Shown here in pieces: positions 1-64,000 of a stretch of 64,000 nucleotides of DNA. A program made the position numbers and the translations under genes. The notes under the pieces were generated by a model, which worked only from the letters and a program-made list of their open reading frames with translations, did no database searches and was not told where the DNA came from. Source of the DNA: Nitrosopumilus sp. (lineage in GTDB: Archaea > Thermoproteota > Nitrososphaeria > Nitrososphaerales > Nitrosopumilaceae); NCBI GenBank assembly GCA_965205215.1, contig OZ242041.1, positions 128,001 to 192,000 on the forward strand. The letters run 5' to 3'. Every line of letters starts with the position of its first letter. The stretch's first letter is position 1.

Positions 1-781
1 CCACCGTGCGGTCCTCTATGTGGTCCACTATACCGACCCCCGCCCTGCCGGCCTTCTCGTTGAGGTGCTCTATAATCCTCCGCGGCCCCATCCTTCTTCC
101 GTCAATCTTGGTGGGGACGCCGCGCTCAAAGGATATCTCGACGTACGTGGGGCTGTCCGGCATGTCCCTCGTGCTGACCCATGCAAACGCGCTGTCCGGC
201 GGCTCCGCGTACGGATCCTCGATGTCCCCGCCCTCTATTGCGCGACCCCACAGGTTCTGGTCTATGCTGTACCTCTTTGCGACGGTCTCTATCTTTATCC
301 CGCGCTTGCGGGCAAACTCCAGCTCGGCCGCCCTGTCAAGGTTCTTCTCCCTGATCGGGGCGATTATGGGCAGGTCGGATCCCGATCGGAGCGCCAGGTC
401 AAACCTGACCTGGTCGTTTCCCTTGCCGGTGCACCCGTGGGCGAGCGCCGAGACGTTCTCCTTTCTTGCAACTTCCAGCACCTTTTGCGCAATCAGCGGC
501 CTCGCAAGCGCAGTCGCAAGGCAGTACTTGCCCTGGTACAGGGCGTTTGCCTTTATTGCGGGAAACACATAGTTTGTGACAAACTCCGACCTGGCGTCGA
601 TGCTGTAGTGCCTCCTGACCCCCAGGCTCTTTGCCTTTGCAGCTATGGCCCGCTTGTCGTCGTTCTGGCCCACGTCGACGGTCACCGTAATGACGTCAAG
701 GCCGTGCTCCTCCTGCAGGTACTTTACCACCACCGACGTGTCGAGTCCCCCGGAGAACGCCAGTATTCCCTTTTCTGCCAT
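1..781 (-). CDS. argG: argininosuccinate synthase (5' part; runs off window start)
   Basis: Not in ORF track. Manual reverse-strand translation from ATG at 781 gives MAEKGILAFSGGLDTSVVVKYLQEEHGLDVITVTVDVGQ, the AFSGGLDTS PP-loop signature. Confidence 0.93.
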   Translation of the reverse strand, partial: MAEKGILAFSGGLDTSVVVKYLQEEHGLDVITVTVDVGQNDDKRAIAAKAKSLGVRRHYSIDARSEFVTNYVFPAIKANALYQGKYCLATALARPLIAQKVLEVARKENVSALAHGCTGKGNDQVRFDLALRSGSDLPIIAPIREKNLDRAAELEFARKRGIKIETVAKRYSIDQNLWGRAIEGGDIEDPYAEPPDSAFAWVSTRDMPDSPTYVEISFERGVPTKIDGRRMGPRRIIEHLNEKAGRAGVGIVDHIEDRTV

Positions 782-952
782 GATGCCGATTCTGCCATTG
801 GTGGTTGAAATTTATCTTTTGTGAACCGTCTTTTCGCGGGGGTGGCGGTGGCGGCGGTGGTGCCCATGCGCGCCGCCTGCGGCAATCCGACGCGACGCTG
901 AGCTTGAGCTAAAATACGCTCATTATTTAACCATCTATTATAACGCCGTTTT

Positions 953-2053
953 ATGAAAATGAGCAGGATTCCTGCGGCCGCTGCGGCGTCTGCCGTCGCG
1001 GTCACAATAATCGTTATTACCGCAGTAGTCGTCGTGGCCGCTACACCGGCGCCTACCGCAGGCGGCGGGGCGGTGCAGCCGGACCAGCGGGTCCTGCGGC
1101 TCGGGTACTTTCCGGTCGTGGGGCACGCAATTCCGATCGTGGGGGTCGAGCAGGGCATATTCTCAAGGCACCTGCCGGACGTGCGCATAGAGTCCAAGGT
1201 GTTTGACAGCGGCCCGCAGGTGGTCGAGGCCATGTTTGCCGGCTCGATCGACGTTGCGTACGTGGGGCCGGGGCCCGCGATAAACGCATTCCTGAACTCG
1301 GGCGAATCCGACACCATACGCGTACTGTCGGGCGCCGCAAGCGGCGGGACGAGCTTTGTAATGCACACGGACTCCGCGTCGCCCGAGTTTGACTTTGCCC
1401 ACAAAAGGATTGCCGCCCCCCAGATTGGCAACACGCAGGACGTGTCACTGCGCCATTACATGGAGCAGCGTGGACTGCAGGCCTCCGACCGCGGCGGGAG
1501 CGTCGTCGTCTACAACATACCGAACCCGGACATAGTGACCCTGTTTGTAAAGGGCGAGATAGACGGCGCGTGGGTCTCCGAGCCGTGGGCCACCATCCTT
1601 GTCGAGGAGTACGGCGGCGTCAGGCTGTTTTACGAGGAGGAGATGTGGCCCGGAGGCAAGTTTGCAACCGTCCTGCTGATTGCCGGCGAGTCGTACGTGC
1701 AGGAGAACCGCGACATTGTGGACGGGTGGCTCGAAGCCCATGAGGAGGCGGCAAAAGTCATAAACTCCGACAGGGACGCGGCGGGTGTGATGTTCAACGA
1801 CTTCCTGTTGGATCACTTTGGGCAGCAGCTTGACCCCGGCGTGGTCCGGGAGGCCGTGCACAACACGGAGGTGACTGTAGACCCCCTGAGCGGCACCGTG
1901 TACGAGTTCGCGGAGCGCGCCGATCGGCTGGGGTACATGGGGCGCGGCAGCTATGACCTTTCGGGCCTGTTCTTTTCGTTTGACAGTGCGGACCAGGATG
2001 AAGGCACCGGCCTTGATGGCGGCGACGGCGACGGCGACAGAGGGACAGGGTGA
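953..2053 (+). CDS. SsuA/TauA/NrtA-type ABC transporter substrate-binding protein
   Basis: N-terminal TM anchor; LRLGYFP..HA, F.SGP..EA..AGSID.AYVGPGPAIN, GNTQDV, W..EPWA motifs. Confidence 0.9.
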   Translation: MKMSRIPAAAAASAVAVTIIVITAVVVVAATPAPTAGGGAVQPDQRVLRLGYFPVVGHAIPIVGVEQGIFSRHLPDVRIESKVFDSGPQVVEAMFAGSIDVAYVGPGPAINAFLNSGESDTIRVLSGAASGGTSFVMHTDSASPEFDFAHKRIAAPQIGNTQDVSLRHYMEQRGLQASDRGGSVVVYNIPNPDIVTLFVKGEIDGAWVSEPWATILVEEYGGVRLFYEEEMWPGGKFATVLLIAGESYVQENRDIVDGWLEAHEEAAKVINSDRDAAGVMFNDFLLDHFGQQLDPGVVREAVHNTEVTVDPLSGTVYEFAERADRLGYMGRGSYDLSGLFFSFDSADQDEGTGLDGGDGDGDRGTG

Positions 2054-2059
2054 ACCGCA

Positions 2060-2917
2060 ATGGCAAAGTTGGAGGCAAGGGGCATCACAAAATACTTTGA
2101 GCATGAGTCGCACCGCCTGCAGGCGCTCGGGGGCGTGAACCTCAAGGTAGAGTCAGGCGACTTTGTGTGCCTGGTGGGGCCGTCCGGATGCGGCAAGTCC
2201 ACGTTTCTGCGCATAGTGGCCGGGCTTGAAAAGCCCGACGGCGGGCAGATCCTGTTTGACGGGCGCCCCGTGACGGAGACGGGCCCCACCCGAATCATGG
2301 TGTTCCAGGAGGGCGCGCTGTTCCCGTGGCTCACAGTCCGCGACAACGTCGAGTTCGGACTCAAGGTATCCGGAATACCGCGCGAAAAGAGGGCCGAGGT
2401 ATCGGAACGGTACCTGGACATGATGCAGCTTACAAAGTTTGCCGGCTCCTACACGCACCAGCTCTCCACGGGCATGAAGCAGAGGGTGGCAATTGCAAGG
2501 GCCCTCGTGATGGACCCCGACGTGCTGCTGATGGACGAGCCGTTCGCGGCGCTTGACGCCCAGACCAGGGACCTGCTGCTAGTGGAGACCCAGCTGATAT
2601 GGGCCAGGACCAAAAAGACGATCATGTTCGTGACGCACAACGTAGCCGAGGCGGCGGTACTCGGCACAAAGGTGGCGGTCTTTAGCAACCGCCCCTCAGT
2701 GGTCAAGCGGGAGATTCCAAACGACTTTCCGAGGCCCAGGGTTCCGGACGACAAGGAGCTGCTCGACTTTCAGCACGAGATACTGCAGGAGCTGAGGCCC
2801 GAGGTAAGAAAGAGCGGTAGTGCAGGCGCGTCAGGTGCGAGCAAAGGCGACGCGGGCGCAAGGGGAACGGTGACAGGGGGAGAAGAGAAGAAGCAGAAGA
2901 AGGGAGGGACGCGGTAG
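2060..2917 (+). CDS. SsuB/TauB-type ABC transporter ATP-binding protein
   Basis: Walker A GPSGCGKST, LSTGMKQR signature, LLMDEPF Walker B. Confidence 0.93.
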   Translation: MAKLEARGITKYFEHESHRLQALGGVNLKVESGDFVCLVGPSGCGKSTFLRIVAGLEKPDGGQILFDGRPVTETGPTRIMVFQEGALFPWLTVRDNVEFGLKVSGIPREKRAEVSERYLDMMQLTKFAGSYTHQLSTGMKQRVAIARALVMDPDVLLMDEPFAALDAQTRDLLLVETQLIWARTKKTIMFVTHNVAEAAVLGTKVAVFSNRPSVVKREIPNDFPRPRVPDDKELLDFQHEILQELRPEVRKSGSAGASGASKGDAGARGTVTGGEEKKQKKGGTR

Positions 2918-2918
2918 G

Positions 2919-3704
2919 ATGTCGCTATCAGCGTCGTCGTCATCAAAAAAGCGCAGCTATGCGCCGCACAAGATAGCCTTCTACATAGGGCTGGTGGCAG
3001 TCTGGCAGCTTGTGGCCATGGCCGGCGTGTGGCCCAGCAACATATTCCCGTCCCCCTACGAGGTGGGCGAGGATCTGGTGTACGGGGCCCTGGACGGCAG
3101 CCTGCTGCACGGGTTTGCCACGAGCATGTGGAGGCTTGCGGTGGGCCTCTCCATATCGATAGCAGGCGGCATCGCTCTGGGAATAGTCATGGCCCGCAGG
3201 GAGGCGTTCAACCAGACGGTGGGCTCCCTGGTACTCGGGCTGCAGTCCATCCCGTCCATCGCGTGGGTCCCGCTAGGGATACTGTGGTTCGGGCTGACGG
3301 ACGCCGGGATAATATTCGTGATTGCGATAGGAGCCGTCTTCGCAGTCACGATAAACACGTATACCGGCGTCAAGAACATACAGCCCCACTATATCGAGGC
3401 CGCGCGCAACATGGGGGCCACGGGGGGCAGGCTGATAACAGACGTGCTCATACCCGCCGCGTTCCCGTACATGATATCTGGGTTCAAGCAGGGCTGGGCG
3501 TTTGCATGGAGGGGCGTCATAGGCGCCGAGCTCCTCTTCTCGTATCTGGGGCTGGGGTACATGCTGTACGTGGGCAGGTCGCTCAACGACATCTCGCAGA
3601 TAATAGCGGTCATGCTGGTGATTATGGTAACGGGGTTGGCCGTCGACGCCGTGCTGTTCAAAAAGCTAGAACTCAAGGTGATGTCCAGGTGGGGACTCAG
3701 ATGA
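2919..3704 (+). CDS. SsuC/TauC-type ABC transporter permease
   Basis: Multi-TM; QSIPSIAWVPL and EAARNMGA (EAA loop); in operon with previous two genes. Confidence 0.92.
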   Translation: MSLSASSSSKKRSYAPHKIAFYIGLVAVWQLVAMAGVWPSNIFPSPYEVGEDLVYGALDGSLLHGFATSMWRLAVGLSISIAGGIALGIVMARREAFNQTVGSLVLGLQSIPSIAWVPLGILWFGLTDAGIIFVIAIGAVFAVTINTYTGVKNIQPHYIEAARNMGATGGRLITDVLIPAAFPYMISGFKQGWAFAWRGVIGAELLFSYLGLGYMLYVGRSLNDISQIIAVMLVIMVTGLAVDAVLFKKLELKVMSRWGLR

Positions 3705-3868
3705 CCACAGGGTCGGCGCGCCGGCGTGGCCGCCGCTGATGACTGCGGGACGCGCCGGCCGCATGACTATGCGGGCCGAAAGCTCGGGCCATTGGCATCC
3801 CGCCCGCTCGGCCCGCGGCGCAGCACGCGATCCCAAGAATTAAACCCGCGTGAGGCACGCGGTCATGC

Positions 3869-4852
3869 ATGCCAGATGATCCGCAAAAATTGCCATTTCT
3901 TGACGCGCTCAGGGAGCGCGTGCTCCTGTTTGACGGCGCAATGGGAACCGAGATCCAGAGATACGACCCACAGCCGGAGGACTTTCCGGACTGCAGGGAC
4001 GGGTTCAACGACGGGCTCGCGGTGACGCACCCGGAGTGGATCGAGTCCATACACAGGAGGTACCTGGAGGCGGGAGCCGACTGCATCGAGACCAACTCGT
4101 TTGGCTCCAACAGGATAAAGCTTGACGAGTACGGGTTCGGGGAGCAGACCGTGAGCCTCAACAGGGAGATCACCGAGCTTGCGCGCGGCGCGTGCTCAAA
4201 GTACGGCGGCGACAGGCCTCGGTATGTGGTCGGCTCGATGGGGCCCACGGGGTTCCTGCCAAGCTCAAACGATCCCGACCTGGGGCAGAAACCGCTTGAC
4301 GACATACGCGATGCGTTCGCGCTGCAGGCCGAGGGGCTGATCGATGGGGGCGTCGACGCCCTGCTGATCGAGACCAGCCAGGACATCCTGGAGGTAAAGC
4401 TTGCAGTTGAGGCGTGCCATGCGGTGATGCGCGCCGCGGGCGCCGCGGTTCCGATAATTGCAAACGCGACTCTCGACCAGCACGGAAAGATGCTGCTTGG
4501 GACCAGCATACAGTCGGCGTACACGACGGTATCGGGCATGGGCGTGGACGTGTTCGGGATGAACTGCTCGACGGGTCCGCACGAGATGGCCCCCAGCGTT
4601 AGATGGCTTGACGAGGAGTCCTCACACCACATGCTGGTGGTGCCAAACGCCGGAATGCCAGAGAACGTGGACGGGGTGGCCGCGTACAAAATGACGCCCG
4701 CGCAGATGGGCGACGCAATGTCCGCGCTCCTCTCAAAACACCGCCGCATCCGCATAATCGGGGGATGCTGCGGCACCACCCCGGAGCACATTGCGGTGCT
4801 GCGCGGGGTAATAGACGGGAACAAGGCGGCCTCGTGGGATGCCGGCGGCTGA
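3869..4852 (+). CDS. metH: methionine synthase, homocysteine-binding (N-terminal) module
   Basis: DGAMGT, YLEAGADCIETNSF, GMNCSTGP, GGCCGTTPEHI Zn motifs. Confidence 0.93.
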   Translation: MPDDPQKLPFLDALRERVLLFDGAMGTEIQRYDPQPEDFPDCRDGFNDGLAVTHPEWIESIHRRYLEAGADCIETNSFGSNRIKLDEYGFGEQTVSLNREITELARGACSKYGGDRPRYVVGSMGPTGFLPSSNDPDLGQKPLDDIRDAFALQAEGLIDGGVDALLIETSQDILEVKLAVEACHAVMRAAGAAVPIIANATLDQHGKMLLGTSIQSAYTTVSGMGVDVFGMNCSTGPHEMAPSVRWLDEESSHHMLVVPNAGMPENVDGVAAYKMTPAQMGDAMSALLSKHRRIRIIGGCCGTTPEHIAVLRGVIDGNKAASWDAGG

Positions 4853-4940
4853 CTGCAGCGCATGCCGCCGCTACGGGCAGGAGGGGGTCCCCGGCCGATG
4901 TCCGTAAATGTTTACAAACATCGTGGATTTCCACTTCCAC

Positions 4941-7565
4941 ATGGCAGTAGTACCAAGGGTAAGCTCGGCGCTGGCTGCGGTGGGCCTCAGGCAGCTGCCG
5001 CCCCCCATGATAATAGGGGAGCGGCTCAACACGCAGGGCTCCAAAAAGGCAAAGCGGATGGTTCTTGACGGGGACTATGACGGGCTCGTAAGCCTGGGCC
5101 GCACGCAGTCCGAGGAGGGGGCCCACTGCATCGACGTCTGCGTGGCCACGACAGAAAAGTCCGACGAGCTGGAGTTCATGGTGAACCTGGTAAAGAGGCT
5201 CAGCCTCGAGGTAGAGGCCCCGCTCGTAATAGACTCGACTGATCCCGACGTGATACGGGCGGCAATACGGCAGATTCCGGGCAGGCCCATAATCAACTCG
5301 ATAAATCTGGAGGGGGACGGCTCGCGCTTTGCAAGCCTGGCCCCCGTAATGGCCGAGTACGGCACCCCGGCAATCGCGCTGTGCATAGGCCCCGGCGGCA
5401 TGGCAAAGACGGCCGAGGAGAAGCTGGAGACGGCAAGGCTCCTGTTCGAGGAGGGGAAAAAGTACGGGCTGGCGCCGGACCAGTACATATTCGACGTCCT
5501 GACGTTCACGCTTGCGACGGGCCAAGACGAGTTTCGCGGCGCGGGGGTCGAGACGCTGGAGGGCATCAGGCGGGTCAAAAAGGAGTTTCCCGACTCGTTT
5601 ACCGCGCTGGGCCTGAGCAACATCAGCTTTGGCCTCACGCCCCCGGCGCGGCGCATTCTCAATTCCGTGTTTCTGTATCATGCCATACGGGCCGGGCTTG
5701 ACGCGGCCATCGTAAACGCCAGGGAGATAATACCGTACGGAGAGATCGACAAGAAGGAGAGCGGCCTTGCCGAGGACCTCATATTTGACCGCAGTCCGGA
5801 CGCGCTCTCAAGATTCGTGTCGTACTTTGAGGATGGTGGCGGCGCAGGGGGTAGTGGCGACGGCGGCGCCAGAAAGCGAAGGGGCCCCGAGGTCGACGCG
5901 TCGTGGCCTCCTGCAAAACGGGCAAACTTTAGGATTGTAAACCGGCTTGCCGACGGCATCGCACAAGACGTGGTGCGCGCCATAGCCATGCAGGCGGAGC
6001 TCGAATCCCGCGTAATCCCGGACAAGGAGGGGGGAGATGCAGACGCCATTACAATCGACGCGCCGCGGCCGAAGACCCATGACGCCGCCATACACGTGCT
6101 TAACGAGAGTCTGCTGCCGGCCATGAAGGAGGTCGGCGACCGGTTCGGCGCCGGCGAGCTCATACTGCCGTTTGTCCTAAAGTCGGCAGAGTGCATGAAG
6201 GTGGCCGTCGGCGAGCTTGAGAGGTACCTGGTAAAGGATGAGGGCGGCGCAAGCAAGGGCAAGCTGGTGCTCGGCACAGTATACGGGGACGTGCACGACA
6301 TCGGCAAGAACCTGGTAAAGACCATATTCCAGAACAACGGGTACGCCGTATACGACCTGGGCAAGCAGGTGCCGCTCCAGAAGTTCCTCGACAAGATTGC
6401 AGAGGTGAAGCCGGACGCAGTCGGTCTGTCGGCCCTGCTCGTATCCACCTCGAGGCAGATGCAGCTGTTCGTGGAGCATGCGCGCGAAAACAAGATGGAC
6501 ATACCCGTCATGTGTGGGGGCGCCGCCATCAACAGCAGCTACATAAACAGGATTGCGACGACTGACGGAGACAAAAAGGACGCGCTGTACGAGCCGGGCG
6601 TCTTTTACTGCAATACGATGTTCGACGGGCTAAGGATAATGGACGCGCTCGTGGACGACGCGCGGAGAGGGGAGATGTTCGCGGACTGGAGGAAGGGCCT
6701 CTCACGATGGCAGGCAAGGCAAGAGTCGCTCTCCAAGGCCAGGGCGGCCGGGGCGGGGCCGGACGGCAAGGCGGGGAGCGCGTCTGCGGGGGAAGGGAGG
6801 CCCGAGAGGAGCGCAGTCGTGCCGGTGCGGCCGCCTGCCGTGCCCCGCTCCATGAGGCCGGGTGTGCCGGCAAGGCTGCAGCCCGGCGACATTCCGATGG
6901 GAGATGTCTGGCCCCTTGTCGACACAAAGTCGCTTTACAGGTTGTCCTGGGGCGTGCGCGGCAGGGGGGCCGGCAGGGAGTCGCAAGAGGACCACGAGAG
7001 GCTGTTCTTGTCGTGGCAGCGGAGAATTGAATCTGAGCACATGTTCGAGCCCCGGGTGGTGTACGGATACTTTAGGTGCCACAACAGGGGCGACGCCGTA
7101 CTCGACGTGGAGGATGCGAAGGGCGACGTCGTGTCGTTTGCCTTTCCGCGCTCGCAAAAGGCGGAGCGGCTGTGCCTTGCTGACTACTTTGGTAAAGACG
7201 ACGTGGTGGCGTTCCAGTCGGTTACGGTAGGCTCAAGGGTCACCGACACAATAGAGGAATGGAACAGGAAGGGCATGTACACGGACGCGTACTATCTGCA
7301 CGGGCTTGCAGTCGAGGCGGCCGAGGCGCTGGCGGAGTGGACCAACCGGCGCATCAGGTCGGAGCTGAACCTCGACGGCGGATGCCTCCGGTACAGCTGG
7401 GGCTATCCAAGCTGCCCGGACCTGGCGCAGCATGCGCTGGTCTGGCGCCTGCTGGAGCCGGAACACTCTGACATGACCCTGACAGAGTCAGGGCAGATCG
7501 TGCCCGAGCACTCCACAGCGGCCATAGTAGTGCACCACCCCGGATCCAAGTATTTCGTGCTGTAG
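4941..7565 (+). CDS. metH: methionine synthase, pterin/B12-binding/activation module
   Basis: IIGERLNTQGSKK, IDST, INSINLE, GLSNISFG, GDVHDIGKNLV (B12), RYSWGYPSCPD; start taken at ATG 4941. Confidence 0.93.
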   Translation: MAVVPRVSSALAAVGLRQLPPPMIIGERLNTQGSKKAKRMVLDGDYDGLVSLGRTQSEEGAHCIDVCVATTEKSDELEFMVNLVKRLSLEVEAPLVIDSTDPDVIRAAIRQIPGRPIINSINLEGDGSRFASLAPVMAEYGTPAIALCIGPGGMAKTAEEKLETARLLFEEGKKYGLAPDQYIFDVLTFTLATGQDEFRGAGVETLEGIRRVKKEFPDSFTALGLSNISFGLTPPARRILNSVFLYHAIRAGLDAAIVNAREIIPYGEIDKKESGLAEDLIFDRSPDALSRFVSYFEDGGGAGGSGDGGARKRRGPEVDASWPPAKRANFRIVNRLADGIAQDVVRAIAMQAELESRVIPDKEGGDADAITIDAPRPKTHDAAIHVLNESLLPAMKEVGDRFGAGELILPFVLKSAECMKVAVGELERYLVKDEGGASKGKLVLGTVYGDVHDIGKNLVKTIFQNNGYAVYDLGKQVPLQKFLDKIAEVKPDAVGLSALLVSTSRQMQLFVEHARENKMDIPVMCGGAAINSSYINRIATTDGDKKDALYEPGVFYCNTMFDGLRIMDALVDDARRGEMFADWRKGLSRWQARQESLSKARAAGAGPDGKAGSASAGEGRPERSAVVPVRPPAVPRSMRPGVPARLQPGDIPMGDVWPLVDTKSLYRLSWGVRGRGAGRESQEDHERLFLSWQRRIESEHMFEPRVVYGYFRCHNRGDAVLDVEDAKGDVVSFAFPRSQKAERLCLADYFGKDDVVAFQSVTVGSRVTDTIEEWNRKGMYTDAYYLHGLAVEAAEALAEWTNRRIRSELNLDGGCLRYSWGYPSCPDLAQHALVWRLLEPEHSDMTLTESGQIVPEHSTAAIVVHHPGSKYFVL

Positions 7566-7828
7566 CACTAGCGCGGGGCATCATGCCGCGTGCTGCTTTC
7601 AACATGTCGCCGCCGTCGCCGTCTTGCCGTCTGAGGCACTGGGTCTCGCGGGCGGCCCGCACAATCCTGTCGGTCCTGTACGGCCGTGCCATACCAGACG
7701 TCCGCGGTGCAGTCTGCAGGTTCCGAACGAGTATTCCACATTACACGGCTCAGTGCCATAATCATTGCCACAATCATTGCCATAACCACCGTCGCCGCAC
7801 CCATCGTGTCATCCGCATGTACGGAGCT

Positions 7829-8569
7829 TCAAATGTCCAGTCCGTCAAGGAACTCGTACGCGGCCGCAAAGTCGTTTGGCGACGTGATCAGCAGATCGCC
7901 AGTTATGCGGTGCACGCCCCTTACGAACTCCTCGAAGTTTTCAGAATAGGAGCCTAGGTCCAGGTTCAGGAACTCGGCCGACTTTTGGTTCTTTGGCGAC
8001 GGGTGCAGCAGCACCGGCACTACCCTGAACCCGTCAAGCCGCGACGCCATGCTTCTTACCTGCTGCACGCTGTGCACCACCTGCGTGAAAAAGCCGACGG
8101 GGCGCGCCAGTATCTTCTGTTGTATCTGTGACGCGCTCAGCCCGTCTGAGACCGACATGTACAGGTCGATCTTGGAGCTTGTCACGGACTCCCTGAGCCT
8201 TTTTGCGACGGCGCTGGACTTTTGGCCCGTGTCTGGACGACCGTTGCGGGACGGGTCGCCCATCAGAACCAGTATTCCTTCGAATCCGGAGTCAATGCAC
8301 TGAGATACGAACGCGTCAATCTCGGATCCGGTCTTGTCCCTGACCCTGAGACTGACTGTTATGGGCATGTCCGGCAGTACCTGTTTGATGTTCCTGCCGA
8401 TTACAATGGGCGAGACGCGCTCGTTTCCAAGCACGTTCTCTGTGACGTGTATCGAGTTGCACTTTGGCGCTATTGCAAGCAGGCGCTCCATGCTCCTTGC
8501 GGTTGCGCCAGCCTCATCCATGCCGGGCGACACCTTTGGCGGGTTGAACTCGTATCTGATGGTTCCCAT
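7829..8569 (-). CDS. methylenetetrahydrofolate reductase-like protein
   Basis: YEFNPPK, IHVTENVLG, LRVRD, LMGDP, FFTQ motifs; convergent with metH. Confidence 0.75.
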   Translation of the reverse strand: MGTIRYEFNPPKVSPGMDEAGATARSMERLLAIAPKCNSIHVTENVLGNERVSPIVIGRNIKQVLPDMPITVSLRVRDKTGSEIDAFVSQCIDSGFEGILVLMGDPSRNGRPDTGQKSSAVAKRLRESVTSSKIDLYMSVSDGLSASQIQQKILARPVGFFTQVVHSVQQVRSMASRLDGFRVVPVLLHPSPKNQKSAEFLNLDLGSYSENFEEFVRGVHRITGDLLITSPNDFAAAYEFLDGLDI

Positions 8570-8604
8570 TTTCAGTATGACTCTTTTATTCCCCGTTAAT
8601 ATCC

Positions 8605-9252
8605 TTGAATGTGGGATTGCTGGACGACACGCTGACACTTGACATTGTGCGCTCGGCCCTGTCCGGATGCTCCGGGCAGGCGGGCGGCCTCGGCACGAGC
8701 GGCCCTCGTGGTTATGATGCACCCGCCACAGGCAGCAGGACGGGCCGGCGCGCCGCCGTCATGGTCATAGTGCACGGTCCGCGGGAAAGGCCGGCGGTCG
8801 TAATGACCGTCAAGTCCGCGTACCTCCCCCAGCACGCCGGCGAGATTGCGTTTCCGGGAGGAAAGGCGGAGGAAGGAGACGAGAGCCTGCTGCACACGGC
8901 ACTGCGCGAGACCTTCGAGGAGGTGGGGCTGCGCATAGACTCCAAGCACGTGATGGGGGGGCTCAGTCCGGTGTCCACGCTCAGCTCGGGATTTGTAATC
9001 GCGCCGTATCTGGCCGTACTGGACGGCGCGCCCGTACTGAAGCCAAACTCCGAGGTTGCCGAGATACTAAGGATTCCGCTCGGGGCCCTGCTTGACTCTG
9101 TCGCGCCCGACGACGATCCCGATCACGGCGCGATGCACGACATGTACACGTTTGAGCATGCAGCGACGGGCGGGCGAAAGGTATGGGGGGCGTCCGCGCG
9201 AATCCTAAAGCAGATACGCGACGAGCTCGCAGTGCCGGAGCCGTGCGCGTGA
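8605..9252 (+). CDS. Nudix hydrolase, CoA pyrophosphatase family
   Basis: HAGEIAFPGG..E......TALRETFEEVGL Nudix box; VWGASARIL. Confidence 0.9.
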   Translation: MNVGLLDDTLTLDIVRSALSGCSGQAGGLGTSGPRGYDAPATGSRTGRRAAVMVIVHGPRERPAVVMTVKSAYLPQHAGEIAFPGGKAEEGDESLLHTALRETFEEVGLRIDSKHVMGGLSPVSTLSSGFVIAPYLAVLDGAPVLKPNSEVAEILRIPLGALLDSVAPDDDPDHGAMHDMYTFEHAATGGRKVWGASARILKQIRDELAVPEPCA

Positions 9253-9327
9253 CGTGCACACCCGCCTGAACGCCTGCAAGACGGCATGCCGGCCGGGAAA
9301 CTGGTAGCAGTACGCGCGTGCGCCGAA

Positions 9328-9372
9328 CATCATCGTCATGATGATGATGATGATGATGATGATGCGCATCAT
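9328..9372. repeat. (CAT)/(ATG) trinucleotide microsatellite, self-complementary, between convergent genes
   Basis: catcatcgtcatgatgatgatgatgatgatgatgatgcgcatcat seen directly. Confidence 0.9.
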
Positions 9373-10292
9373 GTCCTTGCGCCGATCACCAGATCGACTT
9401 TGTAGTTTAGAACCGTGCGCAGGTTGATCTCAAGCCTCCACGGTATGTACGAGGGTTCTGCGGTGTCTGCGGATATCTCGAATCCGTGCTCTGTCAGGGC
9501 TGCACGCAGGGAGTGCTCGTCAACCCGCCTTGGCACCGGACCGGGACCGCGCTCAAAGTCATACGGGTCGGCCATTACAACGGACGCCCCCGGCAGCGTC
9601 TGGCCCGACATGCGCCTTATGAGTTCAAGCGGCTCGATCAGCTCAAGCATGTTCAGGGCCACCACCAGATCAAACCGAAACCCGTCCGTTATGCAGGATG
9701 TGGAGTCGCCCACCACATAACAGGCGCCTGTCCCGGCGCCCTTTGCCTGCGCGATTGCGTCATACGAGGAGTCGATTCCTACAACCGCCTCGTACGCAGG
9801 GCCCGAGTCCGGCGACGCGAGATGGTTGGACACTGTTCCAACCGAGCAGCCGTGCTCCAGCGCGCGTCTTCCAGAAGGCAGCCGCGCCAGCCTCTCCTTT
9901 ATCACGTGATAAAATTCAGAACCCCCGCTTCTGCGATAGATTTGTGACCACCTGTTCTCAAGATTGGTCCTGTCGTATGCGGCAGCTGCCCCCTTTGCCG
10001 CCGACGTCCTCGACGATGCCGCGGCAGACGACAATGTCTTCTTTACAAACATCCTCATCTGTGGGGACTGTACAATGCGATACAGGCGGCCGCCGAGCGC
10101 GGCGCGGCGCGCAAAATATTCTGCGATATCATCCCAAACTATCGGTATTCCATCGATGATTGGAAACTCAAGCCGGCACGCCGTGCAGGACAGGATTCCC
10201 TCCTGGATCTCATCGCCCTCCACAAACATGTCATGTTCCAGGCCTCCGCCGCAACGCGGGCACCTGATGAACTCTGTGTCACGTTCCCACAT
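9369..10292 (-). CDS. SAM-dependent methyltransferase with N-terminal Trm112-like Zn module
   Basis: CPRC...CTAC...FPIIDGIP (Trm112-like), ALEHGCSVG motif I. Confidence 0.8.
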   Translation of the reverse strand: MWERDTEFIRCPRCGGGLEHDMFVEGDEIQEGILSCTACRLEFPIIDGIPIVWDDIAEYFARRAALGGRLYRIVQSPQMRMFVKKTLSSAAASSRTSAAKGAAAAYDRTNLENRWSQIYRRSGGSEFYHVIKERLARLPSGRRALEHGCSVGTVSNHLASPDSGPAYEAVVGIDSSYDAIAQAKGAGTGACYVVGDSTSCITDGFRFDLVVALNMLELIEPLELIRRMSGQTLPGASVVMADPYDFERGPGPVPRRVDEHSLRAALTEHGFEISADTAEPSYIPWRLEINLRTVLNYKVDLVIGART

Positions 10293-10804
10293 CCCAAATT
10301 CCGTACATGCCGTCCAATATTTGGATTGGGCGAGGAGGGAGGATGGGGCAGGGGCGGAAAAATGGCACAATTCTCCAACCCCGTCTCAATTAGGAATCGC
10401 ACATGAGAGCGGGAGGGGGATCAGGGCGTGCCCAGAATCCCGTGACGAAGGCCTGCGGCTCTGAGACGCGGAGGGGCACGCTGCAAAATATGCCGCGGGA
10501 CAGACGCGTGGCCGCGGATCGAGTTATGGGCGGGGCACCGTACGGATTGTGGGGCGGGTGCGCCCTGCCATCAGGTGATAGGCTCTGTCCGGCCTGAGAG
10601 ACGTGTCGGCGTACTGCCTCATGTGAAGGCGCGTGCCGGACGGCATCGGAGAAGGTGGGCTGGAAGGCATGACCCGCGAGTTTGAAAACCGGCTGGCAAA
10701 AACAGGGGCGTCCCCCTGCACTGCGGCGCGACTGAGATCTCCACGCGTCCAAGAGCCATCAGTTTTAGATTCATTTAAAAAGAGCTCGGCGTGCCTGCTG
10801 ACTC

Positions 10805-10963
10805 ATGGCCGCCCGAAAGTCCACGCCGCGCAAAATTCGTCTGATTAAAAAGATAAAGCAGACCTCGCCCGTGCCGGCGTGGGTAATACTGAGGACCAAG
10901 CGGGGCGTCCGGACCAATCCAAAGCGCAGGCAGTGGCGCTCAACTGACGTAGAGGTGGGATGA
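10805..10963 (+). CDS. rpl39e: 50S ribosomal protein L39e
   Basis: Manual translation MAARKSTPRKIRLIKKIKQTSPVPAWVILRTKRGVRTNPKRRQWRSTDVEVG; directly upstream of rpl31e. Confidence 0.93.
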   Translation: MAARKSTPRKIRLIKKIKQTSPVPAWVILRTKRGVRTNPKRRQWRSTDVEVG

Positions 10964-10967
10964 GCAC

Positions 10968-11771
10968 ATGTCCGAAGAACTCGAGCGCGTTCATACGATA
11001 AACTTGGGCAAGGTATTACTGTCACAGCCGCAGCACAGGTCGGTGCGCGCGCTCAACATGATACGGGAGTTTGCCAGGCGCCACATGAAGACGCAGGACG
11101 TAAAGATTGACGAGGATCTGGCCCGCCAAGTGTGGTCAAGGGGAGCAAGGAGCCCGCCAAGAAGGATAAGGGTGCGAATGCACCGGACGGACATTGGGCA
11201 CATCCTGGTCTCCAGATATGACGGGCCTATAGAGCCGGAACCGGCAGCATCAGAGGCGCCCGCAGTGGAGGATGCCGCGGCGGCAACGGCAGCCCTCGAA
11301 GGATCCGCCGCGCTGGGGCCTGCCAAAGAGGCGCCGTCGCTTCCAGAACCCGGGACGGACGTGGCAGGAGACAGCCGCAGCGACAGTGACTCCGCATCAG
11401 ATACCAAAGCACCCGGTACGGTGGAAAAAACCTTGGACGGCGCGGAGGAACAACCACCAAGCGCCCCCGCCGAGAAGGTTGATGCAGCTGAGCAGGATAA
11501 AAGTGACGGGCCGCAGGCAAAAGCCGCGGATCCGGCAAATAATGACGATGAGGCAGGCGAGCTCGACGACGCGACGGGCACCGAGGCCAGAGCCGAACCC
11601 GGCGACGGCTCTGGTGCCGCCGACAGCGCCCCGCCTGCGCAAAAAGATACGGATTCCGGCGCTGAAAATGCAGGCGAAAACCCCGGTGCTCCGGACACAG
11701 GCTCCGAGCAGTCGGCATCTGGCGAGTCCCAGCCGCCTGCAGGCAAGGATGATCCTGACACCGCAAAGTAA
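10968..11771 (+). CDS. rpl31e: 50S ribosomal protein L31e with long acidic C-terminal extension
   Basis: ERVHTINL...RALNMIREFARRHMK..DVKIDEDL...VWSRG..PPRRIRVR, then ~180 aa A/D/E/P-rich tail. Confidence 0.9.
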   Translation: MSEELERVHTINLGKVLLSQPQHRSVRALNMIREFARRHMKTQDVKIDEDLARQVWSRGARSPPRRIRVRMHRTDIGHILVSRYDGPIEPEPAASEAPAVEDAAAATAALEGSAALGPAKEAPSLPEPGTDVAGDSRSDSDSASDTKAPGTVEKTLDGAEEQPPSAPAEKVDAAEQDKSDGPQAKAADPANNDDEAGELDDATGTEARAEPGDGSGAADSAPPAQKDTDSGAENAGENPGAPDTGSEQSASGESQPPAGKDDPDTAK

Positions 11772-12072
11772 CCTCTGTCAGCATCGTAATCTTCCGCATT
11801 CGCATCTGCATCATAGGCACCACTACAACTACACCCGCCTGCCAAATGCAATGAACGCGGCATCTTCATGCCGTGCGGTGGCAGGGGCCAAAATCACATT
11901 GCCGCTACAGGCAGCAGCTGCCACGCGCTTGCAGGCAGGCGCGCCGGGGATGCCCCAGAGATGCAGGAACATTCAGAACCCACGAACATGCCGGGCAGGG
12001 CCACAACATGCCCCCGCTGGCATCATTCTTCAAACCTGAGCAAAGCCGGCGGATGCCCGCGTTTGTAAAAGA

Positions 12073-13095
12073 TCACTCCAGCTGGTACATGCCGGACATC
12101 TCGCAGTCTATGCTGCATTCGGGAGTGGACCAGTCAAGCGTCTTGTCGGCGGGTATGGCCCCAAGCGGGTCATACTTTTCAAACTTTGCCATTCCCTGTA
12201 CGGTGGACATCATAATCACTCTCGACTCGTCAGAGGAGGCCGCCTGTATGGACGCCGTCTCGGCAGTTGATACCTGCGCGTCTTGGACGGAGTTGCCGCC
12301 GCCCCCAAGTACGCCCTCTGTAATGGCCGCGACGGAACGCAGCAGCCCCGCAGGCACGTCTTCGCCTCCTGCCACATACAGCACGGAATGCCTTATGGCG
12401 CCCGGACTCGTGCTGCCATACACGGTCTTGAGCGCGTCCCGGAGCGACTCCTCCAGGCTGTCACGGTTCCGGCCCGCCGCAAGCAGGCTCTCCGTCCCCT
12501 CCTCAAGTTCGGATCGGGTTACAAAGCCCACCGCATACATGACTGCCGCCTCTGCCACGTCGTAGCACTCTCTTGGCGACAGGTCGGGGTTGCTCTCCGA
12601 TATCGAATCATTGTCCACCACGGTAACGCACGCCGACGTCTCCCTGAGCCGCCTGAGCGCCACGCCTGCATGAAAGAGCCTTGACTTTTCGTGCCCGAAC
12701 GGCATGACTGCAAACGATACGAGTTTCGCATCCTCTGCGGCGCACGCCTCTGATACGGCCGGACATATGGCGCACCCCGACTTTCCTGCCAGGTTTCCCA
12801 TCAGTATGACAGTCGGGTGGCCCGATATGGCATCCCTTATCGCGTCGATCTTCTCATAGGCGGCCGCCCGTACCAGGCCGACTGTCGGGTTTATTACGGC
12901 GCCGGTGCCGACTGCCACTGTACGGGTGCTACGGCGGCTCTGTGGCGTGCCACCGTCCGGCGGTTCGAGATCGCCCTTGTCGTTGCTTATCAAAAGACTG
13001 TCGCATTCCAGTATATCCGATGCCCTTCTTGCCAGTTTCGAACCTGCTCCGCCTATCCCAACGACTAGCACGGGATCCTGCATCTGAAGAGACAT
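12073..13095 (-). CDS. ftsZ: divergent FtsZ/tubulin-family protein (thaumarchaeal type)
   Basis: VVGIGGAG, degenerate tubulin loop NLAGKSG, MPFGHE, VVDND. Confidence 0.82.
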   Translation of the reverse strand: MSLQMQDPVLVVGIGGAGSKLARRASDILECDSLLISNDKGDLEPPDGGTPQSRRSTRTVAVGTGAVINPTVGLVRAAAYEKIDAIRDAISGHPTVILMGNLAGKSGCAICPAVSEACAAEDAKLVSFAVMPFGHEKSRLFHAGVALRRLRETSACVTVVDNDSISESNPDLSPRECYDVAEAAVMYAVGFVTRSELEEGTESLLAAGRNRDSLEESLRDALKTVYGSTSPGAIRHSVLYVAGGEDVPAGLLRSVAAITEGVLGGGGNSVQDAQVSTAETASIQAASSDESRVIMMSTVQGMAKFEKYDPLGAIPADKTLDWSTPECSIDCEMSGMYQLE

Positions 13096-13236
13096 CTCTC
13101 AAGTGGTTCTGTACGCTTTGTTAAAAAAGAGCAGTACTTGACGCCAGCTGTTCTTTTGATCGAAAAAAATTAACAAGCGATCGCCGCATGCGACATGCTA
13201 CAGTCGTGACATGCCGGAGGTCAGGCATGGTCACAA

Positions 13237-14538
13237 TCAGGCTGCGATCAGTCCTGACAGGTAGTTTCTGCCAGAGCCGGTGATCCGTACCGTCCGCCAC
13301 TGTCCCAGCAGGTGCTCCTGGCCGCCGCTGCCGGCGCCGTCCGCCAGGTATATGGGCTTGTATGCGTGGTTCCTGCCCCTGATGCCGGACTCTGTCAGTT
13401 CGTCGAACAGCACGGGTCCCTTCCACCCGATCCACCTGCGGTTCGACTCCTCGGAGATCCTCGCGACGTGCCCGGTCATGACGCGGCTGCGCCGCTTTAT
13501 CTCCGACGGGTCGACGCGGTCGGGCCTCTCGGCCGCGTCCGTTCCGGGGCGGGCGCTGTACTTGGAGAGGTTTACTATGTCTGGCACGGTCTGCCAGAGC
13601 AGTCTTGCGGTGTCCTCAAACTCCGACTCGGTCTCCGACGGGAACCCCACTATCACGTCAGTTGATATAGTGATGTCCGGAAATATGCGGCGGGCCTCGT
13701 CTACAACCCTGCGGAACGTGTCGGCGGTGTGCCCCCTTGCCATCTCGTGCAGCACGCGGTCGCTTCCGCTCTGCACCGGCACGTGCAGGAATTTGAAGAC
13801 CTTGTCTGACTTGAGCGACTCCAGCAGCCTGCCCCTGATTCGGGGCATGTACATGGGGTTCATCATCCCGACCCTTACCATGCAGCCGTCCGGGATGGCG
13901 TCCGATACGGCGTCGACAAGCTCGGGCAGGTCGGTCCCAATGTCAAGCCCGTAGCATCCGTTGTCGGTGGACGTCAGCCAGATCTCCTTGCAGCCGTCGG
14001 CAACCTCGCTCCTGGCCTGCCTTACTATCTGCCCCGGCCTGTAGCTTGTCAGCCCGCCCTTTGCAAGCTTTGTCTGGCAGAACGTGCACTCGCTCATGCA
14101 CCCGCTTGCGATCTCTATTATGCCGACGGCGGGGTTGAGCCTGACCTTTGGCAGCCCCACCTTTGGCTCCTGCCTGTCGGCCATGTCGATAGTCTTGGTC
14201 CCGCCAAGCGCGGACTGCACTATGCGGAGCGTCTGGCCTATGGCTCCGGGGCCCATCATGCTTGCCTCCCCTGCGGCCCTCTGCACGGTGCGCGGCTCGG
14301 CCTTTGGCAGGCAGCCTGCCACTATCAGCGGCTCGTCTGCCGCGCCAAGCGACTTGATGCGGTGGAGCATCCTCTTTGCGGTGGCGTCCTTTACAGAGCA
14401 CGTCACTATGAGGTTCAGGTCAGACTGCGACGGGTCCTCGGCCAGGGTGTGTCCGCCGTTGCGTATGATTCCAGATATCATCTCAGAGTCCGCGAAGCTT
14501 GCAGAGCACCCGTACGCCTCTACGAATATCCGCGCCAT
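13237..14538 (-). CDS. MiaB/MtaB-like tRNA methylthiotransferase (radical SAM, TRAM)
   Basis: YGC...TCSVK...GC UPF0004 cysteines; GCMSECTFC; HVPVQSGSD; TDVIVGFPSET. Confidence 0.92.
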   Translation of the reverse strand: MARIFVEAYGCSASFADSEMISGIIRNGGHTLAEDPSQSDLNLIVTCSVKDATAKRMLHRIKSLGAADEPLIVAGCLPKAEPRTVQRAAGEASMMGPGAIGQTLRIVQSALGGTKTIDMADRQEPKVGLPKVRLNPAVGIIEIASGCMSECTFCQTKLAKGGLTSYRPGQIVRQARSEVADGCKEIWLTSTDNGCYGLDIGTDLPELVDAVSDAIPDGCMVRVGMMNPMYMPRIRGRLLESLKSDKVFKFLHVPVQSGSDRVLHEMARGHTADTFRRVVDEARRIFPDITISTDVIVGFPSETESEFEDTARLLWQTVPDIVNLSKYSARPGTDAAERPDRVDPSEIKRRSRVMTGHVARISEESNRRWIGWKGPVLFDELTESGIRGRNHAYKPIYLADGAGSGGQEHLLGQWRTVRITGSGRNYLSGLIAA

Positions 14539-14722
14539 TACGGGCGCCTCCAGGTCCGCACCGTCGTCGTCGCCGCACAGTGGGGGTGCTGGGCGCCCGA
14601 CTCCGTCGCCGCCGCTGCAGTCGCCGCTGCAGCCGGCAATCTCAACGGTGCCGTAATCGCAGTCTTGCGTGCCAGTAGTGGTGCCGCGGCCAACAGTTAT
14701 CGTCCCCTTCTTGCCGCCGCCA

Positions 14723-16087
14723 CTATTTGAGCAGCGCGTCAAACTCGCGTTCTGTTATAATGTTCTCTGACACGGCGAGATCCCTTATGGTCCTGCCGGT
14801 CTTTATGGACTCTTTGAAGAGATCGGCCGCGCGCAGATACCCTATCTTTGGGGCAAGCAGCGTCACTATAACGGGGCTCTCCTCTATGTACTGCTGCAGC
14901 TTTTCCCCGTTTGCCACCAGCCCGTCTATCAAGTTCGCCGCAAATATCGGAACGAATCTCTTTATCATGTCAGTCGACTCTAGTACGGAGTTGAGCATTA
15001 CGGGCAGCATCACGTTCAGCTCAAACTGCCCCGCGTGTGCGGCGTACGCGACCGTGGCGTCGTTTCCTATAACCTCAAAGCACACCATGTTCATGCATTC
15101 TGCAAGCGAGGGGTTCACCTTGCCGGGCATTATAGAAGAGCCGGCGTGGACTGCGGGTATCCCTATCTCGGCGAGGCCCGCCACGGGGCCGGACGCCATC
15201 AGCCTGATGTCGTTTGCAAGGCGCCCCATCTCGAGCGCTAGGTTGCGCAGGGCTCCCGACGTTGCCGCCACCGCCGCCCTGCTCTGAAGCCCGTACTGCA
15301 TGTCCCTCTCCGGCTTCAGTCCGAGCCCGGATATCCTCGCAAGCTCCGCCACTGCCGCCGAACGGTACCCCCTTGGCGTGTTTGCGCCGGTTCCTACCGC
15401 GGTGCCGCCGAGCGCCACGAAGCGCAGGGCCTTCTTCGTGGACTCAACCGCGTCGACCGCGTTTGACAGGGCAGTCGTATGGGCCGCAAACTCGCCGCCG
15501 AGCGTGACCGGCAGCGCGTCCATAAGGTGCGTCCTTCCCACCTTCTTGAATCCCGCAAACTCGGCCGCCTTTGCATTCAGGGACCCTACCAGCGTCCTGA
15601 GCGCGGGCACGGCCTCGTTCAGGTTCATCAGTATCGACATGTGCATCGCGGTGGGATACGTGTCGTTGCTTGACTGGGACATGTTGACGTGGTCGTTTGG
15701 GTGCAGGTGCTCGTACCGGCCCCTTCCCTTTTTGAGGATGCGGTGCAGGGCCACGTTTGCAATCACCTCGTTGGCGTTCATGTTAAACGCGGTGCCGGCG
15801 CCGGAGTTTATCATGTCCACTGCAAACTGATCCCTGTGCCTCCCCGCCAGTATGATATCGCACGCGGACATTATCGCGTCCGCCCTGTGAGCGTCAATGG
15901 CACCCGCCTTTTTGTTTGCGGCCGCGGCTGCGCGCTTTATCATGACAAAGGAGCTGATCAGGTGCTCGTGCGCCGTCCGGCCCGTGACGTGATACTGCTT
16001 GAGGGCCCTGCCCGTAAAGGCCCCGTAGTACGCGTCGGCGGGTACCTTCACGTCGCCAAGGGAGTCCCGGTCGATCCTGTATTTCAT
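14723..16087 (-). CDS. class II fumarase / aspartate ammonia-lyase family
   Basis: GSSIMPGKVNP signature, HPNDHVNMSQSSNDTYPT, GRTHLMDA. Confidence 0.92.
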   Translation of the reverse strand: MKYRIDRDSLGDVKVPADAYYGAFTGRALKQYHVTGRTAHEHLISSFVMIKRAAAAANKKAGAIDAHRADAIMSACDIILAGRHRDQFAVDMINSGAGTAFNMNANEVIANVALHRILKKGRGRYEHLHPNDHVNMSQSSNDTYPTAMHMSILMNLNEAVPALRTLVGSLNAKAAEFAGFKKVGRTHLMDALPVTLGGEFAAHTTALSNAVDAVESTKKALRFVALGGTAVGTGANTPRGYRSAAVAELARISGLGLKPERDMQYGLQSRAAVAATSGALRNLALEMGRLANDIRLMASGPVAGLAEIGIPAVHAGSSIMPGKVNPSLAECMNMVCFEVIGNDATVAYAAHAGQFELNVMLPVMLNSVLESTDMIKRFVPIFAANLIDGLVANGEKLQQYIEESPVIVTLLAPKIGYLRAADLFKESIKTGRTIRDLAVSENIITEREFDALLK

Positions 16088-16589
16088 ACGTGGCCTGCGG
16101 ACGGGCCCCGCTATATTCACTTCTCTTTACGCGCCGGAACCCTGCAGGGGGCCTGCAGGAAGCGCCGGGCCGCCCGCGCATCATGCCGCCCGAACCAGCA
16201 CCCTCGCATACCGCAGCCAGTCGCCTGCAGGCTTGCTGCTCAAAGGCGTCAGGGCGCATCCATAGATCGCCCATATCCTTCACTTTGCAATTTTCAAGAG
16301 ACTTTGCGTATCAGTTTTCTAGAACCGTCATCCGGAACCCAGGCCCGTACCTGATCGCAACCGACCGGAGGATTTGATTTTTGTGCCACTAGCTTTTTGC
16401 ACAATATATCGTATTGACGTACGGGGCCGGGCTTGAGATCAGCATCAGTCCGGTTCCCCGCCGGGGTGTTGCGGTTCCGTTTCACCCGGCGGTTCCAACA
16501 GGCTGGCATGCAACTTTGCAACATCATGGGGGGGTGGGTAACACGTCTTGGTTTTGGAGAAGTCACCAATTCGCACGAGCCCGTCTACG

Positions 16590-16610
16590 TTTAGTATATA
16601 TTCTATAAAA
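16590..16610 (+). promoter_or_regulatory. TATA-like promoter of nirK
   Basis: tttagtatatattctataaaa about 15-35 nt upstream of ATG 16625. Confidence 0.55.
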
Positions 16611-16624
16611 TAAGCCAACCGGCA

Positions 16625-18037
16625 ATGAATAAGCGTATCAGCATGCTCTTTACTGTCGCGGCAGTGGCAGTGATGGGCGCGACCTTATTCGGAAGTACAT
16701 ACACGCAGACCCAAATCTCTGGACAGTCTTTGGATCTCACGCAGATGGACGCCGACGTGATGGAACAGATTCATCAGATGGGCGGACTGAAGCTGATGAT
16801 GCCAGAGGCCTTTGCAGAGACTGACTGTGGCGTATTGGAGACATCAGGAAGGACAGTTCACAACTTTGATCTGACCGCCGAGAGCGTCGAGCTCCCCATA
16901 ATGGGAGGCAAGACGTACCACGCCATGACGTTCAACGGCATGGTGCCTGGACCCACAATCAGGGTCATGCAGGGCGACGTGATCAAGATGACTCTGACCA
17001 TTCCCGACGACGAACCGGTTGCACACGGCAACGACATGCACGCGTCCCAGATAACTGCGGGAGCCTTCGAGTCCGTAAACCCGGGTGAGACAAGCCAGTA
17101 CTGCTTTATTGCAGAATCAGCAGGTATGTTCAAGTACCACTGCTCTGGCGTCAAGCTTGCGGCCATGGACCAGCACGTGCTCTCAGGCATGTACGGGATT
17201 GCAATCGTCGATCCTGCAAACGGCTACAAAAAGCTGATGGTCGAGAAGACCAGCGGCAGTGGCGAGCTCAAGCGCATGTTCTACGACGCAGACGCGCTAG
17301 AGTTCCAGCTCCAGTACAACCAGCTCTACCTGACCCCGGAAGGCAACTTTGATCAGGCCGCAATGTTCAAGCACCAGAACACGGGAACGGTTGTAAACGG
17401 GTACCAGTTTGGATACGTTCCGAACATGGCCCACAACCTGCTCGTCAACGGTGACACAAACAAGAACATCTTTGTTGCACAGCCCTGGAACGGCATCGAG
17501 CTAAAGCAGCACCAGTCACAGCTTCTCTTCGTAGAGAACGATCAGCACGTAAGGCTGTTCATAGAGAACCAGGGCAACGAGCCGGTCTTCTTCCACATAG
17601 TGGGAGAGATCCTCGACAGGGTGACACAGGGCAACAGGGTCCAGTCCGCAGCAACCGAGACATGGCTGCTTGGCGGGTCTCAGGGCATGATCGTTGACCT
17701 CGTGTTTGACGAGCCGGGCGTATATGCAGCAGTCAACCACGACTATGCGGCAATCTTTTCAGGAGCCGCCACAGTATTCGTGGCCGGCGACCCGTTCAAC
17801 CTGAACCCAGTTCTGGTTGAGAAAGGAGTCCTACCGGAGCCTGTTCCATCCTATGCGTACGCGCTGGGCAACCCGAGTGACGCTGTTCCCCCGATGGGAA
17901 TGAACAGCATTGCACACCCCGCCATCAACATACACGGTCTGTACACCGACGAAGTGGCTGCAGAGATGCAGGAGTCCGGTGACTATGTCGCACTCTGGGA
18001 GGTAATCCCGGTAGTGGCAGAGATACTTACTTCCTAA
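16625..18037 (+). CDS. nirK: copper-containing nitrite reductase (archaeal NirK)
   Basis: Signal/TM N-terminus; HGNDMH, YHCSG...DQHVLSGM (type 1/2 Cu ligands), FHIVG, VNHD. Confidence 0.93.
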   Translation: MNKRISMLFTVAAVAVMGATLFGSTYTQTQISGQSLDLTQMDADVMEQIHQMGGLKLMMPEAFAETDCGVLETSGRTVHNFDLTAESVELPIMGGKTYHAMTFNGMVPGPTIRVMQGDVIKMTLTIPDDEPVAHGNDMHASQITAGAFESVNPGETSQYCFIAESAGMFKYHCSGVKLAAMDQHVLSGMYGIAIVDPANGYKKLMVEKTSGSGELKRMFYDADALEFQLQYNQLYLTPEGNFDQAAMFKHQNTGTVVNGYQFGYVPNMAHNLLVNGDTNKNIFVAQPWNGIELKQHQSQLLFVENDQHVRLFIENQGNEPVFFHIVGEILDRVTQGNRVQSAATETWLLGGSQGMIVDLVFDEPGVYAAVNHDYAAIFSGAATVFVAGDPFNLNPVLVEKGVLPEPVPSYAYALGNPSDAVPPMGMNSIAHPAINIHGLYTDEVAAEMQESGDYVALWEVIPVVAEILTS

Positions 18038-18047
18038 AACAGCACTC

Positions 18048-18074
18048 TTTTTATTTTATTTTTATTTTATTTTT
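18048..18074 (+). terminator. oligo-T terminator after nirK
   Basis: T-rich tract directly after the stop codon. Confidence 0.7.
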
Positions 18075-18202
18075 CAGCGGCGGCGCGCCATTCGGAGCCG
18101 CGGCCGTCGGTCACGCCCCCCCCCCCCTGCGGCGTGATCTCGCATGCGCCGCCGACCCGCGGCACGCATACAAGTTATATTTTGCAGATGCTCAGCGCCG
18201 GC

Positions 18203-19135
18203 ATGGGACTTGACGGAAGAGCGCTGGTATGCGACGAGGTCGATCCCATACTGCAGAAGATACTCGGGGACAACGGCGTGCGCGTCTCGTACGAGCCCGA
18301 GATAAAGCCGGACCAGATTCTGGAGCGCATACAGGACTTTGAGATTGTCGTGGTCAGGAGCCGCACCACAATAACGCGGCAGATGATAGAGCGGGCGTCT
18401 CGATGCAAGATAATAGCACGGGTGGGGGTCGGACTGGACAACATAGATCAGGACGCGGCAAGAGAGAAGGGCATACGCGTGATAAACGCGGTGGAGGGCG
18501 CCATGAACGCAGTAGCCGAACTGGTACTGGGCATGATGCTCTCACTCGCGCGCCATACGGCCCGTGCGGACAGGGCCATCAGGGACGGAAAGTGGCTCAA
18601 AAAGGAGCTAAAGGGCACCGAGCTGCGCGGCAAGTACCTGGGAATAGTGGGGCTGGGCAACATTGGAAAGAGGCTGGGAAGGCTCGCCCGGGCCCTGAAC
18701 ATGAACATAATAGGGTACGACGTGGTCCCGATAGACGAGGAGTTTGCAAAGGAGGTCGGGCTGATAAAGGCCGATCTTGACACGCTCTTGAAGAGCTCCG
18801 ACTATGTGTCGCTGCACGTGCCGCTGCTCGACTCCACGCGCCACATGATTGACGCGCAAAAGATGTCGATTATGAAGAATACCGCAGTGTTGATCAACGC
18901 GTCCAGGGGCGGCGTGATAGACGAGGACGCGCTGTACGATGCTCTGTCCTCCGGGACACTTGGCGGGGCCGGGCTGGACGTCTTTGAGGAGGAGCCCGCG
19001 GTAGGAAGCCGCCTTGCCGAGCTTGACAGCGTGGTCATGACCCCGCACATAGGCGCCCAGACAAAAGAGGCCCAGTCGCTCGCGGCCAACGTCACGGGCG
19101 AGAAGATAGTCCAGATATTGCGCGGCGTCATATGA
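18203..19135 (+). CDS. serA: D-3-phosphoglycerate dehydrogenase / D-2-hydroxyacid dehydrogenase
   Basis: RVGVGLDNID, GLGNIG, INASRGG, LDVFEEEP, TPHIGAQT; start chosen ~25 nt after TATA-like ttatat at ~18175. Confidence 0.88.
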   Translation: MGLDGRALVCDEVDPILQKILGDNGVRVSYEPEIKPDQILERIQDFEIVVVRSRTTITRQMIERASRCKIIARVGVGLDNIDQDAAREKGIRVINAVEGAMNAVAELVLGMMLSLARHTARADRAIRDGKWLKKELKGTELRGKYLGIVGLGNIGKRLGRLARALNMNIIGYDVVPIDEEFAKEVGLIKADLDTLLKSSDYVSLHVPLLDSTRHMIDAQKMSIMKNTAVLINASRGGVIDEDALYDALSSGTLGGAGLDVFEEEPAVGSRLAELDSVVMTPHIGAQTKEAQSLAANVTGEKIVQILRGVI

Positions 19136-19174
19136 CGGCGCAGTTGTGACTACATCAACGCCAATACAGGTGCA

Positions 19175-20317
19175 GTGCCGCGCGTCGTGCCGCTCGGGGC
19201 ATGGCGCGCCAGCTTTCATGCAATCAATACTTTTAACAATAACTTTGCCACCTCACCGCTATTGGGCCATGCGGATTGTCGTGCACGTGCGCTTCCTTGC
19301 AGGCTGCCACCTCTGCACGCGCGTGCGCTGCCTGCCGTCATGCTGGCGTGCGCCGCAGTCGTGTTGTTACTGGCCGCCTCTTCTTCCGCATACGCACAGG
19401 CCGTGGACCTGTCCGATGTCCGCTCTGACATGTCCGACGGGGCCCCCGAGGTGCTCGAGTATGAATCGTCCGGACTGAACGTCACGGGCGCCGAGCTGTT
19501 GGATTTCCCGTTCCTCTCCATATCGATAGAGTTTACGGATGACGCGGGGGATCGCGCGCTGACCATGTTCTTTACAGACCCACTGTTTGATCCGGTGTTT
19601 GATCCTGACGGCTACCAGCTTGACGTGATCACGGACGTAGGGCTGCATGACTCTTTTGAGACGTCGGGGAGAAACATGACGATAACAAACCTGCCTGTCG
19701 GAATTGAGTCTATTGACATCTACCTCTCGGCCCGCGACGTGGCAGAGGATGCAGTCCCAGACGGCGATTCGTCGACGGTCCAGGATCCGAATCCGGACAT
19801 GGCCGATGCAGGAGCGTCCGGTGACGAGGCTGCAGGCGAGGACGGCGCCGCGCCGGAGCAGGTGACGGACGCGCCGGAAGACGTGGCGGACGAGGAACAA
19901 CCCGCGCCGGAGGATGCCACAGGTGATGTTGCCGTGGATGACGACAGCGACGTGACAGGCGGTATGCCGTCTGAGGCAGGCGAACCGCAGGATGTGGCCG
20001 ATACGGCAGACGAGGCGCCGCCGCAGCTGGCAGAGGACGGGCCGGCATCCGGCGAGCCTTCCACCGGGTGCGGGCCCGGAACCGTGTTGGTGGACGGCGT
20101 GTGCATGATTGAGGGGATGGCAGAGTCTGACACGGAGCAGGAGGCGGAGTCAGACACCACACTCGCGTCCCAGAACGGCGACAGCGGCGCGCGTGCAGAC
20201 GTCAGCGGCCCGACATACAGAGACCTAGTGTTCGGCACGGCCGGCGGATTTCTGGCTGCAGGAATCATTGGAGTGATACTGGCCCTCATATACCGGGCAA
20301 ACAGGCGCAAGCGCTAG
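19175..20317 (+). CDS. acidic secreted/membrane-anchored surface protein (start uncertain, possibly 19340)
   Basis: Signal-like LLLAASSSAYAQ, D/E-rich stalk, CGPGTVLVDGVC mini-motif, C-terminal TM plus RRKR. Confidence 0.7.
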   Translation: MPRVVPLGAWRASFHAINTFNNNFATSPLLGHADCRARALPCRLPPLHARALPAVMLACAAVVLLLAASSSAYAQAVDLSDVRSDMSDGAPEVLEYESSGLNVTGAELLDFPFLSISIEFTDDAGDRALTMFFTDPLFDPVFDPDGYQLDVITDVGLHDSFETSGRNMTITNLPVGIESIDIYLSARDVAEDAVPDGDSSTVQDPNPDMADAGASGDEAAGEDGAAPEQVTDAPEDVADEEQPAPEDATGDVAVDDDSDVTGGMPSEAGEPQDVADTADEAPPQLAEDGPASGEPSTGCGPGTVLVDGVCMIEGMAESDTEQEAESDTTLASQNGDSGARADVSGPTYRDLVFGTAGGFLAAGIIGVILALIYRANRRKR

Positions 20318-20838
20318 TTGCAGGCCAGATCGGCCGTCCTCATGACACGGTCAAACTCGAGCGCCGACATCTGCGAGGTGGCGTGGTATGGAATCAGTCC
20401 CAGTATGGGCGTATATGTCTGGGTTGTGAGTATAATCTGCCCGGGGTCGACCCTAAACTCCCCGTTGCTGATCCCAAAGTCGACTGCCATGAACATCTGA
20501 TGCGAGCTGGCCACCTGCTCTGATCTGAACGTGCCCTCGTACACGTCTGATGCAAGCGGGTCCATACTGATGGGCCCCACGGTGTATGTGCCGATGTCCT
20601 TCCCCTGGTAGTATGCCGTAACCTCGAGCCTTTCAATGCTTGTCCAAAACGGCAAGGTATTGCAGAACTCCAGACTCCCGCCAGTCGCCATCTTGAAAAA
20701 CGAGAACATTCCGGGGGAGTCCCACCGGTACTGCATCTGCTCTGCACCGGCAATGTTTGCGGCTGACACTGCAAACGGGGCTGCAATGACGGCGATCGCC
20801 ACCGCGGTGATTATGGTATGCTTGTCCATCGCACCCAC
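20314..20838 (-). CDS. hypothetical membrane-anchored protein
   Basis: N-terminal TM, protein-like composition, abuts neighbours. Confidence 0.65.
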   Translation of the reverse strand: MGAMDKHTIITAVAIAVIAAPFAVSAANIAGAEQMQYRWDSPGMFSFFKMATGGSLEFCNTLPFWTSIERLEVTAYYQGKDIGTYTVGPISMDPLASDVYEGTFRSEQVASSHQMFMAVDFGISNGEFRVDPGQIILTTQTYTPILGLIPYHATSQMSALEFDRVMRTADLACN

Positions 20839-20840
20839 CG

Positions 20841-21638
20841 TCAGGTCTCGCTGCCCCCGTGCTCGGACTGGCCTTCATCTGACATCCCTCTTCCATCATC
20901 ATCATCATCATCATCATACTCTGCCTGCATGGATATCGTACCGGATTCTAGCAGATAGTCCAGCATTCCCGCCATTGTGTCGTCGGATATCTCGCCAGTC
21001 ACCCACCAGTACGCCGCCGTCTTTACCCACTCGGGTATCATGATGCTGTATATGGTGTCGCGCTCGATCTCAAACGGCACGTTGATTACGCTGCTGTCCA
21101 CGGATTTTTTTATCGAGTCGATCAGAAATCCGTCATGGAACGTTCCGGACAACCATGCGGCGGTGATCTGCCGGAGCTGGCTTGGAAGACAGGTGATCTC
21201 CGAGTCCACCAACTCAAAGTCCGCGGACGCGCGGGCGCCCGAGTACTCTATGCTTATGGTGTACGTGCCGGCCGGAAATATCGCCCTCTCAAACGGGAAC
21301 GGCGCCCTTATCTCGGTTTCCTGCATGCTTATGGAGATCGGGATCGCCTGGCTGCTCTTCCCATCCTCGTCGACTATGTACGACGTGGCCGCCTGGCCCG
21401 TGACCTCTGAGACCGATATGGCATACGAGAGCATATCACAGTACTGGTATACCGGCTTTCCCATGGATATGGCGATGTCGGGCCCCTCCTCTGGTGGGAT
21501 CGTCTGCGCAAACGAGGCCGGCATAGTTCCAACCACTACTGCCGCAGCCATTGCCACTACAATAACGGCGGCGGCCCGTGCGCGGGCGATACCGTGGTTG
21601 CGGGTTCTTGCGCCCGCGTGCATCGCGCCCGGGTTCAT
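20841..21638 (-). CDS. secreted protein with thaumarchaeal IPxWVK...WW C-terminal domain
   Basis: Signal peptide ASFAQ; IPEWVKTAAYWWVTGEISDD..A..LDYL; poly-Asp tail encoded by (CAT)8 at 20894-20917. Confidence 0.72.
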   Translation of the reverse strand: MNPGAMHAGARTRNHGIARARAAAVIVVAMAAAVVVGTMPASFAQTIPPEEGPDIAISMGKPVYQYCDMLSYAISVSEVTGQAATSYIVDEDGKSSQAIPISISMQETEIRAPFPFERAIFPAGTYTISIEYSGARASADFELVDSEITCLPSQLRQITAAWLSGTFHDGFLIDSIKKSVDSSVINVPFEIERDTIYSIMIPEWVKTAAYWWVTGEISDDTMAGMLDYLLESGTISMQAEYDDDDDDDGRGMSDEGQSEHGGSET

Positions 21639-21995
21639 GTGGTGGGCCCGCCTGAAACCTCAATTAAATCTGATTGAGGCCGGCTCTGACCTGAGCGGCG
21701 CGCACGCCCGTCATCCCGGCCGCCCACCTCCCCTCCTCCTCCCCCCCCCCCGACCAATGCGGGCAAGTTGGAGGCGGGCGCTCCACATGTACGGCGGCAG
21801 CGCTCACAAGCCTGCGCCCGCAGCACCTTCCAGTCCGGCCCTGCTCGAACTCTTCTTTGGGTACCAAGCCAGTTCGCACACTAACCTTGATCAGCAGACC
21901 CGCCACACCGCATCTCAGACTTTGCAGGCAGGAGACCCAAGTACACACGTCCTCCTCTGAGATCAATTATTAAAGGGATGTCTGGCACGCACGAC

Positions 21996-22451
21996 ATGCC
22001 CTCATATCAGGATAGAACGTGGATACGCCTCTGGCGTGAGAACGCGCCGGAACTTCGACAGCGCGTCGTGCTGTGGCGCAAGCAGAACGCAATCACGCGC
22101 GTTGAAAAGCCCAGTCGCCCCGAGAGGGCGCGGAGGCTCGGATACAAGGCAAAACAGGGCATCATTACGGTGCGCATGAGGGTCGGGACTGGCGGCATGC
22201 GCAAGCAGAGGCCGAGGGGCGGCCGAAGGCCAAAGCACCTTGGCGTGACCCGGATAAAGGCAGACGACAGCATGAAGACCGTAGCAGAGCGCAGGGTGCT
22301 TGAGCGTTATCCGAACATGAGTCTTCTCGGCTCGTACTTCATCTACAAGGACGGCATGCACTACTGGTTCGAGGTGATCCTAGCCGATCCCATGCACCCG
22401 CGGATCATGGGTGACAAAGAGTTAAACCGGAGAGTACCGGCGGCCGCATGA
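21996..22451 (+). CDS. rpl15e: 50S ribosomal protein L15e
   Basis: ARRLGYKAKQG, GGRRPK, YPNM..LGSY, YWFEVILADP. Confidence 0.95.
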   Translation: MPSYQDRTWIRLWRENAPELRQRVVLWRKQNAITRVEKPSRPERARRLGYKAKQGIITVRMRVGTGGMRKQRPRGGRRPKHLGVTRIKADDSMKTVAERRVLERYPNMSLLGSYFIYKDGMHYWFEVILADPMHPRIMGDKELNRRVPAAA

Positions 22452-23539
22452 TTGGCATGCGGACGTCCAATCGGGGTTTTTTGCGCTTGCCACCGACCGC
22501 CGCGTGCGCAAAGGCCCGTCTTTCCGGCGTGACTCACCGGCATGTCTGCGGCACGTTTGCGTGGATGCTTCTGCCCGCGCTGCTTGCGGCAGCACTCGTT
22601 CTGAGCGCCCCCGGCGTGTCTGACGCGCAGCTGCTCTCGGACAGTACGGGGCTGGTGAACCGCATCGAGATTGCCGCCGCGGGGGGCCAGACCTTTGAGG
22701 TCGTCATAACGTCGAACTTTGACATTGTGGGCTACGAGTTTGTCGCGGCCGACAAGAAGCTGGTGCTGCAGACGGGGGCCGTACTCTCTGAAAGCATTGC
22801 GGAGATAGTAATGCCCGCGGGGCTTTTGTCCGGACATCTCGAGGCAGGCGTAGATGGCCTGCCGGTCGATGCTCAGGTCAGGTCAACTGATACAATCTCG
22901 CTCCTGGTATTGGTGTTTGAAGGAGGTGGCGCCGATGTCAAGGACGGCGCCGACAGGGCGGGGCGCACGATCGAGATTACAGGCACCGAGACATCGGTGT
23001 CAGAGACTGCCGGCGTTCTGCCGCCGGACGGGCAGGGTGTCGGGAACAGCGGTGGCAGTGATGGCGGCGTGGGCGGTGGCGGCAGTACCGGGGATGTCAG
23101 CCACGACAATGGAGGAGGCTGCCTCGTTGCAACCGCGGCCTTTGGCTCCGAACTTGACCATCGGGTGCAGCTTTTGCGGGAGGTTAGGGACTCAAAGGTC
23201 TCCAGCACCGAATCCGGCCGCGCATTTATGGACGCCTTTAACTCTGCGTACTATTCGTTCAGCCCGCACGTCGCAGACTACATGCGCGAGAACCCGTCCC
23301 TTATGGGCGCGGCCAGGGTGCTCCTGACCCCCATGCTACTCTCACTTGAGATCATGAGTCATGCCGAGGAGGGCTCCGAGGTGCAGGTGCTGGCGTACGG
23401 TTCCCTCCTGATACTGCTCAACATCGGAATCTATGCGGCCGTTCCTGCCGTCGTCCTCGCCCGCTTGCAGTCTTGCTTGTCATCCCGCACGTCGCACGCG
23501 GCGGCCCCTGCCGTGCGCCGGGCACGCGGAGCCGAGTAG
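22448..23539 (+). CDS. CFI-box-CTERM domain surface protein (start uncertain)
   Basis: GGGCLVATAAFGSEL..VQLLREVRD...FM..FN..YYSFSP.VAD followed by TM. Confidence 0.82.
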   Translation: MIGMRTSNRGFLRLPPTAACAKARLSGVTHRHVCGTFAWMLLPALLAAALVLSAPGVSDAQLLSDSTGLVNRIEIAAAGGQTFEVVITSNFDIVGYEFVAADKKLVLQTGAVLSESIAEIVMPAGLLSGHLEAGVDGLPVDAQVRSTDTISLLVLVFEGGGADVKDGADRAGRTIEITGTETSVSETAGVLPPDGQGVGNSGGSDGGVGGGGSTGDVSHDNGGGCLVATAAFGSELDHRVQLLREVRDSKVSSTESGRAFMDAFNSAYYSFSPHVADYMRENPSLMGAARVLLTPMLLSLEIMSHAEEGSEVQVLAYGSLLILLNIGIYAAVPAVVLARLQSCLSSRTSHAAAPAVRRARGAE

Positions 23540-23658
23540 AGGCGTTTTATTGGGCTGCGCGCACGCAGGTGACAGGCAATGGATCCTGCCAAGATTGCTC
23601 TGATCGGGGGGTTTGCAATAGTGGCGGCCCTGTCCGTCTTCCTCTTTCTAGTGGCGAC

Positions 23659-24324
23659 CTAGTCCTTGTCAAGCAGTCCCCTGATCAGTCCGTCGAGGTG
23701 CCCTGACTGCCCAAATGAGACGTGGCGGAGCACTCCTTCCCGGTCCACCAGTATGGTCGACGGCGTCCCGCGTAGTCCAAACTTTTCAAACGTCTCTGCA
23801 GAATACTCCTTTGTCTTTAGATAGTCCCTGACCCTCTGTATGATCTGCTGCTGATACTCTGGTGACTGCGACTCAAAGTCTGGAATCTGCGGGCGGATGA
23901 TCTGCATGATCTGATCCTGTCCCACCTCGCCCTCCATCCTTGTGAGCTTGTCCATGGCAAGCGGGAAGGGTATCTTGTGTCCGTACCGGGAGCCTTCTGC
24001 AAGCTGCCCATACGCTGCAAGCATCTTCTTGGTCTCGCCCACCACCTCTCCTGTCTCGGCAAGCATCCTCAGGTTCTCCACCGTGTTCAGCTCAAAGTCC
24101 TCAAAGGCCGTTGCAAGCCCTACGACCCTGACCCCTTCATCGGCATACTTGTGATATACCTGGATTGCCTCGGGTATGGCGTGCATAAAGCACCCCGGGC
24201 AGTTCACCTGGAAGACCTCGAGCAGTACGATATGGTCATTTTCTTGGTCGAAGTTGGTGGGCATGCCCTGCACCCACTCAGAGACCTCGAAGTTCGGGGC
24301 CCTCTGGCCTATTACGACGCTCAC
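23659..24324 (-). CDS. TlpA/AhpC-TSA-like thioredoxin-fold protein
   Basis: APNF.VSEW, FQVNCPGC (CxxC), GTPS.ILVD. Confidence 0.85.
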   Translation of the reverse strand: MSVVIGQRAPNFEVSEWVQGMPTNFDQENDHIVLLEVFQVNCPGCFMHAIPEAIQVYHKYADEGVRVVGLATAFEDFELNTVENLRMLAETGEVVGETKKMLAAYGQLAEGSRYGHKIPFPLAMDKLTRMEGEVGQDQIMQIIRPQIPDFESQSPEYQQQIIQRVRDYLKTKEYSAETFEKFGLRGTPSTILVDREGVLRHVSFGQSGHLDGLIRGLLDKD

Positions 24325-24609
24325 GCGGCGACTCCGCCCCTTTGTGTTAAATAGCTTGGCTCATGGAAGGCGGCACGGAACTCCCATACTGCGTGCGTTT
24401 GCCGCGATCCGCCAGGGGAACGAGGCGGCCGTGCACGAGGCTGCGCAGCCAACCGGCACGAGGCGGCCAGACTCGAGGGAGCCACGGGCGCACGATCGGT
24501 TCCAGATGGCACGAGCCGGCCTTCCCAGAGACGTGCCCCAGACGCCCCTCGGTTCTCGGCCGCTGGCATCAGAATAGAATTATAAGGATTTATACCGCGC
24601 ATGAGACGT

Positions 24610-24686
24610 GCTTCGATAGCTCAGCCTGGTAGAGCGTTACCTTGGTAAGGTAAAGGTCGCGGGTCCGGATCCCGTTCGAAGCTCCA
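24610..24686 (+). tRNA. tRNA-Thr(GGT), CCA encoded
   Basis: Cloverleaf: GCTTCGA/TCGAAGC acceptor, GCTC/GAGC D-stem, TTACC-TTGGTAA-GGTAA anticodon arm, GCGGG-TCCGGAT-CCCGT T arm; TATA-like ttataa/tttata upstream. Confidence 0.93.
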
Positions 24687-24799
24687 TCATCATAATTACA
24701 GCCCCGCGCCATGCCCCGGCCGCGACAGACTGCAGCTGCCGCCATCTGGAAGACCGCATGCGGGCAGCCGGGCGACAAGGCGGTCGGCCCGCCAAGGCG

Positions 24800-25729
24800 T
24801 CAATAGTTTCTAATCAGCAGCTCGGTATGCCCGAGGCGCCTACCAGAATCCGAGTTGATGCAGCGGCTTGCGCTGACGCGCTCTACTGTCCACTCATCCC
24901 TTGCAAACATCTCGCTTATGACTCCAGAGTCCGAGTTTGACAGCAGCACGTGGCATCCCATCTCGTCAAGCGTGACGCACAGATCGGCCAGCCTCCTTTG
25001 GTCCTCAATCCCAAAGTCACCGCACGTGTACCTGGTAAAGCTGGCAGTCCTGCTGACTGGCATGTACGGCGGATCAAAGTACACAAAGTCCCCCCTGCGC
25101 GCCTTGCGCGCCACGGCCCCAAAGTCCTCGCACGATACGTGGACGTTGCTCAGGTTCAGTATCTCGCTTACGGCAAGTATGTTCTGCTCGTCGGCTATGG
25201 TCGGGTTTGCATACCGGCCAAGCGGCACGTTGAATTTTCCGCGGCTGTTGACGCGGTACAGCCCGTTAAAGCACGTCTTGTTCAGGAATATCAGCCTGGA
25301 CGCAGTGTCAATGTCGCCGGCGCTGCCAGGGTCATAGCCGTCACGTACGCCGTAATAGTACGACTCGGGGTCCGCCCTGTAGCCGGCCTCGTGGCCGCGC
25401 AGCGCGCGCAGGAGATCCTCAGGACGGTCACGGATCATCTGATATGCCAAGACAAGCTCCCGATTCAGGTCGGATATGTGGAATGGATGCGCGCCGTCGC
25501 GGCCGTTCTTGCCGCCCTTTGAGCCTGCCGGCGCAACATGAAAGAACAGGGCGCCTCCTCCCAGAAAGGGCTCAAAGTACCTGCCAAACGACTCCGGCAT
25601 GACGCCGCTCACCGTGGGCAGTATCTGGCGCTTGCCGCCGGCCCACTTTACAAACGGCCTCGGATGGTATCCCGACGACGCAACCTGTCTGCGCATCAAC
25701 GGGCCATCAGGACACTGGTAATTACACAT
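24800..25729 (-). CDS. dam: Dam-type (D12 class) N6-adenine DNA methyltransferase, orphan
   Basis: KWAGGKRQ, EPFLGGG, LNKTCFNGLYRVN, YFDPPY, LLSNS. Confidence 0.9.
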   Translation of the reverse strand: MCNYQCPDGPLMRRQVASSGYHPRPFVKWAGGKRQILPTVSGVMPESFGRYFEPFLGGGALFFHVAPAGSKGGKNGRDGAHPFHISDLNRELVLAYQMIRDRPEDLLRALRGHEAGYRADPESYYYGVRDGYDPGSAGDIDTASRLIFLNKTCFNGLYRVNSRGKFNVPLGRYANPTIADEQNILAVSEILNLSNVHVSCEDFGAVARKARRGDFVYFDPPYMPVSRTASFTRYTCGDFGIEDQRRLADLCVTLDEMGCHVLLSNSDSGVISEMFARDEWTVERVSASRCINSDSGRRLGHTELLIRNY

Positions 25730-25929
25730 TGAAAATAAAACGGTTGAGTTATTGGTAAAAAAAAACGAATCATGTACGGCGCGACCTCATGCCCGAACCG
25801 ACAGCAGACATAGGTCATAATGACTCCGGATCCCGGGCTTCTTTGCACGCGCGGCTTCAACCGGCCCGAGCACACACGGCGCGACGGCGCAGTAAAAATA
25901 TAGAAAATGAAAATGGGGTGGGATTTCTC

Positions 25930-26580
25930 CTAGTCCCACTTTGACCAAGCGGCCATCCATCTGTACGTCCACGTATTGAGCTTGCAGCCCAACGCAGCAA
26001 ACGTACACGACAGCACCGCACCAGCACCGGCGCCCAACGCGACCGGACTATTGTAGAACTTGCCTACCTGCGGTTCTATCGGCGTCATGTATGGCGGCAA
26101 TGTCGGTCTCGGATACTTGAATGCCGTTTCCAACGGATCGGCTACCGTTATCAGGTTCACCATGTTAAACAGCGGTAACGACATTCCAACCAGTACGCCG
26201 CCAAACAGTATCAGCGAGTGCTTGTTCTTCTTTGTCGCCCAGTATACCAAGTCAAGCAACATTGCCGACGGCAACCAGACTGGCGTCACTATGAAGTCGT
26301 ATGGGTAGCCGAGCGCAAACCATGCCCCCTTGGCGACCCATGTATACACGGTCATGATTAACGCGTAATACGTGGCCGTACCTGGAACGCCTGTAAAGGT
26401 AAGATAGTAGGTAGCACCAACTACAAGCATCAGCGTCTGCGATATTGAGAATACCGTATACGATGTCCAAGCCCAGTCAGTATAGAAGATGTAATCTCCC
26501 GCATTAATCGTCAGCAGCGTAGAGTTAACTGCAACCACTACTATGAACAAGTAGTGTGTACATCGTCTTAACCAGACCAT
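25930..26580 (-). CDS. amoA: ammonia monooxygenase subunit A
   Basis: MVWLRRCTHYLF...GDYIFYTDWAWTS...NTWTYRWMAAWSKWD, canonical 216-aa archaeal AmoA. Confidence 0.99.
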   Translation of the reverse strand: MVWLRRCTHYLFIVVVAVNSTLLTINAGDYIFYTDWAWTSYTVFSISQTLMLVVGATYYLTFTGVPGTATYYALIMTVYTWVAKGAWFALGYPYDFIVTPVWLPSAMLLDLVYWATKKNKHSLILFGGVLVGMSLPLFNMVNLITVADPLETAFKYPRPTLPPYMTPIEPQVGKFYNSPVALGAGAGAVLSCTFAALGCKLNTWTYRWMAAWSKWD

Positions 26581-26603
26581 TAGTTTACTGAATTAAGGAT
26601 AGG

Positions 26604-26611
26604 TATATAAA
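26604..26611 (-). promoter_or_regulatory. amoA TATA box
   Basis: TTTATATA on minus strand ~24 nt upstream of ATG (leaderless spacing). Confidence 0.7.
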
Positions 26612-27854
26612 ATTTTAGAATCAGGAACGCACTCCAGCCGTACAGAAAGGCGGCCCGCCTAGGATCACGGACATTATATGGAAAATGGGTCCTCTTTTCC
26701 CCAGGGTCTAGGCGTCCTCCGTCCATTTGGGATCGATGCTTCTGATCGCTCCGATCATTCCTTGTACCTGAATGGCACCGGCGGCGTCCCGTAGTCGTCG
26801 ACATCAAGTGAAGCGTAGCCCCGACTCGTCGTAGATCCATGTACTGCCAGAGGCCATCAGAGGATCTCCGCTTCCAGGCTGCGATGGAACCGCACCGGCT
26901 ACCGCTTGTCTGTGGGCGGCACGGCGGGGCAGTTGCCAGCAAGACATTGCGCTCAGGCGGCCCTCAAGGACGGTGCCGCCCCCTAGCGGCCCTCAAGGAC
27001 TGCGGGCCTGCACCCCCCGCCCCACCCCCCTCTTTCACCTCTTCTGCCATCCTGTCCCGCAAGGCAGGGCCCGTCGTCAGACAGCATGGGCGCAGGTGCA
27101 CCAAGCCTTCTTAGCTGCAGGCCTGATAGCTATCACGGGATTCCAGAAACATCACATCCGTGGCGCGCACAGGGACATCGTCCATGCATGTAACGAGGCT
27201 CTGCTTGAAAAACGCGGATCCTTCGTGGCGTGCCAGCCCACGTCACATGGCGCCGAGGTGCATGCCAGTGACGCACCCACCTGCACCTCCGCGACCCTGC
27301 CGCCAGAGACTCCGCGACTCGTCCTTCTTCAATACAATATGCCGCGGCGTAACTAATATCGAGTTCCTTCTCCTTCGCCTTCTCAGCCCTCCTGCGGCGA
27401 GTACGGCCAAGGCCGGCCGTCTTTGACAGGTGCGGCTATCGCTCATCCTGCCCTCGCATACGGGAGCGCGAACTGATCATCGGCGCGCACGGTCCGAGTC
27501 GTACGGAACAGTCCAGTCCCTGCACGAGCCGGGGGGAAATTCCAAGGTCCTTTGCTGTCCCGGAGGCAGGGACCCGCTTCTCGATCCCGGGCCAAGTGCT
27601 GGTGTGACTTTCCCGGCAGTCTCTTTGGCGCGGTCTTTGATGACCGGCCCGTCAGTAGTTGACTTGTGCGCCCGATCCTACGGAGACTACTTTTTGCACA
27701 ACAGCTCTGCCTGCCACGTGGTTCCAGGCATGCCTCGCACCAAGCTCAATGACAGCTTCATGAATGGACTGCCCGTGCCCAAGGGGCGGACCGGGCGACG
27801 CAGCACCCAAAACAAGAGAAAATGAAAAAGATTGAAGGTTAGCCCTTCTTGCAA

Positions 27855-28220
27855 TCAAGCGCCCTCAACGAACAGCGAGATTGCAATTGTGCCTGCCGCT
27901 ACAGCGGCGACGCTGCCGGCCACAATGCCGTTGCTGTTCTTGTTTGAGCCTTCTTCCATGACCTTTACGCAGAAGATGTAGCCTATTGCTTCGATGATGG
28001 TAAGTACGATGAATGCAAAGTGTCCACTCGGGGTCGGGTATGCCCACGGATAGTAATAGTATCCTGCTGCCGTACCTCCAAATGTTGCCAACCATGCTGC
28101 CCAGAACGATATGGTAATCAGACCGGTCATGTTCTCAACGCGCTTTCCAATCATACGTTCTACGTCGGCGCTAGAGGAACCTCCGGCACCGCCAGAACCA
28201 AACCCTTTTGGAAGAGTCAT
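27855..28220 (-). CDS. amoX: ammonia monooxygenase subunit X
   Basis: MTLPKGFGSGG...DVERMIG.RVENMTG...YPWAYPTPSGH; lies between amoC and amoA. Confidence 0.93.
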   Translation of the reverse strand: MTLPKGFGSGGAGGSSSADVERMIGKRVENMTGLITISFWAAWLATFGGTAAGYYYYPWAYPTPSGHFAFIVLTIIEAIGYIFCVKVMEEGSNKNSNGIVAGSVAAVAAGTIAISLFVEGA

Positions 28221-28588
28221 TGTAGGTGTGTATGCTGTAATAGTTTTAAATCTTTCTTAGGGGCTGCCAGGTCGGCAGCGGGGGCATATAAGCAGCGTCA
28301 ACTGGCTACCATCTCCAAGACGCATCCGGCGGGCCAATCGTACCGGGCGTCAGGCAGGCACGGGAAGTGATACCTCCAAGCACGCAGCCGGTAAACCGCG
28401 GTGCCGAACGCACGTCTCTGATCGCAACATCAAGAGTCGGGCATGCGGCGATCGCGTCAAGGAGAACGGCAGTCAGAGGGTACGCGTCCGGCCCCGCAGC
28501 AGCAATCCCCGCCTATGCCGGCATATCGGTGCCGCGCAGGGCCTCCCACGCACGACTCGAAAAGAAGAGTGTGAAAAAGACCCACACC

Positions 28589-29152
28589 CTATGGGATTGA
28601 TCTGCTGTACAGCTTGCCCTCTAGGGCCATCTTGTACATCTCTGCAACATACGGGTTCTCTCCAGGAGTCTCGGCGCCCAGTTCTACCAACCGAGCGTAC
28701 ACCCTGACCACGTAGGCCAGTGCGCCCATGAACGCCACTACGACGCCCATATTGAACATCCAGTGGTTCGGCACGGCAAAGATCTCCTCTACAAACCAAA
28801 AGTGCCACATCTCGTTGACTCCAATCGTGAACATGGTCGCCAGATAGCCAAGAATGGTCATCTTCAGACCCGTGTTCATAGAGTTGTTGGGGCCTCTGAG
28901 AACCGGAACCTTTCGGTCATATATCGCGGCCGCACCCCAGCCTAGTGGGAGTGCAACAAAGTGCGAATACAGCCACCAGTGCGCAGGCGTAAACGCGCTG
29001 TCCCTGATGGATGTCTGGTGAAGTGAACCGTCAACAAAGTTGTCCACCTCGACGGATGCTGCAGTTGATCCCATCGCAATGACGATCAGCCAGATCTTCT
29101 TGAGTCTCTGGATCTCGACTTCCTTTGGGATTAGTGCTGGCATTTGTGCCAT
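28589..29152 (-). CDS. amoC: ammonia monooxygenase subunit C
   Basis: MAQMPALIPKEVEIQRL...DGSLHQTSIRDSAFTPAH...NEMWHFWFVEEIFAVPNHW. Confidence 0.99.
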   Translation of the reverse strand: MAQMPALIPKEVEIQRLKKIWLIVIAMGSTAASVEVDNFVDGSLHQTSIRDSAFTPAHWWLYSHFVALPLGWGAAAIYDRKVPVLRGPNNSMNTGLKMTILGYLATMFTIGVNEMWHFWFVEEIFAVPNHWMFNMGVVVAFMGALAYVVRVYARLVELGAETPGENPYVAEMYKMALEGKLYSRSIP

Positions 29153-29174
29153 GTGTGTTATCACCTTTATCTTA

Positions 29175-29202
29175 CATATAAAGTACAAGAATGCAATTGC
29201 AT
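29175..29202 (-). promoter_or_regulatory. amoC TATA box plus adjacent 12-bp palindrome
   Basis: TTTATATG (minus strand, 29175-29182) and ATGCAATTGCAT (29191-29202). Confidence 0.6.
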
Positions 29203-29946
29203 GAGGAATAGTATAAGACTTACATTTTTGCAAATAAAGTATGAAATTTTTTGTATTTTATACCATAAAATGTATAATACAACATTGCATGCAACCACCA
29301 AGTTTGATGTTAATCATCAATGTTAATCATTGGACACCACAAGCGCTCCGCTTTCAGGCACGGGCCCGGGGCAGCCCGAACCGCGCCGTGAATACTGCCG
29401 GGGCGTACGCGGCACGTTAGTCGTGGTGGATCGCATCCAGTACGTTGGAGGGTGAGGGTGACTGCGGCCAAGGGTTTGCCAGCAGCAGCGACAGATCCAA
29501 CAACGGGCGGCGCAGCCGGTCCAAGCAAGCGAGGACATGCCAGACACCCGCTGCAGATTCAAACGGCAAAACTGGTCAGAACCGGAAGCTCGCACGCGTG
29601 TCTGTTGCAGGCATACGCCGTAGCGCGGCGTCACTTTTGTTCCCAAACCCCCGCCGGAACCGCCCCCGAGCCAACAGACGGACGTCTGGGCCTGCAGGCG
29701 TCTGGCACGCAAGACGGCACACCACGACCATAACCACTGAGAGACGCCCCGTGCCGCAATGAACAGTCGTCGCTATGGTTATATCAAACTGCGCCGCATC
29801 TTACGCGACAATGACGCCGAGAATGACATCAACGGCAACAGCAGCTCCAAACGGCCCGACCCAGTGGGGGAGCTTATTTTGGAACTAGCCATCCAGTCGG
29901 CAGCGCGACAAGGAAATATAATCACCACGATAACGGAGGCTGTAGA

Positions 29947-29987
29947 TTGAGTTGAGCGATAGCGTTGAGTTGAGCGATAGCGTTGAG
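29947..29987 (+). repeat. 18-bp tandem duplication at the start of the NDH-2 fusion gene
   Basis: ttgagttgagcgatagcg x2, encoding (L)SDSVE twice. Confidence 0.85.
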
Positions 29988-31826
29988 GAGGTCGACGGCA
30001 AGGCAAACTTCCTATTGCGGAAGGAGGTCACGTTCGTGATACTCGGCTCGGTTGCGGGCGCGCTGGCCATGCACGTACCCGCCATCTTCTACAGCTCCTT
30101 TGAGGAACTGTCACACGAGATATTGTCGCAGGTGCTGCCGGCCGGAGAGTCGGACGGGCACGACGACGGGGCGGGATTCCTGCTGCACATCTTTGTGTCC
30201 ACCATCATAGGGGTCGTGGCAGGCGTGATACTGCACCGCGCGCTCAGGATGGACATCTCGCGCCCTTCAATGGGCCTGATCTTCGGTCTGCTCGCAGGAG
30301 GCACGGCATTCATCATATTTGCAATGCCCATGATATACCTGATAATGTCCCCGTCGCTTGCCGCCGACGCGCACGCGGAGCAGTTTGACTTTACCACAGT
30401 CGTACTCGAGTCGTTGGGCATACACCTGCTATGGGGCCTTATAATGGGATCCGTGACCTCCTTCCTAACGCGCAGGTTTGGCGCCAATTACATATGCCGC
30501 GAGTGCGATGTGGAGTTCTTCAACAGCGCAACGCGAAAGGCCCACATAGCGCACGTGCACGGGAAGGGCTCGAAGTCAATGAGGCGCGTGCTGATACTGG
30601 GCGGGGGGTACGCCGGCGTCGGGGTACTGAACCGCCTGCAAAAGAAGTTCCACGACGACATCGACGTGAGCATAGGCCTCGTAAGCGAGTCAAACTTTTT
30701 CCTGCACACGCCAATGCTGCCGGAGATGGCCACGGGCTCCATAGAACCGAGGCATATCGCGACGCCCATCAGGAAGTTCTGCCATAGGGCCCGATTCTAC
30801 CAAGCCCGCGTAACCGCGATAGACCTCAAGGGGAAACAGGTGACCATACGCCGGACCGATGCGGACAGCACGAGCGTGCTGCCGTACGACTATCTGGTCA
30901 TAGCGTCCGGAATGAAGGCCAACTTTTTTGGAAACGAAAGCGTCAAGCACAATGCGCTCAAGATCAGAAACCTGGAGGACGCCATCAAGATCAGAAACCA
31001 CGCCATCGGGGCTCTGGAGGGCGCCGACCTGGAGCAGGATCCGGCCGCCAAGGCCAAGCTTATGACCTTCGTGGTCGTGGGCGGGGGTTTTTCCGGCGTG
31101 GAGACGGTGGGCGAGCTGAACTCGTTCGTACGCGACTCGGTCAGAAAGTACTATCACAACATACCGCCATCGTCAATTAGGGTGATCCTGGTATCGTCAA
31201 GCAACATACTTCCGGAAGTGAGCGCCCTGAGCGCGCACGCCATGTCGGCGCTCACAAAGGCGGGCGTTACGATACACATCAACGTAAGGCTGACCGAGTA
31301 CACCGACGGCGTGGCGACCCTCAACGACGGGACCGTCATAGAGACCGAGACACTCATCTGGGCGGCCGGCGGCATGGTGGACGAGATCGTGGCGAAGCTG
31401 GACACCGAGCACCACAAGTCCGGGCGCGTCGTTGTAAACTCGCACCTGAGCCTGAAGAACAACCCGGACATCTTTGCGCTGGGCGACTGCGCATTCATCA
31501 CGGATCCGCGCGACGGGACGCCGTACCCGCCTACAGCCCAGCACGCAGCGCAGGAGGCAAAGGTCGTCGCCAACAACCTTGCAAACAGGATACGCGGCAT
31601 AGAGAAGCAGGACGAGTTTACATACGACGCGGACGGGTTCGTGGCCAAGATAGGGAGCATGGAGGGAGTGGCCCTGATGAAGGGAGTGAGAATGCACGGG
31701 CTTGCGGCGTGGTTTGTATGGAAGCACTACTACCTCTCAATGCTGCCAACCACCGAGAAGAAGGTGCGCGTCGGGTTCGACTGGCTGGTGGACCTGTTCT
31801 TTCCTCGCGACATATGCAAGACGTAG
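29952..31826 (+). CDS. membrane domain + C2H2 zinc finger + type II NAD(P)H:quinone oxidoreductase (NDH-2) fusion
   Basis: ~4 TM helices with intramembrane His; CRECDVEFFNSATRKAHIAHVH; GGGYAG (FAD), YDYLVIASG, GGGFSGVE, FALGDCA, AQHAAQ. Confidence 0.88.
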   Translation: MSDSVELSDSVEEVDGKANFLLRKEVTFVILGSVAGALAMHVPAIFYSSFEELSHEILSQVLPAGESDGHDDGAGFLLHIFVSTIIGVVAGVILHRALRMDISRPSMGLIFGLLAGGTAFIIFAMPMIYLIMSPSLAADAHAEQFDFTTVVLESLGIHLLWGLIMGSVTSFLTRRFGANYICRECDVEFFNSATRKAHIAHVHGKGSKSMRRVLILGGGYAGVGVLNRLQKKFHDDIDVSIGLVSESNFFLHTPMLPEMATGSIEPRHIATPIRKFCHRARFYQARVTAIDLKGKQVTIRRTDADSTSVLPYDYLVIASGMKANFFGNESVKHNALKIRNLEDAIKIRNHAIGALEGADLEQDPAAKAKLMTFVVVGGGFSGVETVGELNSFVRDSVRKYYHNIPPSSIRVILVSSSNILPEVSALSAHAMSALTKAGVTIHINVRLTEYTDGVATLNDGTVIETETLIWAAGGMVDEIVAKLDTEHHKSGRVVVNSHLSLKNNPDIFALGDCAFITDPRDGTPYPPTAQHAAQEAKVVANNLANRIRGIEKQDEFTYDADGFVAKIGSMEGVALMKGVRMHGLAAWFVWKHYYLSMLPTTEKKVRVGFDWLVDLFFPRDICKT

Positions 31827-32052
31827 GCGTGGCGTTGCTGCCGCAGTCCAGCAGCATTTGACGCCAAGCAGGTTCCCGCCCTCGCATCTTGTGCCCGGCC
31901 TGCTTGCCGGCAGGGGTTTGGGCCATGCGTGCGCACCCGCATCCCAGGATACACCGCCGGCAGGCACACCAATGCTGCTTGGCCCGTCTGCAGGCGCCCA
32001 TACTCCGGCCGGGACGCAGCAGGAACCTGCATCCGGGCCGCAAACCAGCCCT

Positions 32053-32119
32053 TGGCGCACACGTAAGATCGGATGCCAGATGCGGCAGGAGCGCCCCTGG
32101 CGCACACGTAAGATCGGAT
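32053..32119 (+). repeat. 22-bp direct repeat (45-bp period) upstream of amoB
   Basis: tggcgcacacgtaagatcggat at 32053-32074 and 32098-32119. Confidence 0.88.
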
Positions 32120-32228
32120 ACGGAGGACGCCGGATGGCAGGAAGGGGGCTGGCAGACGCCCTCGCTAGGCACAAGCCTCAGGAAAAACATATAACGGTAT
32201 GCTATTCCCCCATATAGCAAGGGATACT

Positions 32229-32798
32229 ATGTTCGAAAAGAAGATTTTCGTATTAGGACTGGCCGCAGTGCTTGCGCTGGGAACACTTGGCTTCGACTGG
32301 GTCGAGGCCGTCATTCCTACCGCAGAGGCGCACGGCGTCCAGGCACAACTCCAGAGCCGGTTCATCAGAATCGAGGATGAGACGTTCAACAGGCAGTCTC
32401 TACAGACTGGCGAGACCCTCACATTGACAGGAACACTGGTCAGTCTCGTGGAAAGGGATCTTAGAGGATGGCTGTCCATCTTCTCAGAGTCCACGAACGC
32501 CGGCAACAGATGGGAGATGCTAGCTAGGGATCCCCCGGGCAACGTCTTTGACATTCCTGGAAACAGCCAGATAGAGTATACGCTGTCTGCAAAGGCACTT
32601 GAGGCCGGAGTGTACCACGTGCACACGCAGCTCAACGTGGCCAGCGTCGGGCCAGGACTTGGTCCGGGCCAGACAGTGGTCGTGGAGGGCGACAACATAC
32701 TCAAGCCGATTCCATATGTGAACATCGCATACCAGTCTATCATTATAGGCGTCGGGTATGTGATTACGTTTGCCACGAGACCCTGGCAAGTGATCTAA
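32229..32798 (+). CDS. amoB: ammonia monooxygenase subunit B
   Basis: Signal peptide then AEAHGVQAQLQSRF...GVYHVHTQLNV...ATRPWQVI. Confidence 0.99.
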   Translation: MFEKKIFVLGLAAVLALGTLGFDWVEAVIPTAEAHGVQAQLQSRFIRIEDETFNRQSLQTGETLTLTGTLVSLVERDLRGWLSIFSESTNAGNRWEMLARDPPGNVFDIPGNSQIEYTLSAKALEAGVYHVHTQLNVASVGPGLGPGQTVVVEGDNILKPIPYVNIAYQSIIIGVGYVITFATRPWQVI

Positions 32799-32881
32799 CA
32801 CCCAAATCCCTTTTTCCTTTCATTTTATCTCAGAGCCGTCGGTTCCGCACGTTTATCTTGAGGAGGCTACATACGTGCGCG

Positions 32882-33217
32882 TTGCTGAACTTTAAGATAA
32901 TCAGGCTGGACATTGCTCAGAGCTATTTTACAGGAACGGTAGAATTCCGTTCAGACGCATACAAGGCAAACATCCAAGGCCAGAGGAGGGACAAGGTGCT
33001 GAGGCTTCCCTTCCAGCTGCCGGGATTCGGCGGCGGCGGGCCGGCAAGAATGCTGGTCAGGGTGTCGGGGCCGCGCGGACTCTACGTGGAGGACTGGCTT
33101 ATGTACGGCGGCAAGTCGGAGTGGCTTGAGATCGACTCGGACGCGATCACGTATTACCTGGCCGACCACCAAGACGAGCTTGACACGGTAGAGGTTGACT
33201 ACAACGGCGGCAAGTGA
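32882..33217 (+). CDS. conserved hypothetical protein downstream of amoB
   Basis: Protein-like ORF (FRSDAYK.NIQ, LVRVSGP, SEWLEIDSD); TTG start assumed. Confidence 0.7.
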   Translation: MLNFKIIRLDIAQSYFTGTVEFRSDAYKANIQGQRRDKVLRLPFQLPGFGGGGPARMLVRVSGPRGLYVEDWLMYGGKSEWLEIDSDAITYYLADHQDELDTVEVDYNGGK

Positions 33218-33497
33218 CGGCGGTGGCGTGGATGGTGGGGGTGGCAAACGCCCGGTCGCCGATACAGGCAGGCCGCGCAGCAGATGCGGCATCCTTGAAG
33301 CGACGCCGGGGGGGGGGACACGGCGGAGCCGCGCGCTCCCTCCTGCGCAACGCGCATGAACTATGGGCTTGGCATCCGGCAGGACGGATAGGCAGAGGCT
33401 GGTTCGGAAGAGAGGGGAGGGGCGGGGCGTACTGTCGCGCCACGGCATACTAAGCGTTTATGGAAAGGGATTTATCAACCGACGGCGGCGATCAATC

Positions 33498-34019
33498 ATG
33501 ATCTGGCCCGGCACCAGTGATCCGTACAAGCGCAAAAAGACGATACGCTTTCTGATAATTACGGCCATAATCGGGATATCGGTGGCGGCCGCCAGCGCCT
33601 CCATACAGTACGTGGTCAACGCGGACAACCCGCTCAAGGCCTGCATCAACGACCGCGTGACGCCCTACATGACCACCGCCACGCTCGAGCTGATAGTGGA
33701 CGGGATAGAGGCGGAGATTCCTGCCAACATCGGGAATACCGACGAGTGCCAGAGAACAATGTATACGCTGTCCGACGACGGAACGATATATGCAGAGTGG
33801 GAGGAGGAATATCCGTTTGAGATCGGCCACTTTTTGTGGATGTGGGACTTTCCACTCAGGGACATGGTACAGGACAAGTCAATGATATTTGTCGACGACC
33901 AGCCGTCACCGCACTTTACAAACCACCCGTTTACCGAAGGGGCCCACTACAAGGCCGTGTTTACGTCAAAGGACTACGACACGTCAAAGGACTCGGACTT
34001 TTTACCGCCGGGAAACTAG
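33498..34019 (+). CDS. membrane-anchored hypothetical protein
   Basis: KRKK then TM, IPANIG...C...YT.SDDGTIY motif. Confidence 0.72.
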   Translation: MIWPGTSDPYKRKKTIRFLIITAIIGISVAAASASIQYVVNADNPLKACINDRVTPYMTTATLELIVDGIEAEIPANIGNTDECQRTMYTLSDDGTIYAEWEEEYPFEIGHFLWMWDFPLRDMVQDKSMIFVDDQPSPHFTNHPFTEGAHYKAVFTSKDYDTSKDSDFLPPGN

Positions 34020-34167
34020 CGCGCGGCAGGACTGGCGCCGGTCACGGCGCATCTGCAGGCAGAGGCAGAATGCCAGTGCTTCCGACGGCGGCGGGGCGGC
34101 AGCATGCACCATGGCAGAAAGACAACAAAGGACTAAAAATAATCATAAAATATGGAAAGGCAGGCAC

Positions 34168-34437
34168 TTACCAGTACTTGCCGTTGTCTGGAATCAGACC
34201 TATACCTTCACGCTCAAAGTGCCTGTCCAGCTCGTCGACCCATTTCTCACGGTTGTCCTTGTAGGCCCATCCGTGAACACGCAACCAGAATGCAATGATT
34301 CCAAGGAGGAATATTGTGAACATCATGGTCCCGAAGATGTAAATCATTACATCAAAGAATAGCGGATCATAGTTTGGTCCCAGCTGTCCTGAGATAGAGG
34401 ATAGGATGCTTAGGAAGATTCCTACTATTGGTTCCAT
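34168..34437 (-). CDS. amoY: small membrane protein, probable AMO subunit Y
   Basis: Hydrophobic 89 aa, own TATA (~34461-34467), amo-like composition; position between amoB region and amoZ/rps15; naming from recalled synteny. Confidence 0.65.
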   Translation of the reverse strand: MEPIVGIFLSILSSISGQLGPNYDPLFFDVMIYIFGTMMFTIFLLGIIAFWLRVHGWAYKDNREKWVDELDRHFEREGIGLIPDNGKYW

Positions 34438-34637
34438 AAAGAATCTGAACTATGTGTATGTTATATACATTTCTGTTCTTTGCTGCGGGCCGAACCGCAC
34501 GATCCGGCCAGGCGCAGGTGCCAGGCGCAGATGAGGGGTGAACGGGATCGATCGGGGCGATCGCACCGCCACGGCAGCCACGATAGCCGTGTACAGCATA
34601 CGCTAGGCGTCAATAATAAAAGAGAGAGCCAGAGGTC

Positions 34638-34970
34638 TTATCCCCGGCCCATTGCTGCGTATTTGCCAGAACGGCCCCTCAAGAAGAAGGCGCCTGCTAT
34701 ACCGCCAAAGACGGCGCCCGCTATAACGGACGCGCCCACGACGCCATCGGCGTCAAGGTATGGAGTTCCCGATCCGGATGCAGGATTGGCTTCCGCCGTC
34801 TCGATTCTCCTTCTCTGAATCTCCAATATCTCTTCGAGCGTATGAGCACCGGTCTCTCCGGCACCGCCGACATTGCCCATATACTGGGCAAATGCGATCG
34901 ATGCGGCGCCCATGGCACCAAAGAAAAAGACCGACAGCATGGTTGCTGTTAGTAGTACTTTCGTGTTCAT
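34638..34970 (-). CDS. amoZ: probable AMO subunit Z (intact copy)
   Basis: Signal peptide AFAQY, helical ectodomain, PASGSGTPYL, C-terminal TM, GRSGKYAAMGRG; next to rps15; TATA at 35003-35010. Confidence 0.7.
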   Translation of the reverse strand: MNTKVLLTATMLSVFFFGAMGAASIAFAQYMGNVGGAGETGAHTLEEILEIQRRRIETAEANPASGSGTPYLDADGVVGASVIAGAVFGGIAGAFFLRGRSGKYAAMGRG

Positions 34971-35128
34971 AGCGTTTACCTACGGTGATTGTGATTATTA
35001 GTTATTTAAAACTTTATTCCGCACGGTGCCTGACGCAGGCGGGGCGGCGCCAACCCGTGGCGCCGTGCGGACCGGCCTGAAGGCGTACAGGGCGTGCGCT
35101 AGGCGTCACATAGCAAGACACGTGGGTC

Positions 35129-35452
35129 TCATCCACTGCCCATCGCCGCGTATTTGCCGGAACGGCCCCTCAGGAAGAAGGCGCCCGCTATGACGGACGC
35201 ACCCACGACGCCATCGGCGTCAAGGTATGGAGTTCCCGATCCGGATGCGGGATTGGCCTCTGAGGGCCCGATCCTCTCCCGAACCTCGATCAACGGTTCC
35301 TCGATCAACGGTTCCTCAAGCGTAGGAGGGATGGGATCTCCGTCACTGTCGACGTTGCCCACATACTGGGCAGGTGCGATCGACGCGGCGCACACGGCGG
35401 CAAAGAGAAAGACCAACAGCACGGTTGCCGCCAGTAGCACCTTTGTGTCCAT
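35129..35452 (-). CDS. amoZ: diverged tandem duplicate of probable amoZ (possibly decaying)
   Basis: Clear paralog of 34638-34970 with EEPLI duplication and 8-aa deletion in the TM helix. Confidence 0.7.
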   Translation of the reverse strand: MDTKVLLAATVLLVFLFAAVCAASIAPAQYVGNVDSDGDPIPPTLEEPLIEEPLIEVRERIGPSEANPASGSGTPYLDADGVVGASVIAGAFFLRGRSGKYAAMGSG

Positions 35453-35601
35453 GGCATTTGCCTACACTAGTAGGGGTTGATGCCTCCTAAACCCCATCCG
35501 TACGGCGGTCAGATCTCAAACCACGCACGCAGGCGCAACCGCACCCAACGCGAAAGCAGTGGTTGGTAAGGTTTAATTTGACACCGCAGTTGGCAGGGGG
35601 C

Positions 35602-36051
35602 ATGGGCCGAATGCACACGCACAGGCATGGCAAGTCACATTCCATCAGGCCGCACGTACTGACAAAGCCCGAATGGGTAAAGCAGTCGGCAGACGAGATA
35701 GAGAAGACGGTAGTCAAGTACTCAAAGGACGGCATGACCCCGAGCCAGATAGGCATAAAGCTCAGGGATCAACATGCCATCCCGCTTGTCAAGGTGGTGG
35801 TGGACAAGACGATGGGAAGAATACTGGAGGAGAACGGCCTCAGGCCCGACATGCCGGAGGATCTTGAGAACATGGTAAGGAAGGCAATTGGCCTGCAAAA
35901 GCACCTCAAGGAGAACCACGGCGACCGCAGAAACATCAGGTCGCTTGAGCTCATCGAGGCAAAGGTGCACCGGCTGTCCGTATACTACAAGAAGATAGGG
36001 CGGATACCCAGAACTTGGAAATATAAATCAGTCGTGGCCCAACTCGAGTGA
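35602..36051 (+). CDS. rps15: 30S ribosomal protein S15
   Basis: MGRMHTHRHGKSHS, PSQIGIKLRDQ, LELIEAKVHRL..YYK. Confidence 0.96.
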   Translation: MGRMHTHRHGKSHSIRPHVLTKPEWVKQSADEIEKTVVKYSKDGMTPSQIGIKLRDQHAIPLVKVVVDKTMGRILEENGLRPDMPEDLENMVRKAIGLQKHLKENHGDRRNIRSLELIEAKVHRLSVYYKKIGRIPRTWKYKSVVAQLE

Positions 36052-37544
36052 TGCCCCCCTCCACGCCACAATCGCCAGCAGAGACGCGGACCGAACCTGA
36101 CACCTCGATTGACGCGTCGATGAGGGCGCTCCGTGACAGGATAAACGACTGCATAAAGTCAGACGGCAGCATCCAGGTCCTGACCCACATAGACTGCGAC
36201 GGCCTCACGTCGGGCGGCATCATGACAAAGGCCCTGATCAGGGCCGGAGCCAGGTGCGCGCTGAGTACCTCAAAGGAGTTTAGCGACGCCGCGATAGGGC
36301 GACTCAAGTCCGGGGAGCACGACCTCTGCATAATAACGGACCTGGGCGGGGGGTTTGCGTCAAAGCTGAACAAGTCGCTCGGGGCCGGCAAGTGGGCAAT
36401 ACTCGACCACCACCAGATACCGGAGGAGGAGAACGGCGAGGAGGGCGTGATAAACGCGTGGAAGTACGGGATCGACGGCGGCAGGGAGATATCAGCAGGC
36501 GGCATGGCGTACCTGGCGTCAGTCGCGCTCGACGACGACAACTCGGATCTCTCCACGATGGCAGTGGTCGCCGCCCTAGGCGACAGGCAGGACCAGGGCG
36601 AACGGAGGTCGTTTGTGGGAAAGAACTTTGAGATTGCAGAAACTGCAAAGGGGCTGGGAATGCTCGACGTGGACATGGACCTGCTGCTGTTTGGGAGGGA
36701 GACAAAGCCGCTTGCCGACGCGCTGGCCTACACGTCGCAGCCGTACATCGACGGGCTCACGTGGAACCGCGACACCTGCTACTCCCTTCTGACGTCGTCG
36801 GATGTAAGGCTGAAGGAGGGGGGACGGTGGCGCGTGCCGGCGGAGCTTGACGAGGACGAGAAGAAGCGCGTGATCGAGTCCATCGCGCAGTTTGCGTCGG
36901 GGGAGGGAGGGGCCACGGAGATAATGTCGGAGCTCATCGGGTACACGTACACGTTCCCAAAGGAGGACGGGCGCGGATTCCTGAGGGATGCAAGGGAGTT
37001 TTCCACCATGCTCAACTCGTGCGGAAGGATAAGCAGGGCCGGAATCGGGATCGCGATATGCATGGGAGACCGCAGCAGGAGCCTGCTGGAGGGCGAGTCC
37101 ATACTGAAGGACTACAGGGGCAGGATAAGGAACTGCATCAACATACTGACAAACGAGAGGTGGCGCATGTCGGCAATGCCTGACAAGCCGTACATCACGG
37201 TCAACGCCCAGGACGTGGTGCAGGAGACTATGTCGGGGACCATATCATCCATCATGGCCGGGTCCCCCAAGTACTCGGGCAAGATCGTGGTACTGTGGAC
37301 AAAGGCAGAGGAAGAGTCCATGATAAAGTTCTCTGCGCGCCGCGCCCAGGGCGCGGCAGGCGGGGGCGCCTCCAATGCGGTCAATCTGGGCGATCTGATG
37401 GGCGCCTCGGCGGCCGCGTGCGGCGGGGTGGGCGGCGGGCACAGCGCTGCGGCGGGCGCCAAGATAACTAAAGACAAATTGGATGATTTCCTGAAGGTTC
37501 TAGATGAGAATGTCCCTAAGATGCGCAGTACGGGTGAGGATTAG
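36048..37544 (+). CDS. RecJ-like DHH/DHHA1 phosphoesterase
   Basis: HIDCDG, TDLG, LDHH, GGGHSAAAGA. Confidence 0.9.
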   Translation: MMPPSTPQSPAETRTEPDTSIDASMRALRDRINDCIKSDGSIQVLTHIDCDGLTSGGIMTKALIRAGARCALSTSKEFSDAAIGRLKSGEHDLCIITDLGGGFASKLNKSLGAGKWAILDHHQIPEEENGEEGVINAWKYGIDGGREISAGGMAYLASVALDDDNSDLSTMAVVAALGDRQDQGERRSFVGKNFEIAETAKGLGMLDVDMDLLLFGRETKPLADALAYTSQPYIDGLTWNRDTCYSLLTSSDVRLKEGGRWRVPAELDEDEKKRVIESIAQFASGEGGATEIMSELIGYTYTFPKEDGRGFLRDAREFSTMLNSCGRISRAGIGIAICMGDRSRSLLEGESILKDYRGRIRNCINILTNERWRMSAMPDKPYITVNAQDVVQETMSGTISSIMAGSPKYSGKIVVLWTKAEEESMIKFSARRAQGAAGGGASNAVNLGDLMGASAAACGGVGGGHSAAAGAKITKDKLDDFLKVLDENVPKMRSTGED

Positions 37545-37797
37545 CGATCTGTCAGAGTCGCAGGCCGGATCGGTCATAGCCGCGCTGGAGCCGGACAACG
37601 CCGGGATGCCGGAGGGCCTCGGCGTTGTGGCAAGGTACGATAAAGAGGGGGGCGGGGCGGGAAGGACCCTGACGCTGGAGTTTGAAGGCGTGGAGGACGG
37701 CGAGCGCGCTGCGCACGCCATGGGCAGCCTAGTCGGTACCGTCGACGAGGTGCTGGAGCACGTGCAGGTCGCGCTAAAGGTGATGGACAATGCTTGA
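37504..37797 (+). CDS. pcc1: KEOPS complex subunit Pcc1-like
   Basis: ALEPDN motif, small size, rps15-DHH-pcc1-serS-rps3ae order. Confidence 0.72.
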   Translation: MRMSLRCAVRVRISDLSESQAGSVIAALEPDNAGMPEGLGVVARYDKEGGGAGRTLTLEFEGVEDGERAAHAMGSLVGTVDEVLEHVQVALKVMDNA

Positions 37798-39070
37798 CCC
37801 GGACGCGATAAAGGACCGCACCGAGGAGGTGAGTAAAATGCTCAAGGCCCGCTCCGTCCAATACGACCTCGACGCGCTGGTCGCCCTGGACGCGGAGAGG
37901 AGGAGGACCATAATCGCAGCAGACGAGCTGCGCGCAAAAAGGAACAGGATGGGCGTCGACATATCGCAGGCAAAAAAGAGGGGCGAGGACGCGTCACGCA
38001 TCATATCGCAGATGGGCAGAATGTCCTCCGACCTTGACAGCGCGATCGCCAAGTGTGACGAGGCAGAGTCGGCATACCGCAGGATGGCAAGGGCCATACC
38101 AAACATGATAGACAGCAGCGTGCCGGTGGGCCCCGACGATTCTGCAAACGTACAGGTCAGGACGTGGGGCGACGCTACGCGCCTCCGGAGGGGCGGCGGC
38201 GGGTACGAGCCAAAAAACCACGTCGACATCGCAGAGGGACTGGACCTCATAGACCTGAAGAGGGCCGCCAAGGCGGCGGGCGCTAGGTTCTACTACCTAA
38301 AGGGCGACCTGGCGCGCCTGAACTACGCCCTGATACGGCTTGCGCTCGACTATCTCGCAGAGAGGGAGTACGTGGCAGTCCAGCCTCCATACATGATAAA
38401 CCGCGACTCGATGGAGGGGGCCGTGATTGCAGACGACTTTGAGGACGTGATATACAAGATAGACGGCGAGGACCTGTACATGATAGGGACGTCGGAGCAC
38501 GCGATCGCCGCGATGCACGCAGACGAGATACTGGACGGCACGACGCTTCCGATAAGGTACGCGGGGGTCAGTCCGTGCTTTAGAAAGGAGGCGGGATCCC
38601 ACGGGCGCGACCAGAAGGGGATATTCCGGGTGCACCAGTTCGAGAAGATAGAACAGTTCGTGTTTGCCAGGCCCGAGGATTCGTGGGCCGAGCACGAGAG
38701 GATGCTGCAGACCGCAGAGGGGTTCTACAAGAAGCTGGGCATCCCGCACCGCACCATGCTGCTGTCCTCCGGGGACATGGGCAAGACGTCTGCAAAGACC
38801 TACGACATAGAGGCTTGGATGGCGGGCCAGCACGCATACAGGGAGATCGTCTCGTGCTCCAACTGCCTCGAGTACCAGGCAAGGAGGCTCAAGATAAGGT
38901 TCAGGGACCGCACCAACGACGCCACCACGTACGTCCACACGTTGAACAGCACGCTCGTGGCGACCACCAGGGTGCTGGTGGCCATAATGGAGGACTTTCA
39001 GACCGCGGACGGGCACGTTACGGTGCCCGACGCGCTGGTCCCGTACATGGGCGGGCAGAAGGAGATCTAG
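37790..39070 (+). CDS. serS: serine--tRNA ligase
   Basis: GTSEH, FRKEAG, RVHQFEKIEQF, EIVSCSNC, HTLNST. Confidence 0.97.
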   Translation: MLDPDAIKDRTEEVSKMLKARSVQYDLDALVALDAERRRTIIAADELRAKRNRMGVDISQAKKRGEDASRIISQMGRMSSDLDSAIAKCDEAESAYRRMARAIPNMIDSSVPVGPDDSANVQVRTWGDATRLRRGGGGYEPKNHVDIAEGLDLIDLKRAAKAAGARFYYLKGDLARLNYALIRLALDYLAEREYVAVQPPYMINRDSMEGAVIADDFEDVIYKIDGEDLYMIGTSEHAIAAMHADEILDGTTLPIRYAGVSPCFRKEAGSHGRDQKGIFRVHQFEKIEQFVFARPEDSWAEHERMLQTAEGFYKKLGIPHRTMLLSSGDMGKTSAKTYDIEAWMAGQHAYREIVSCSNCLEYQARRLKIRFRDRTNDATTYVHTLNSTLVATTRVLVAIMEDFQTADGHVTVPDALVPYMGGQKEI

Positions 39071-39233
39071 GGGCGGCCGTAGCGCCTGCCTGTCCGGCAG
39101 GTTCCGGCGTCAGAATGCAGGATGCGGTCCCGGGCTACTTGGCATGCATGCAGGATCCGGCGCGCGGCCGTCCGGCTGGGGGCCGGCGGCCCGCTTGATT
39201 ACCCTTATATTTTAGCCTCGGGGGCTAGAATAA

Positions 39234-39845
39234 TTGGCACGCCGGAAGGGTAGGGTAAAGGACAAGTGGCGCGAAAAGCGCTGGGTTACAGTGCACGCCC
39301 CCCAGTCGTTTAACAGCGTCCAGATAGGGTACATACCGATTACAGACGACGAGACGGCGATAGGCCGCGTCATGGAGGTTACGCTGCACGACATACTCAA
39401 GGGGGACGCCTCGCAGTACCAGTACAAGATGTACTTTCAGATATCCAAGGTGGACGGCGACAAGGCGCACACAATATTCAAGAGGTTCGAGTATTCCAAA
39501 GAGTTCCTGAGAAGCCTGGTCAGGAGGGGCTCCTCTAAGATCAACCTCACGACTGACATCAAGACAAGCGACGGGTACATCTTTCGCATAAAGATCATCG
39601 CCCTTACCCACAGGCAGCTGAACACCTCGCGGCAGCACGCGCTCAGGCTTATTGCGCAGGACATAATCAACAAGACCGTCCCGGATATGACCATAGAGCA
39701 GTTCGTGCAGGCCACCTGTTACAGCAAGATCAACTCGGACATCATGGCCGCGTTCAAAAAGGTGATCAGGGTGAGGCACGTCGGGCTTGAAAAGGTAAAG
39801 CTGATCCGGACCGCAGAAAAGGAGACCGTCCTGCTGCAGGCATGA
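39234..39845 (+). CDS. rps3ae: 30S ribosomal protein S3Ae
   Basis: VKDKWREKRW.TV.AP, GRVMEVTL.D, RSLVRRGSSKI. Confidence 0.95.
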   Translation: MARRKGRVKDKWREKRWVTVHAPQSFNSVQIGYIPITDDETAIGRVMEVTLHDILKGDASQYQYKMYFQISKVDGDKAHTIFKRFEYSKEFLRSLVRRGSSKINLTTDIKTSDGYIFRIKIIALTHRQLNTSRQHALRLIAQDIINKTVPDMTIEQFVQATCYSKINSDIMAAFKKVIRVRHVGLEKVKLIRTAEKETVLLQA

Positions 39846-40086
39846 CAGACAGTCGTTTGACAACACGGTGCCTCTGATCATAACTGACTCCACCAATAAT
39901 GAGTATAGTCGGCCGTGATCATAATCGGCACCGATACTGCAGACGGTACCCCGTCCAATAACATGGGACTCACGGCGTCACCGCAATAACGCATGCAGCC
40001 ACATCCGGCCCTGCGCGACGCCGGCGGGCACCACATGACATATTTTGAAGACGATGAGACGCGCAGTGATGCCAAGGGAGAGAAGG

Positions 40087-40557
40087 ATGGAGGTGTCGGC
40101 AAGCGTGATTGTGCATGCAACTGAGGATCCCAGAATAATCATAGGTGCCGCAAGCCAGATGCTGAGGATACAGGAGGGCGCATTTACCGGCACCGACACC
40201 ACCGGCCACTTTGGCAATCCGATATCGGTATATGATGCGAATGTTACGGGAGCGGACGCGGCGCTGTCTGTGCGGAGATTTGTCGGCATGCTGTCGGAAA
40301 AGGACGTGGACGCCTTGGCAGTCCAGATTCAGGAGAGGACGGTCGACTCGAGGCTACATCTCAGGATAGACAAGCAGGCTCTGATCAGGAACGGGCGCCT
40401 GGAGATAATCGGGCTGCATGGATCGGACGGACGCGAGGGGGAGGAAGAGGGGAACGGCGGCAGCAAAGACGCCATAAAGATAAAGATTCACACCCCCATA
40501 TACAGCAAAAAGGACGCCGTGCCCACGTTTGTAGAGATACTACGAGGCAGTGCATAA
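40087..40557 (+). CDS. DUF54/UPF0201 RNA-binding domain protein
   Basis: IVHATED, GHFGNPI, LRIDKQ motifs. Confidence 0.82.
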   Translation: MEVSASVIVHATEDPRIIIGAASQMLRIQEGAFTGTDTTGHFGNPISVYDANVTGADAALSVRRFVGMLSEKDVDALAVQIQERTVDSRLHLRIDKQALIRNGRLEIIGLHGSDGREGEEEGNGGSKDAIKIKIHTPIYSKKDAVPTFVEILRGSA

Positions 40558-41406
40558 TGAAGATTTACGGCGTGAACTCTGTTTGTATGAGATGTTCAAA
40601 CAACAAATGAACACACCGATTCTTGCTCACGGAGGGGGTATTTAACACTAAGCAGCGCTGAGTGTTCCTGCAAAGGCGGGAGACTGACCCGACATCCTTC
40701 CAGGCCCAGCGGCACTGCACGCGCGCAGAGTCTGGGCACAGATTAAATACCAAATGCGGCACAGGCAGCCAGGGAATGAGGAGATAACAGCCGCTCCAGT
40801 CCGAGCCCAGAGGCAGTGAGGATCCCGCGACGAACCGACCCTTTACCATCAGACAGAGCAGCCGGTATGGGACAAGATGCTCACAGGGGCGGCAAGCGCA
40901 GGATGGCAGATTATGCGCCGCACGGCTCCGGCGACGCGGCTGCCGGCTAGCCGGTTCGGTCCAATAGAGGCCATACACAGGCGCAGGTGATAACCACTTC
41001 GCATAAAGTCTGTTACAATACCCTCACGTTCCTGTCCTGCACGGGAATTTTTTGCCGCGATTGAAAGGCACGAGGATTCACGGACTGCCGGACGCGGCGT
41101 TCGGCAAGATCGGATTCGACGATTGGGACGACGCATTGCTCTCGACTCCAGCGGCGCGCATCCGCCTCCCACCGTCGTTATGCGGTGTCGCCCTTCCAGG
41201 ATCTGATCCCCCTCGAATCTGGATCGCCGGTTCCTGCTCTAGTCGGCAAGTCAGGGGGAACGTGGTTATAACAGTACAGAAACGAACAATTTTCTTGATC
41301 CGGTGATTGAATCATCTGGCCGCGACCACGCAACAACCAGCGGAAACGGCTTCTTAGAAACGGGCGGCCGCATTTTGGGCTTGGGGTACATAGGCAGCCG
41401 CAAAGA

Positions 41407-41820
41407 TCAGATTCTTGGTTTCACGTAATCGTGCTCATAACAGGTCAATTCGAGCTTGTTTCCATCAGGATCATCAAAGTAGATTGAATATGACAGATCG
41501 TGATCTACCAGGTCATTATTGGTTACTCTACGTTTTAGAGAATATACCTTTTCCTCGTCCAAGCTGCTTATGAAACTCACGAAATTCTCGCCGGACGCGC
41601 TAAATGCCATTCTGTTGACGGAGCCGTCATTGTCTTTTGTACCGTTAATCAAGGCAAGCTTTACCGTTCTGTCCTTATTTCCAATAAACAAGGGACCGGT
41701 CTTTGCCCATGCGCCAAATTCCTGAATCGGGCTCAGTCCGAAAATTTTTTCATACCACTGAGCAGCCTTGATCCGATCCCTTACGAATATCTCAATATGG
41801 TCGATGTCGCTAATTTTCAT
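41407..41820 (-). CDS. VOC/glyoxalase family protein (AT-richer than neighbours)
   Basis: IDHIEIFVRD..KAAQWY...FG, SIYFDDPDGNKLEL. Confidence 0.88.
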   Translation of the reverse strand: MKISDIDHIEIFVRDRIKAAQWYEKIFGLSPIQEFGAWAKTGPLFIGNKDRTVKLALINGTKDNDGSVNRMAFSASGENFVSFISSLDEEKVYSLKRRVTNNDLVDHDLSYSIYFDDPDGNKLELTCYEHDYVKPRI

Positions 41821-42311
41821 ATTCGACGGTGGCGAATGCGTGGTTCAAATTAATAAACGTAGCCACTTGCAGCATGTATGCACTCAGATCCATTGAAGAT
41901 CCATGCCTATTTGTCAGCATTTTGAAATGTCACAGGCATGGACCTGAGTGCATACCACAGCATCTAACATCTTGGAGGGTTGAACCACATCCGGCAAATT
42001 GTCAAGGAAGTGGTGGGGAGCGGGCATCCTCCTCCCCAACGTACGCTGTAGACGAATGCGCCGCGTCTGGGCAAAAGTCGCGTATGCACCGCCAAACATG
42101 CCACAATCACGCCAAAATGTGCCGGGCCGAGACACGACAGATGCGCCTAAAATCCGCAAATTGAGGGATAAATCTGCAAGATTGGACAGCGCCACGCGTA
42201 TGCACTCAGGTCCCTTGAAGATTCGTGCCTATTTCTCAGTATTTTGCAAATTCACAGGCACGGACGTGAGTCCATACCGCCACGCCCCTGCATGATTTTA
42301 AATACGGATAG

Positions 42312-43793
42312 GTGCACCCGGACGTATTGGCAGACGCATACGACGTGATAGTCGCAGGGGGAGGCCTGGCAGGCACGATAGCAGCCCAGTCCGTATCCCA
42401 CTACACCAACCAGAACGCAAGCATACTCGTGATAGACCGCAACCCCCAGCACAGGCCGGGCAGGAAGTCCCTGGCCGGATGGGTGTGCGGGGACGCGTGC
42501 TCAAAGGAGGCAGTCGACTACATGACGGAGCACATAGGAATCAGCTGGACCAGGCCCGAGATCGAGCACGACGTCAAGGGGGTGATGGCGTTCTCGCCGG
42601 ACAGGGAGACGTCCATACCGTTTGACGGGGACGGATACATGCTAAACAGGCAGAAGCTTCCGGAGGTTCAGAACGCAAGGTGCCAAAAGGCCGGCATAGA
42701 GTTTGACTACGAGATCAACCTCACCGGGCTGGAATACGAGAACGGCAACGGCCAAGTAGTCGGGGTCAAGGGCATCGACAACAAGACCGGCCAGCCGTAC
42801 TCAAAGTCGTCCAAGGTGGTGGTCGACGCGACCGGCGTCACGTCGATGCTCCGCAACGGGATAAAGAACACCACGAAGGTGGAGAGGAGGATAGACAGGC
42901 GCGACCTGGAGTCCACCGGCAGGTACATCATGTACTTTGAAAAGGCAGAGGAGGACCTGTCCGACTTTGATCCGGACTACTGCATCATACACCTCGACCA
43001 GGACATAGCGCCCGGAGGGTACGGTTGGGTCTTTCCAAAGGGGGACGACAAGGTAAACATAGGACTGGGCGTGGAAAAGTCGCTGCTCAAAAGGAGAAAC
43101 GAGAGGCTCGGCAAGCGCGACAACGTCGAATCCCTGATGTCCGAATACCTGAACAGAAACAGGGCGATAGCAAACCCAAGGCTGTCGACGGACCTGGAGG
43201 ACGAGCACAACAACTCCGGGATATTCCAGGTGTCGGTAAGGCGCCAGAACGACTGCATGGTGTCCGGGGGATACCTCCTTGTCGGGGACTCGGCGTGGAT
43301 GCCAAAGCCGATTGACGCGGGCGGAATAGGGCCCGCCCTGATTGCCGGCACGATACTGGGCAGGTGCGTCGCGACGGCGCTGGAGGCCCAGGACTTCACG
43401 GAGAGAGGGCTGTGGCAGTACAACCTCGACTTTATAGAGGAGTACGGCTACAAGACGGCCGGGCTGGAGCTCTTCCGCAGGCTTGTCCAGCAGATGACAA
43501 ACGAGCAGATCAGTTACGGCATGAAGCACTTCCTGGGCAACATGGACGTGGAGTCGATAAGCAAGGGGGAGCACCCAGATTTTTCCGGGCTGGGCAAGCT
43601 GAGCATGATAATCAGGGGCGCCATGAACAAGACCGTGGCGGACGGCCTCCGGTACACCTCAAAGGAGAACCAGTGGCTCGTGGACCACTACAGGAACTAC
43701 CCAAGCGAGCCGTCGGGCTTTGACGCGTGGAACAGGGAGCTGCACGACAGGATGGACGGCGCCTTTGCAAAGGTGGCCGCCTTTGGCAGCTGA
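42312..43793 (+). CDS. geranylgeranyl reductase family FAD oxidoreductase
   Basis: YDVIVAGGGLAG, VCGDA, GGYGWVFPK, VGDSA...PIDAGGI. Confidence 0.88.
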   Translation: MHPDVLADAYDVIVAGGGLAGTIAAQSVSHYTNQNASILVIDRNPQHRPGRKSLAGWVCGDACSKEAVDYMTEHIGISWTRPEIEHDVKGVMAFSPDRETSIPFDGDGYMLNRQKLPEVQNARCQKAGIEFDYEINLTGLEYENGNGQVVGVKGIDNKTGQPYSKSSKVVVDATGVTSMLRNGIKNTTKVERRIDRRDLESTGRYIMYFEKAEEDLSDFDPDYCIIHLDQDIAPGGYGWVFPKGDDKVNIGLGVEKSLLKRRNERLGKRDNVESLMSEYLNRNRAIANPRLSTDLEDEHNNSGIFQVSVRRQNDCMVSGGYLLVGDSAWMPKPIDAGGIGPALIAGTILGRCVATALEAQDFTERGLWQYNLDFIEEYGYKTAGLELFRRLVQQMTNEQISYGMKHFLGNMDVESISKGEHPDFSGLGKLSMIIRGAMNKTVADGLRYTSKENQWLVDHYRNYPSEPSGFDAWNRELHDRMDGAFAKVAAFGS

Positions 43794-43943
43794 CGGGGCG
43801 CCTGCTGGCAGAACCCACAGGCGGCCGCAATACCGACGACGGTATGATGGTGCGGTATGACGATGATGACGATGATGATGCCGCCACCGACGCTGCGCAT
43901 CGTTATCATCTAGTTAAAATATCGCACGCGCGCATCAGCATCA

Positions 43944-44888
43944 GTGTCAACCGGAGAGTCGCACCAAGTATCGTCACCGTCACCAGAAACGCCACCACAA
44001 AATGAACCGCCTGTCACGCCGGACGGTCTGTCCAAAAATACGGCGACGGCGCCGCCATACCTGGACTGGAACGGCTCGCTTGAGATACTGCGCAACGCGT
44101 ACGAGTCCGGACTCTTCGTACTCGTGATAGGCCCAAAGGGCACGGGCAAGACCTCGCTCGTAAGGGAGTTTGCGCGCATCACCGGGGAGAGGACGGGCAG
44201 GGAGAACAGCGGCCTCGAGTCGATCAACTTTAGCCTCAGGACGCGCGAGAGCCACCTTGTAGGCTCAAAGACGCTCAGCGGGGGCGACGTCTCCTTCGAG
44301 GAGGGGATACTCGTGCGGTCCATGAGGGGCGGGGGCATTCTATACCTAGACGAGATAAACGCGGCCGAGGCCGACGTGCTGTTGAGGCTCGACGAGGCCC
44401 TCGACGACAGGCGCCAGCTCGTGCTAAAGGAGTCGTCTGCAATGGAGGTGGTGCGGGCGGACAGCGGCTGGTTCGTGGTCGCAACGATAAACCCGCTTAC
44501 GCACAGCGGCACAAAGGAGCTGCCGCCCCAGCTCCTGAGCAGGTTCCCAGTAAGGATAAAGCTAGAGTACCCGCCCGAGGACGTGGAGATTGAGATCGTA
44601 AGGGCGCACTTTGGGGACAGCCGCTACGACGAGGGGCACAGGGAGGACATCATGCAGGCCGTGAAGCTTGCCAACACGCTGCGGCAGGCGGCCGCCGTGG
44701 AGGAGCTGTTCTACTCGCCAAGCATCAGGGAGACCATCGCGTTTGCAAAACTGCTTGGGAGGGGCGTGCCGGCAAGAAAGGCGGCCGACTGGGTGTTCGG
44801 GAACGTGTACGCGCAGTGGGGCCAGATAGAGCACCAGAAGGTGAGCGACGTGATAACCTCGATGTTCGGGGAGCGGGCGGCGGCATGA
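43944..44888 (+). CDS. CbbQ/NirQ/NorQ-type AAA+ ATPase
   Basis: GPKGTGKT, LYLDEIN, ATINP, LLSRF, SPSIRE. Confidence 0.9.
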   Translation: MSTGESHQVSSPSPETPPQNEPPVTPDGLSKNTATAPPYLDWNGSLEILRNAYESGLFVLVIGPKGTGKTSLVREFARITGERTGRENSGLESINFSLRTRESHLVGSKTLSGGDVSFEEGILVRSMRGGGILYLDEINAAEADVLLRLDEALDDRRQLVLKESSAMEVVRADSGWFVVATINPLTHSGTKELPPQLLSRFPVRIKLEYPPEDVEIEIVRAHFGDSRYDEGHREDIMQAVKLANTLRQAAAVEELFYSPSIRETIAFAKLLGRGVPARKAADWVFGNVYAQWGQIEHQKVSDVITSMFGERAAA

Positions 44889-44922
44889 GCGACGGCACCG
44901 GCACCGGCGATACCGGCCGCAG

Positions 44923-46560
44923 GTGATTGCCGTGGACGCGCATCCTGCCGCAACCCCGGGAATCGCGCGCGGGGCGCGGCGGCAGATCAAGATCTCGGCC
45001 GAGTCGCTGATGGAGATAGCCACATTCCTTGCAAGAAGGTGGTCGGAGAACGACTCCATGACAGTCCAGATCCCAGAACGCATGTCGGAGACCAAGACCA
45101 GGCTGTCCGACAACCTCATAGTGATAGCTCCGCCCGGGAGGCGCACCGGCGACGGGTTCCAGCGGTACAGGCAGTTCCGCACGGCTCTGTGGTACGAGTC
45201 CACAAGGGCCCTGCACTGCACCAAGATTCTCAGCAACGACCACGCGTTCGGGTTCATACTCAACGCGATGGAGACGTGCCGGATAGAGCACATGGGCCGA
45301 AAGGTGTGGCGCGGCATGGACGACGAGATTGTCATGTACCACGCCCACATGCTGGTGGAGAGGCCCCAGCTGCACGAGGTGTACGGAAGGGCCCGCATAG
45401 TCGAGGCGTTCTACCAGCAGCTGCTGTTCGGGGCCGTAAAGGGCGAGTTACAGGCAAGCCATGCCGAGCGCGTCGCGAGGGCTGCCGAGTTTGCAAGGGG
45501 CGTGATATCAGAGGCGGTATCAGAGGGCAGGGGCACGGACTGGGTAGAGGGGCACACGAGCCGCATCATAAAGATGCTGGACATAGACTCGCTCATGACA
45601 ATACCGGTCTCCCTGCCGTTCATGAGGGCCGGCATGGCGCTCGACGAGAAGGAGATGCTAAAGGTGCTAAAGGTGGTCCTGCAGCACGACAAAAGGTCGG
45701 GGCTCGCGGAGAACGCAAGGGACGCCTCGTCCATACTGCGCGGCTCGGAGGACATACACGGCGAGTATACCATGCTGCTTGAGGAGAACCAGCGGGCCGA
45801 GAACAAGGGGCTTGCGTCTGAGCCCATCGGAATCCAGACCCCGGCGGGCGCAGAGGGCGCCGACGAGTCGGCCATATACGACGCCGCCCTGATAAACGGG
45901 CTCAAGGCAAAGTTCAAGGAGTGGAAGAGCGGATGGAGCGAGACGCACGTCGCGTCGGCGGGGGAGGAGTTTGACGGGGAGAGCTACATCGAGGGGCACG
46001 ATCCGTTCGTCACGGACGTGAAAAAGTCGATAAAGACCAGGATCACCATACTGCTCGACCACTCGTCCTCGATCGCGTCGGACGCCAGAGAGTACAAAAA
46101 GGCGACCCTGGCGCTCTGCGAGGTGCTCTCGTTTCTGAGGGTGTCGTTCTCCGTCTACGCGTTCAGCACGCAGGAGAGATCCGTCGTATGCTGGTCCATA
46201 AAGCCGGAGGCCGCAAAGTGGAACACCTCCGCGGCAAAGAGGCTCGCAAGGATAGTCGCAAACGGCTCGACCCCGCTTGCAGAGGTGTACGACAAGATGT
46301 ACCCCATACTCCAGGCAAGGAGGCCTGACATATTCCTGACGCTGACTGACGGGGAGCCGTCTGACCCCGACGCGGTCAGGGAGATGATAACGGGGCTGAA
46401 GGGACTGGGCACGGGCATGGTGGCGCTGGGCCTGGGCCCCAACATCACAAGGGCCACCGCGATTGCAAGCAACCTGAGGCGGCTCGGATACGAAAGGACG
46501 GTGGCCGTAAGCAGGCTGGCCGACATACCAAACAAGGTGATGGGGATACTGGAGGCGTGA
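44923..46560 (+). CDS. vWA (MIDAS) domain protein, CbbO/NorD-like partner
   Basis: LLDHSSS MIDAS, GSTPL, LTDGEP; cotranscribed with AAA+ gene. Confidence 0.88.
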   Translation: MIAVDAHPAATPGIARGARRQIKISAESLMEIATFLARRWSENDSMTVQIPERMSETKTRLSDNLIVIAPPGRRTGDGFQRYRQFRTALWYESTRALHCTKILSNDHAFGFILNAMETCRIEHMGRKVWRGMDDEIVMYHAHMLVERPQLHEVYGRARIVEAFYQQLLFGAVKGELQASHAERVARAAEFARGVISEAVSEGRGTDWVEGHTSRIIKMLDIDSLMTIPVSLPFMRAGMALDEKEMLKVLKVVLQHDKRSGLAENARDASSILRGSEDIHGEYTMLLEENQRAENKGLASEPIGIQTPAGAEGADESAIYDAALINGLKAKFKEWKSGWSETHVASAGEEFDGESYIEGHDPFVTDVKKSIKTRITILLDHSSSIASDAREYKKATLALCEVLSFLRVSFSVYAFSTQERSVVCWSIKPEAAKWNTSAAKRLARIVANGSTPLAEVYDKMYPILQARRPDIFLTLTDGEPSDPDAVREMITGLKGLGTGMVALGLGPNITRATAIASNLRRLGYERTVAVSRLADIPNKVMGILEA

Positions 46561-46636
46561 CTGTCCTTGCACGCGCGCACCGGCGGGCGGGCCGCCGATC
46601 TTACATTTTATAAGAGTATGATGGAAACATTCCAGC

Positions 46637-48223
46637 ATGGACGCAGACGGGCCCCCCCTGCTAGAGCGCTTTGAGCGCGAGATATGGTCCAAGGTGCCGC
46701 ACCTTGAGCGCGGTGGGGACGGCGGCCAGGGCGCCACGACGGTGGTCGGCGCCACGCCCCTGGTAGACATCACAGAGCACCTCAGGGAGTGCGCCAGGGC
46801 CGCATACAGGACGGACCTGCCAAGCCCCGACCTGCGCGTCATGGGCAAGCTAGAGTCCGAGCTCCTGACGGGCTCCATAAAGGTGAGGCCGGCGGTCCAC
46901 ATCATACACGATGCGATAAAAAGCGGCAAGCTGAGGGACGGCCAGGCCGTAATAGAGGCCACGTCCGGCAACTTTGGGATAGCGCTGGGACTGCTTGCAA
47001 GGCTGGGCCTAAAGGTGGTGGCCCTCGTCTCAAGAAGGCTCCAGGAGGGCGTGTTTGCAGAGCTTCGAAGCGAGGGAGTCCACATAATCGACCTCGACAT
47101 GGACGTCTGCCCCGCGCCCGGCATGAAGGGAAACAAGGACGAGATTGCCGCAAGGGCGGCGGCCGCGAACATACGGGCGCAGATGCTCAATCTGGGATTT
47201 CCGACAGGGCCGTTTGATGACAACATGGCCGGGATACTGGAGCTGCTGCAGGCCCAGGACATCATAAACCTGGCAAAGCTTCTTGCAAGGGCGTACGGGT
47301 GCTTTTGCCCCGCCCAGTATGACAACAGCCTCAACCCCGAGGCGCACCGCACCGTTACGGCGGTGGAGACGGACCAGCAGCTTGCCGCAGAGGGCGGGTC
47401 GCTTGACGGGTACCGCATAGTCTGCACGTTCGGCACGGGCGGCACCTCCTCCGGATTCAACGAGTACATGAATGACAGGTACGGCCAAAAGGCCGTGCAC
47501 GTGGTCTTCCCCCCCGTGGGACAGGACGTGGCGGGCATCAGGACGCAGGCCACGGCCGACGGGCTGTCGATGTACAGGCCCGACTCGTACGAGGGCCAGC
47601 ACATAATAGACTTTGAAAAGGCAAGGCCGCTGCACCGCTTCTTTGTAAAGCAGAAGGGGCTTGACATGGGAGAGAGTTCGGCGCTCGCGCTGTACGCGGC
47701 GATGCAGATGTCCATAGACGGCAAGGCGCAGAAATTCGTGGTGATAATAGCAGACGGCGTCGCCAAGTACCGCAAGGCAATGGAAGAGGCAGAAAGGAGG
47801 GAAAAGCAGGGGAAGGAGGGACGCATCCAGGTCTCGCTTGAGGACGCGGCCCAGTCTGCCGACGACTATGACAGGATAGTGTGGGTCCACCCACAGTATA
47901 CGCCGCGCGAGGAGGGCCTCGAGGTGATTGCAAAGTCGCTGGGCGTATCCAAGGACAAGATAACCGTGCAAAAGGCGAGCACCGTGGGACAGCTGCTCAC
48001 AGACAGAAAGGTCCCGGAGGAGATGAGCCGCGACCTGCAGCACGATAATAGTGAAAAGGGCAAGTGCCTGCTGATCTGCATGGCCGGAAACACCTCGCTG
48101 ATGGCCACAAAGGTGCTTGTGGGAAACGGCATAGCCGCAGAAAGCCTCAACGGGGGGATAACCGGCCTGCCGGAGAGCATGATGATGAGCCCGGGCCAGC
48201 TTGTAAAGCCGGCAACCGACTAG
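46637..48223 (+). CDS. PLP-dependent cysteine synthase-family enzyme with C-terminal rhodanese-like domain
   Basis: TGSIKVR (PLP Lys), EATSGNFG, QYDN..N, GTGGT; tail LLICMAGNTS...SLNGGI. Confidence 0.82.
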   Translation: MDADGPPLLERFEREIWSKVPHLERGGDGGQGATTVVGATPLVDITEHLRECARAAYRTDLPSPDLRVMGKLESELLTGSIKVRPAVHIIHDAIKSGKLRDGQAVIEATSGNFGIALGLLARLGLKVVALVSRRLQEGVFAELRSEGVHIIDLDMDVCPAPGMKGNKDEIAARAAAANIRAQMLNLGFPTGPFDDNMAGILELLQAQDIINLAKLLARAYGCFCPAQYDNSLNPEAHRTVTAVETDQQLAAEGGSLDGYRIVCTFGTGGTSSGFNEYMNDRYGQKAVHVVFPPVGQDVAGIRTQATADGLSMYRPDSYEGQHIIDFEKARPLHRFFVKQKGLDMGESSALALYAAMQMSIDGKAQKFVVIIADGVAKYRKAMEEAERREKQGKEGRIQVSLEDAAQSADDYDRIVWVHPQYTPREEGLEVIAKSLGVSKDKITVQKASTVGQLLTDRKVPEEMSRDLQHDNSEKGKCLLICMAGNTSLMATKVLVGNGIAAESLNGGITGLPESMMMSPGQLVKPATD

Positions 48224-48312
48224 GGCCGCGCCAAACGCCGTGTCGGCCCGCACACAGCCAACACCGCAACCGCCGGCGCCATGATTATATGCATACCACC
48301 GCTTACACGGCC

Positions 48313-48786
48313 ATGAAGTGCCTGTCAGTCTGCCAGCCCTTTGCGGACCTCATCGTACGCGGCAAGAAGACAGTCGAGCTGCGCGGCTGGAACACCAGAT
48401 TCCGCGGCGAGTTCCTGGTGCACTCCCCGCAAAGGGTGCGCATCCCAGACTGCAGGAGGCTCGGCATGAGGCCGGACTCGCTGGCGACGGGCGCAATCAT
48501 AGGCAAGGCGACGATCTACGACGTCACGAGATACGAGACCGCGGCAGAACTGAGGAGGGACCGAGCCAGACACCATGCCGCAGTGACGGGGCCAGAACTC
48601 GGGAGGGGTCACAGGTACGGGTTCCTGCTGGAGTCTCCAAAGGCGTTTAGGATACCGATCCCGTACAAGGGAGGCCTCGGGTTCTTTGACGCCAGGCTGC
48701 CGGACATGACAGGAAGTCCCGACGGCACGGCGCTTGCAGAGATAATCGACGAGGAGCACCGCTACCGCCTGGTGGGGCACCACTGA
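48313..48786 (+). CDS. ASCH domain protein
   Basis: LSVCQPFADLIVRGKKTVELRGW..RG..LVH. Confidence 0.88.
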   Translation: MKCLSVCQPFADLIVRGKKTVELRGWNTRFRGEFLVHSPQRVRIPDCRRLGMRPDSLATGAIIGKATIYDVTRYETAAELRRDRARHHAAVTGPELGRGHRYGFLLESPKAFRIPIPYKGGLGFFDARLPDMTGSPDGTALAEIIDEEHRYRLVGHH

Positions 48787-48867
48787 GCGGCGCCAGAAGG
48801 CAGGGATGCGCAATACGCGCCGCGGGCAAAATGTCTAGTATATATATGAGGCTTAAAAAGGCTTTTT

Positions 48868-49431
48868 GTGCCCCAGACAAAGCCTGTCGTGAGCGTAGAG
48901 AACGTCGTGGCCTCGGCATCAGTCGACCAGAAGATCGATCTCAACGAGATTACGAAGAAGTTTCCTGACACCGAGTACCATCCAGAACAGTTCCCCGGGC
49001 TGGTATTCAGGCTCAACAACCCGCGCACGGCCACGCTGATATTCAGGACGGGCAAGATGGTCTGCACCGGGGCAAAGTCAGAGGAGATGTCCATAAAGGC
49101 GGTCAACACGGTGGTGCAGAGGCTCCGGAGGGGCAAGATCAAGATAAAGAAGGACGCCGTCATAACCGTGCAGAACATAGTGGCGGCAATCAACCTCGGC
49201 GGCAAGATCCACCTGGAAAAGGCCGCAAGGACGCTGCCGCGCAGCATGTACGAGCCGGAGCAGTTCCCAGGACTCATACACCGCATGCTGGATCCCAAGA
49301 CCGTGATACTGCTGTTTGCATCAGGCAAGCTGGTCTGCACCGGGGCCAAAAAGGAGACCGACGTGTACCGGTCGGTGCACAACCTGCACGCGCTGCTTGA
49401 GGAAAAAAACCTGATGATATACGAGCAGTAA
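48868..49431 (+). CDS. tbp: TATA-box binding protein
   Basis: Two repeats of NVVA...Y.PEQFPGL..R......LIF.SGK.VCTGAK. Confidence 0.97.
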   Translation: MPQTKPVVSVENVVASASVDQKIDLNEITKKFPDTEYHPEQFPGLVFRLNNPRTATLIFRTGKMVCTGAKSEEMSIKAVNTVVQRLRRGKIKIKKDAVITVQNIVAAINLGGKIHLEKAARTLPRSMYEPEQFPGLIHRMLDPKTVILLFASGKLVCTGAKKETDVYRSVHNLHALLEEKNLMIYEQ

Positions 49432-49547
49432 CGTCATAGTAACGGGTGCCACAATGGACTACGCGGATTGCAACAGGAGCCATGCGCGCATCGCACAAAT
49501 GAAAGAGGGTCTGCGGCGCCGCGTCTCTTTGGAGGGGGCGGCCTGCG

Positions 49548-49790
49548 ATGGGGCCTGACGGCAGCGGCCCGGATCAAGTCCGGCTGCAAAGGCAGCGCGA
49601 AAAGCTCACACCGAACTCCGGGTTCTGCCTTGTTGGGATCGACCGGCTGGCAGACGTCAGGGGCGAGCTGTACGAGATAAGGCGTTATGACAGATATCAG
49701 GACGCGCTGGACGCCAAGAATTCCCGGGACAGTCCGGAGGAGTACTACGTACTGTACAGGGACGCAGAGGGCAACTGCTGCCACAGATAA
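49548..49790 (+). CDS. small hypothetical protein
   Basis: 80-aa ORF with coding-like codon usage. Confidence 0.5.
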   Translation: MGPDGSGPDQVRLQRQREKLTPNSGFCLVGIDRLADVRGELYEIRRYDRYQDALDAKNSRDSPEEYYVLYRDAEGNCCHR

Positions 49791-49826
49791 ACGCGGACAG
49801 TTTGCGGGCGCATCCTGGTGGTACGG

Positions 49827-50690
49827 TTAGTTTGCAAGCCTGAACTCCGACTCGGCCTCATCCACACCGTTGTCGGCGCGGACAACAAAGGTTCCGGACT
49901 CGGCCCAGCCGCCGCTTATGCCGGCTATGGTAAGCGTAGAGTATGTACCGTCCCCGCTTACCCGGACCGACTCACGCCAAACTACGGAGTCTGACGGGTT
50001 CTCAATCGAGAGGCTGACGTGTCCGTCTTCACCCGACCACCCGCTGAGAGATATTAGATCCCCCCCGGCGTAGCTTTCAAGATCCGTCCTTATGGAGAAC
50101 TCCCCGGGCGTCGGAGGATCCACGGTGACGCCGTTCCCGGCTGTAACACCCCCAGGGCCGCCGCCATTATCAGATGTCATGAGCGCGGCCGCGGCGGCTG
50201 CAACTATCGCAACGATTATGACTCCCGCCAAAATGGCGACGATCTTGCCCTTGGGGCCGCCGGTCTTTCTGGTAGTGGAGTGTATGAGCCGCACGGATTC
50301 GCCGCCTTCGTCCGGGCCACGGTCCTGCTGCTGTTGCCGCTCATAATGACCACGATGATCACGGTGGCGCGGATCCGGCGGTGGGGGCGATGTATGCGTC
50401 CCGTATGCGCCAGGAGCGCCCTCCGCCTGGGCTCTTGCCTTCTCCGGCAGTATGACGTCTGGAGACACGCCCTTGTCGGGCGCCGGGCTCGAGGCGTCCT
50501 CCAGCGGGTTCGTCCTCAGATAGCGCTCCGTCAGATCACGCACGTATTTTCTCTCATAGTTGCTGATGACCTCGCCGTTCTTGCACGCCCGGTAGATGTC
50601 CTTGAGGATTCTGTCGTCCCCAAAATCACCATCAAGCAGCTTCTTTATGTCGTCAATCATAGCCTCGGCCATCAGTCTCCTATCAGACAC
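49827..50690 (-). CDS. single-TM hypothetical protein with C-terminal Ig-like domain
   Basis: N-terminal GD.RIL..I.R......VISNYE..Y motif, central TM, TD..SY..GD.I.LSG. Confidence 0.72.
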   Translation of the reverse strand: MSDRRLMAEAMIDDIKKLLDGDFGDDRILKDIYRACKNGEVISNYERKYVRDLTERYLRTNPLEDASSPAPDKGVSPDVILPEKARAQAEGAPGAYGTHTSPPPPDPRHRDHRGHYERQQQQDRGPDEGGESVRLIHSTTRKTGGPKGKIVAILAGVIIVAIVAAAAAALMTSDNGGGPGGVTAGNGVTVDPPTPGEFSIRTDLESYAGGDLISLSGWSGEDGHVSLSIENPSDSVVWRESVRVSGDGTYSTLTIAGISGGWAESGTFVVRADNGVDEAESEFRLAN

Positions 50691-50865
50691 GCGTTATTTA
50701 TGCATGCAATGTGGGGCGTGCGGCGGCAGTGGCGGGGGTGCGAATACCGCCCCGCGCATCCGTCAGGCGCCAGACCGGGCCGGATTGAAGCAGGGCCGGC
50801 AAGCCACTCTGGCGCCGCGGCCGCAATACCCAAGTTTTTTATAAACATGCAGGAGGTGATACCCA

Positions 50866-51207
50866 ATGAAACAGATCACGGCAACCGTCCCGGCCAGCAG
50901 GAAGAACGCGGTCGTGGACGCCATTAACGACATAGTCGGGGGCTTCACCATCACCGAGGGAAGGGGCCGCGGCTCAAGCAAGAGGCAGACTGTCAAGATG
51001 GGAAGGGGGACCGGCTCGATGACTGCCGACTATAACGAGGTCGTGTCCATAGCAACCATCGTCCCCGACGCGGACGTCCCAAGAATCTCAGATGTGATAG
51101 CGGGGGCTGCATATACGGGAAGCCCGGGTGACGGAATCATAGTGGTGACAGATGTCGACAGCGTGCTGAACATCACAACAAAAAAGAGTGGTGAACAGGC
51201 CCTCTGA
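50866..51207 (+). CDS. P-II family nitrogen regulator
   Basis: GFTITEGRGRG, AYTGSPGDGII.V; TATA-like tttata at ~50837. Confidence 0.88.
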   Translation: MKQITATVPASRKNAVVDAINDIVGGFTITEGRGRGSSKRQTVKMGRGTGSMTADYNEVVSIATIVPDADVPRISDVIAGAAYTGSPGDGIIVVTDVDSVLNITTKKSGEQAL

Positions 51208-51366
51208 CCATTTTTTTTGGCCGCACACATGGCCGTCCACTTGTCGCGCCAAGCTGCCGCATGGCGCATGCCCGGCAGGGCCCGATGCGCGGCAAGCCAG
51301 ACAAGACACGGGGCGCAAAGGAGCCCCCCAAAAACCCAAAAAAGGAAGATGTGGGCGCGGTTGAAT

Positions 51367-51606
51367 CTACTGCTGGCCCTCGATTCCCATCAGCGTCAGG
51401 GTGGACCTAATCTTTGGAATCTTTCTAATCTTCCAAGTGATGGTCTCACGCAGGGCCTCGACCAAGGACGACTCCACCTTGGCCAGAATGTCGTACGCGC
51501 CAAAGGTGCCGTGCACTTCTACGACACCCTCTATGGATTTCAGCTCGTTTATAACAGCCTCTTCTGACCCCAGCTCGCAGTTTATCAGGACGTAGGCCGT
51601 GGCCAT
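51367..51606 (-). CDS. stand-alone Lrp/AsnC ligand-binding (RAM) domain protein
   Basis: AYVLINCELG.E, GAYDILAKVE, IRKI..IRSTLTL; no HTH. Confidence 0.88.
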   Translation of the reverse strand: MATAYVLINCELGSEEAVINELKSIEGVVEVHGTFGAYDILAKVESSLVEALRETITWKIRKIPKIRSTLTLMGIEGQQ

Positions 51607-51738
51607 TATGCGCATCCTCCATTAATCATACATCTATAGAAACCCCCAATTATATAAGATTGGCCAGTACGGTTCTCTCGAAAATACGGTTGCGGTAGTT
51701 TATATGTACTTATTAAGAAGGGGCATCACGCCCGCGCG

Positions 51739-52719
51739 TCAGCCCGCCGCGCAGGCGGCCCGAACGCCGTTGCTCATCACGTCGGCCAGCTGGTCTATGC
51801 CTTCTGAGTGGGTTATCCTGGAGCGCATCGTGGCGCCGTTGCGCAGCCCCTTTGTGAACCTCATTGCCTGCCCCTTTATGTTGGCAAAGCGGATCCGGTA
51901 CTTTGCGGCGATGCGGAGATACTCAAAGAACGCGTCCAGTCGATCCTCAAGCGTGTACGCAGAGTACGAGCCCGTGTCCAGGTAGTCGTTTATCTGCTCA
52001 AAAAGAAACGGGTTTCCCATCGCCCCGCGCCCGACCATGACATAGTCGCATCCGGTCCGGTCAATCATGGCCTTTGCATCCTCCGGTGTTGCGATGTCGC
52101 CGTTGCCCACTACGGGGACGTCCGACCTCTCCTTGAGCATCCTGATCATGTCCCAGTCGGCCCTGCCCGAATACCCCTGGCTGACCGTACGCGGGTGCAG
52201 CGTTATCATCTCGACCCCCTCGTCCTCGGCGATCCTTGCCACCTCCAGGAACAGAAACCGGTCCGACTCCGTCACGCCGGCCCTGACCTTTAGCGTGACG
52301 GGGGTCCTGCCCCCCGCCGCGCCGATGAGCGTCTGGAATATCTGGCGCGTCAGGTCCGCCTCCTGGAGGAGGGCCCCGCCGGCCATCTGGCTTGTTATGT
52401 GCGGCGCCGGGCACCCCATGTTGTAGTCGATGATGTCAAAGTGCGGCTCCACGATCCTGGCGGCCTTTGCAAGCGCCTCGAGGTCGGAGCCGAACAGCTG
52501 GACGGAGAGCGGGTGCTCCTCGTCTGAATACTCCAGAAACTCCCGTATCGTCCGGCCTTCCCCTGCAAGCTGCTCCTGCTTTGCCACAACGCTGTGTATG
52601 CTGGTAAACTCCGTCACCACGAGGGCGGCCCCCATCCTTCGGCACTGCAGCCGGAGGGCCGGATCACTTACGCCGGCCATCGGGGCGAGAAACGCCCTGC
52701 CGGAGAAGCGCGGAAGCAT
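51739..52719 (-). CDS. dus: tRNA-dihydrouridine synthase
   Basis: LAPMAGVSD, VQLFG, NMGCP, LHPRT, GNGDI, MVGRGA.GNP. Confidence 0.93.
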   Translation of the reverse strand: MLPRFSGRAFLAPMAGVSDPALRLQCRRMGAALVVTEFTSIHSVVAKQEQLAGEGRTIREFLEYSDEEHPLSVQLFGSDLEALAKAARIVEPHFDIIDYNMGCPAPHITSQMAGGALLQEADLTRQIFQTLIGAAGGRTPVTLKVRAGVTESDRFLFLEVARIAEDEGVEMITLHPRTVSQGYSGRADWDMIRMLKERSDVPVVGNGDIATPEDAKAMIDRTGCDYVMVGRGAMGNPFLFEQINDYLDTGSYSAYTLEDRLDAFFEYLRIAAKYRIRFANIKGQAMRFTKGLRNGATMRSRITHSEGIDQLADVMSNGVRAACAAG

Positions 52720-52776
52720 GAAAAAACGGATATCAAAAAGGTATATCTAGATTATTTCAGGGCCTGTCGCTCTCGC

Positions 52777-55668
52777 TCAGCCGGTAGCCGCCGCGTCAGG
52801 GCAGCCGTCCGTATCCTCAAAGCCGTCATAGTCCTCCGGCGCGGTCGGGCACTGGTCCTCTCCGTCCGGTATACCGTCAAGATCACTGTCGTGCCCGAAC
52901 CTCTGCTGCTCTGGGGCCGTGTCGGGGCAGCCGTCATGGTCGTTGTACTTGTTCCACACCTCGGGGCTTGTCGGACACAGGTCCACGTCATCCAGGTATC
53001 CGTCGCCGTCGCTGTCGGGCCTGTCGAGGATCGGGCTCAGAACCGGCCTCACGTCGGGGCAGCCGTCCCAGTCAAGGTAGTCGTTGAGGTTCTCCGGCTC
53101 GTCGGGGCAGTTGTCCCTGGCGTCGTGTATGAGGTCGCCGTCGGCGTCAGGCAGTGCCATTTCAGTGGGGGTCTGGACGGCGGCCGTGTCGGGGCAGCCG
53201 TCGGTATCGTCAATGAGGTTGTACACCTCGGGCTCGATCGGGCACGCGTCGGCGCTGTCAGGGATGCCGTCGTAGTCGGCGTCGTGTGCAGACAGCAGCT
53301 GGTCGGGGCAGCCGTCCCTGTCAAGCACGCCGTTTACAGTCTCCGGCTGGTTGGGGCACGAGTCGATCACGTCATAGAGTCCGTCGCCGTCGCTGTCCAC
53401 AATGGTTCTAGAGTCAGGTATCCCGTCGGGGCAGCCGTCGTCGTCCTGGTAGCGGTTGTACGTCTCCCTTGCGTTCGGACACTGGTCTATGTCGTCAGGC
53501 ACCAAGTCGTAGTCGGCGTCGCCGACCGGAGAGGCATACTGTATGATGTCCGGGCAGCCGTCCGTATCCTCAAAGCCGTTGTACCGCTCCGGCAGGAACG
53601 GGCATGCGTCACTCCTGTTTGGTATAAGGTCAAAGTCGCTGTCCACCACTCCCGTGCCGGACACGCCGGGCACCTCGGGGCAGCCGTCTGAGTCAAGCAC
53701 GCCGTTGTAGTTCTCGGGTTCTGACGGGCACTGGTCCCACCTGTCGTCTATGCCGTCTGAATCCGCGTCGGCGAGTATGAATGACGTGGTTATGACTCCG
53801 GGCGAGACTACGGTGCCGAGCGCGTCGGGGCAGCCGTCGTCGTCCTGAAAGTGGTTGTAGGTCTCAGGCTCCGTCGCGCACGCGTCGGCAGAGTCGGGTA
53901 TCCCGTCCATGTCAGCGTCCGCGTCGGCGCTCGCGCCAAGCGAGTCGGGGCAGCCGTCCGTGTCAAGATATCCATTTACGGTCTCCGGCTGGTTGGGGCA
54001 CAGGTCGATCGCGTCGATTATCGTGTCGCCGTCCGAGTCGTACGCCGGCCTCGCGTCATATATCGCGTCGGGGCAGCCGTCGTCGTCCTGGTAGCGGTTG
54101 TACGTCTCCCTTGCGTTCGGACACTGGTCTATGTCGTCAGGCACCAAGTCGTAGTCGGCGTCGCCGGTCGCAGCATGCTGAATGGTGTCCGGGCAGCCGT
54201 CCGTATCCTCAAAGCCGTTGTACCGCTCTGCCAGGAGCGGGCACCTGTCGATCGCGTCTGGTATCAGGTCAAAGTCGCTGTCCACCACTCCCGTGCCGGA
54301 CACGCCGGGCACCTCGGGGCAGCCGTCTGAGTCAAGCACGCCGTTGTAGTTCTCGGGTTCTGACGGGCACTGGTCCCACCTGTCGTCTATGCCGTCTGAA
54401 TCCGCGTCGGCGAGTATGAACGCCGAGGCTGCGGCGGCGCCTGGCGAGACTACGGTGCCGAGCGCGTCGGGGCAGCCGTCGTCGTCCTGAAAGTGGTTGT
54501 AGGTCTCAGGCTCCGTCGCGCACGCGTCGGCAGAGTCGGGTATCCCGTCTGAATCCGCGTCGGCGCTCGCGCCAAGCGAGTCGGGGCAGCCGTCCGTGTC
54601 AAGATAGCCGTTCATGGTCTCCGGCTGGTTGGGGCACAGGTCAATCGCGTCGATTATCGTGTCGCCGTCCGAGTCGTACGCCGGCCTCGCGTCATACAGC
54701 GAGTCGGGGCAGCCGTCGTCGTCCTGGAACATGTTGTATACCTCGCGCGCAAACGGGCACTTGTCCGCGGCGTCCCTCACCCCGTCATAGTCGGCGTCGC
54801 CGGATATCGAAATCTGCGGAGAGTCGGGGCAGCCGTCGTCGTCCTGGAACTTGTTGTAGTTTTCGCGCTCAGTCGGGCACTGGTCCTCCCCGTCCGGTAT
54901 GGAGTCATAGTCAGAATCAATGACCGGGTTTGATTCTGAGCCCGGCCTGTCCACGCACCCGTCCCAGTCAAGCACGCCGTTGTAGTTCTCGGGTTCTGAC
55001 GGGCACTGGTCCCACCTGTCGTCTATGCCGTCGCCGTCGACGTCGGGGAACTGGTACGGGTTGGGCTGTCCGTCGGGCACGGCATCGGGGCAGCCGTCCT
55101 CGTCGGCGACAAAGTTGTACACCTCCGGCTGCAGCGGGCAGAGGTCAAGCGAGTCTGATATCCCGTCCTGATCGCGGTCGGTAACCTCTCGCAGGTCGTC
55201 CGGGCACCCGTCGCGGTCGTCGACCCCGTTGAAGGTCTCCGGCTGATGCGGACACAGGTCCATAAAGTCAGGATACCCGTCAGAGTCCGCGTCCGCAATG
55301 GAGAACGGGCCCTGTCCCGGCAGCTGGTCGGGGCAGCCGTCCTGGTCAGATATGTTGTTGTAGGTCTCCTTCAGGGTGGGGCAACCGTCCAGATGGTCCT
55401 GTATCCCGTCCTCGTCGGTGTCGTACCACGGCACAAAGTCCGCCGGACAGCCGTCTATGTTCTGGCCGTACTGGGGATCGTAGTCCTCAGGCAGGTGGGG
55501 GCAGTGGTCCAACGCGTCCGGGACGCCGTCCCTGTCCGTGTCCACGTCCTGGTTTGCGTGCGCGGTGTCGACGCCGGAAGGGAGCATCCCAATGCTCAGG
55601 ATTAAAATGATCATTGTTATAGGAATGCCTAGGGAATGCATATCTCCAACAACATCTCTCGTTATCAC
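52777..55668 (-). CDS. secreted thrombospondin type-3 (Ca-binding) repeat protein, 22 repeats (start may be 55641)
   Basis: Signal peptide; DxDxDGxxDxxDxCP..PE.xN...D.DGCPD repeats counted by hand. Confidence 0.9.
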   Translation of the reverse strand: MITRDVVGDMHSLGIPITMIILILSIGMLPSGVDTAHANQDVDTDRDGVPDALDHCPHLPEDYDPQYGQNIDGCPADFVPWYDTDEDGIQDHLDGCPTLKETYNNISDQDGCPDQLPGQGPFSIADADSDGYPDFMDLCPHQPETFNGVDDRDGCPDDLREVTDRDQDGISDSLDLCPLQPEVYNFVADEDGCPDAVPDGQPNPYQFPDVDGDGIDDRWDQCPSEPENYNGVLDWDGCVDRPGSESNPVIDSDYDSIPDGEDQCPTERENYNKFQDDDGCPDSPQISISGDADYDGVRDAADKCPFAREVYNMFQDDDGCPDSLYDARPAYDSDGDTIIDAIDLCPNQPETMNGYLDTDGCPDSLGASADADSDGIPDSADACATEPETYNHFQDDDGCPDALGTVVSPGAAAASAFILADADSDGIDDRWDQCPSEPENYNGVLDSDGCPEVPGVSGTGVVDSDFDLIPDAIDRCPLLAERYNGFEDTDGCPDTIQHAATGDADYDLVPDDIDQCPNARETYNRYQDDDGCPDAIYDARPAYDSDGDTIIDAIDLCPNQPETVNGYLDTDGCPDSLGASADADADMDGIPDSADACATEPETYNHFQDDDGCPDALGTVVSPGVITTSFILADADSDGIDDRWDQCPSEPENYNGVLDSDGCPEVPGVSGTGVVDSDFDLIPNRSDACPFLPERYNGFEDTDGCPDIIQYASPVGDADYDLVPDDIDQCPNARETYNRYQDDDGCPDGIPDSRTIVDSDGDGLYDVIDSCPNQPETVNGVLDRDGCPDQLLSAHDADYDGIPDSADACPIEPEVYNLIDDTDGCPDTAAVQTPTEMALPDADGDLIHDARDNCPDEPENLNDYLDWDGCPDVRPVLSPILDRPDSDGDGYLDDVDLCPTSPEVWNKYNDHDGCPDTAPEQQRFGHDSDLDGIPDGEDQCPTAPEDYDGFEDTDGCPDAAATG
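53425..54697. repeat. near-identical ~640-bp tandem duplication within first TSP3 gene
   Basis: 53425-54066 matches 54067-54697 over long exact stretches. Confidence 0.85.
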
Positions 55669-55844
55669 GTGTTTATTAAGTATCGTGATGAATCATCGCG
55701 GCCTGATCGACAAAACGCGTGACGGCGCATGCCGCCGCCACGCAATCATCGCCAAGAACTACTTGCGTCGGCCCTTGGCAGTCCATTTATGAAGTTCATT
55801 TCGGCCGCTGCCGCGGCAGCCAGCATCCAGGGGCGGCAGGCAGG

Positions 55845-58256
55845 TCAGGGTGCGCCGCTGCCGTCATCCGGGCAGCCGTCTGTATCCTCAAAGCCGTCAT
55901 AGTCCTCCGGCTCGGTCGGGCACTGGTCCGCGTCGTTCAGTATGCCGTCAAGATCAATGTCGTGCCCGAATCTCTGCTGTTCCGGTACCGAGTCGGGGCA
56001 TCCGTCAAAGTCTAGGTACTTGTTCCACGTCTCAGGCGAGATCGGGCACATGTCAACCATGTCAACGTATCCGTCGCCGTCAGAGTCAATCATGAGCGGC
56101 GTGACGGACTCGGCCGCTGGAGTGTCCGGGCATCCGTCAAAGTCCAGGTAGCCGTTGTAGTTCTCAGGCTCGTCGACGCACTGGTCCCACCGGTCGTCAA
56201 TCCCGTCAGAGTCGACGTCGGGGAACGTGTACTGTGGAAGTACGGTCTGCGTGCTGTCCGGGCAGCCGTCGTCGTCATCCACCCTGTTGTACGTCTCCGG
56301 GGAGTTGGGGCACTCGTCGGCATTGTCCGGGATGCCGTCAGAGTCGGCATCAAGCACCGTCAGCAGGTCGTCAGGGCAGCCGTCGGCATCAAGAACACCG
56401 TTTACGGTCTCCGGCTGCAGCGGGCAGAGGTCAAGCGAGTCGGGCAGCCCGTCACCGTCCGTGTCAGATATGGACTTGTTGTCGGCAAGCGTGTCCGGGC
56501 AGCCGTCGTCGTCATCCACCCTGTTGTACGTCTCCGGGGAGTTGGGGCACTCGTCGGCATTGTCCGGGATGCCGTCAGAGTCGGTGTCGCCCACATAGTC
56601 GCTGGGGACTGACTCGGGGCAGCCATCCTCGTCCCGGTATCCGTTGTACCGCTCGGCCACATCGGGGCACATGTCCGACTCGTCGGGTATGCCGTCATGA
56701 TCTCCGTCCGGTATAATGATGGAGGTGGCAGCCCTCATGTCCGGGCAGCCGTCCCAGTCGAGGTAGTCGTTGTAGTTCTCAGGCTCGTCGACGCACTGGT
56801 CCCACCTGTCGTCTATACCGTCAGAGTCCGTATCGGGAAATGCAAACACGGAGGGCGCCGTGGACGTCTTGTCCGGGCAGCCGTCGGTATCCTCAAAGCC
56901 GTTGTAGGACTCCTGCTCGGACGGGCAGAGGTCGTCCACGTCAAGCAGTCCGTCACCGTCGGTGTCCGCATTCAAGAGCAGGCTGTCCGGGCAGCCGTCG
57001 AGGTCTTGGAATCCGTTCATGGTCTCAGGCTGGACGGGACAAAGGTCAATGCCGTCTGGTATGCCGTCAGAATCCGAGTCCACGATATTGGTGGCGGCCT
57101 TGTAGGCCACGATGTCAGGGCACCCGTCGTCGTCCTCGTACATGTTGTATACCTCCGCGTTGAACGGGCAGGCGTCGTCATGGTCTGAGACGCCGTCCCT
57201 GTCAATGTCGCCGTTGAATCCAAGCTCAAGGACGTCCGGGCAGCCGTCGTCGTCGGCTATGCGGTTGTAGTTCTCCCGCTCAAGGGGGCACTCATCCACG
57301 TCGTCGGGGATGCCGTCGTAGTCCTCATCCCGCTGCTCGAGGGACTCCGCACCCGGCGTGTCCGGGCAGCCGTCCCAGTCGAGGTAGTCGTTGTAGTTCT
57401 CAGGCTCGTCGACGCACTGGTCCCACCTGTCCTCTATACCGTCGGAGTCCGTGTCCGGAAACTCGTACTCGGGCAGCTCAAAGGGCGCCGTGTCGGGACA
57501 TCCGTCGCCGTCCTCGTACCTGTTGTACGTCTCCGGGGAGTCCGGGCAGTCGTCCATGCTGTCTGACAGCCCGTCACGGTCTGTGTCGAATACGATCGAC
57601 GGGTCGTCGGGGCAGCCGTCCAGATCGTTGAGCCCATTGAACGCCTCCGGCTGGTTGGGGCACAGGTCGATATAGTCGGGGAACCCGTCGCCGTCGGTGT
57701 CAATGTCCATGCTGGGCGCCGTGATGGGTGAGACGTCCGGGCATCCGTCGGCGTCGGCAAACCTGTTGTAGGTCTCCTTGACAGTCGGGCAGTTGTCTAT
57801 GTGGTCCTGTATCCCGTCCTCGTCGGTGTCGTACCACGGCACAAAGTCTGCCGGGCAGCCGTCTATGTTGTCGCCGTACTGCGGGTCATAGTCCTCCATG
57901 AGGAACGGGCACTGATCAGAAGAGTTTGGGACGCCGTCGCCGTCTATGTCAAGGGCGGTGACGGACTCGGCATGGGCCGCCGGCAGGGACAGCATGGAGG
58001 AGGATGCCGATGCAAGTCCTACCGTCAGTATGGCGGCCAGCATAAAGCCGGTCGCGATGCGCCTGCCGCGGGTAGCGGGGCCGGAGCTGCCAGAGTTACC
58101 GCGATTGCTGCCGCTGTTGTTGTTGTTGTTGTCGCTACCGCCGCCGCGAGCCTGCTGCGCCGCGCGTGTCGCGGCCTTTGCCCTTGCTGTAATTGTCGCC
58201 GACACAGTCATGCCACCACATCTCCGCTCCCTTTCTCCTGCCATTAACTTCATCAT
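55845..58256 (-). CDS. secreted thrombospondin type-3 repeat protein, 17 repeats (start uncertain)
   Basis: Same repeat; hydrophobic signal ..AAHAE; low-complexity N-terminal leader. Confidence 0.88.
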   Translation of the reverse strand: MMKLMAGERERRCGGMTVSATITARAKAATRAAQQARGGGSDNNNNNSGSNRGNSGSSGPATRGRRIATGFMLAAILTVGLASASSSMLSLPAAHAESVTALDIDGDGVPNSSDQCPFLMEDYDPQYGDNIDGCPADFVPWYDTDEDGIQDHIDNCPTVKETYNRFADADGCPDVSPITAPSMDIDTDGDGFPDYIDLCPNQPEAFNGLNDLDGCPDDPSIVFDTDRDGLSDSMDDCPDSPETYNRYEDGDGCPDTAPFELPEYEFPDTDSDGIEDRWDQCVDEPENYNDYLDWDGCPDTPGAESLEQRDEDYDGIPDDVDECPLERENYNRIADDDGCPDVLELGFNGDIDRDGVSDHDDACPFNAEVYNMYEDDDGCPDIVAYKAATNIVDSDSDGIPDGIDLCPVQPETMNGFQDLDGCPDSLLLNADTDGDGLLDVDDLCPSEQESYNGFEDTDGCPDKTSTAPSVFAFPDTDSDGIDDRWDQCVDEPENYNDYLDWDGCPDMRAATSIIIPDGDHDGIPDESDMCPDVAERYNGYRDEDGCPESVPSDYVGDTDSDGIPDNADECPNSPETYNRVDDDDGCPDTLADNKSISDTDGDGLPDSLDLCPLQPETVNGVLDADGCPDDLLTVLDADSDGIPDNADECPNSPETYNRVDDDDGCPDSTQTVLPQYTFPDVDSDGIDDRWDQCVDEPENYNGYLDFDGCPDTPAAESVTPLMIDSDGDGYVDMVDMCPISPETWNKYLDFDGCPDSVPEQQRFGHDIDLDGILNDADQCPTEPEDYDGFEDTDGCPDDGSGAP

Positions 58257-58271
58257 CGCAATATCATGGGG

Positions 58272-60707
58272 CTACGGATCAGGGCAGCCGTCCGTGTCAA
58301 GGTTGCCGTCAAAGTCCTCCGGCTCGTCCGGGCAGACGTCCGCACTGTTTATGATTCCATCAAGGTCACTGTCATGCTTGTATCTGGACTGCTCCGGTAG
58401 CGAGTCGGGGCAGCCGTCGTCGTCCTTGTACTTGTTCCACGTCTCCGCGAGGTCCGTACACTGGTCAACGCTGTCGGCAAACCCGTCGCCGTCGGAGTCC
58501 ACCTGCGGCGTCGCGAACGGTATCGAGTCGGGGCAGCCGTCATAGTCCACGTACCGGTTCCACGTCTCAGAAAGGTTCGGGCAGACGTCCATATTGTCCG
58601 GAACCCCGTCGCCGTCCTCGTCTGGCATGGTCTCATTGGAGTCGGGGCAGCCGTCCTCATCGTCCAGCCCGTTAAAGGTCTCCGGCATCGAGGGGCACTC
58701 ATCGCTCACGTTGTTGATGCCGTCGCCGTCAGAGTCGGGTATCGCACCGTTGGTGGTGCCCGGCGTGTCGGGGCAGCCGTCGTCGTCCTCAAAGCCGTTG
58801 TAGGATTCCGGTGCAATCGGGCACATGTCCGACTCGTCGGGTATGCCGTCAGTGTCCCTGTCCATGAGCGGCTGGTAGTCGTCGGGGCAGCCGTCCATGT
58901 CAAGCACGCCGTTCATGGTCTCCGGCTGGTTGGGGCACAGGTCGCGATAATCGGATATTCCATCGCCGTCAGAGTCCGGCTGTCCCTTGTTGCTTGGGAC
59001 CGTGTCCGGGCAGCCGTCGGAGTCTACGAAGAAGTTGTAAGTCTCCGGCGCCGCCGGGCAGACATCCGCTCCGTCAGGTATGCCGTCCGAGTCGGTGTCA
59101 AGCGAGGCGTCAAAGCCCGGATAGTCGGGGCAGCCGTCGGAGTCCTCAAAGCCGTTGTACGTCTCCCTGGCAAGCTGGCACTGGTCGTCCACATCCAGTA
59201 TTCCATCAAAGTCGGTATCGGCCTCCAAGGTGCTGTCATCGGGGCATCCGTCATAGTCAAAGTAGTGGTTCCAGGTCTCCGGCTCGGTGGGGCACATGTC
59301 CATTCCGTCCCTCACCCCGTCGCTGTCCATATCAGACACAAACTCGTCGGGGCAGCCGTCCGTGTCGAGGTATCCGTTTACAATCTCGGCATCTATCGGG
59401 CACTGGTCGACAAAGTCAGATATGCCGTCCCCGTCCGCGTCGCGGATAATCGTAGTCGGGTTGGAGTCAGGGCAGCCGTCCTCATCGCTCACCCTGTTCC
59501 ACGTCTCTGGTGCAAGGGGGCACTCGTCCGCAGAGTCCGGAATGCCGTCCAGGTCACGGTCAGGCACGTAGACGCTGTCGGGGCAGCCGTCCAAGTCAAG
59601 ATAGCCGTTCATGGTCTCCGGCTGGTTGGGGCACAGGTCCTTGTAGTCGGATATGCCGTCCATGTCAGAATCCGGAACAAGCGTGATAGAGCCGACCGTG
59701 TCCGGGCAGCCGTCGTCGTCCTGGTACCGGTTGTAGGTCTCCATGGCGTTGGGGCACTGGTCCACGCTGTCTGGAATCGCGTCACGATCCGAGTCGGCAT
59801 CAGTCGTATACGGCGGGATGTCCGGGCAGCCGTCGTCGTCCTCAAAGCCGTTGTACCGCTCTGGAATAAGCGGGCACATGTCCTCGTGGTCGGGCACCCT
59901 GTCGCCGTCGGCATCGCCTGGCGCGCTGTCAAGGTTAGGGGGAGAGTCGGGGCAGCCGTCAAAGTCGGCAAACTGGTTGAACGTCTCAAGGTCAGTCGGG
60001 CATATGTCGTATCTATCTGCAATGCCGTCGCCGTCGGTGTCCGTCGTGTCAGAGTCGGGCGTGACGTCAGGGCAGCCGTCCAGATCGCGGTACCCGTTTA
60101 TGGTCTCAGGCTCCGTCATGCACTGATCAACCTTGTCCTGGACACCGTCGCCGTCGGTGTCAACAAACGACGGATCGCCCGGTGTATCAGGGCAGCCGTC
60201 CGTATCCTGATACCGGTTGTAGGTCTCCGGGGCGATCGGACACGAATCCAGGCTGTCTGCAATGCCGTCGCCGTCCCTGTCCCCGTCGCTTGGCGAGTCG
60301 GGGCAGCCGTCTAGGTCAAGATAGCCGTTGAACGTCTCCGGCTGGTTGGGGCACAGGTCGACCAGATCAGAGAAAGAGTCCGAGTCCGAGTCGGGCAGGC
60401 CGCCCGTCCCGCTTCCGGGAGCCGTATCGGGGCAGCCGTCGTCGTCCTCAAAGCCGTTGTGTTGCTCCCTTAGGGCTGGGCACTGGTCTAGATGATCCTC
60501 TATGCCGTCCTCGTCCTCGTCATACCAGGGCACAAAGCTGGACGGGCAGCCGTCCAAGTCACCCTCGTAGTCCTCCATCAGGTTGGGACACAGATCCTCG
60601 TCCTCCATTATGCCGTCCCTGTCTGGATCGGGATCTGCAAAGGTCTGGGAGGCAAACGGGACGCTGGTGAGAATAGCTACAAGTAGGAACATGAAAGGAA
60701 GCGCCAT
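58272..60707 (-). CDS. secreted thrombospondin type-3 repeat protein, 20 repeats
   Basis: MALPFMFLLVAIL..TFAD signal; same repeat; AT-rich promoter at ~60745. Confidence 0.9.
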   Translation of the reverse strand: MALPFMFLLVAILTSVPFASQTFADPDPDRDGIMEDEDLCPNLMEDYEGDLDGCPSSFVPWYDEDEDGIEDHLDQCPALREQHNGFEDDDGCPDTAPGSGTGGLPDSDSDSFSDLVDLCPNQPETFNGYLDLDGCPDSPSDGDRDGDGIADSLDSCPIAPETYNRYQDTDGCPDTPGDPSFVDTDGDGVQDKVDQCMTEPETINGYRDLDGCPDVTPDSDTTDTDGDGIADRYDICPTDLETFNQFADFDGCPDSPPNLDSAPGDADGDRVPDHEDMCPLIPERYNGFEDDDGCPDIPPYTTDADSDRDAIPDSVDQCPNAMETYNRYQDDDGCPDTVGSITLVPDSDMDGISDYKDLCPNQPETMNGYLDLDGCPDSVYVPDRDLDGIPDSADECPLAPETWNRVSDEDGCPDSNPTTIIRDADGDGISDFVDQCPIDAEIVNGYLDTDGCPDEFVSDMDSDGVRDGMDMCPTEPETWNHYFDYDGCPDDSTLEADTDFDGILDVDDQCQLARETYNGFEDSDGCPDYPGFDASLDTDSDGIPDGADVCPAAPETYNFFVDSDGCPDTVPSNKGQPDSDGDGISDYRDLCPNQPETMNGVLDMDGCPDDYQPLMDRDTDGIPDESDMCPIAPESYNGFEDDDGCPDTPGTTNGAIPDSDGDGINNVSDECPSMPETFNGLDDEDGCPDSNETMPDEDGDGVPDNMDVCPNLSETWNRYVDYDGCPDSIPFATPQVDSDGDGFADSVDQCTDLAETWNKYKDDDGCPDSLPEQSRYKHDSDLDGIINSADVCPDEPEDFDGNLDTDGCPDP

Positions 60708-61694
60708 CTTTTGTTTCAAATACAAGAGACGTTTCAATGATCTATTTATTAAACTTCTCTAAAATCTTCTCATATCAGGTCGTTTGGCCCACTGGCGTCC
60801 GGCGGGCAGAAGATCGGATTTTGCGATCGCTCCTGCCGCCACCCATACGCATGGAACGCGCGGAGGCATCCGGACGGCAGGATGCGGCATCAGATGGCAG
60901 TGCCGCATGCGATTGCTTGGGCTGATCCCCCGTTTTGTCCCCTTTTGCACCCGCCTGATCCCTGCGATGCCCTGTCAGTGGCGGCCCCGGGCTCCATGAA
61001 CACGCCTCTGCCGGGGTGAGGAGGCGTCCGAATCCCAGATATGAGGACCCGGCTCTGGCACCTGGGAGGGAAGTCGGCGCCCAAAGCCGTCGGCCGGGTC
61101 GGCGGGCCCCCTAGGGCATGCAAGCTGGAGGATGCGGGGGGGGGAGAAAGAGGCAGGCGAGCTAGCAGGAGAGGCCCAGAGCGCACGCATACGGCAAGTC
61201 TAGCAGACGCCACGAAGGGCGCGAGGAGGATTCACGCGCATGCGGTGCTTTGGAAAAATCCCGGGCCGCTTGTATTAGGAAGCAAGCCCGCTGCGTAAGT
61301 GACGAGCGCGGGCGAGCTCGCACATATGGAGAAAGCAAGACGGCGGTCAGGGGGCCCAAACGCGGGGGTACGAGCCTGCACGGCCTACTGTCGCGCCAAG
61401 TTGGACAGGGGGCGCGCGAAAAAAGCGGGCGGTCGCAAGAACACGGCAAAGGTTACAGCGCAGGCCGGAACGATACCTCTTGTTTTTAAAATACGGCGGC
61501 GCGTTTCGTGCGCGCCAAGACGATCACGAACATCCGGGGCAGGGGCGGGACGGGTGAAGTGGGCGCGGCCATAACCCAAGGCCGGGGGGAAGCACTTGCG
61601 GCAGCGGCCAGGGAGGGACGCCCGCCTGTGCCAGAATGTACGCTAGCGACGCGCGCCACGCGATAATTATAAGAAAGCGGGCATACGCCACAGC

Positions 61695-62729
61695 ATGAGC
61701 TGTTCAGGAGAGATAGTCGAGGGGGAGGAGGAAGGAGCGGGCCTGATCCAGATAAGGCCCGCCGTTGCAGAGCAGCTCAAGAAGGCAAAGTACGGCGTCG
61801 CGGACCACTCGACAGTCGAGCTATGTCACTGGACGAAAAAGGCGTTCAGGGGCGAGGGAAGCTGCTACAAGCACAAGTTCTACGGCATCAGCACGCACAG
61901 GTGCATGGAGTTTTCGCCGGCCGGCATGCACTGCGAGAACCGCTGCATATACTGCTGGCGCCCCATGGAGTTTTACGAGTCGCTTAACATGGAACCCGGG
62001 CAGGTGGCAGAACCGGAGGACATACTGTCAAGCCTGATGGCGGAGAGGAAGAGGCTGATAAACGGATACTATGGCGATCCCCGAAACGACAAAAAGAGGC
62101 TCGACGAGTCGCTCCTCCCGGCCCACTACGCGATATCGCTGTCCGGGGAGCCCACGATGTACCCAAAGCTGCCGGAGCTGATACGGTACCTGTACACGCT
62201 CGAGGCCACAAAGTCAGTATTCCTGGTGACCAACGGGCAGGAGCCGCAGATGATAAGGCGCATGAAGGAGGAGCCCGATACGCTTCCCACGCAGCTGTAC
62301 CTGTCCACGAACGCGGCCGACCGCGACTCGTTCATGGAGATAAACAGGCCCAGGTACGAGGACTCTTGGGAGCGGTGGAACGAGACCCTGTCCATGCTGA
62401 GGGAGCTGCCGACCAGAACCGTCCTGCGCATAACGCTGATCAGGGGATACAACGACCGCGATGACATGGTGCCGGCCTTTGCAAGGATGCTTGACGAGTC
62501 AAGCCCGCACTTTGTGGAGATAAAGTCCTACATGCACATAGGGCGCTCCAGAAACAGGCTCGAGCGCGACGACATGCTGGAGATGGGCGAGGTAAGGAAG
62601 TTCGCTGAGGGCGTGGCGCGCCGCAGCGACTCGTTCTTTGTTATGGACGAGAGCGAGATATCAAGAATTGTCATACTGCAAAACGGCAGTCGGAAGATCA
62701 ACAGGTACATCGAGGCGTACGCGCAATAA
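61695..62729 (+). CDS. taw1: 4-demethylwyosine synthase TYW1/Taw1
   Basis: CHWTK, CYKHKFYGI.THRC, CENRCIYCWR, ISLSGEPT, FLVTNG. Confidence 0.95.
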   Translation: MSCSGEIVEGEEEGAGLIQIRPAVAEQLKKAKYGVADHSTVELCHWTKKAFRGEGSCYKHKFYGISTHRCMEFSPAGMHCENRCIYCWRPMEFYESLNMEPGQVAEPEDILSSLMAERKRLINGYYGDPRNDKKRLDESLLPAHYAISLSGEPTMYPKLPELIRYLYTLEATKSVFLVTNGQEPQMIRRMKEEPDTLPTQLYLSTNAADRDSFMEINRPRYEDSWERWNETLSMLRELPTRTVLRITLIRGYNDRDDMVPAFARMLDESSPHFVEIKSYMHIGRSRNRLERDDMLEMGEVRKFAEGVARRSDSFFVMDESEISRIVILQNGSRKINRYIEAYAQ

Positions 62730-62821
62730 GCGGGCGCGGACGTGCCGGCGAAGCTTGACAGGATACAGCTCAAGGACTTGGCATCCCGCTCGATTCACAG
62801 TGTGTGCAAGTTATACCGGGC

Positions 62822-62854
62822 CATCATCATCATCATCATAATCATCATCATCAT
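62822..62854. repeat. (CAT)n microsatellite between convergent genes
   Basis: catcatcatcatcatcataatcatcatcatcat. Confidence 0.9.
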
Positions 62855-62985
62855 GTATTTCAACTCTGATACTTGAGTCGGGGGCGGACATAGATGCAGT
62901 AACCACAAGTCCGCCGATGATAAATTGTAATCAACATGTCAAAAACAATTGCAACCTTGGTAAAAATGCCCATGCCCCCAAGTGA

Positions 62986-63552
62986 CTAACCCGCGTACCA
63001 TTCTGCAAACGCCTTTAGCGCACCGGTCCGGTGCGAGGCCCCGATCTTTTGATCAGGGCCCATCTCCGCAAACGTCTTGTCCTGGCCGTCCGGCACGAAC
63101 ACGGGGTCGTACCCCCAGCTCTTTTCGCCCCGCAATATCTCGGAGATCACCCCGCTCACCGACGCCTCAAACGCGCGGCTCTCCGAGCCATCGTCGTACG
63201 CAATGGCAGCAGAGAACGTGGCGCGCCTGTCGCCGCTGCCGTCAAGCAGTCTCAGGATGCCCGCGATCCCGATCGTGCGCAGGGCATAAGATGAGTACGC
63301 CCCGGGGAAGCCGCCCAACGCCCCGATGAACAGCCCGTCGTCCTCCACGATAACGGGCCTGCCAAGCCTGCCGTACGCGTCGCGCGCCTTTGCCCGCGCT
63401 ATTACGGCAAGCTCGTCGGACTGGACTTCCTGCAGGCGGGCGCGCTCGTACTCGACCCGCACACCGAGGCCCCTCAGCACCGGCAGCGCCTCGTCATACT
63501 TGTGGCGGTTTGAGGATACAAACCGCACTGTATCGTCAGACGACCGTCGCAT
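62986..63552 (-). CDS. rdgB: non-canonical purine NTP pyrophosphatase (RdgB/HAM1)
   Basis: SSN.HK, EDDGLFI.ALGGFPG, GYDPVF, SHR. Confidence 0.93.
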   Translation of the reverse strand: MRRSSDDTVRFVSSNRHKYDEALPVLRGLGVRVEYERARLQEVQSDELAVIARAKARDAYGRLGRPVIVEDDGLFIGALGGFPGAYSSYALRTIGIAGILRLLDGSGDRRATFSAAIAYDDGSESRAFEASVSGVISEILRGEKSWGYDPVFVPDGQDKTFAEMGPDQKIGASHRTGALKAFAEWYAG

Positions 63553-64000
63553 ATCGTCCGCGCCCCTCTATAACCGAGACGAGCCGCACTATCTTTGCGC
63601 GCCTCTCGTATCCGACTGCCCGCGCGTACCCCTGCAAAAGCTTCTTCCAGGACTCGGCCATTATACGCGCGTGCGCGCTGTTGAGGATCTCCTTTATGAG
63701 CCGCATGTCGACGGCGTGATCCTCCGGCTTGGAGGTGCTCTGCGAGAGCCCAAAGTCTATCATGTACAGCTCGTCGCGCCCGCCGTCATATACAAAGTTC
63801 GACGTGGTCAGATCCCCGTGCATTATGCCGCTCCTGTGCAGGGTTCCGACCATGCGGCCCATGCGGGCGGACAGCCCCACTATGTCGTCGTCCGGCAGGC
63901 CCTGCACCACAGAGCCCGGGACGTCCTGCATTATAATGGCATAATTCGCGGTGTCCACCAGATATACGAGCGGGGTGGTCACGCCGAGGGAGCGCGCGTG
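63536..64000 (-). CDS. bud32: KEOPS kinase Bud32 (3' part; start beyond window)
   Basis: HGDLTTSN, IDFGL, ED.AVD, RGRY C-terminus. Confidence 0.92.
   Translation of the reverse strand, partial: HARSLGVTTPLVYLVDTANYAIIMQDVPGSVVQGLPDDDIVGLSARMGRMVGTLHRSGIMHGDLTTSNFVYDGGRDELYMIDFGLSQSTSKPEDHAVDMRLIKEILNSAHARIMAESWKKLLQGYARAVGYERRAKIVRLVSVIEGRGRYATVV

Follow-up and report, generated by a model that had tools for sequence, protein, structure and literature searches.

An NDH-2 fused to a four-helix membrane domain and a C2H2-type finger in the amoC-amoB gap of Nitrosopumilus: probably an accessory enzyme

In the 64,000-nucleotide stretch of Nitrosopumilus DNA analysed here (the window), an ORF encoding a membrane domain, a C2H2-type finger and an NDH-2 domain is located between the divergent amoC and amoB, which raises the question of whether its product is a dedicated electron feed for AMO, as the initial annotation proposed, or an enzyme with no special tie to the complex. 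The ORF itself is judged real and is present as first described: it is intact at 29952-31826 (plus strand), starts with TTG, encodes 624 aa and is co-oriented with amoB. Its flanks are amoC (minus strand, ATG at 29152) and amoB (plus strand, ATG at 32226), which are mutually divergent. The amoA-amoX-amoC-amoB order of archaeal AMO clusters, with amoY/amoZ nearby, as set out in the accessible text of 10.1101/2022.04.06.487334 and PMC6790972, is retained in the window; a family search with the ORF at the amoX position gave no match. The genes and the start region are as follows.

25930..26580, minus strand: amoA, left of amoC
27855..28220, minus strand: amoX-position ORF, named by position and the published amoA-amoX-amoC-amoB order
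28589..29152, minus strand: amoC (Pfam AmoC)
29947..29982, plus strand: exact 18-nt tandem duplication spanning the start codon of the fusion, which lengthens the ORF by six codons
29952..31826, plus strand: fusion ORF (DUF6789-like 4-TM domain, C2H2 finger and NDH-2), 624 aa, or 618 aa if started from 29970
32226..32798, plus strand: amoB (Pfam Monooxygenase_B)

The 18-nt duplication is not present in the related genomes G195, G214 and G271, and the nearest relatives of the fusion protein are of 617-618 aa. Since the duplication adds six codons, the true start may be position 29970. The junctions are covered by contigs of X5, a DNA run labelled sponge metagenome that may not be independent of the window's own assembly: one contig corresponds to 30309-33000 of the window with 12 differences and includes the TM4/finger/NDH-2 joins plus the junction into amoB, and a second, overlapping contig corresponds to 29137-30338. 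The amoC-fusion-amoB order is also complete on a single contig in two further genomes (G195 and G271), and with the X5 contigs this led to rejection of an assembly artefact. The long, near-identical X5 contigs also support a sponge-associated source, in line with the symbiont that had been suggested.

Domain architecture of the fusion protein

The three parts of the protein are delimited as follows.

30015..30479, plus strand: four-helix membrane domain, residues about 22-176 (hydropathy, AlphaFold2 model, alignment)
30489..30560, plus strand: C2H2-type finger (C182, C185, H198, H203), which follows TM4 and precedes the first Rossmann strand (sequence, model, conservation)
30579..31811, plus strand: NDH-2 catalytic domain, including the C-terminal membrane helices (Pfam, Foldseek, motifs)

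The flavoprotein part was originally read as a full NDH-2 domain, and Pfam, Foldseek and motifs agree. Pyr_redox_2 is matched at 212-536 (1.7e-39) and NDH2_C at 562-620 (32.4 bits vs a cut-off of 27.7), the top Foldseek ranks are taken by mycobacterial, Caldalkalibacillus, yeast and S. aureus NDH-2, and the fold is nearer to NDH-2 (E about 1e-32) than to SQR (1e-22), with NDH-2 also preferred over FSP1 and CoADR. The motifs GGGYAG, GGGFSGVE, GD, AQHAAQ (AQHAAQE at 529-535) and ILVSSS are present. Thus, all sequence and structure tests of NDH-2 membership that were run place the fusion in this family, and the corresponding activity is predicted. Conservation was read from an alignment of 224 homologues of at least 600 aa, drawn from the 240 matches listed, in which the conserved Glu of GGGFSGVE (E384) is found in 222.

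Solved NDH-2 enzymes are monotopic. Unlike them, the fusion carries an integral domain of four helices at its N-terminus, along with a C2H2 finger. With the mycobacterial (9MQY/9MQZ), Caldalkalibacillus thermarum (4NWZ), S. aureus (5NA1) and yeast Ndi1 (4G6G) structures it shares the two Rossmann folds, the GxGxxG motifs, the Glu after the second motif, the AQxA quinone motif and NDH2_C (Foldseek E 1e-29 to 1e-32, target TM-score 0.75-0.89, identity 26-29%). A further difference lies at the position that discriminates between nucleotides, which is Glu/Asp in the solved enzymes and Ser/Ala/Asn in the fusion family. The lack of an acidic residue where the second Rossmann strand ends, noted from the outset, concerns S415, and an acidic residue is found here in 0/224 homologues; the hallmark of NADH-specific NDH-2 is therefore absent throughout the family and is not peculiar to the amo-linked copy. 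These sequences suggest, if weakly, that NADPH is preferred or at least tolerated by the fusion family. According to the accessible text of PMC11670749, one NDH-2 from yeast remains NADH-only although its discriminating position is Gln; thus, an uncharged residue does not guarantee the use of NADPH.

A core NDH-2 is encoded in the same genome (G000, position 425640-427124). It is about 37% identical to the fusion and has the catalytic fold and the acidic residue but neither membrane domain nor finger; Glu occupies the discriminating position in the 16 Nitrosopumilaceae core rows parsed out of 17, and a branch of 0.84 (100/100) separates the core enzymes from the fusion clade. Next to the core enzyme, AOA carry a further NDH-2 clade, in which the NADH-type acidic residue is missing and an uncharacterised bis-His membrane domain is fused together with a C2H2 finger. 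In the Atlas, bacterial NDH-2s around 600 aa long were matched at 0.83-0.86.

The finger has the spacing C182-x2-C185-x12-H198-x4-H203 that was first reported, and its ligands are kept in 224 (C182), 218 (C185), 224 (H198) and 222 (H203) of the 224 homologues. It forms a beta-beta-alpha unit in the AlphaFold2 model and thus combines the C-x2-C-x12-H-x3/5-H pattern with the C2H2 fold; zinc binding is predicted. The Pfam zf-C2H2 profile does not match the query, and homologues score 20-24 bits, under the cut-off of 25.2. Its most likely role is that of a structural linker.

The membrane domain is predicted by hydropathy to have four helices (28-46, 76-94, 107-125 and 147-165), in agreement with the AlphaFold2 model of the fusion (mean pLDDT 78.5, 34 sequences), which consists of four N-terminal helices, the beta-beta-alpha unit at 179-202 and a flavoprotein fold. 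The K/R bias predicts that both ends of the domain and the short second loop are inside, so the finger and flavin domain would face the cytoplasm. The annotation had read about four TM helices with intramembrane histidines. The helices hold, as do two of the histidines: H79 (30186) and H158 (30423) are invariant (224/224) and are also present in stand-alone relatives of 180-234 aa. By contrast, H41 of the ALAMH motif, found in 109/118 close homologues, is kept in 0/106 distant ones; H95 is variable across the alignment. M40 (30069) is kept in 192/224. H79 on helix 2 and H158 on helix 4 are surrounded by G-x3-G motifs and predicted in the outer half of the membrane, where their conservation and predicted depth would fit a pair at one membrane level on facing helices. 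As a weaker proposal, the pair may bind a single heme b or a metal ion there. Given just two invariant histidines, both in the outer half, the domain could host one bis-His heme or one His/Met metal site but no two-heme wire.

A membrane-spanning electron wire usually carries two hemes, as in cytochrome b and b561. The fusion resembles four-helix b-type cytochromes (cytochrome b, b561, DoxX-like) in its helix 2/4 histidines and Gly-rich partner helices and differs in having one His pair instead of two. Among annotated families, DUF6789 (PF20587) comes nearest: the query domain matches profile positions 8-138 of 144 at E 0.02 (15.4 bits) and 8/31 aligned homologues match (best 2.9e-5, 24.6 bits), with every score under the curated cut-off of 27.1 bits; the best Atlas match of the domain (0.90) is to a cluster with 11% DUF6789. 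DUF6789 is a family without known function, and the fusion joins such a domain to an enzyme. Foldseek, VIA-align and a profile search of PDB sequences gave no clear match to a solved relative, which is not proof of a new fold: Foldseek found nothing at E 0.001 or better, the best VIA match (WbaP, Z 7.8, rmsd 3.0, 109 aligned) is at the background level for helical bundles, and no heme protein stood out in these fold searches. Per-domain profile and structure prediction, which the annotation had called for, thus gives a clear NDH-2, a modelled finger fold and a membrane domain that is DUF6789-like below cut-off. In related archaea the parts occur as membrane domain alone, membrane domain with finger (G375), finger with NDH-2, and NDH-2 alone.

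Distribution of the fusion and its linkage to amo

The fusion is widespread and generally not linked to amo. A protein search gave 1073 matches among 8000 candidates, of which the best 120 have 88-100% query coverage and 49-95% identity and bear Nitrosopumilus and Nitrosarchaeum names. A membrane-domain profile found 894 proteins of at least 414 aa; an NDH-2 Pfam domain is present in each of the 120 listed, six of which are taxon-named, as Nitrososphaera or Nitrososphaeraceae. In a class sample the domain lies in a frame of at least 575 aa in at least 57/401 genomes (31 in family f1, 26/78 in family f3), as counted from the matches listed, with 158 weaker matches outside them. The f3 carriers tested all have amoA (5/5), on a separate contig in four and about 42 kb off in one. 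A phylum-wide sample of 301 genomes gave 17 matching genomes, with no long-frame match outside f1; the three non-f1 matches are short stand-alone frames. A membrane-domain match is found in 31/150 genus genomes and a full-length match in 20/150 family genomes vs amoB in 143/150. Most sampled AOA thus carry amo without the fusion, which is not the near-universal presence in AOA expected of an AMO partner. From the distribution across the f1 and f3 samples, the fusion is old among AOA and patchily retained in two AOA families. Carriers include P0067, named Nitrosopumilus ureiphilus by its source. The proteins are annotated merely as generic oxidoreductase, and the architecture looks undescribed: no description of a membrane domain, finger and NDH-2 in one protein was found in the literature within reach, with most subscription papers and bioRxiv supplements, which may bear on novelty, beyond it. 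The terms 'transmembrane', 'fusion', 'zinc' and 'DoxX' are all absent from the main text of a preprint on NDH-2 evolution (10.1101/2025.10.14.682086).

The amoC-amoB gap is normally short. Both genes are found in at least 138/151 family genomes among the matches listed, on one contig in 128, and in 116/128 of the latter they are divergent, at most 400 bp apart (median 259 bp) and without the fusion. The initial statement that the two are normally adjacent in Nitrosopumilaceae was correct, in agreement with the accessible text of PMC6790972 and 10.1101/2022.04.06.487334. The fusion is near amoB/amoC in 0/20 other carriers of the 150-genome family sample: 8 have it on the same contig at a distance of at least 143 kb and 12 on other contigs (7 with a normal gap, 5 with a gap that is not assessable). 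Among the 31 genus carriers, 27 keep amoC and amoB 247-518 bp apart without the fusion, three have a window-like arrangement (G195 and G271 in the gap; G214 before amoB at a contig end), and one (G263) has no assignable arrangement. No amoA/B/C/X was found in the 14-18 kb fetched around full fusions at eleven loci from 10 more distant genomes. The fusion is therefore not a conserved member of the archaeal AMO cluster, and conserved linkage to amo across Nitrosopumilaceae was not found.

An NDH-2 phylogeny, as the annotation had asked for, was built from the NDH-2 domain (66 rows chosen from fetched loci, midpoint root for drawing). All four linked copies fall into a single clade (100/100). Its sister is the unlinked G272 (100/99), in which the fusion is 171 kb from amoC, and the linked copies are nested among unlinked fusions independently of root choice. 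Since the linked copies are a single shallow clade (87-97% protein identity, dS up to 0.19) with an unlinked sister, linkage to amo arose once and recently. The membrane domain is lost in a derived subclade that keeps NDH-2, with the finger present or absent. A frameshifted copy is held by G183. Recent foreign acquisition was considered and rejected, as the GC content of 0.59 is like that of the adjacent methylase gene and the tree nests the fusion among same-genus copies.

In two pairwise comparisons with few changes, dN/dS of the fusion is 0.36 and 0.21 vs 0-0.07 and 0-0.16 for amoA/B/C/X, which suggests that the fusion is functional and less constrained than AMO; the membrane domain reaches 0.55 against G195 and the NDH-2 domain 0.18-0.24. 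RNA contigs X16 and X17 include short separate pieces of the fusion and X15 none (contigs give no depth ranking, and DNA carry-over is possible); none of the pieces listed joins the fusion to amoB/amoC, with 19 further pieces outside those listed.

The insertion site and the neighbours of unlinked copies

The elements of the gap that frame the fusion are as follows.

29308..29329, no strand: 22-nt conserved dyad-like element; its distance to the amoC start is 157-159 nt in 10/11 gaps scored
29330..32183, no strand: inserted block (fusion and GC-rich, indel-rich spacers) that replaces the usual 35-nt stretch
29913..29923, plus strand: TATA-like box just 5' of the fusion start, present in all four linked genomes, putatively its own promoter by eye
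32048..32119, plus strand: two 27-nt direct repeats in the downstream spacer, single copy in G271
32184..32195, plus strand: intact TATA-like core promoter element of amoB, about 40 nt before the ATG

The 11 gaps scored for the dyad were hand-picked and enriched for long gaps; in the eleventh (G125) the best-scoring match is located elsewhere. The distance from dyad to the amoB TATA-like box is exactly 35 nt in five normal gaps and 217 nt in G272, 301 in G273, 264 in G135, 2063 in G028 and 2857 in the window. Because unrelated inserts lie between conserved promoter ends in G272, G273, G135 and G028 (in the last, an unrelated 266-aa ORF with no Pfam match), the 35-nt stretch takes inserts repeatedly, the amoC-side and amoB core promoter elements staying in place. 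The TATA-like box of the fusion is about 580 nt from the dyad, and the spacer between the fusion and amoB is 400 bp and indel-rich. No transposon ends or target duplications are evident at the insert, and the spacers flanking the fusion are single-copy in the genome; a sigma-70 scan, whose model is unsuited to archaea, was uninformative. The amo cluster is loose in the linked clade: the amoA-amoX gap is 1.3 kb in the window and 2.4 kb in G195, where it includes an rve-type transposase. Transposase enrichment is reported for sponge AOA in the accessible text of PMC6790972.

Unlinked copies lie in varied surroundings. Grouped roughly by the ORFs that they share within 3 kb, spurious ORFs included, the 37 fusion loci make up 16 neighbourhood groups, and the gene seems to move often between genomic sites. 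Neighbours were listed for 28 of the 37 loci, and 28 neighbours, picked by eye, were scanned; related genomes share neighbours. DoxX lies within 3 kb at at least 7/34 unlinked loci (G030, G258, G279, G291, G361, G370 and G381), representing about five independent tree branches. DoxX genes number 1-4 per genome in five genomes checked, and the single DoxX of G000 is distant from the fusion. Other neighbours are NADPH-dependent FMN reductase, glyoxalase, DJ-1/PfpI, nitroreductase, DM13 and PNPOx-like proteins. The recurrence of DoxX and detoxification genes suggests that unlinked fusion loci are redox or electrophile stress islands.

A probable accessory enzyme and its alternatives

The fusion is probably an accessory, position-labile NDH-2 that serves the shared quinone pool and was passively relocated next to amo. 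The NDH-2 flavin domain would be held to the membrane by its own four-helix domain, on the cytoplasmic side as predicted by topology. As in the NDH-2 family, NAD(P)H would reduce FAD, and FADH2 would reduce membrane quinone at the AQHAxxQ/E site without proton pumping. The role would probably be redox balancing or the handling of quinone/electrophile stress for the common quinone pool. In an ancestor of the four related genomes the gene would have landed in an insertion-tolerant stretch, flanked by the amoC-side regulatory block and the core promoter of amoB, with amo adjacency as a by-product and not a partnership. Two observations run against passive relocation. The fusion shares the orientation of amoB, and a clade of the divergence given above has retained the arrangement, so selection for it after the move is possible.

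A quite improbable alternative is secondary recruitment, the initial proposal restricted to four sponge-associated genomes, in which the fusion, once in the gap, came under amo-linked control and provides quinol for AMO start-up or turnover. NDH-2 reportedly forms a route from NADH to pMMO in Methylococcus, as Cook and Shiemke are said to have found in 2002, and this counts in favor of recruitment along with the retention of the fusion in the gap of G000, G195 and G271 and beside amoB in G214, its shared orientation with amoB and the purifying selection on it. It is countered by the single origin of the linkage, which means that no repeated association with amo is seen, by the indel-rich spacer and intact TATA-like box that separate the fusion from amoB, by the fusion's own TATA-like box remote from the dyad, by constraint far weaker than on the amo subunits and by the core NDH-2 already in the genome. 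The main text of an AMO complexome preprint (10.1101/2022.04.06.487334) is also without 'NADH' or 'quinone', although the strains studied there might not carry it. The accessible text of PMC6288188 supports endogenous quinols as the pMMO reductant, a further point for recruitment; thus, any quinone-reducing enzyme can help AMO, and it is plausible that the fusion gives a generic input to the quinol pool, the presumed electron source of AMO. This contribution would be no mark of the linked copy, as unlinked copies and the core NDH-2 are equally able to make it. The dedicated electron feed for AMO that was initially proposed is therefore not upheld: the fusion is widespread and unlinked in relatives, its linkage is a single derived event at an insertion-prone site, and it evolves far faster than the amo subunits.

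The membrane domain prompts a different and unlikely alternative, in which FAD would hand the electrons of NAD(P)H, with or without quinone as intermediate, to a bis-His heme or His/Met metal in the outer membrane half. From there they would reach an acceptor outside, for example Cu(II), Fe(III), an oxidant or a DoxX partner, and the enzyme would be an outward-facing reductase instead of one that fills the quinone pool. The invariance of H79/H158, extending to the stand-alone relatives, their outer-half placement on helices 2/4 amid G-x3-G, the nearby M40 and the recurrence of DoxX fit an outward-facing reductase; a single His pair, allowing at most one heme per chain, the derived subclade that dropped the membrane domain and kept NDH-2, and the intact canonical quinone motif do not. 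It is extremely unlikely that the fusion is a decaying passenger with little function in the linked clade, since its frame and all key residues are intact in the four linked genomes and its NDH-2 domain remains constrained, despite the patchy distribution, the relaxed membrane domain and the frameshifted copy in G183. An AOA-evolved, membrane-integral heme-b (or copper) NADPH:quinone oxidoreductase that was captured by amo in one sponge-associated clade and supplies AMO under shared control is highly improbable as a whole; taken by itself, an NDH-2 class whose integral membrane domain bears a cofactor is a tentative and somewhat doubtful proposal.

For the question of how electrons reach archaeal AMO, a dedicated feed would be important if true; the comparative evidence says that this fusion is not one. 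The displacement of the dyad from amoB in several lineages provides a natural experiment on amo regulation. With a named carrier in P0067 (Nitrosopumilus ureiphilus), the heme content of the fusion and its use of NADH or NADPH are directly testable, and such tests would also give the first function for a DUF6789-like domain.

Parts of the fusion in other genomes and the core NDH-2

The domains of the fusion (DUF6789-like membrane domain, C2H2 finger and NDH-2) are also encountered apart, in broken form or beside other partners:

L121:5919-6623 (locus of genome G375), DUF6789-like membrane domain with C2H2 finger, without NDH-2
L062:15505-17402 (G183), fusion gene broken by a frameshift
L047:7569-9224 (likewise in L050 and L052), DUF7482 protein encoded immediately 5' of the fusion gene
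G000:C1:425640-427124, minus strand, core NDH-2 of the window's genome

In genus g20 (loci L115 and L146-L149), stand-alone DUF6789-like membrane proteins occur in tandem pairs and retain both histidines (H79 and H158 of the fusion). The frameshift of G183 falls 3' of the membrane domain and splits the gene, which lies outside the amo cluster, ~8 kb from amoB. The upstream DUF7482 protein occurs in one subclade. The core NDH-2, which has neither membrane domain nor finger, has the acidic NADH-type residue and carries insertions rich in Gly/Asn/Asp.

Inserts, gaps and neighbours of amo clusters

L063:6281-7081 (G028), 266-aa ORF inserted between amoC and amoB
L035:3752-4603 (G195), rve-type transposase within the amoA-amoX gap
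window 24800-25729, Dam-like methyltransferase (MethyltransfD12) adjoining amoA
window 34638-34970 and 35129-35452, tandem pair of short membrane ORFs that resemble each other
G142:C1:1487875-1488348, G135:C1:2042516-2043001 and G065:C1:1133322-1133780, extra amoB-like matches

The G028 ORF occupies the same spot as the window's fusion, to which it is unrelated, and has no Pfam match. In G065, G145, G083, G100, G007, G012 and G037, amoC and amoB either have a changed arrangement or lie 1.8 kb to 400 kb apart. The amoA-amoX gap of the window (26581-27854) is single-copy DNA of 1274 bp, compared to ~110-160 bp in ordinary relatives. The Dam-like gene is a neighbour in most amo loci examined. The tandem membrane ORFs are close to the site described for the secondary amo cluster. 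The extra amoB-like matches share 54-71% identity, and two of the three fall within open frames of great length, 872 and 3504 aa.

A conserved element between amoC and amoB

window 29308-29329, conserved dyad-like element of 22 nt in the amoC-amoB gap

The distance of this element to the amoC start is fixed, and in several lineages it is displaced from amoB. A pattern search of the window's genome matched it once only, and a literature search on the gap element found nothing. The element is a candidate operator that may act in amo regulation.
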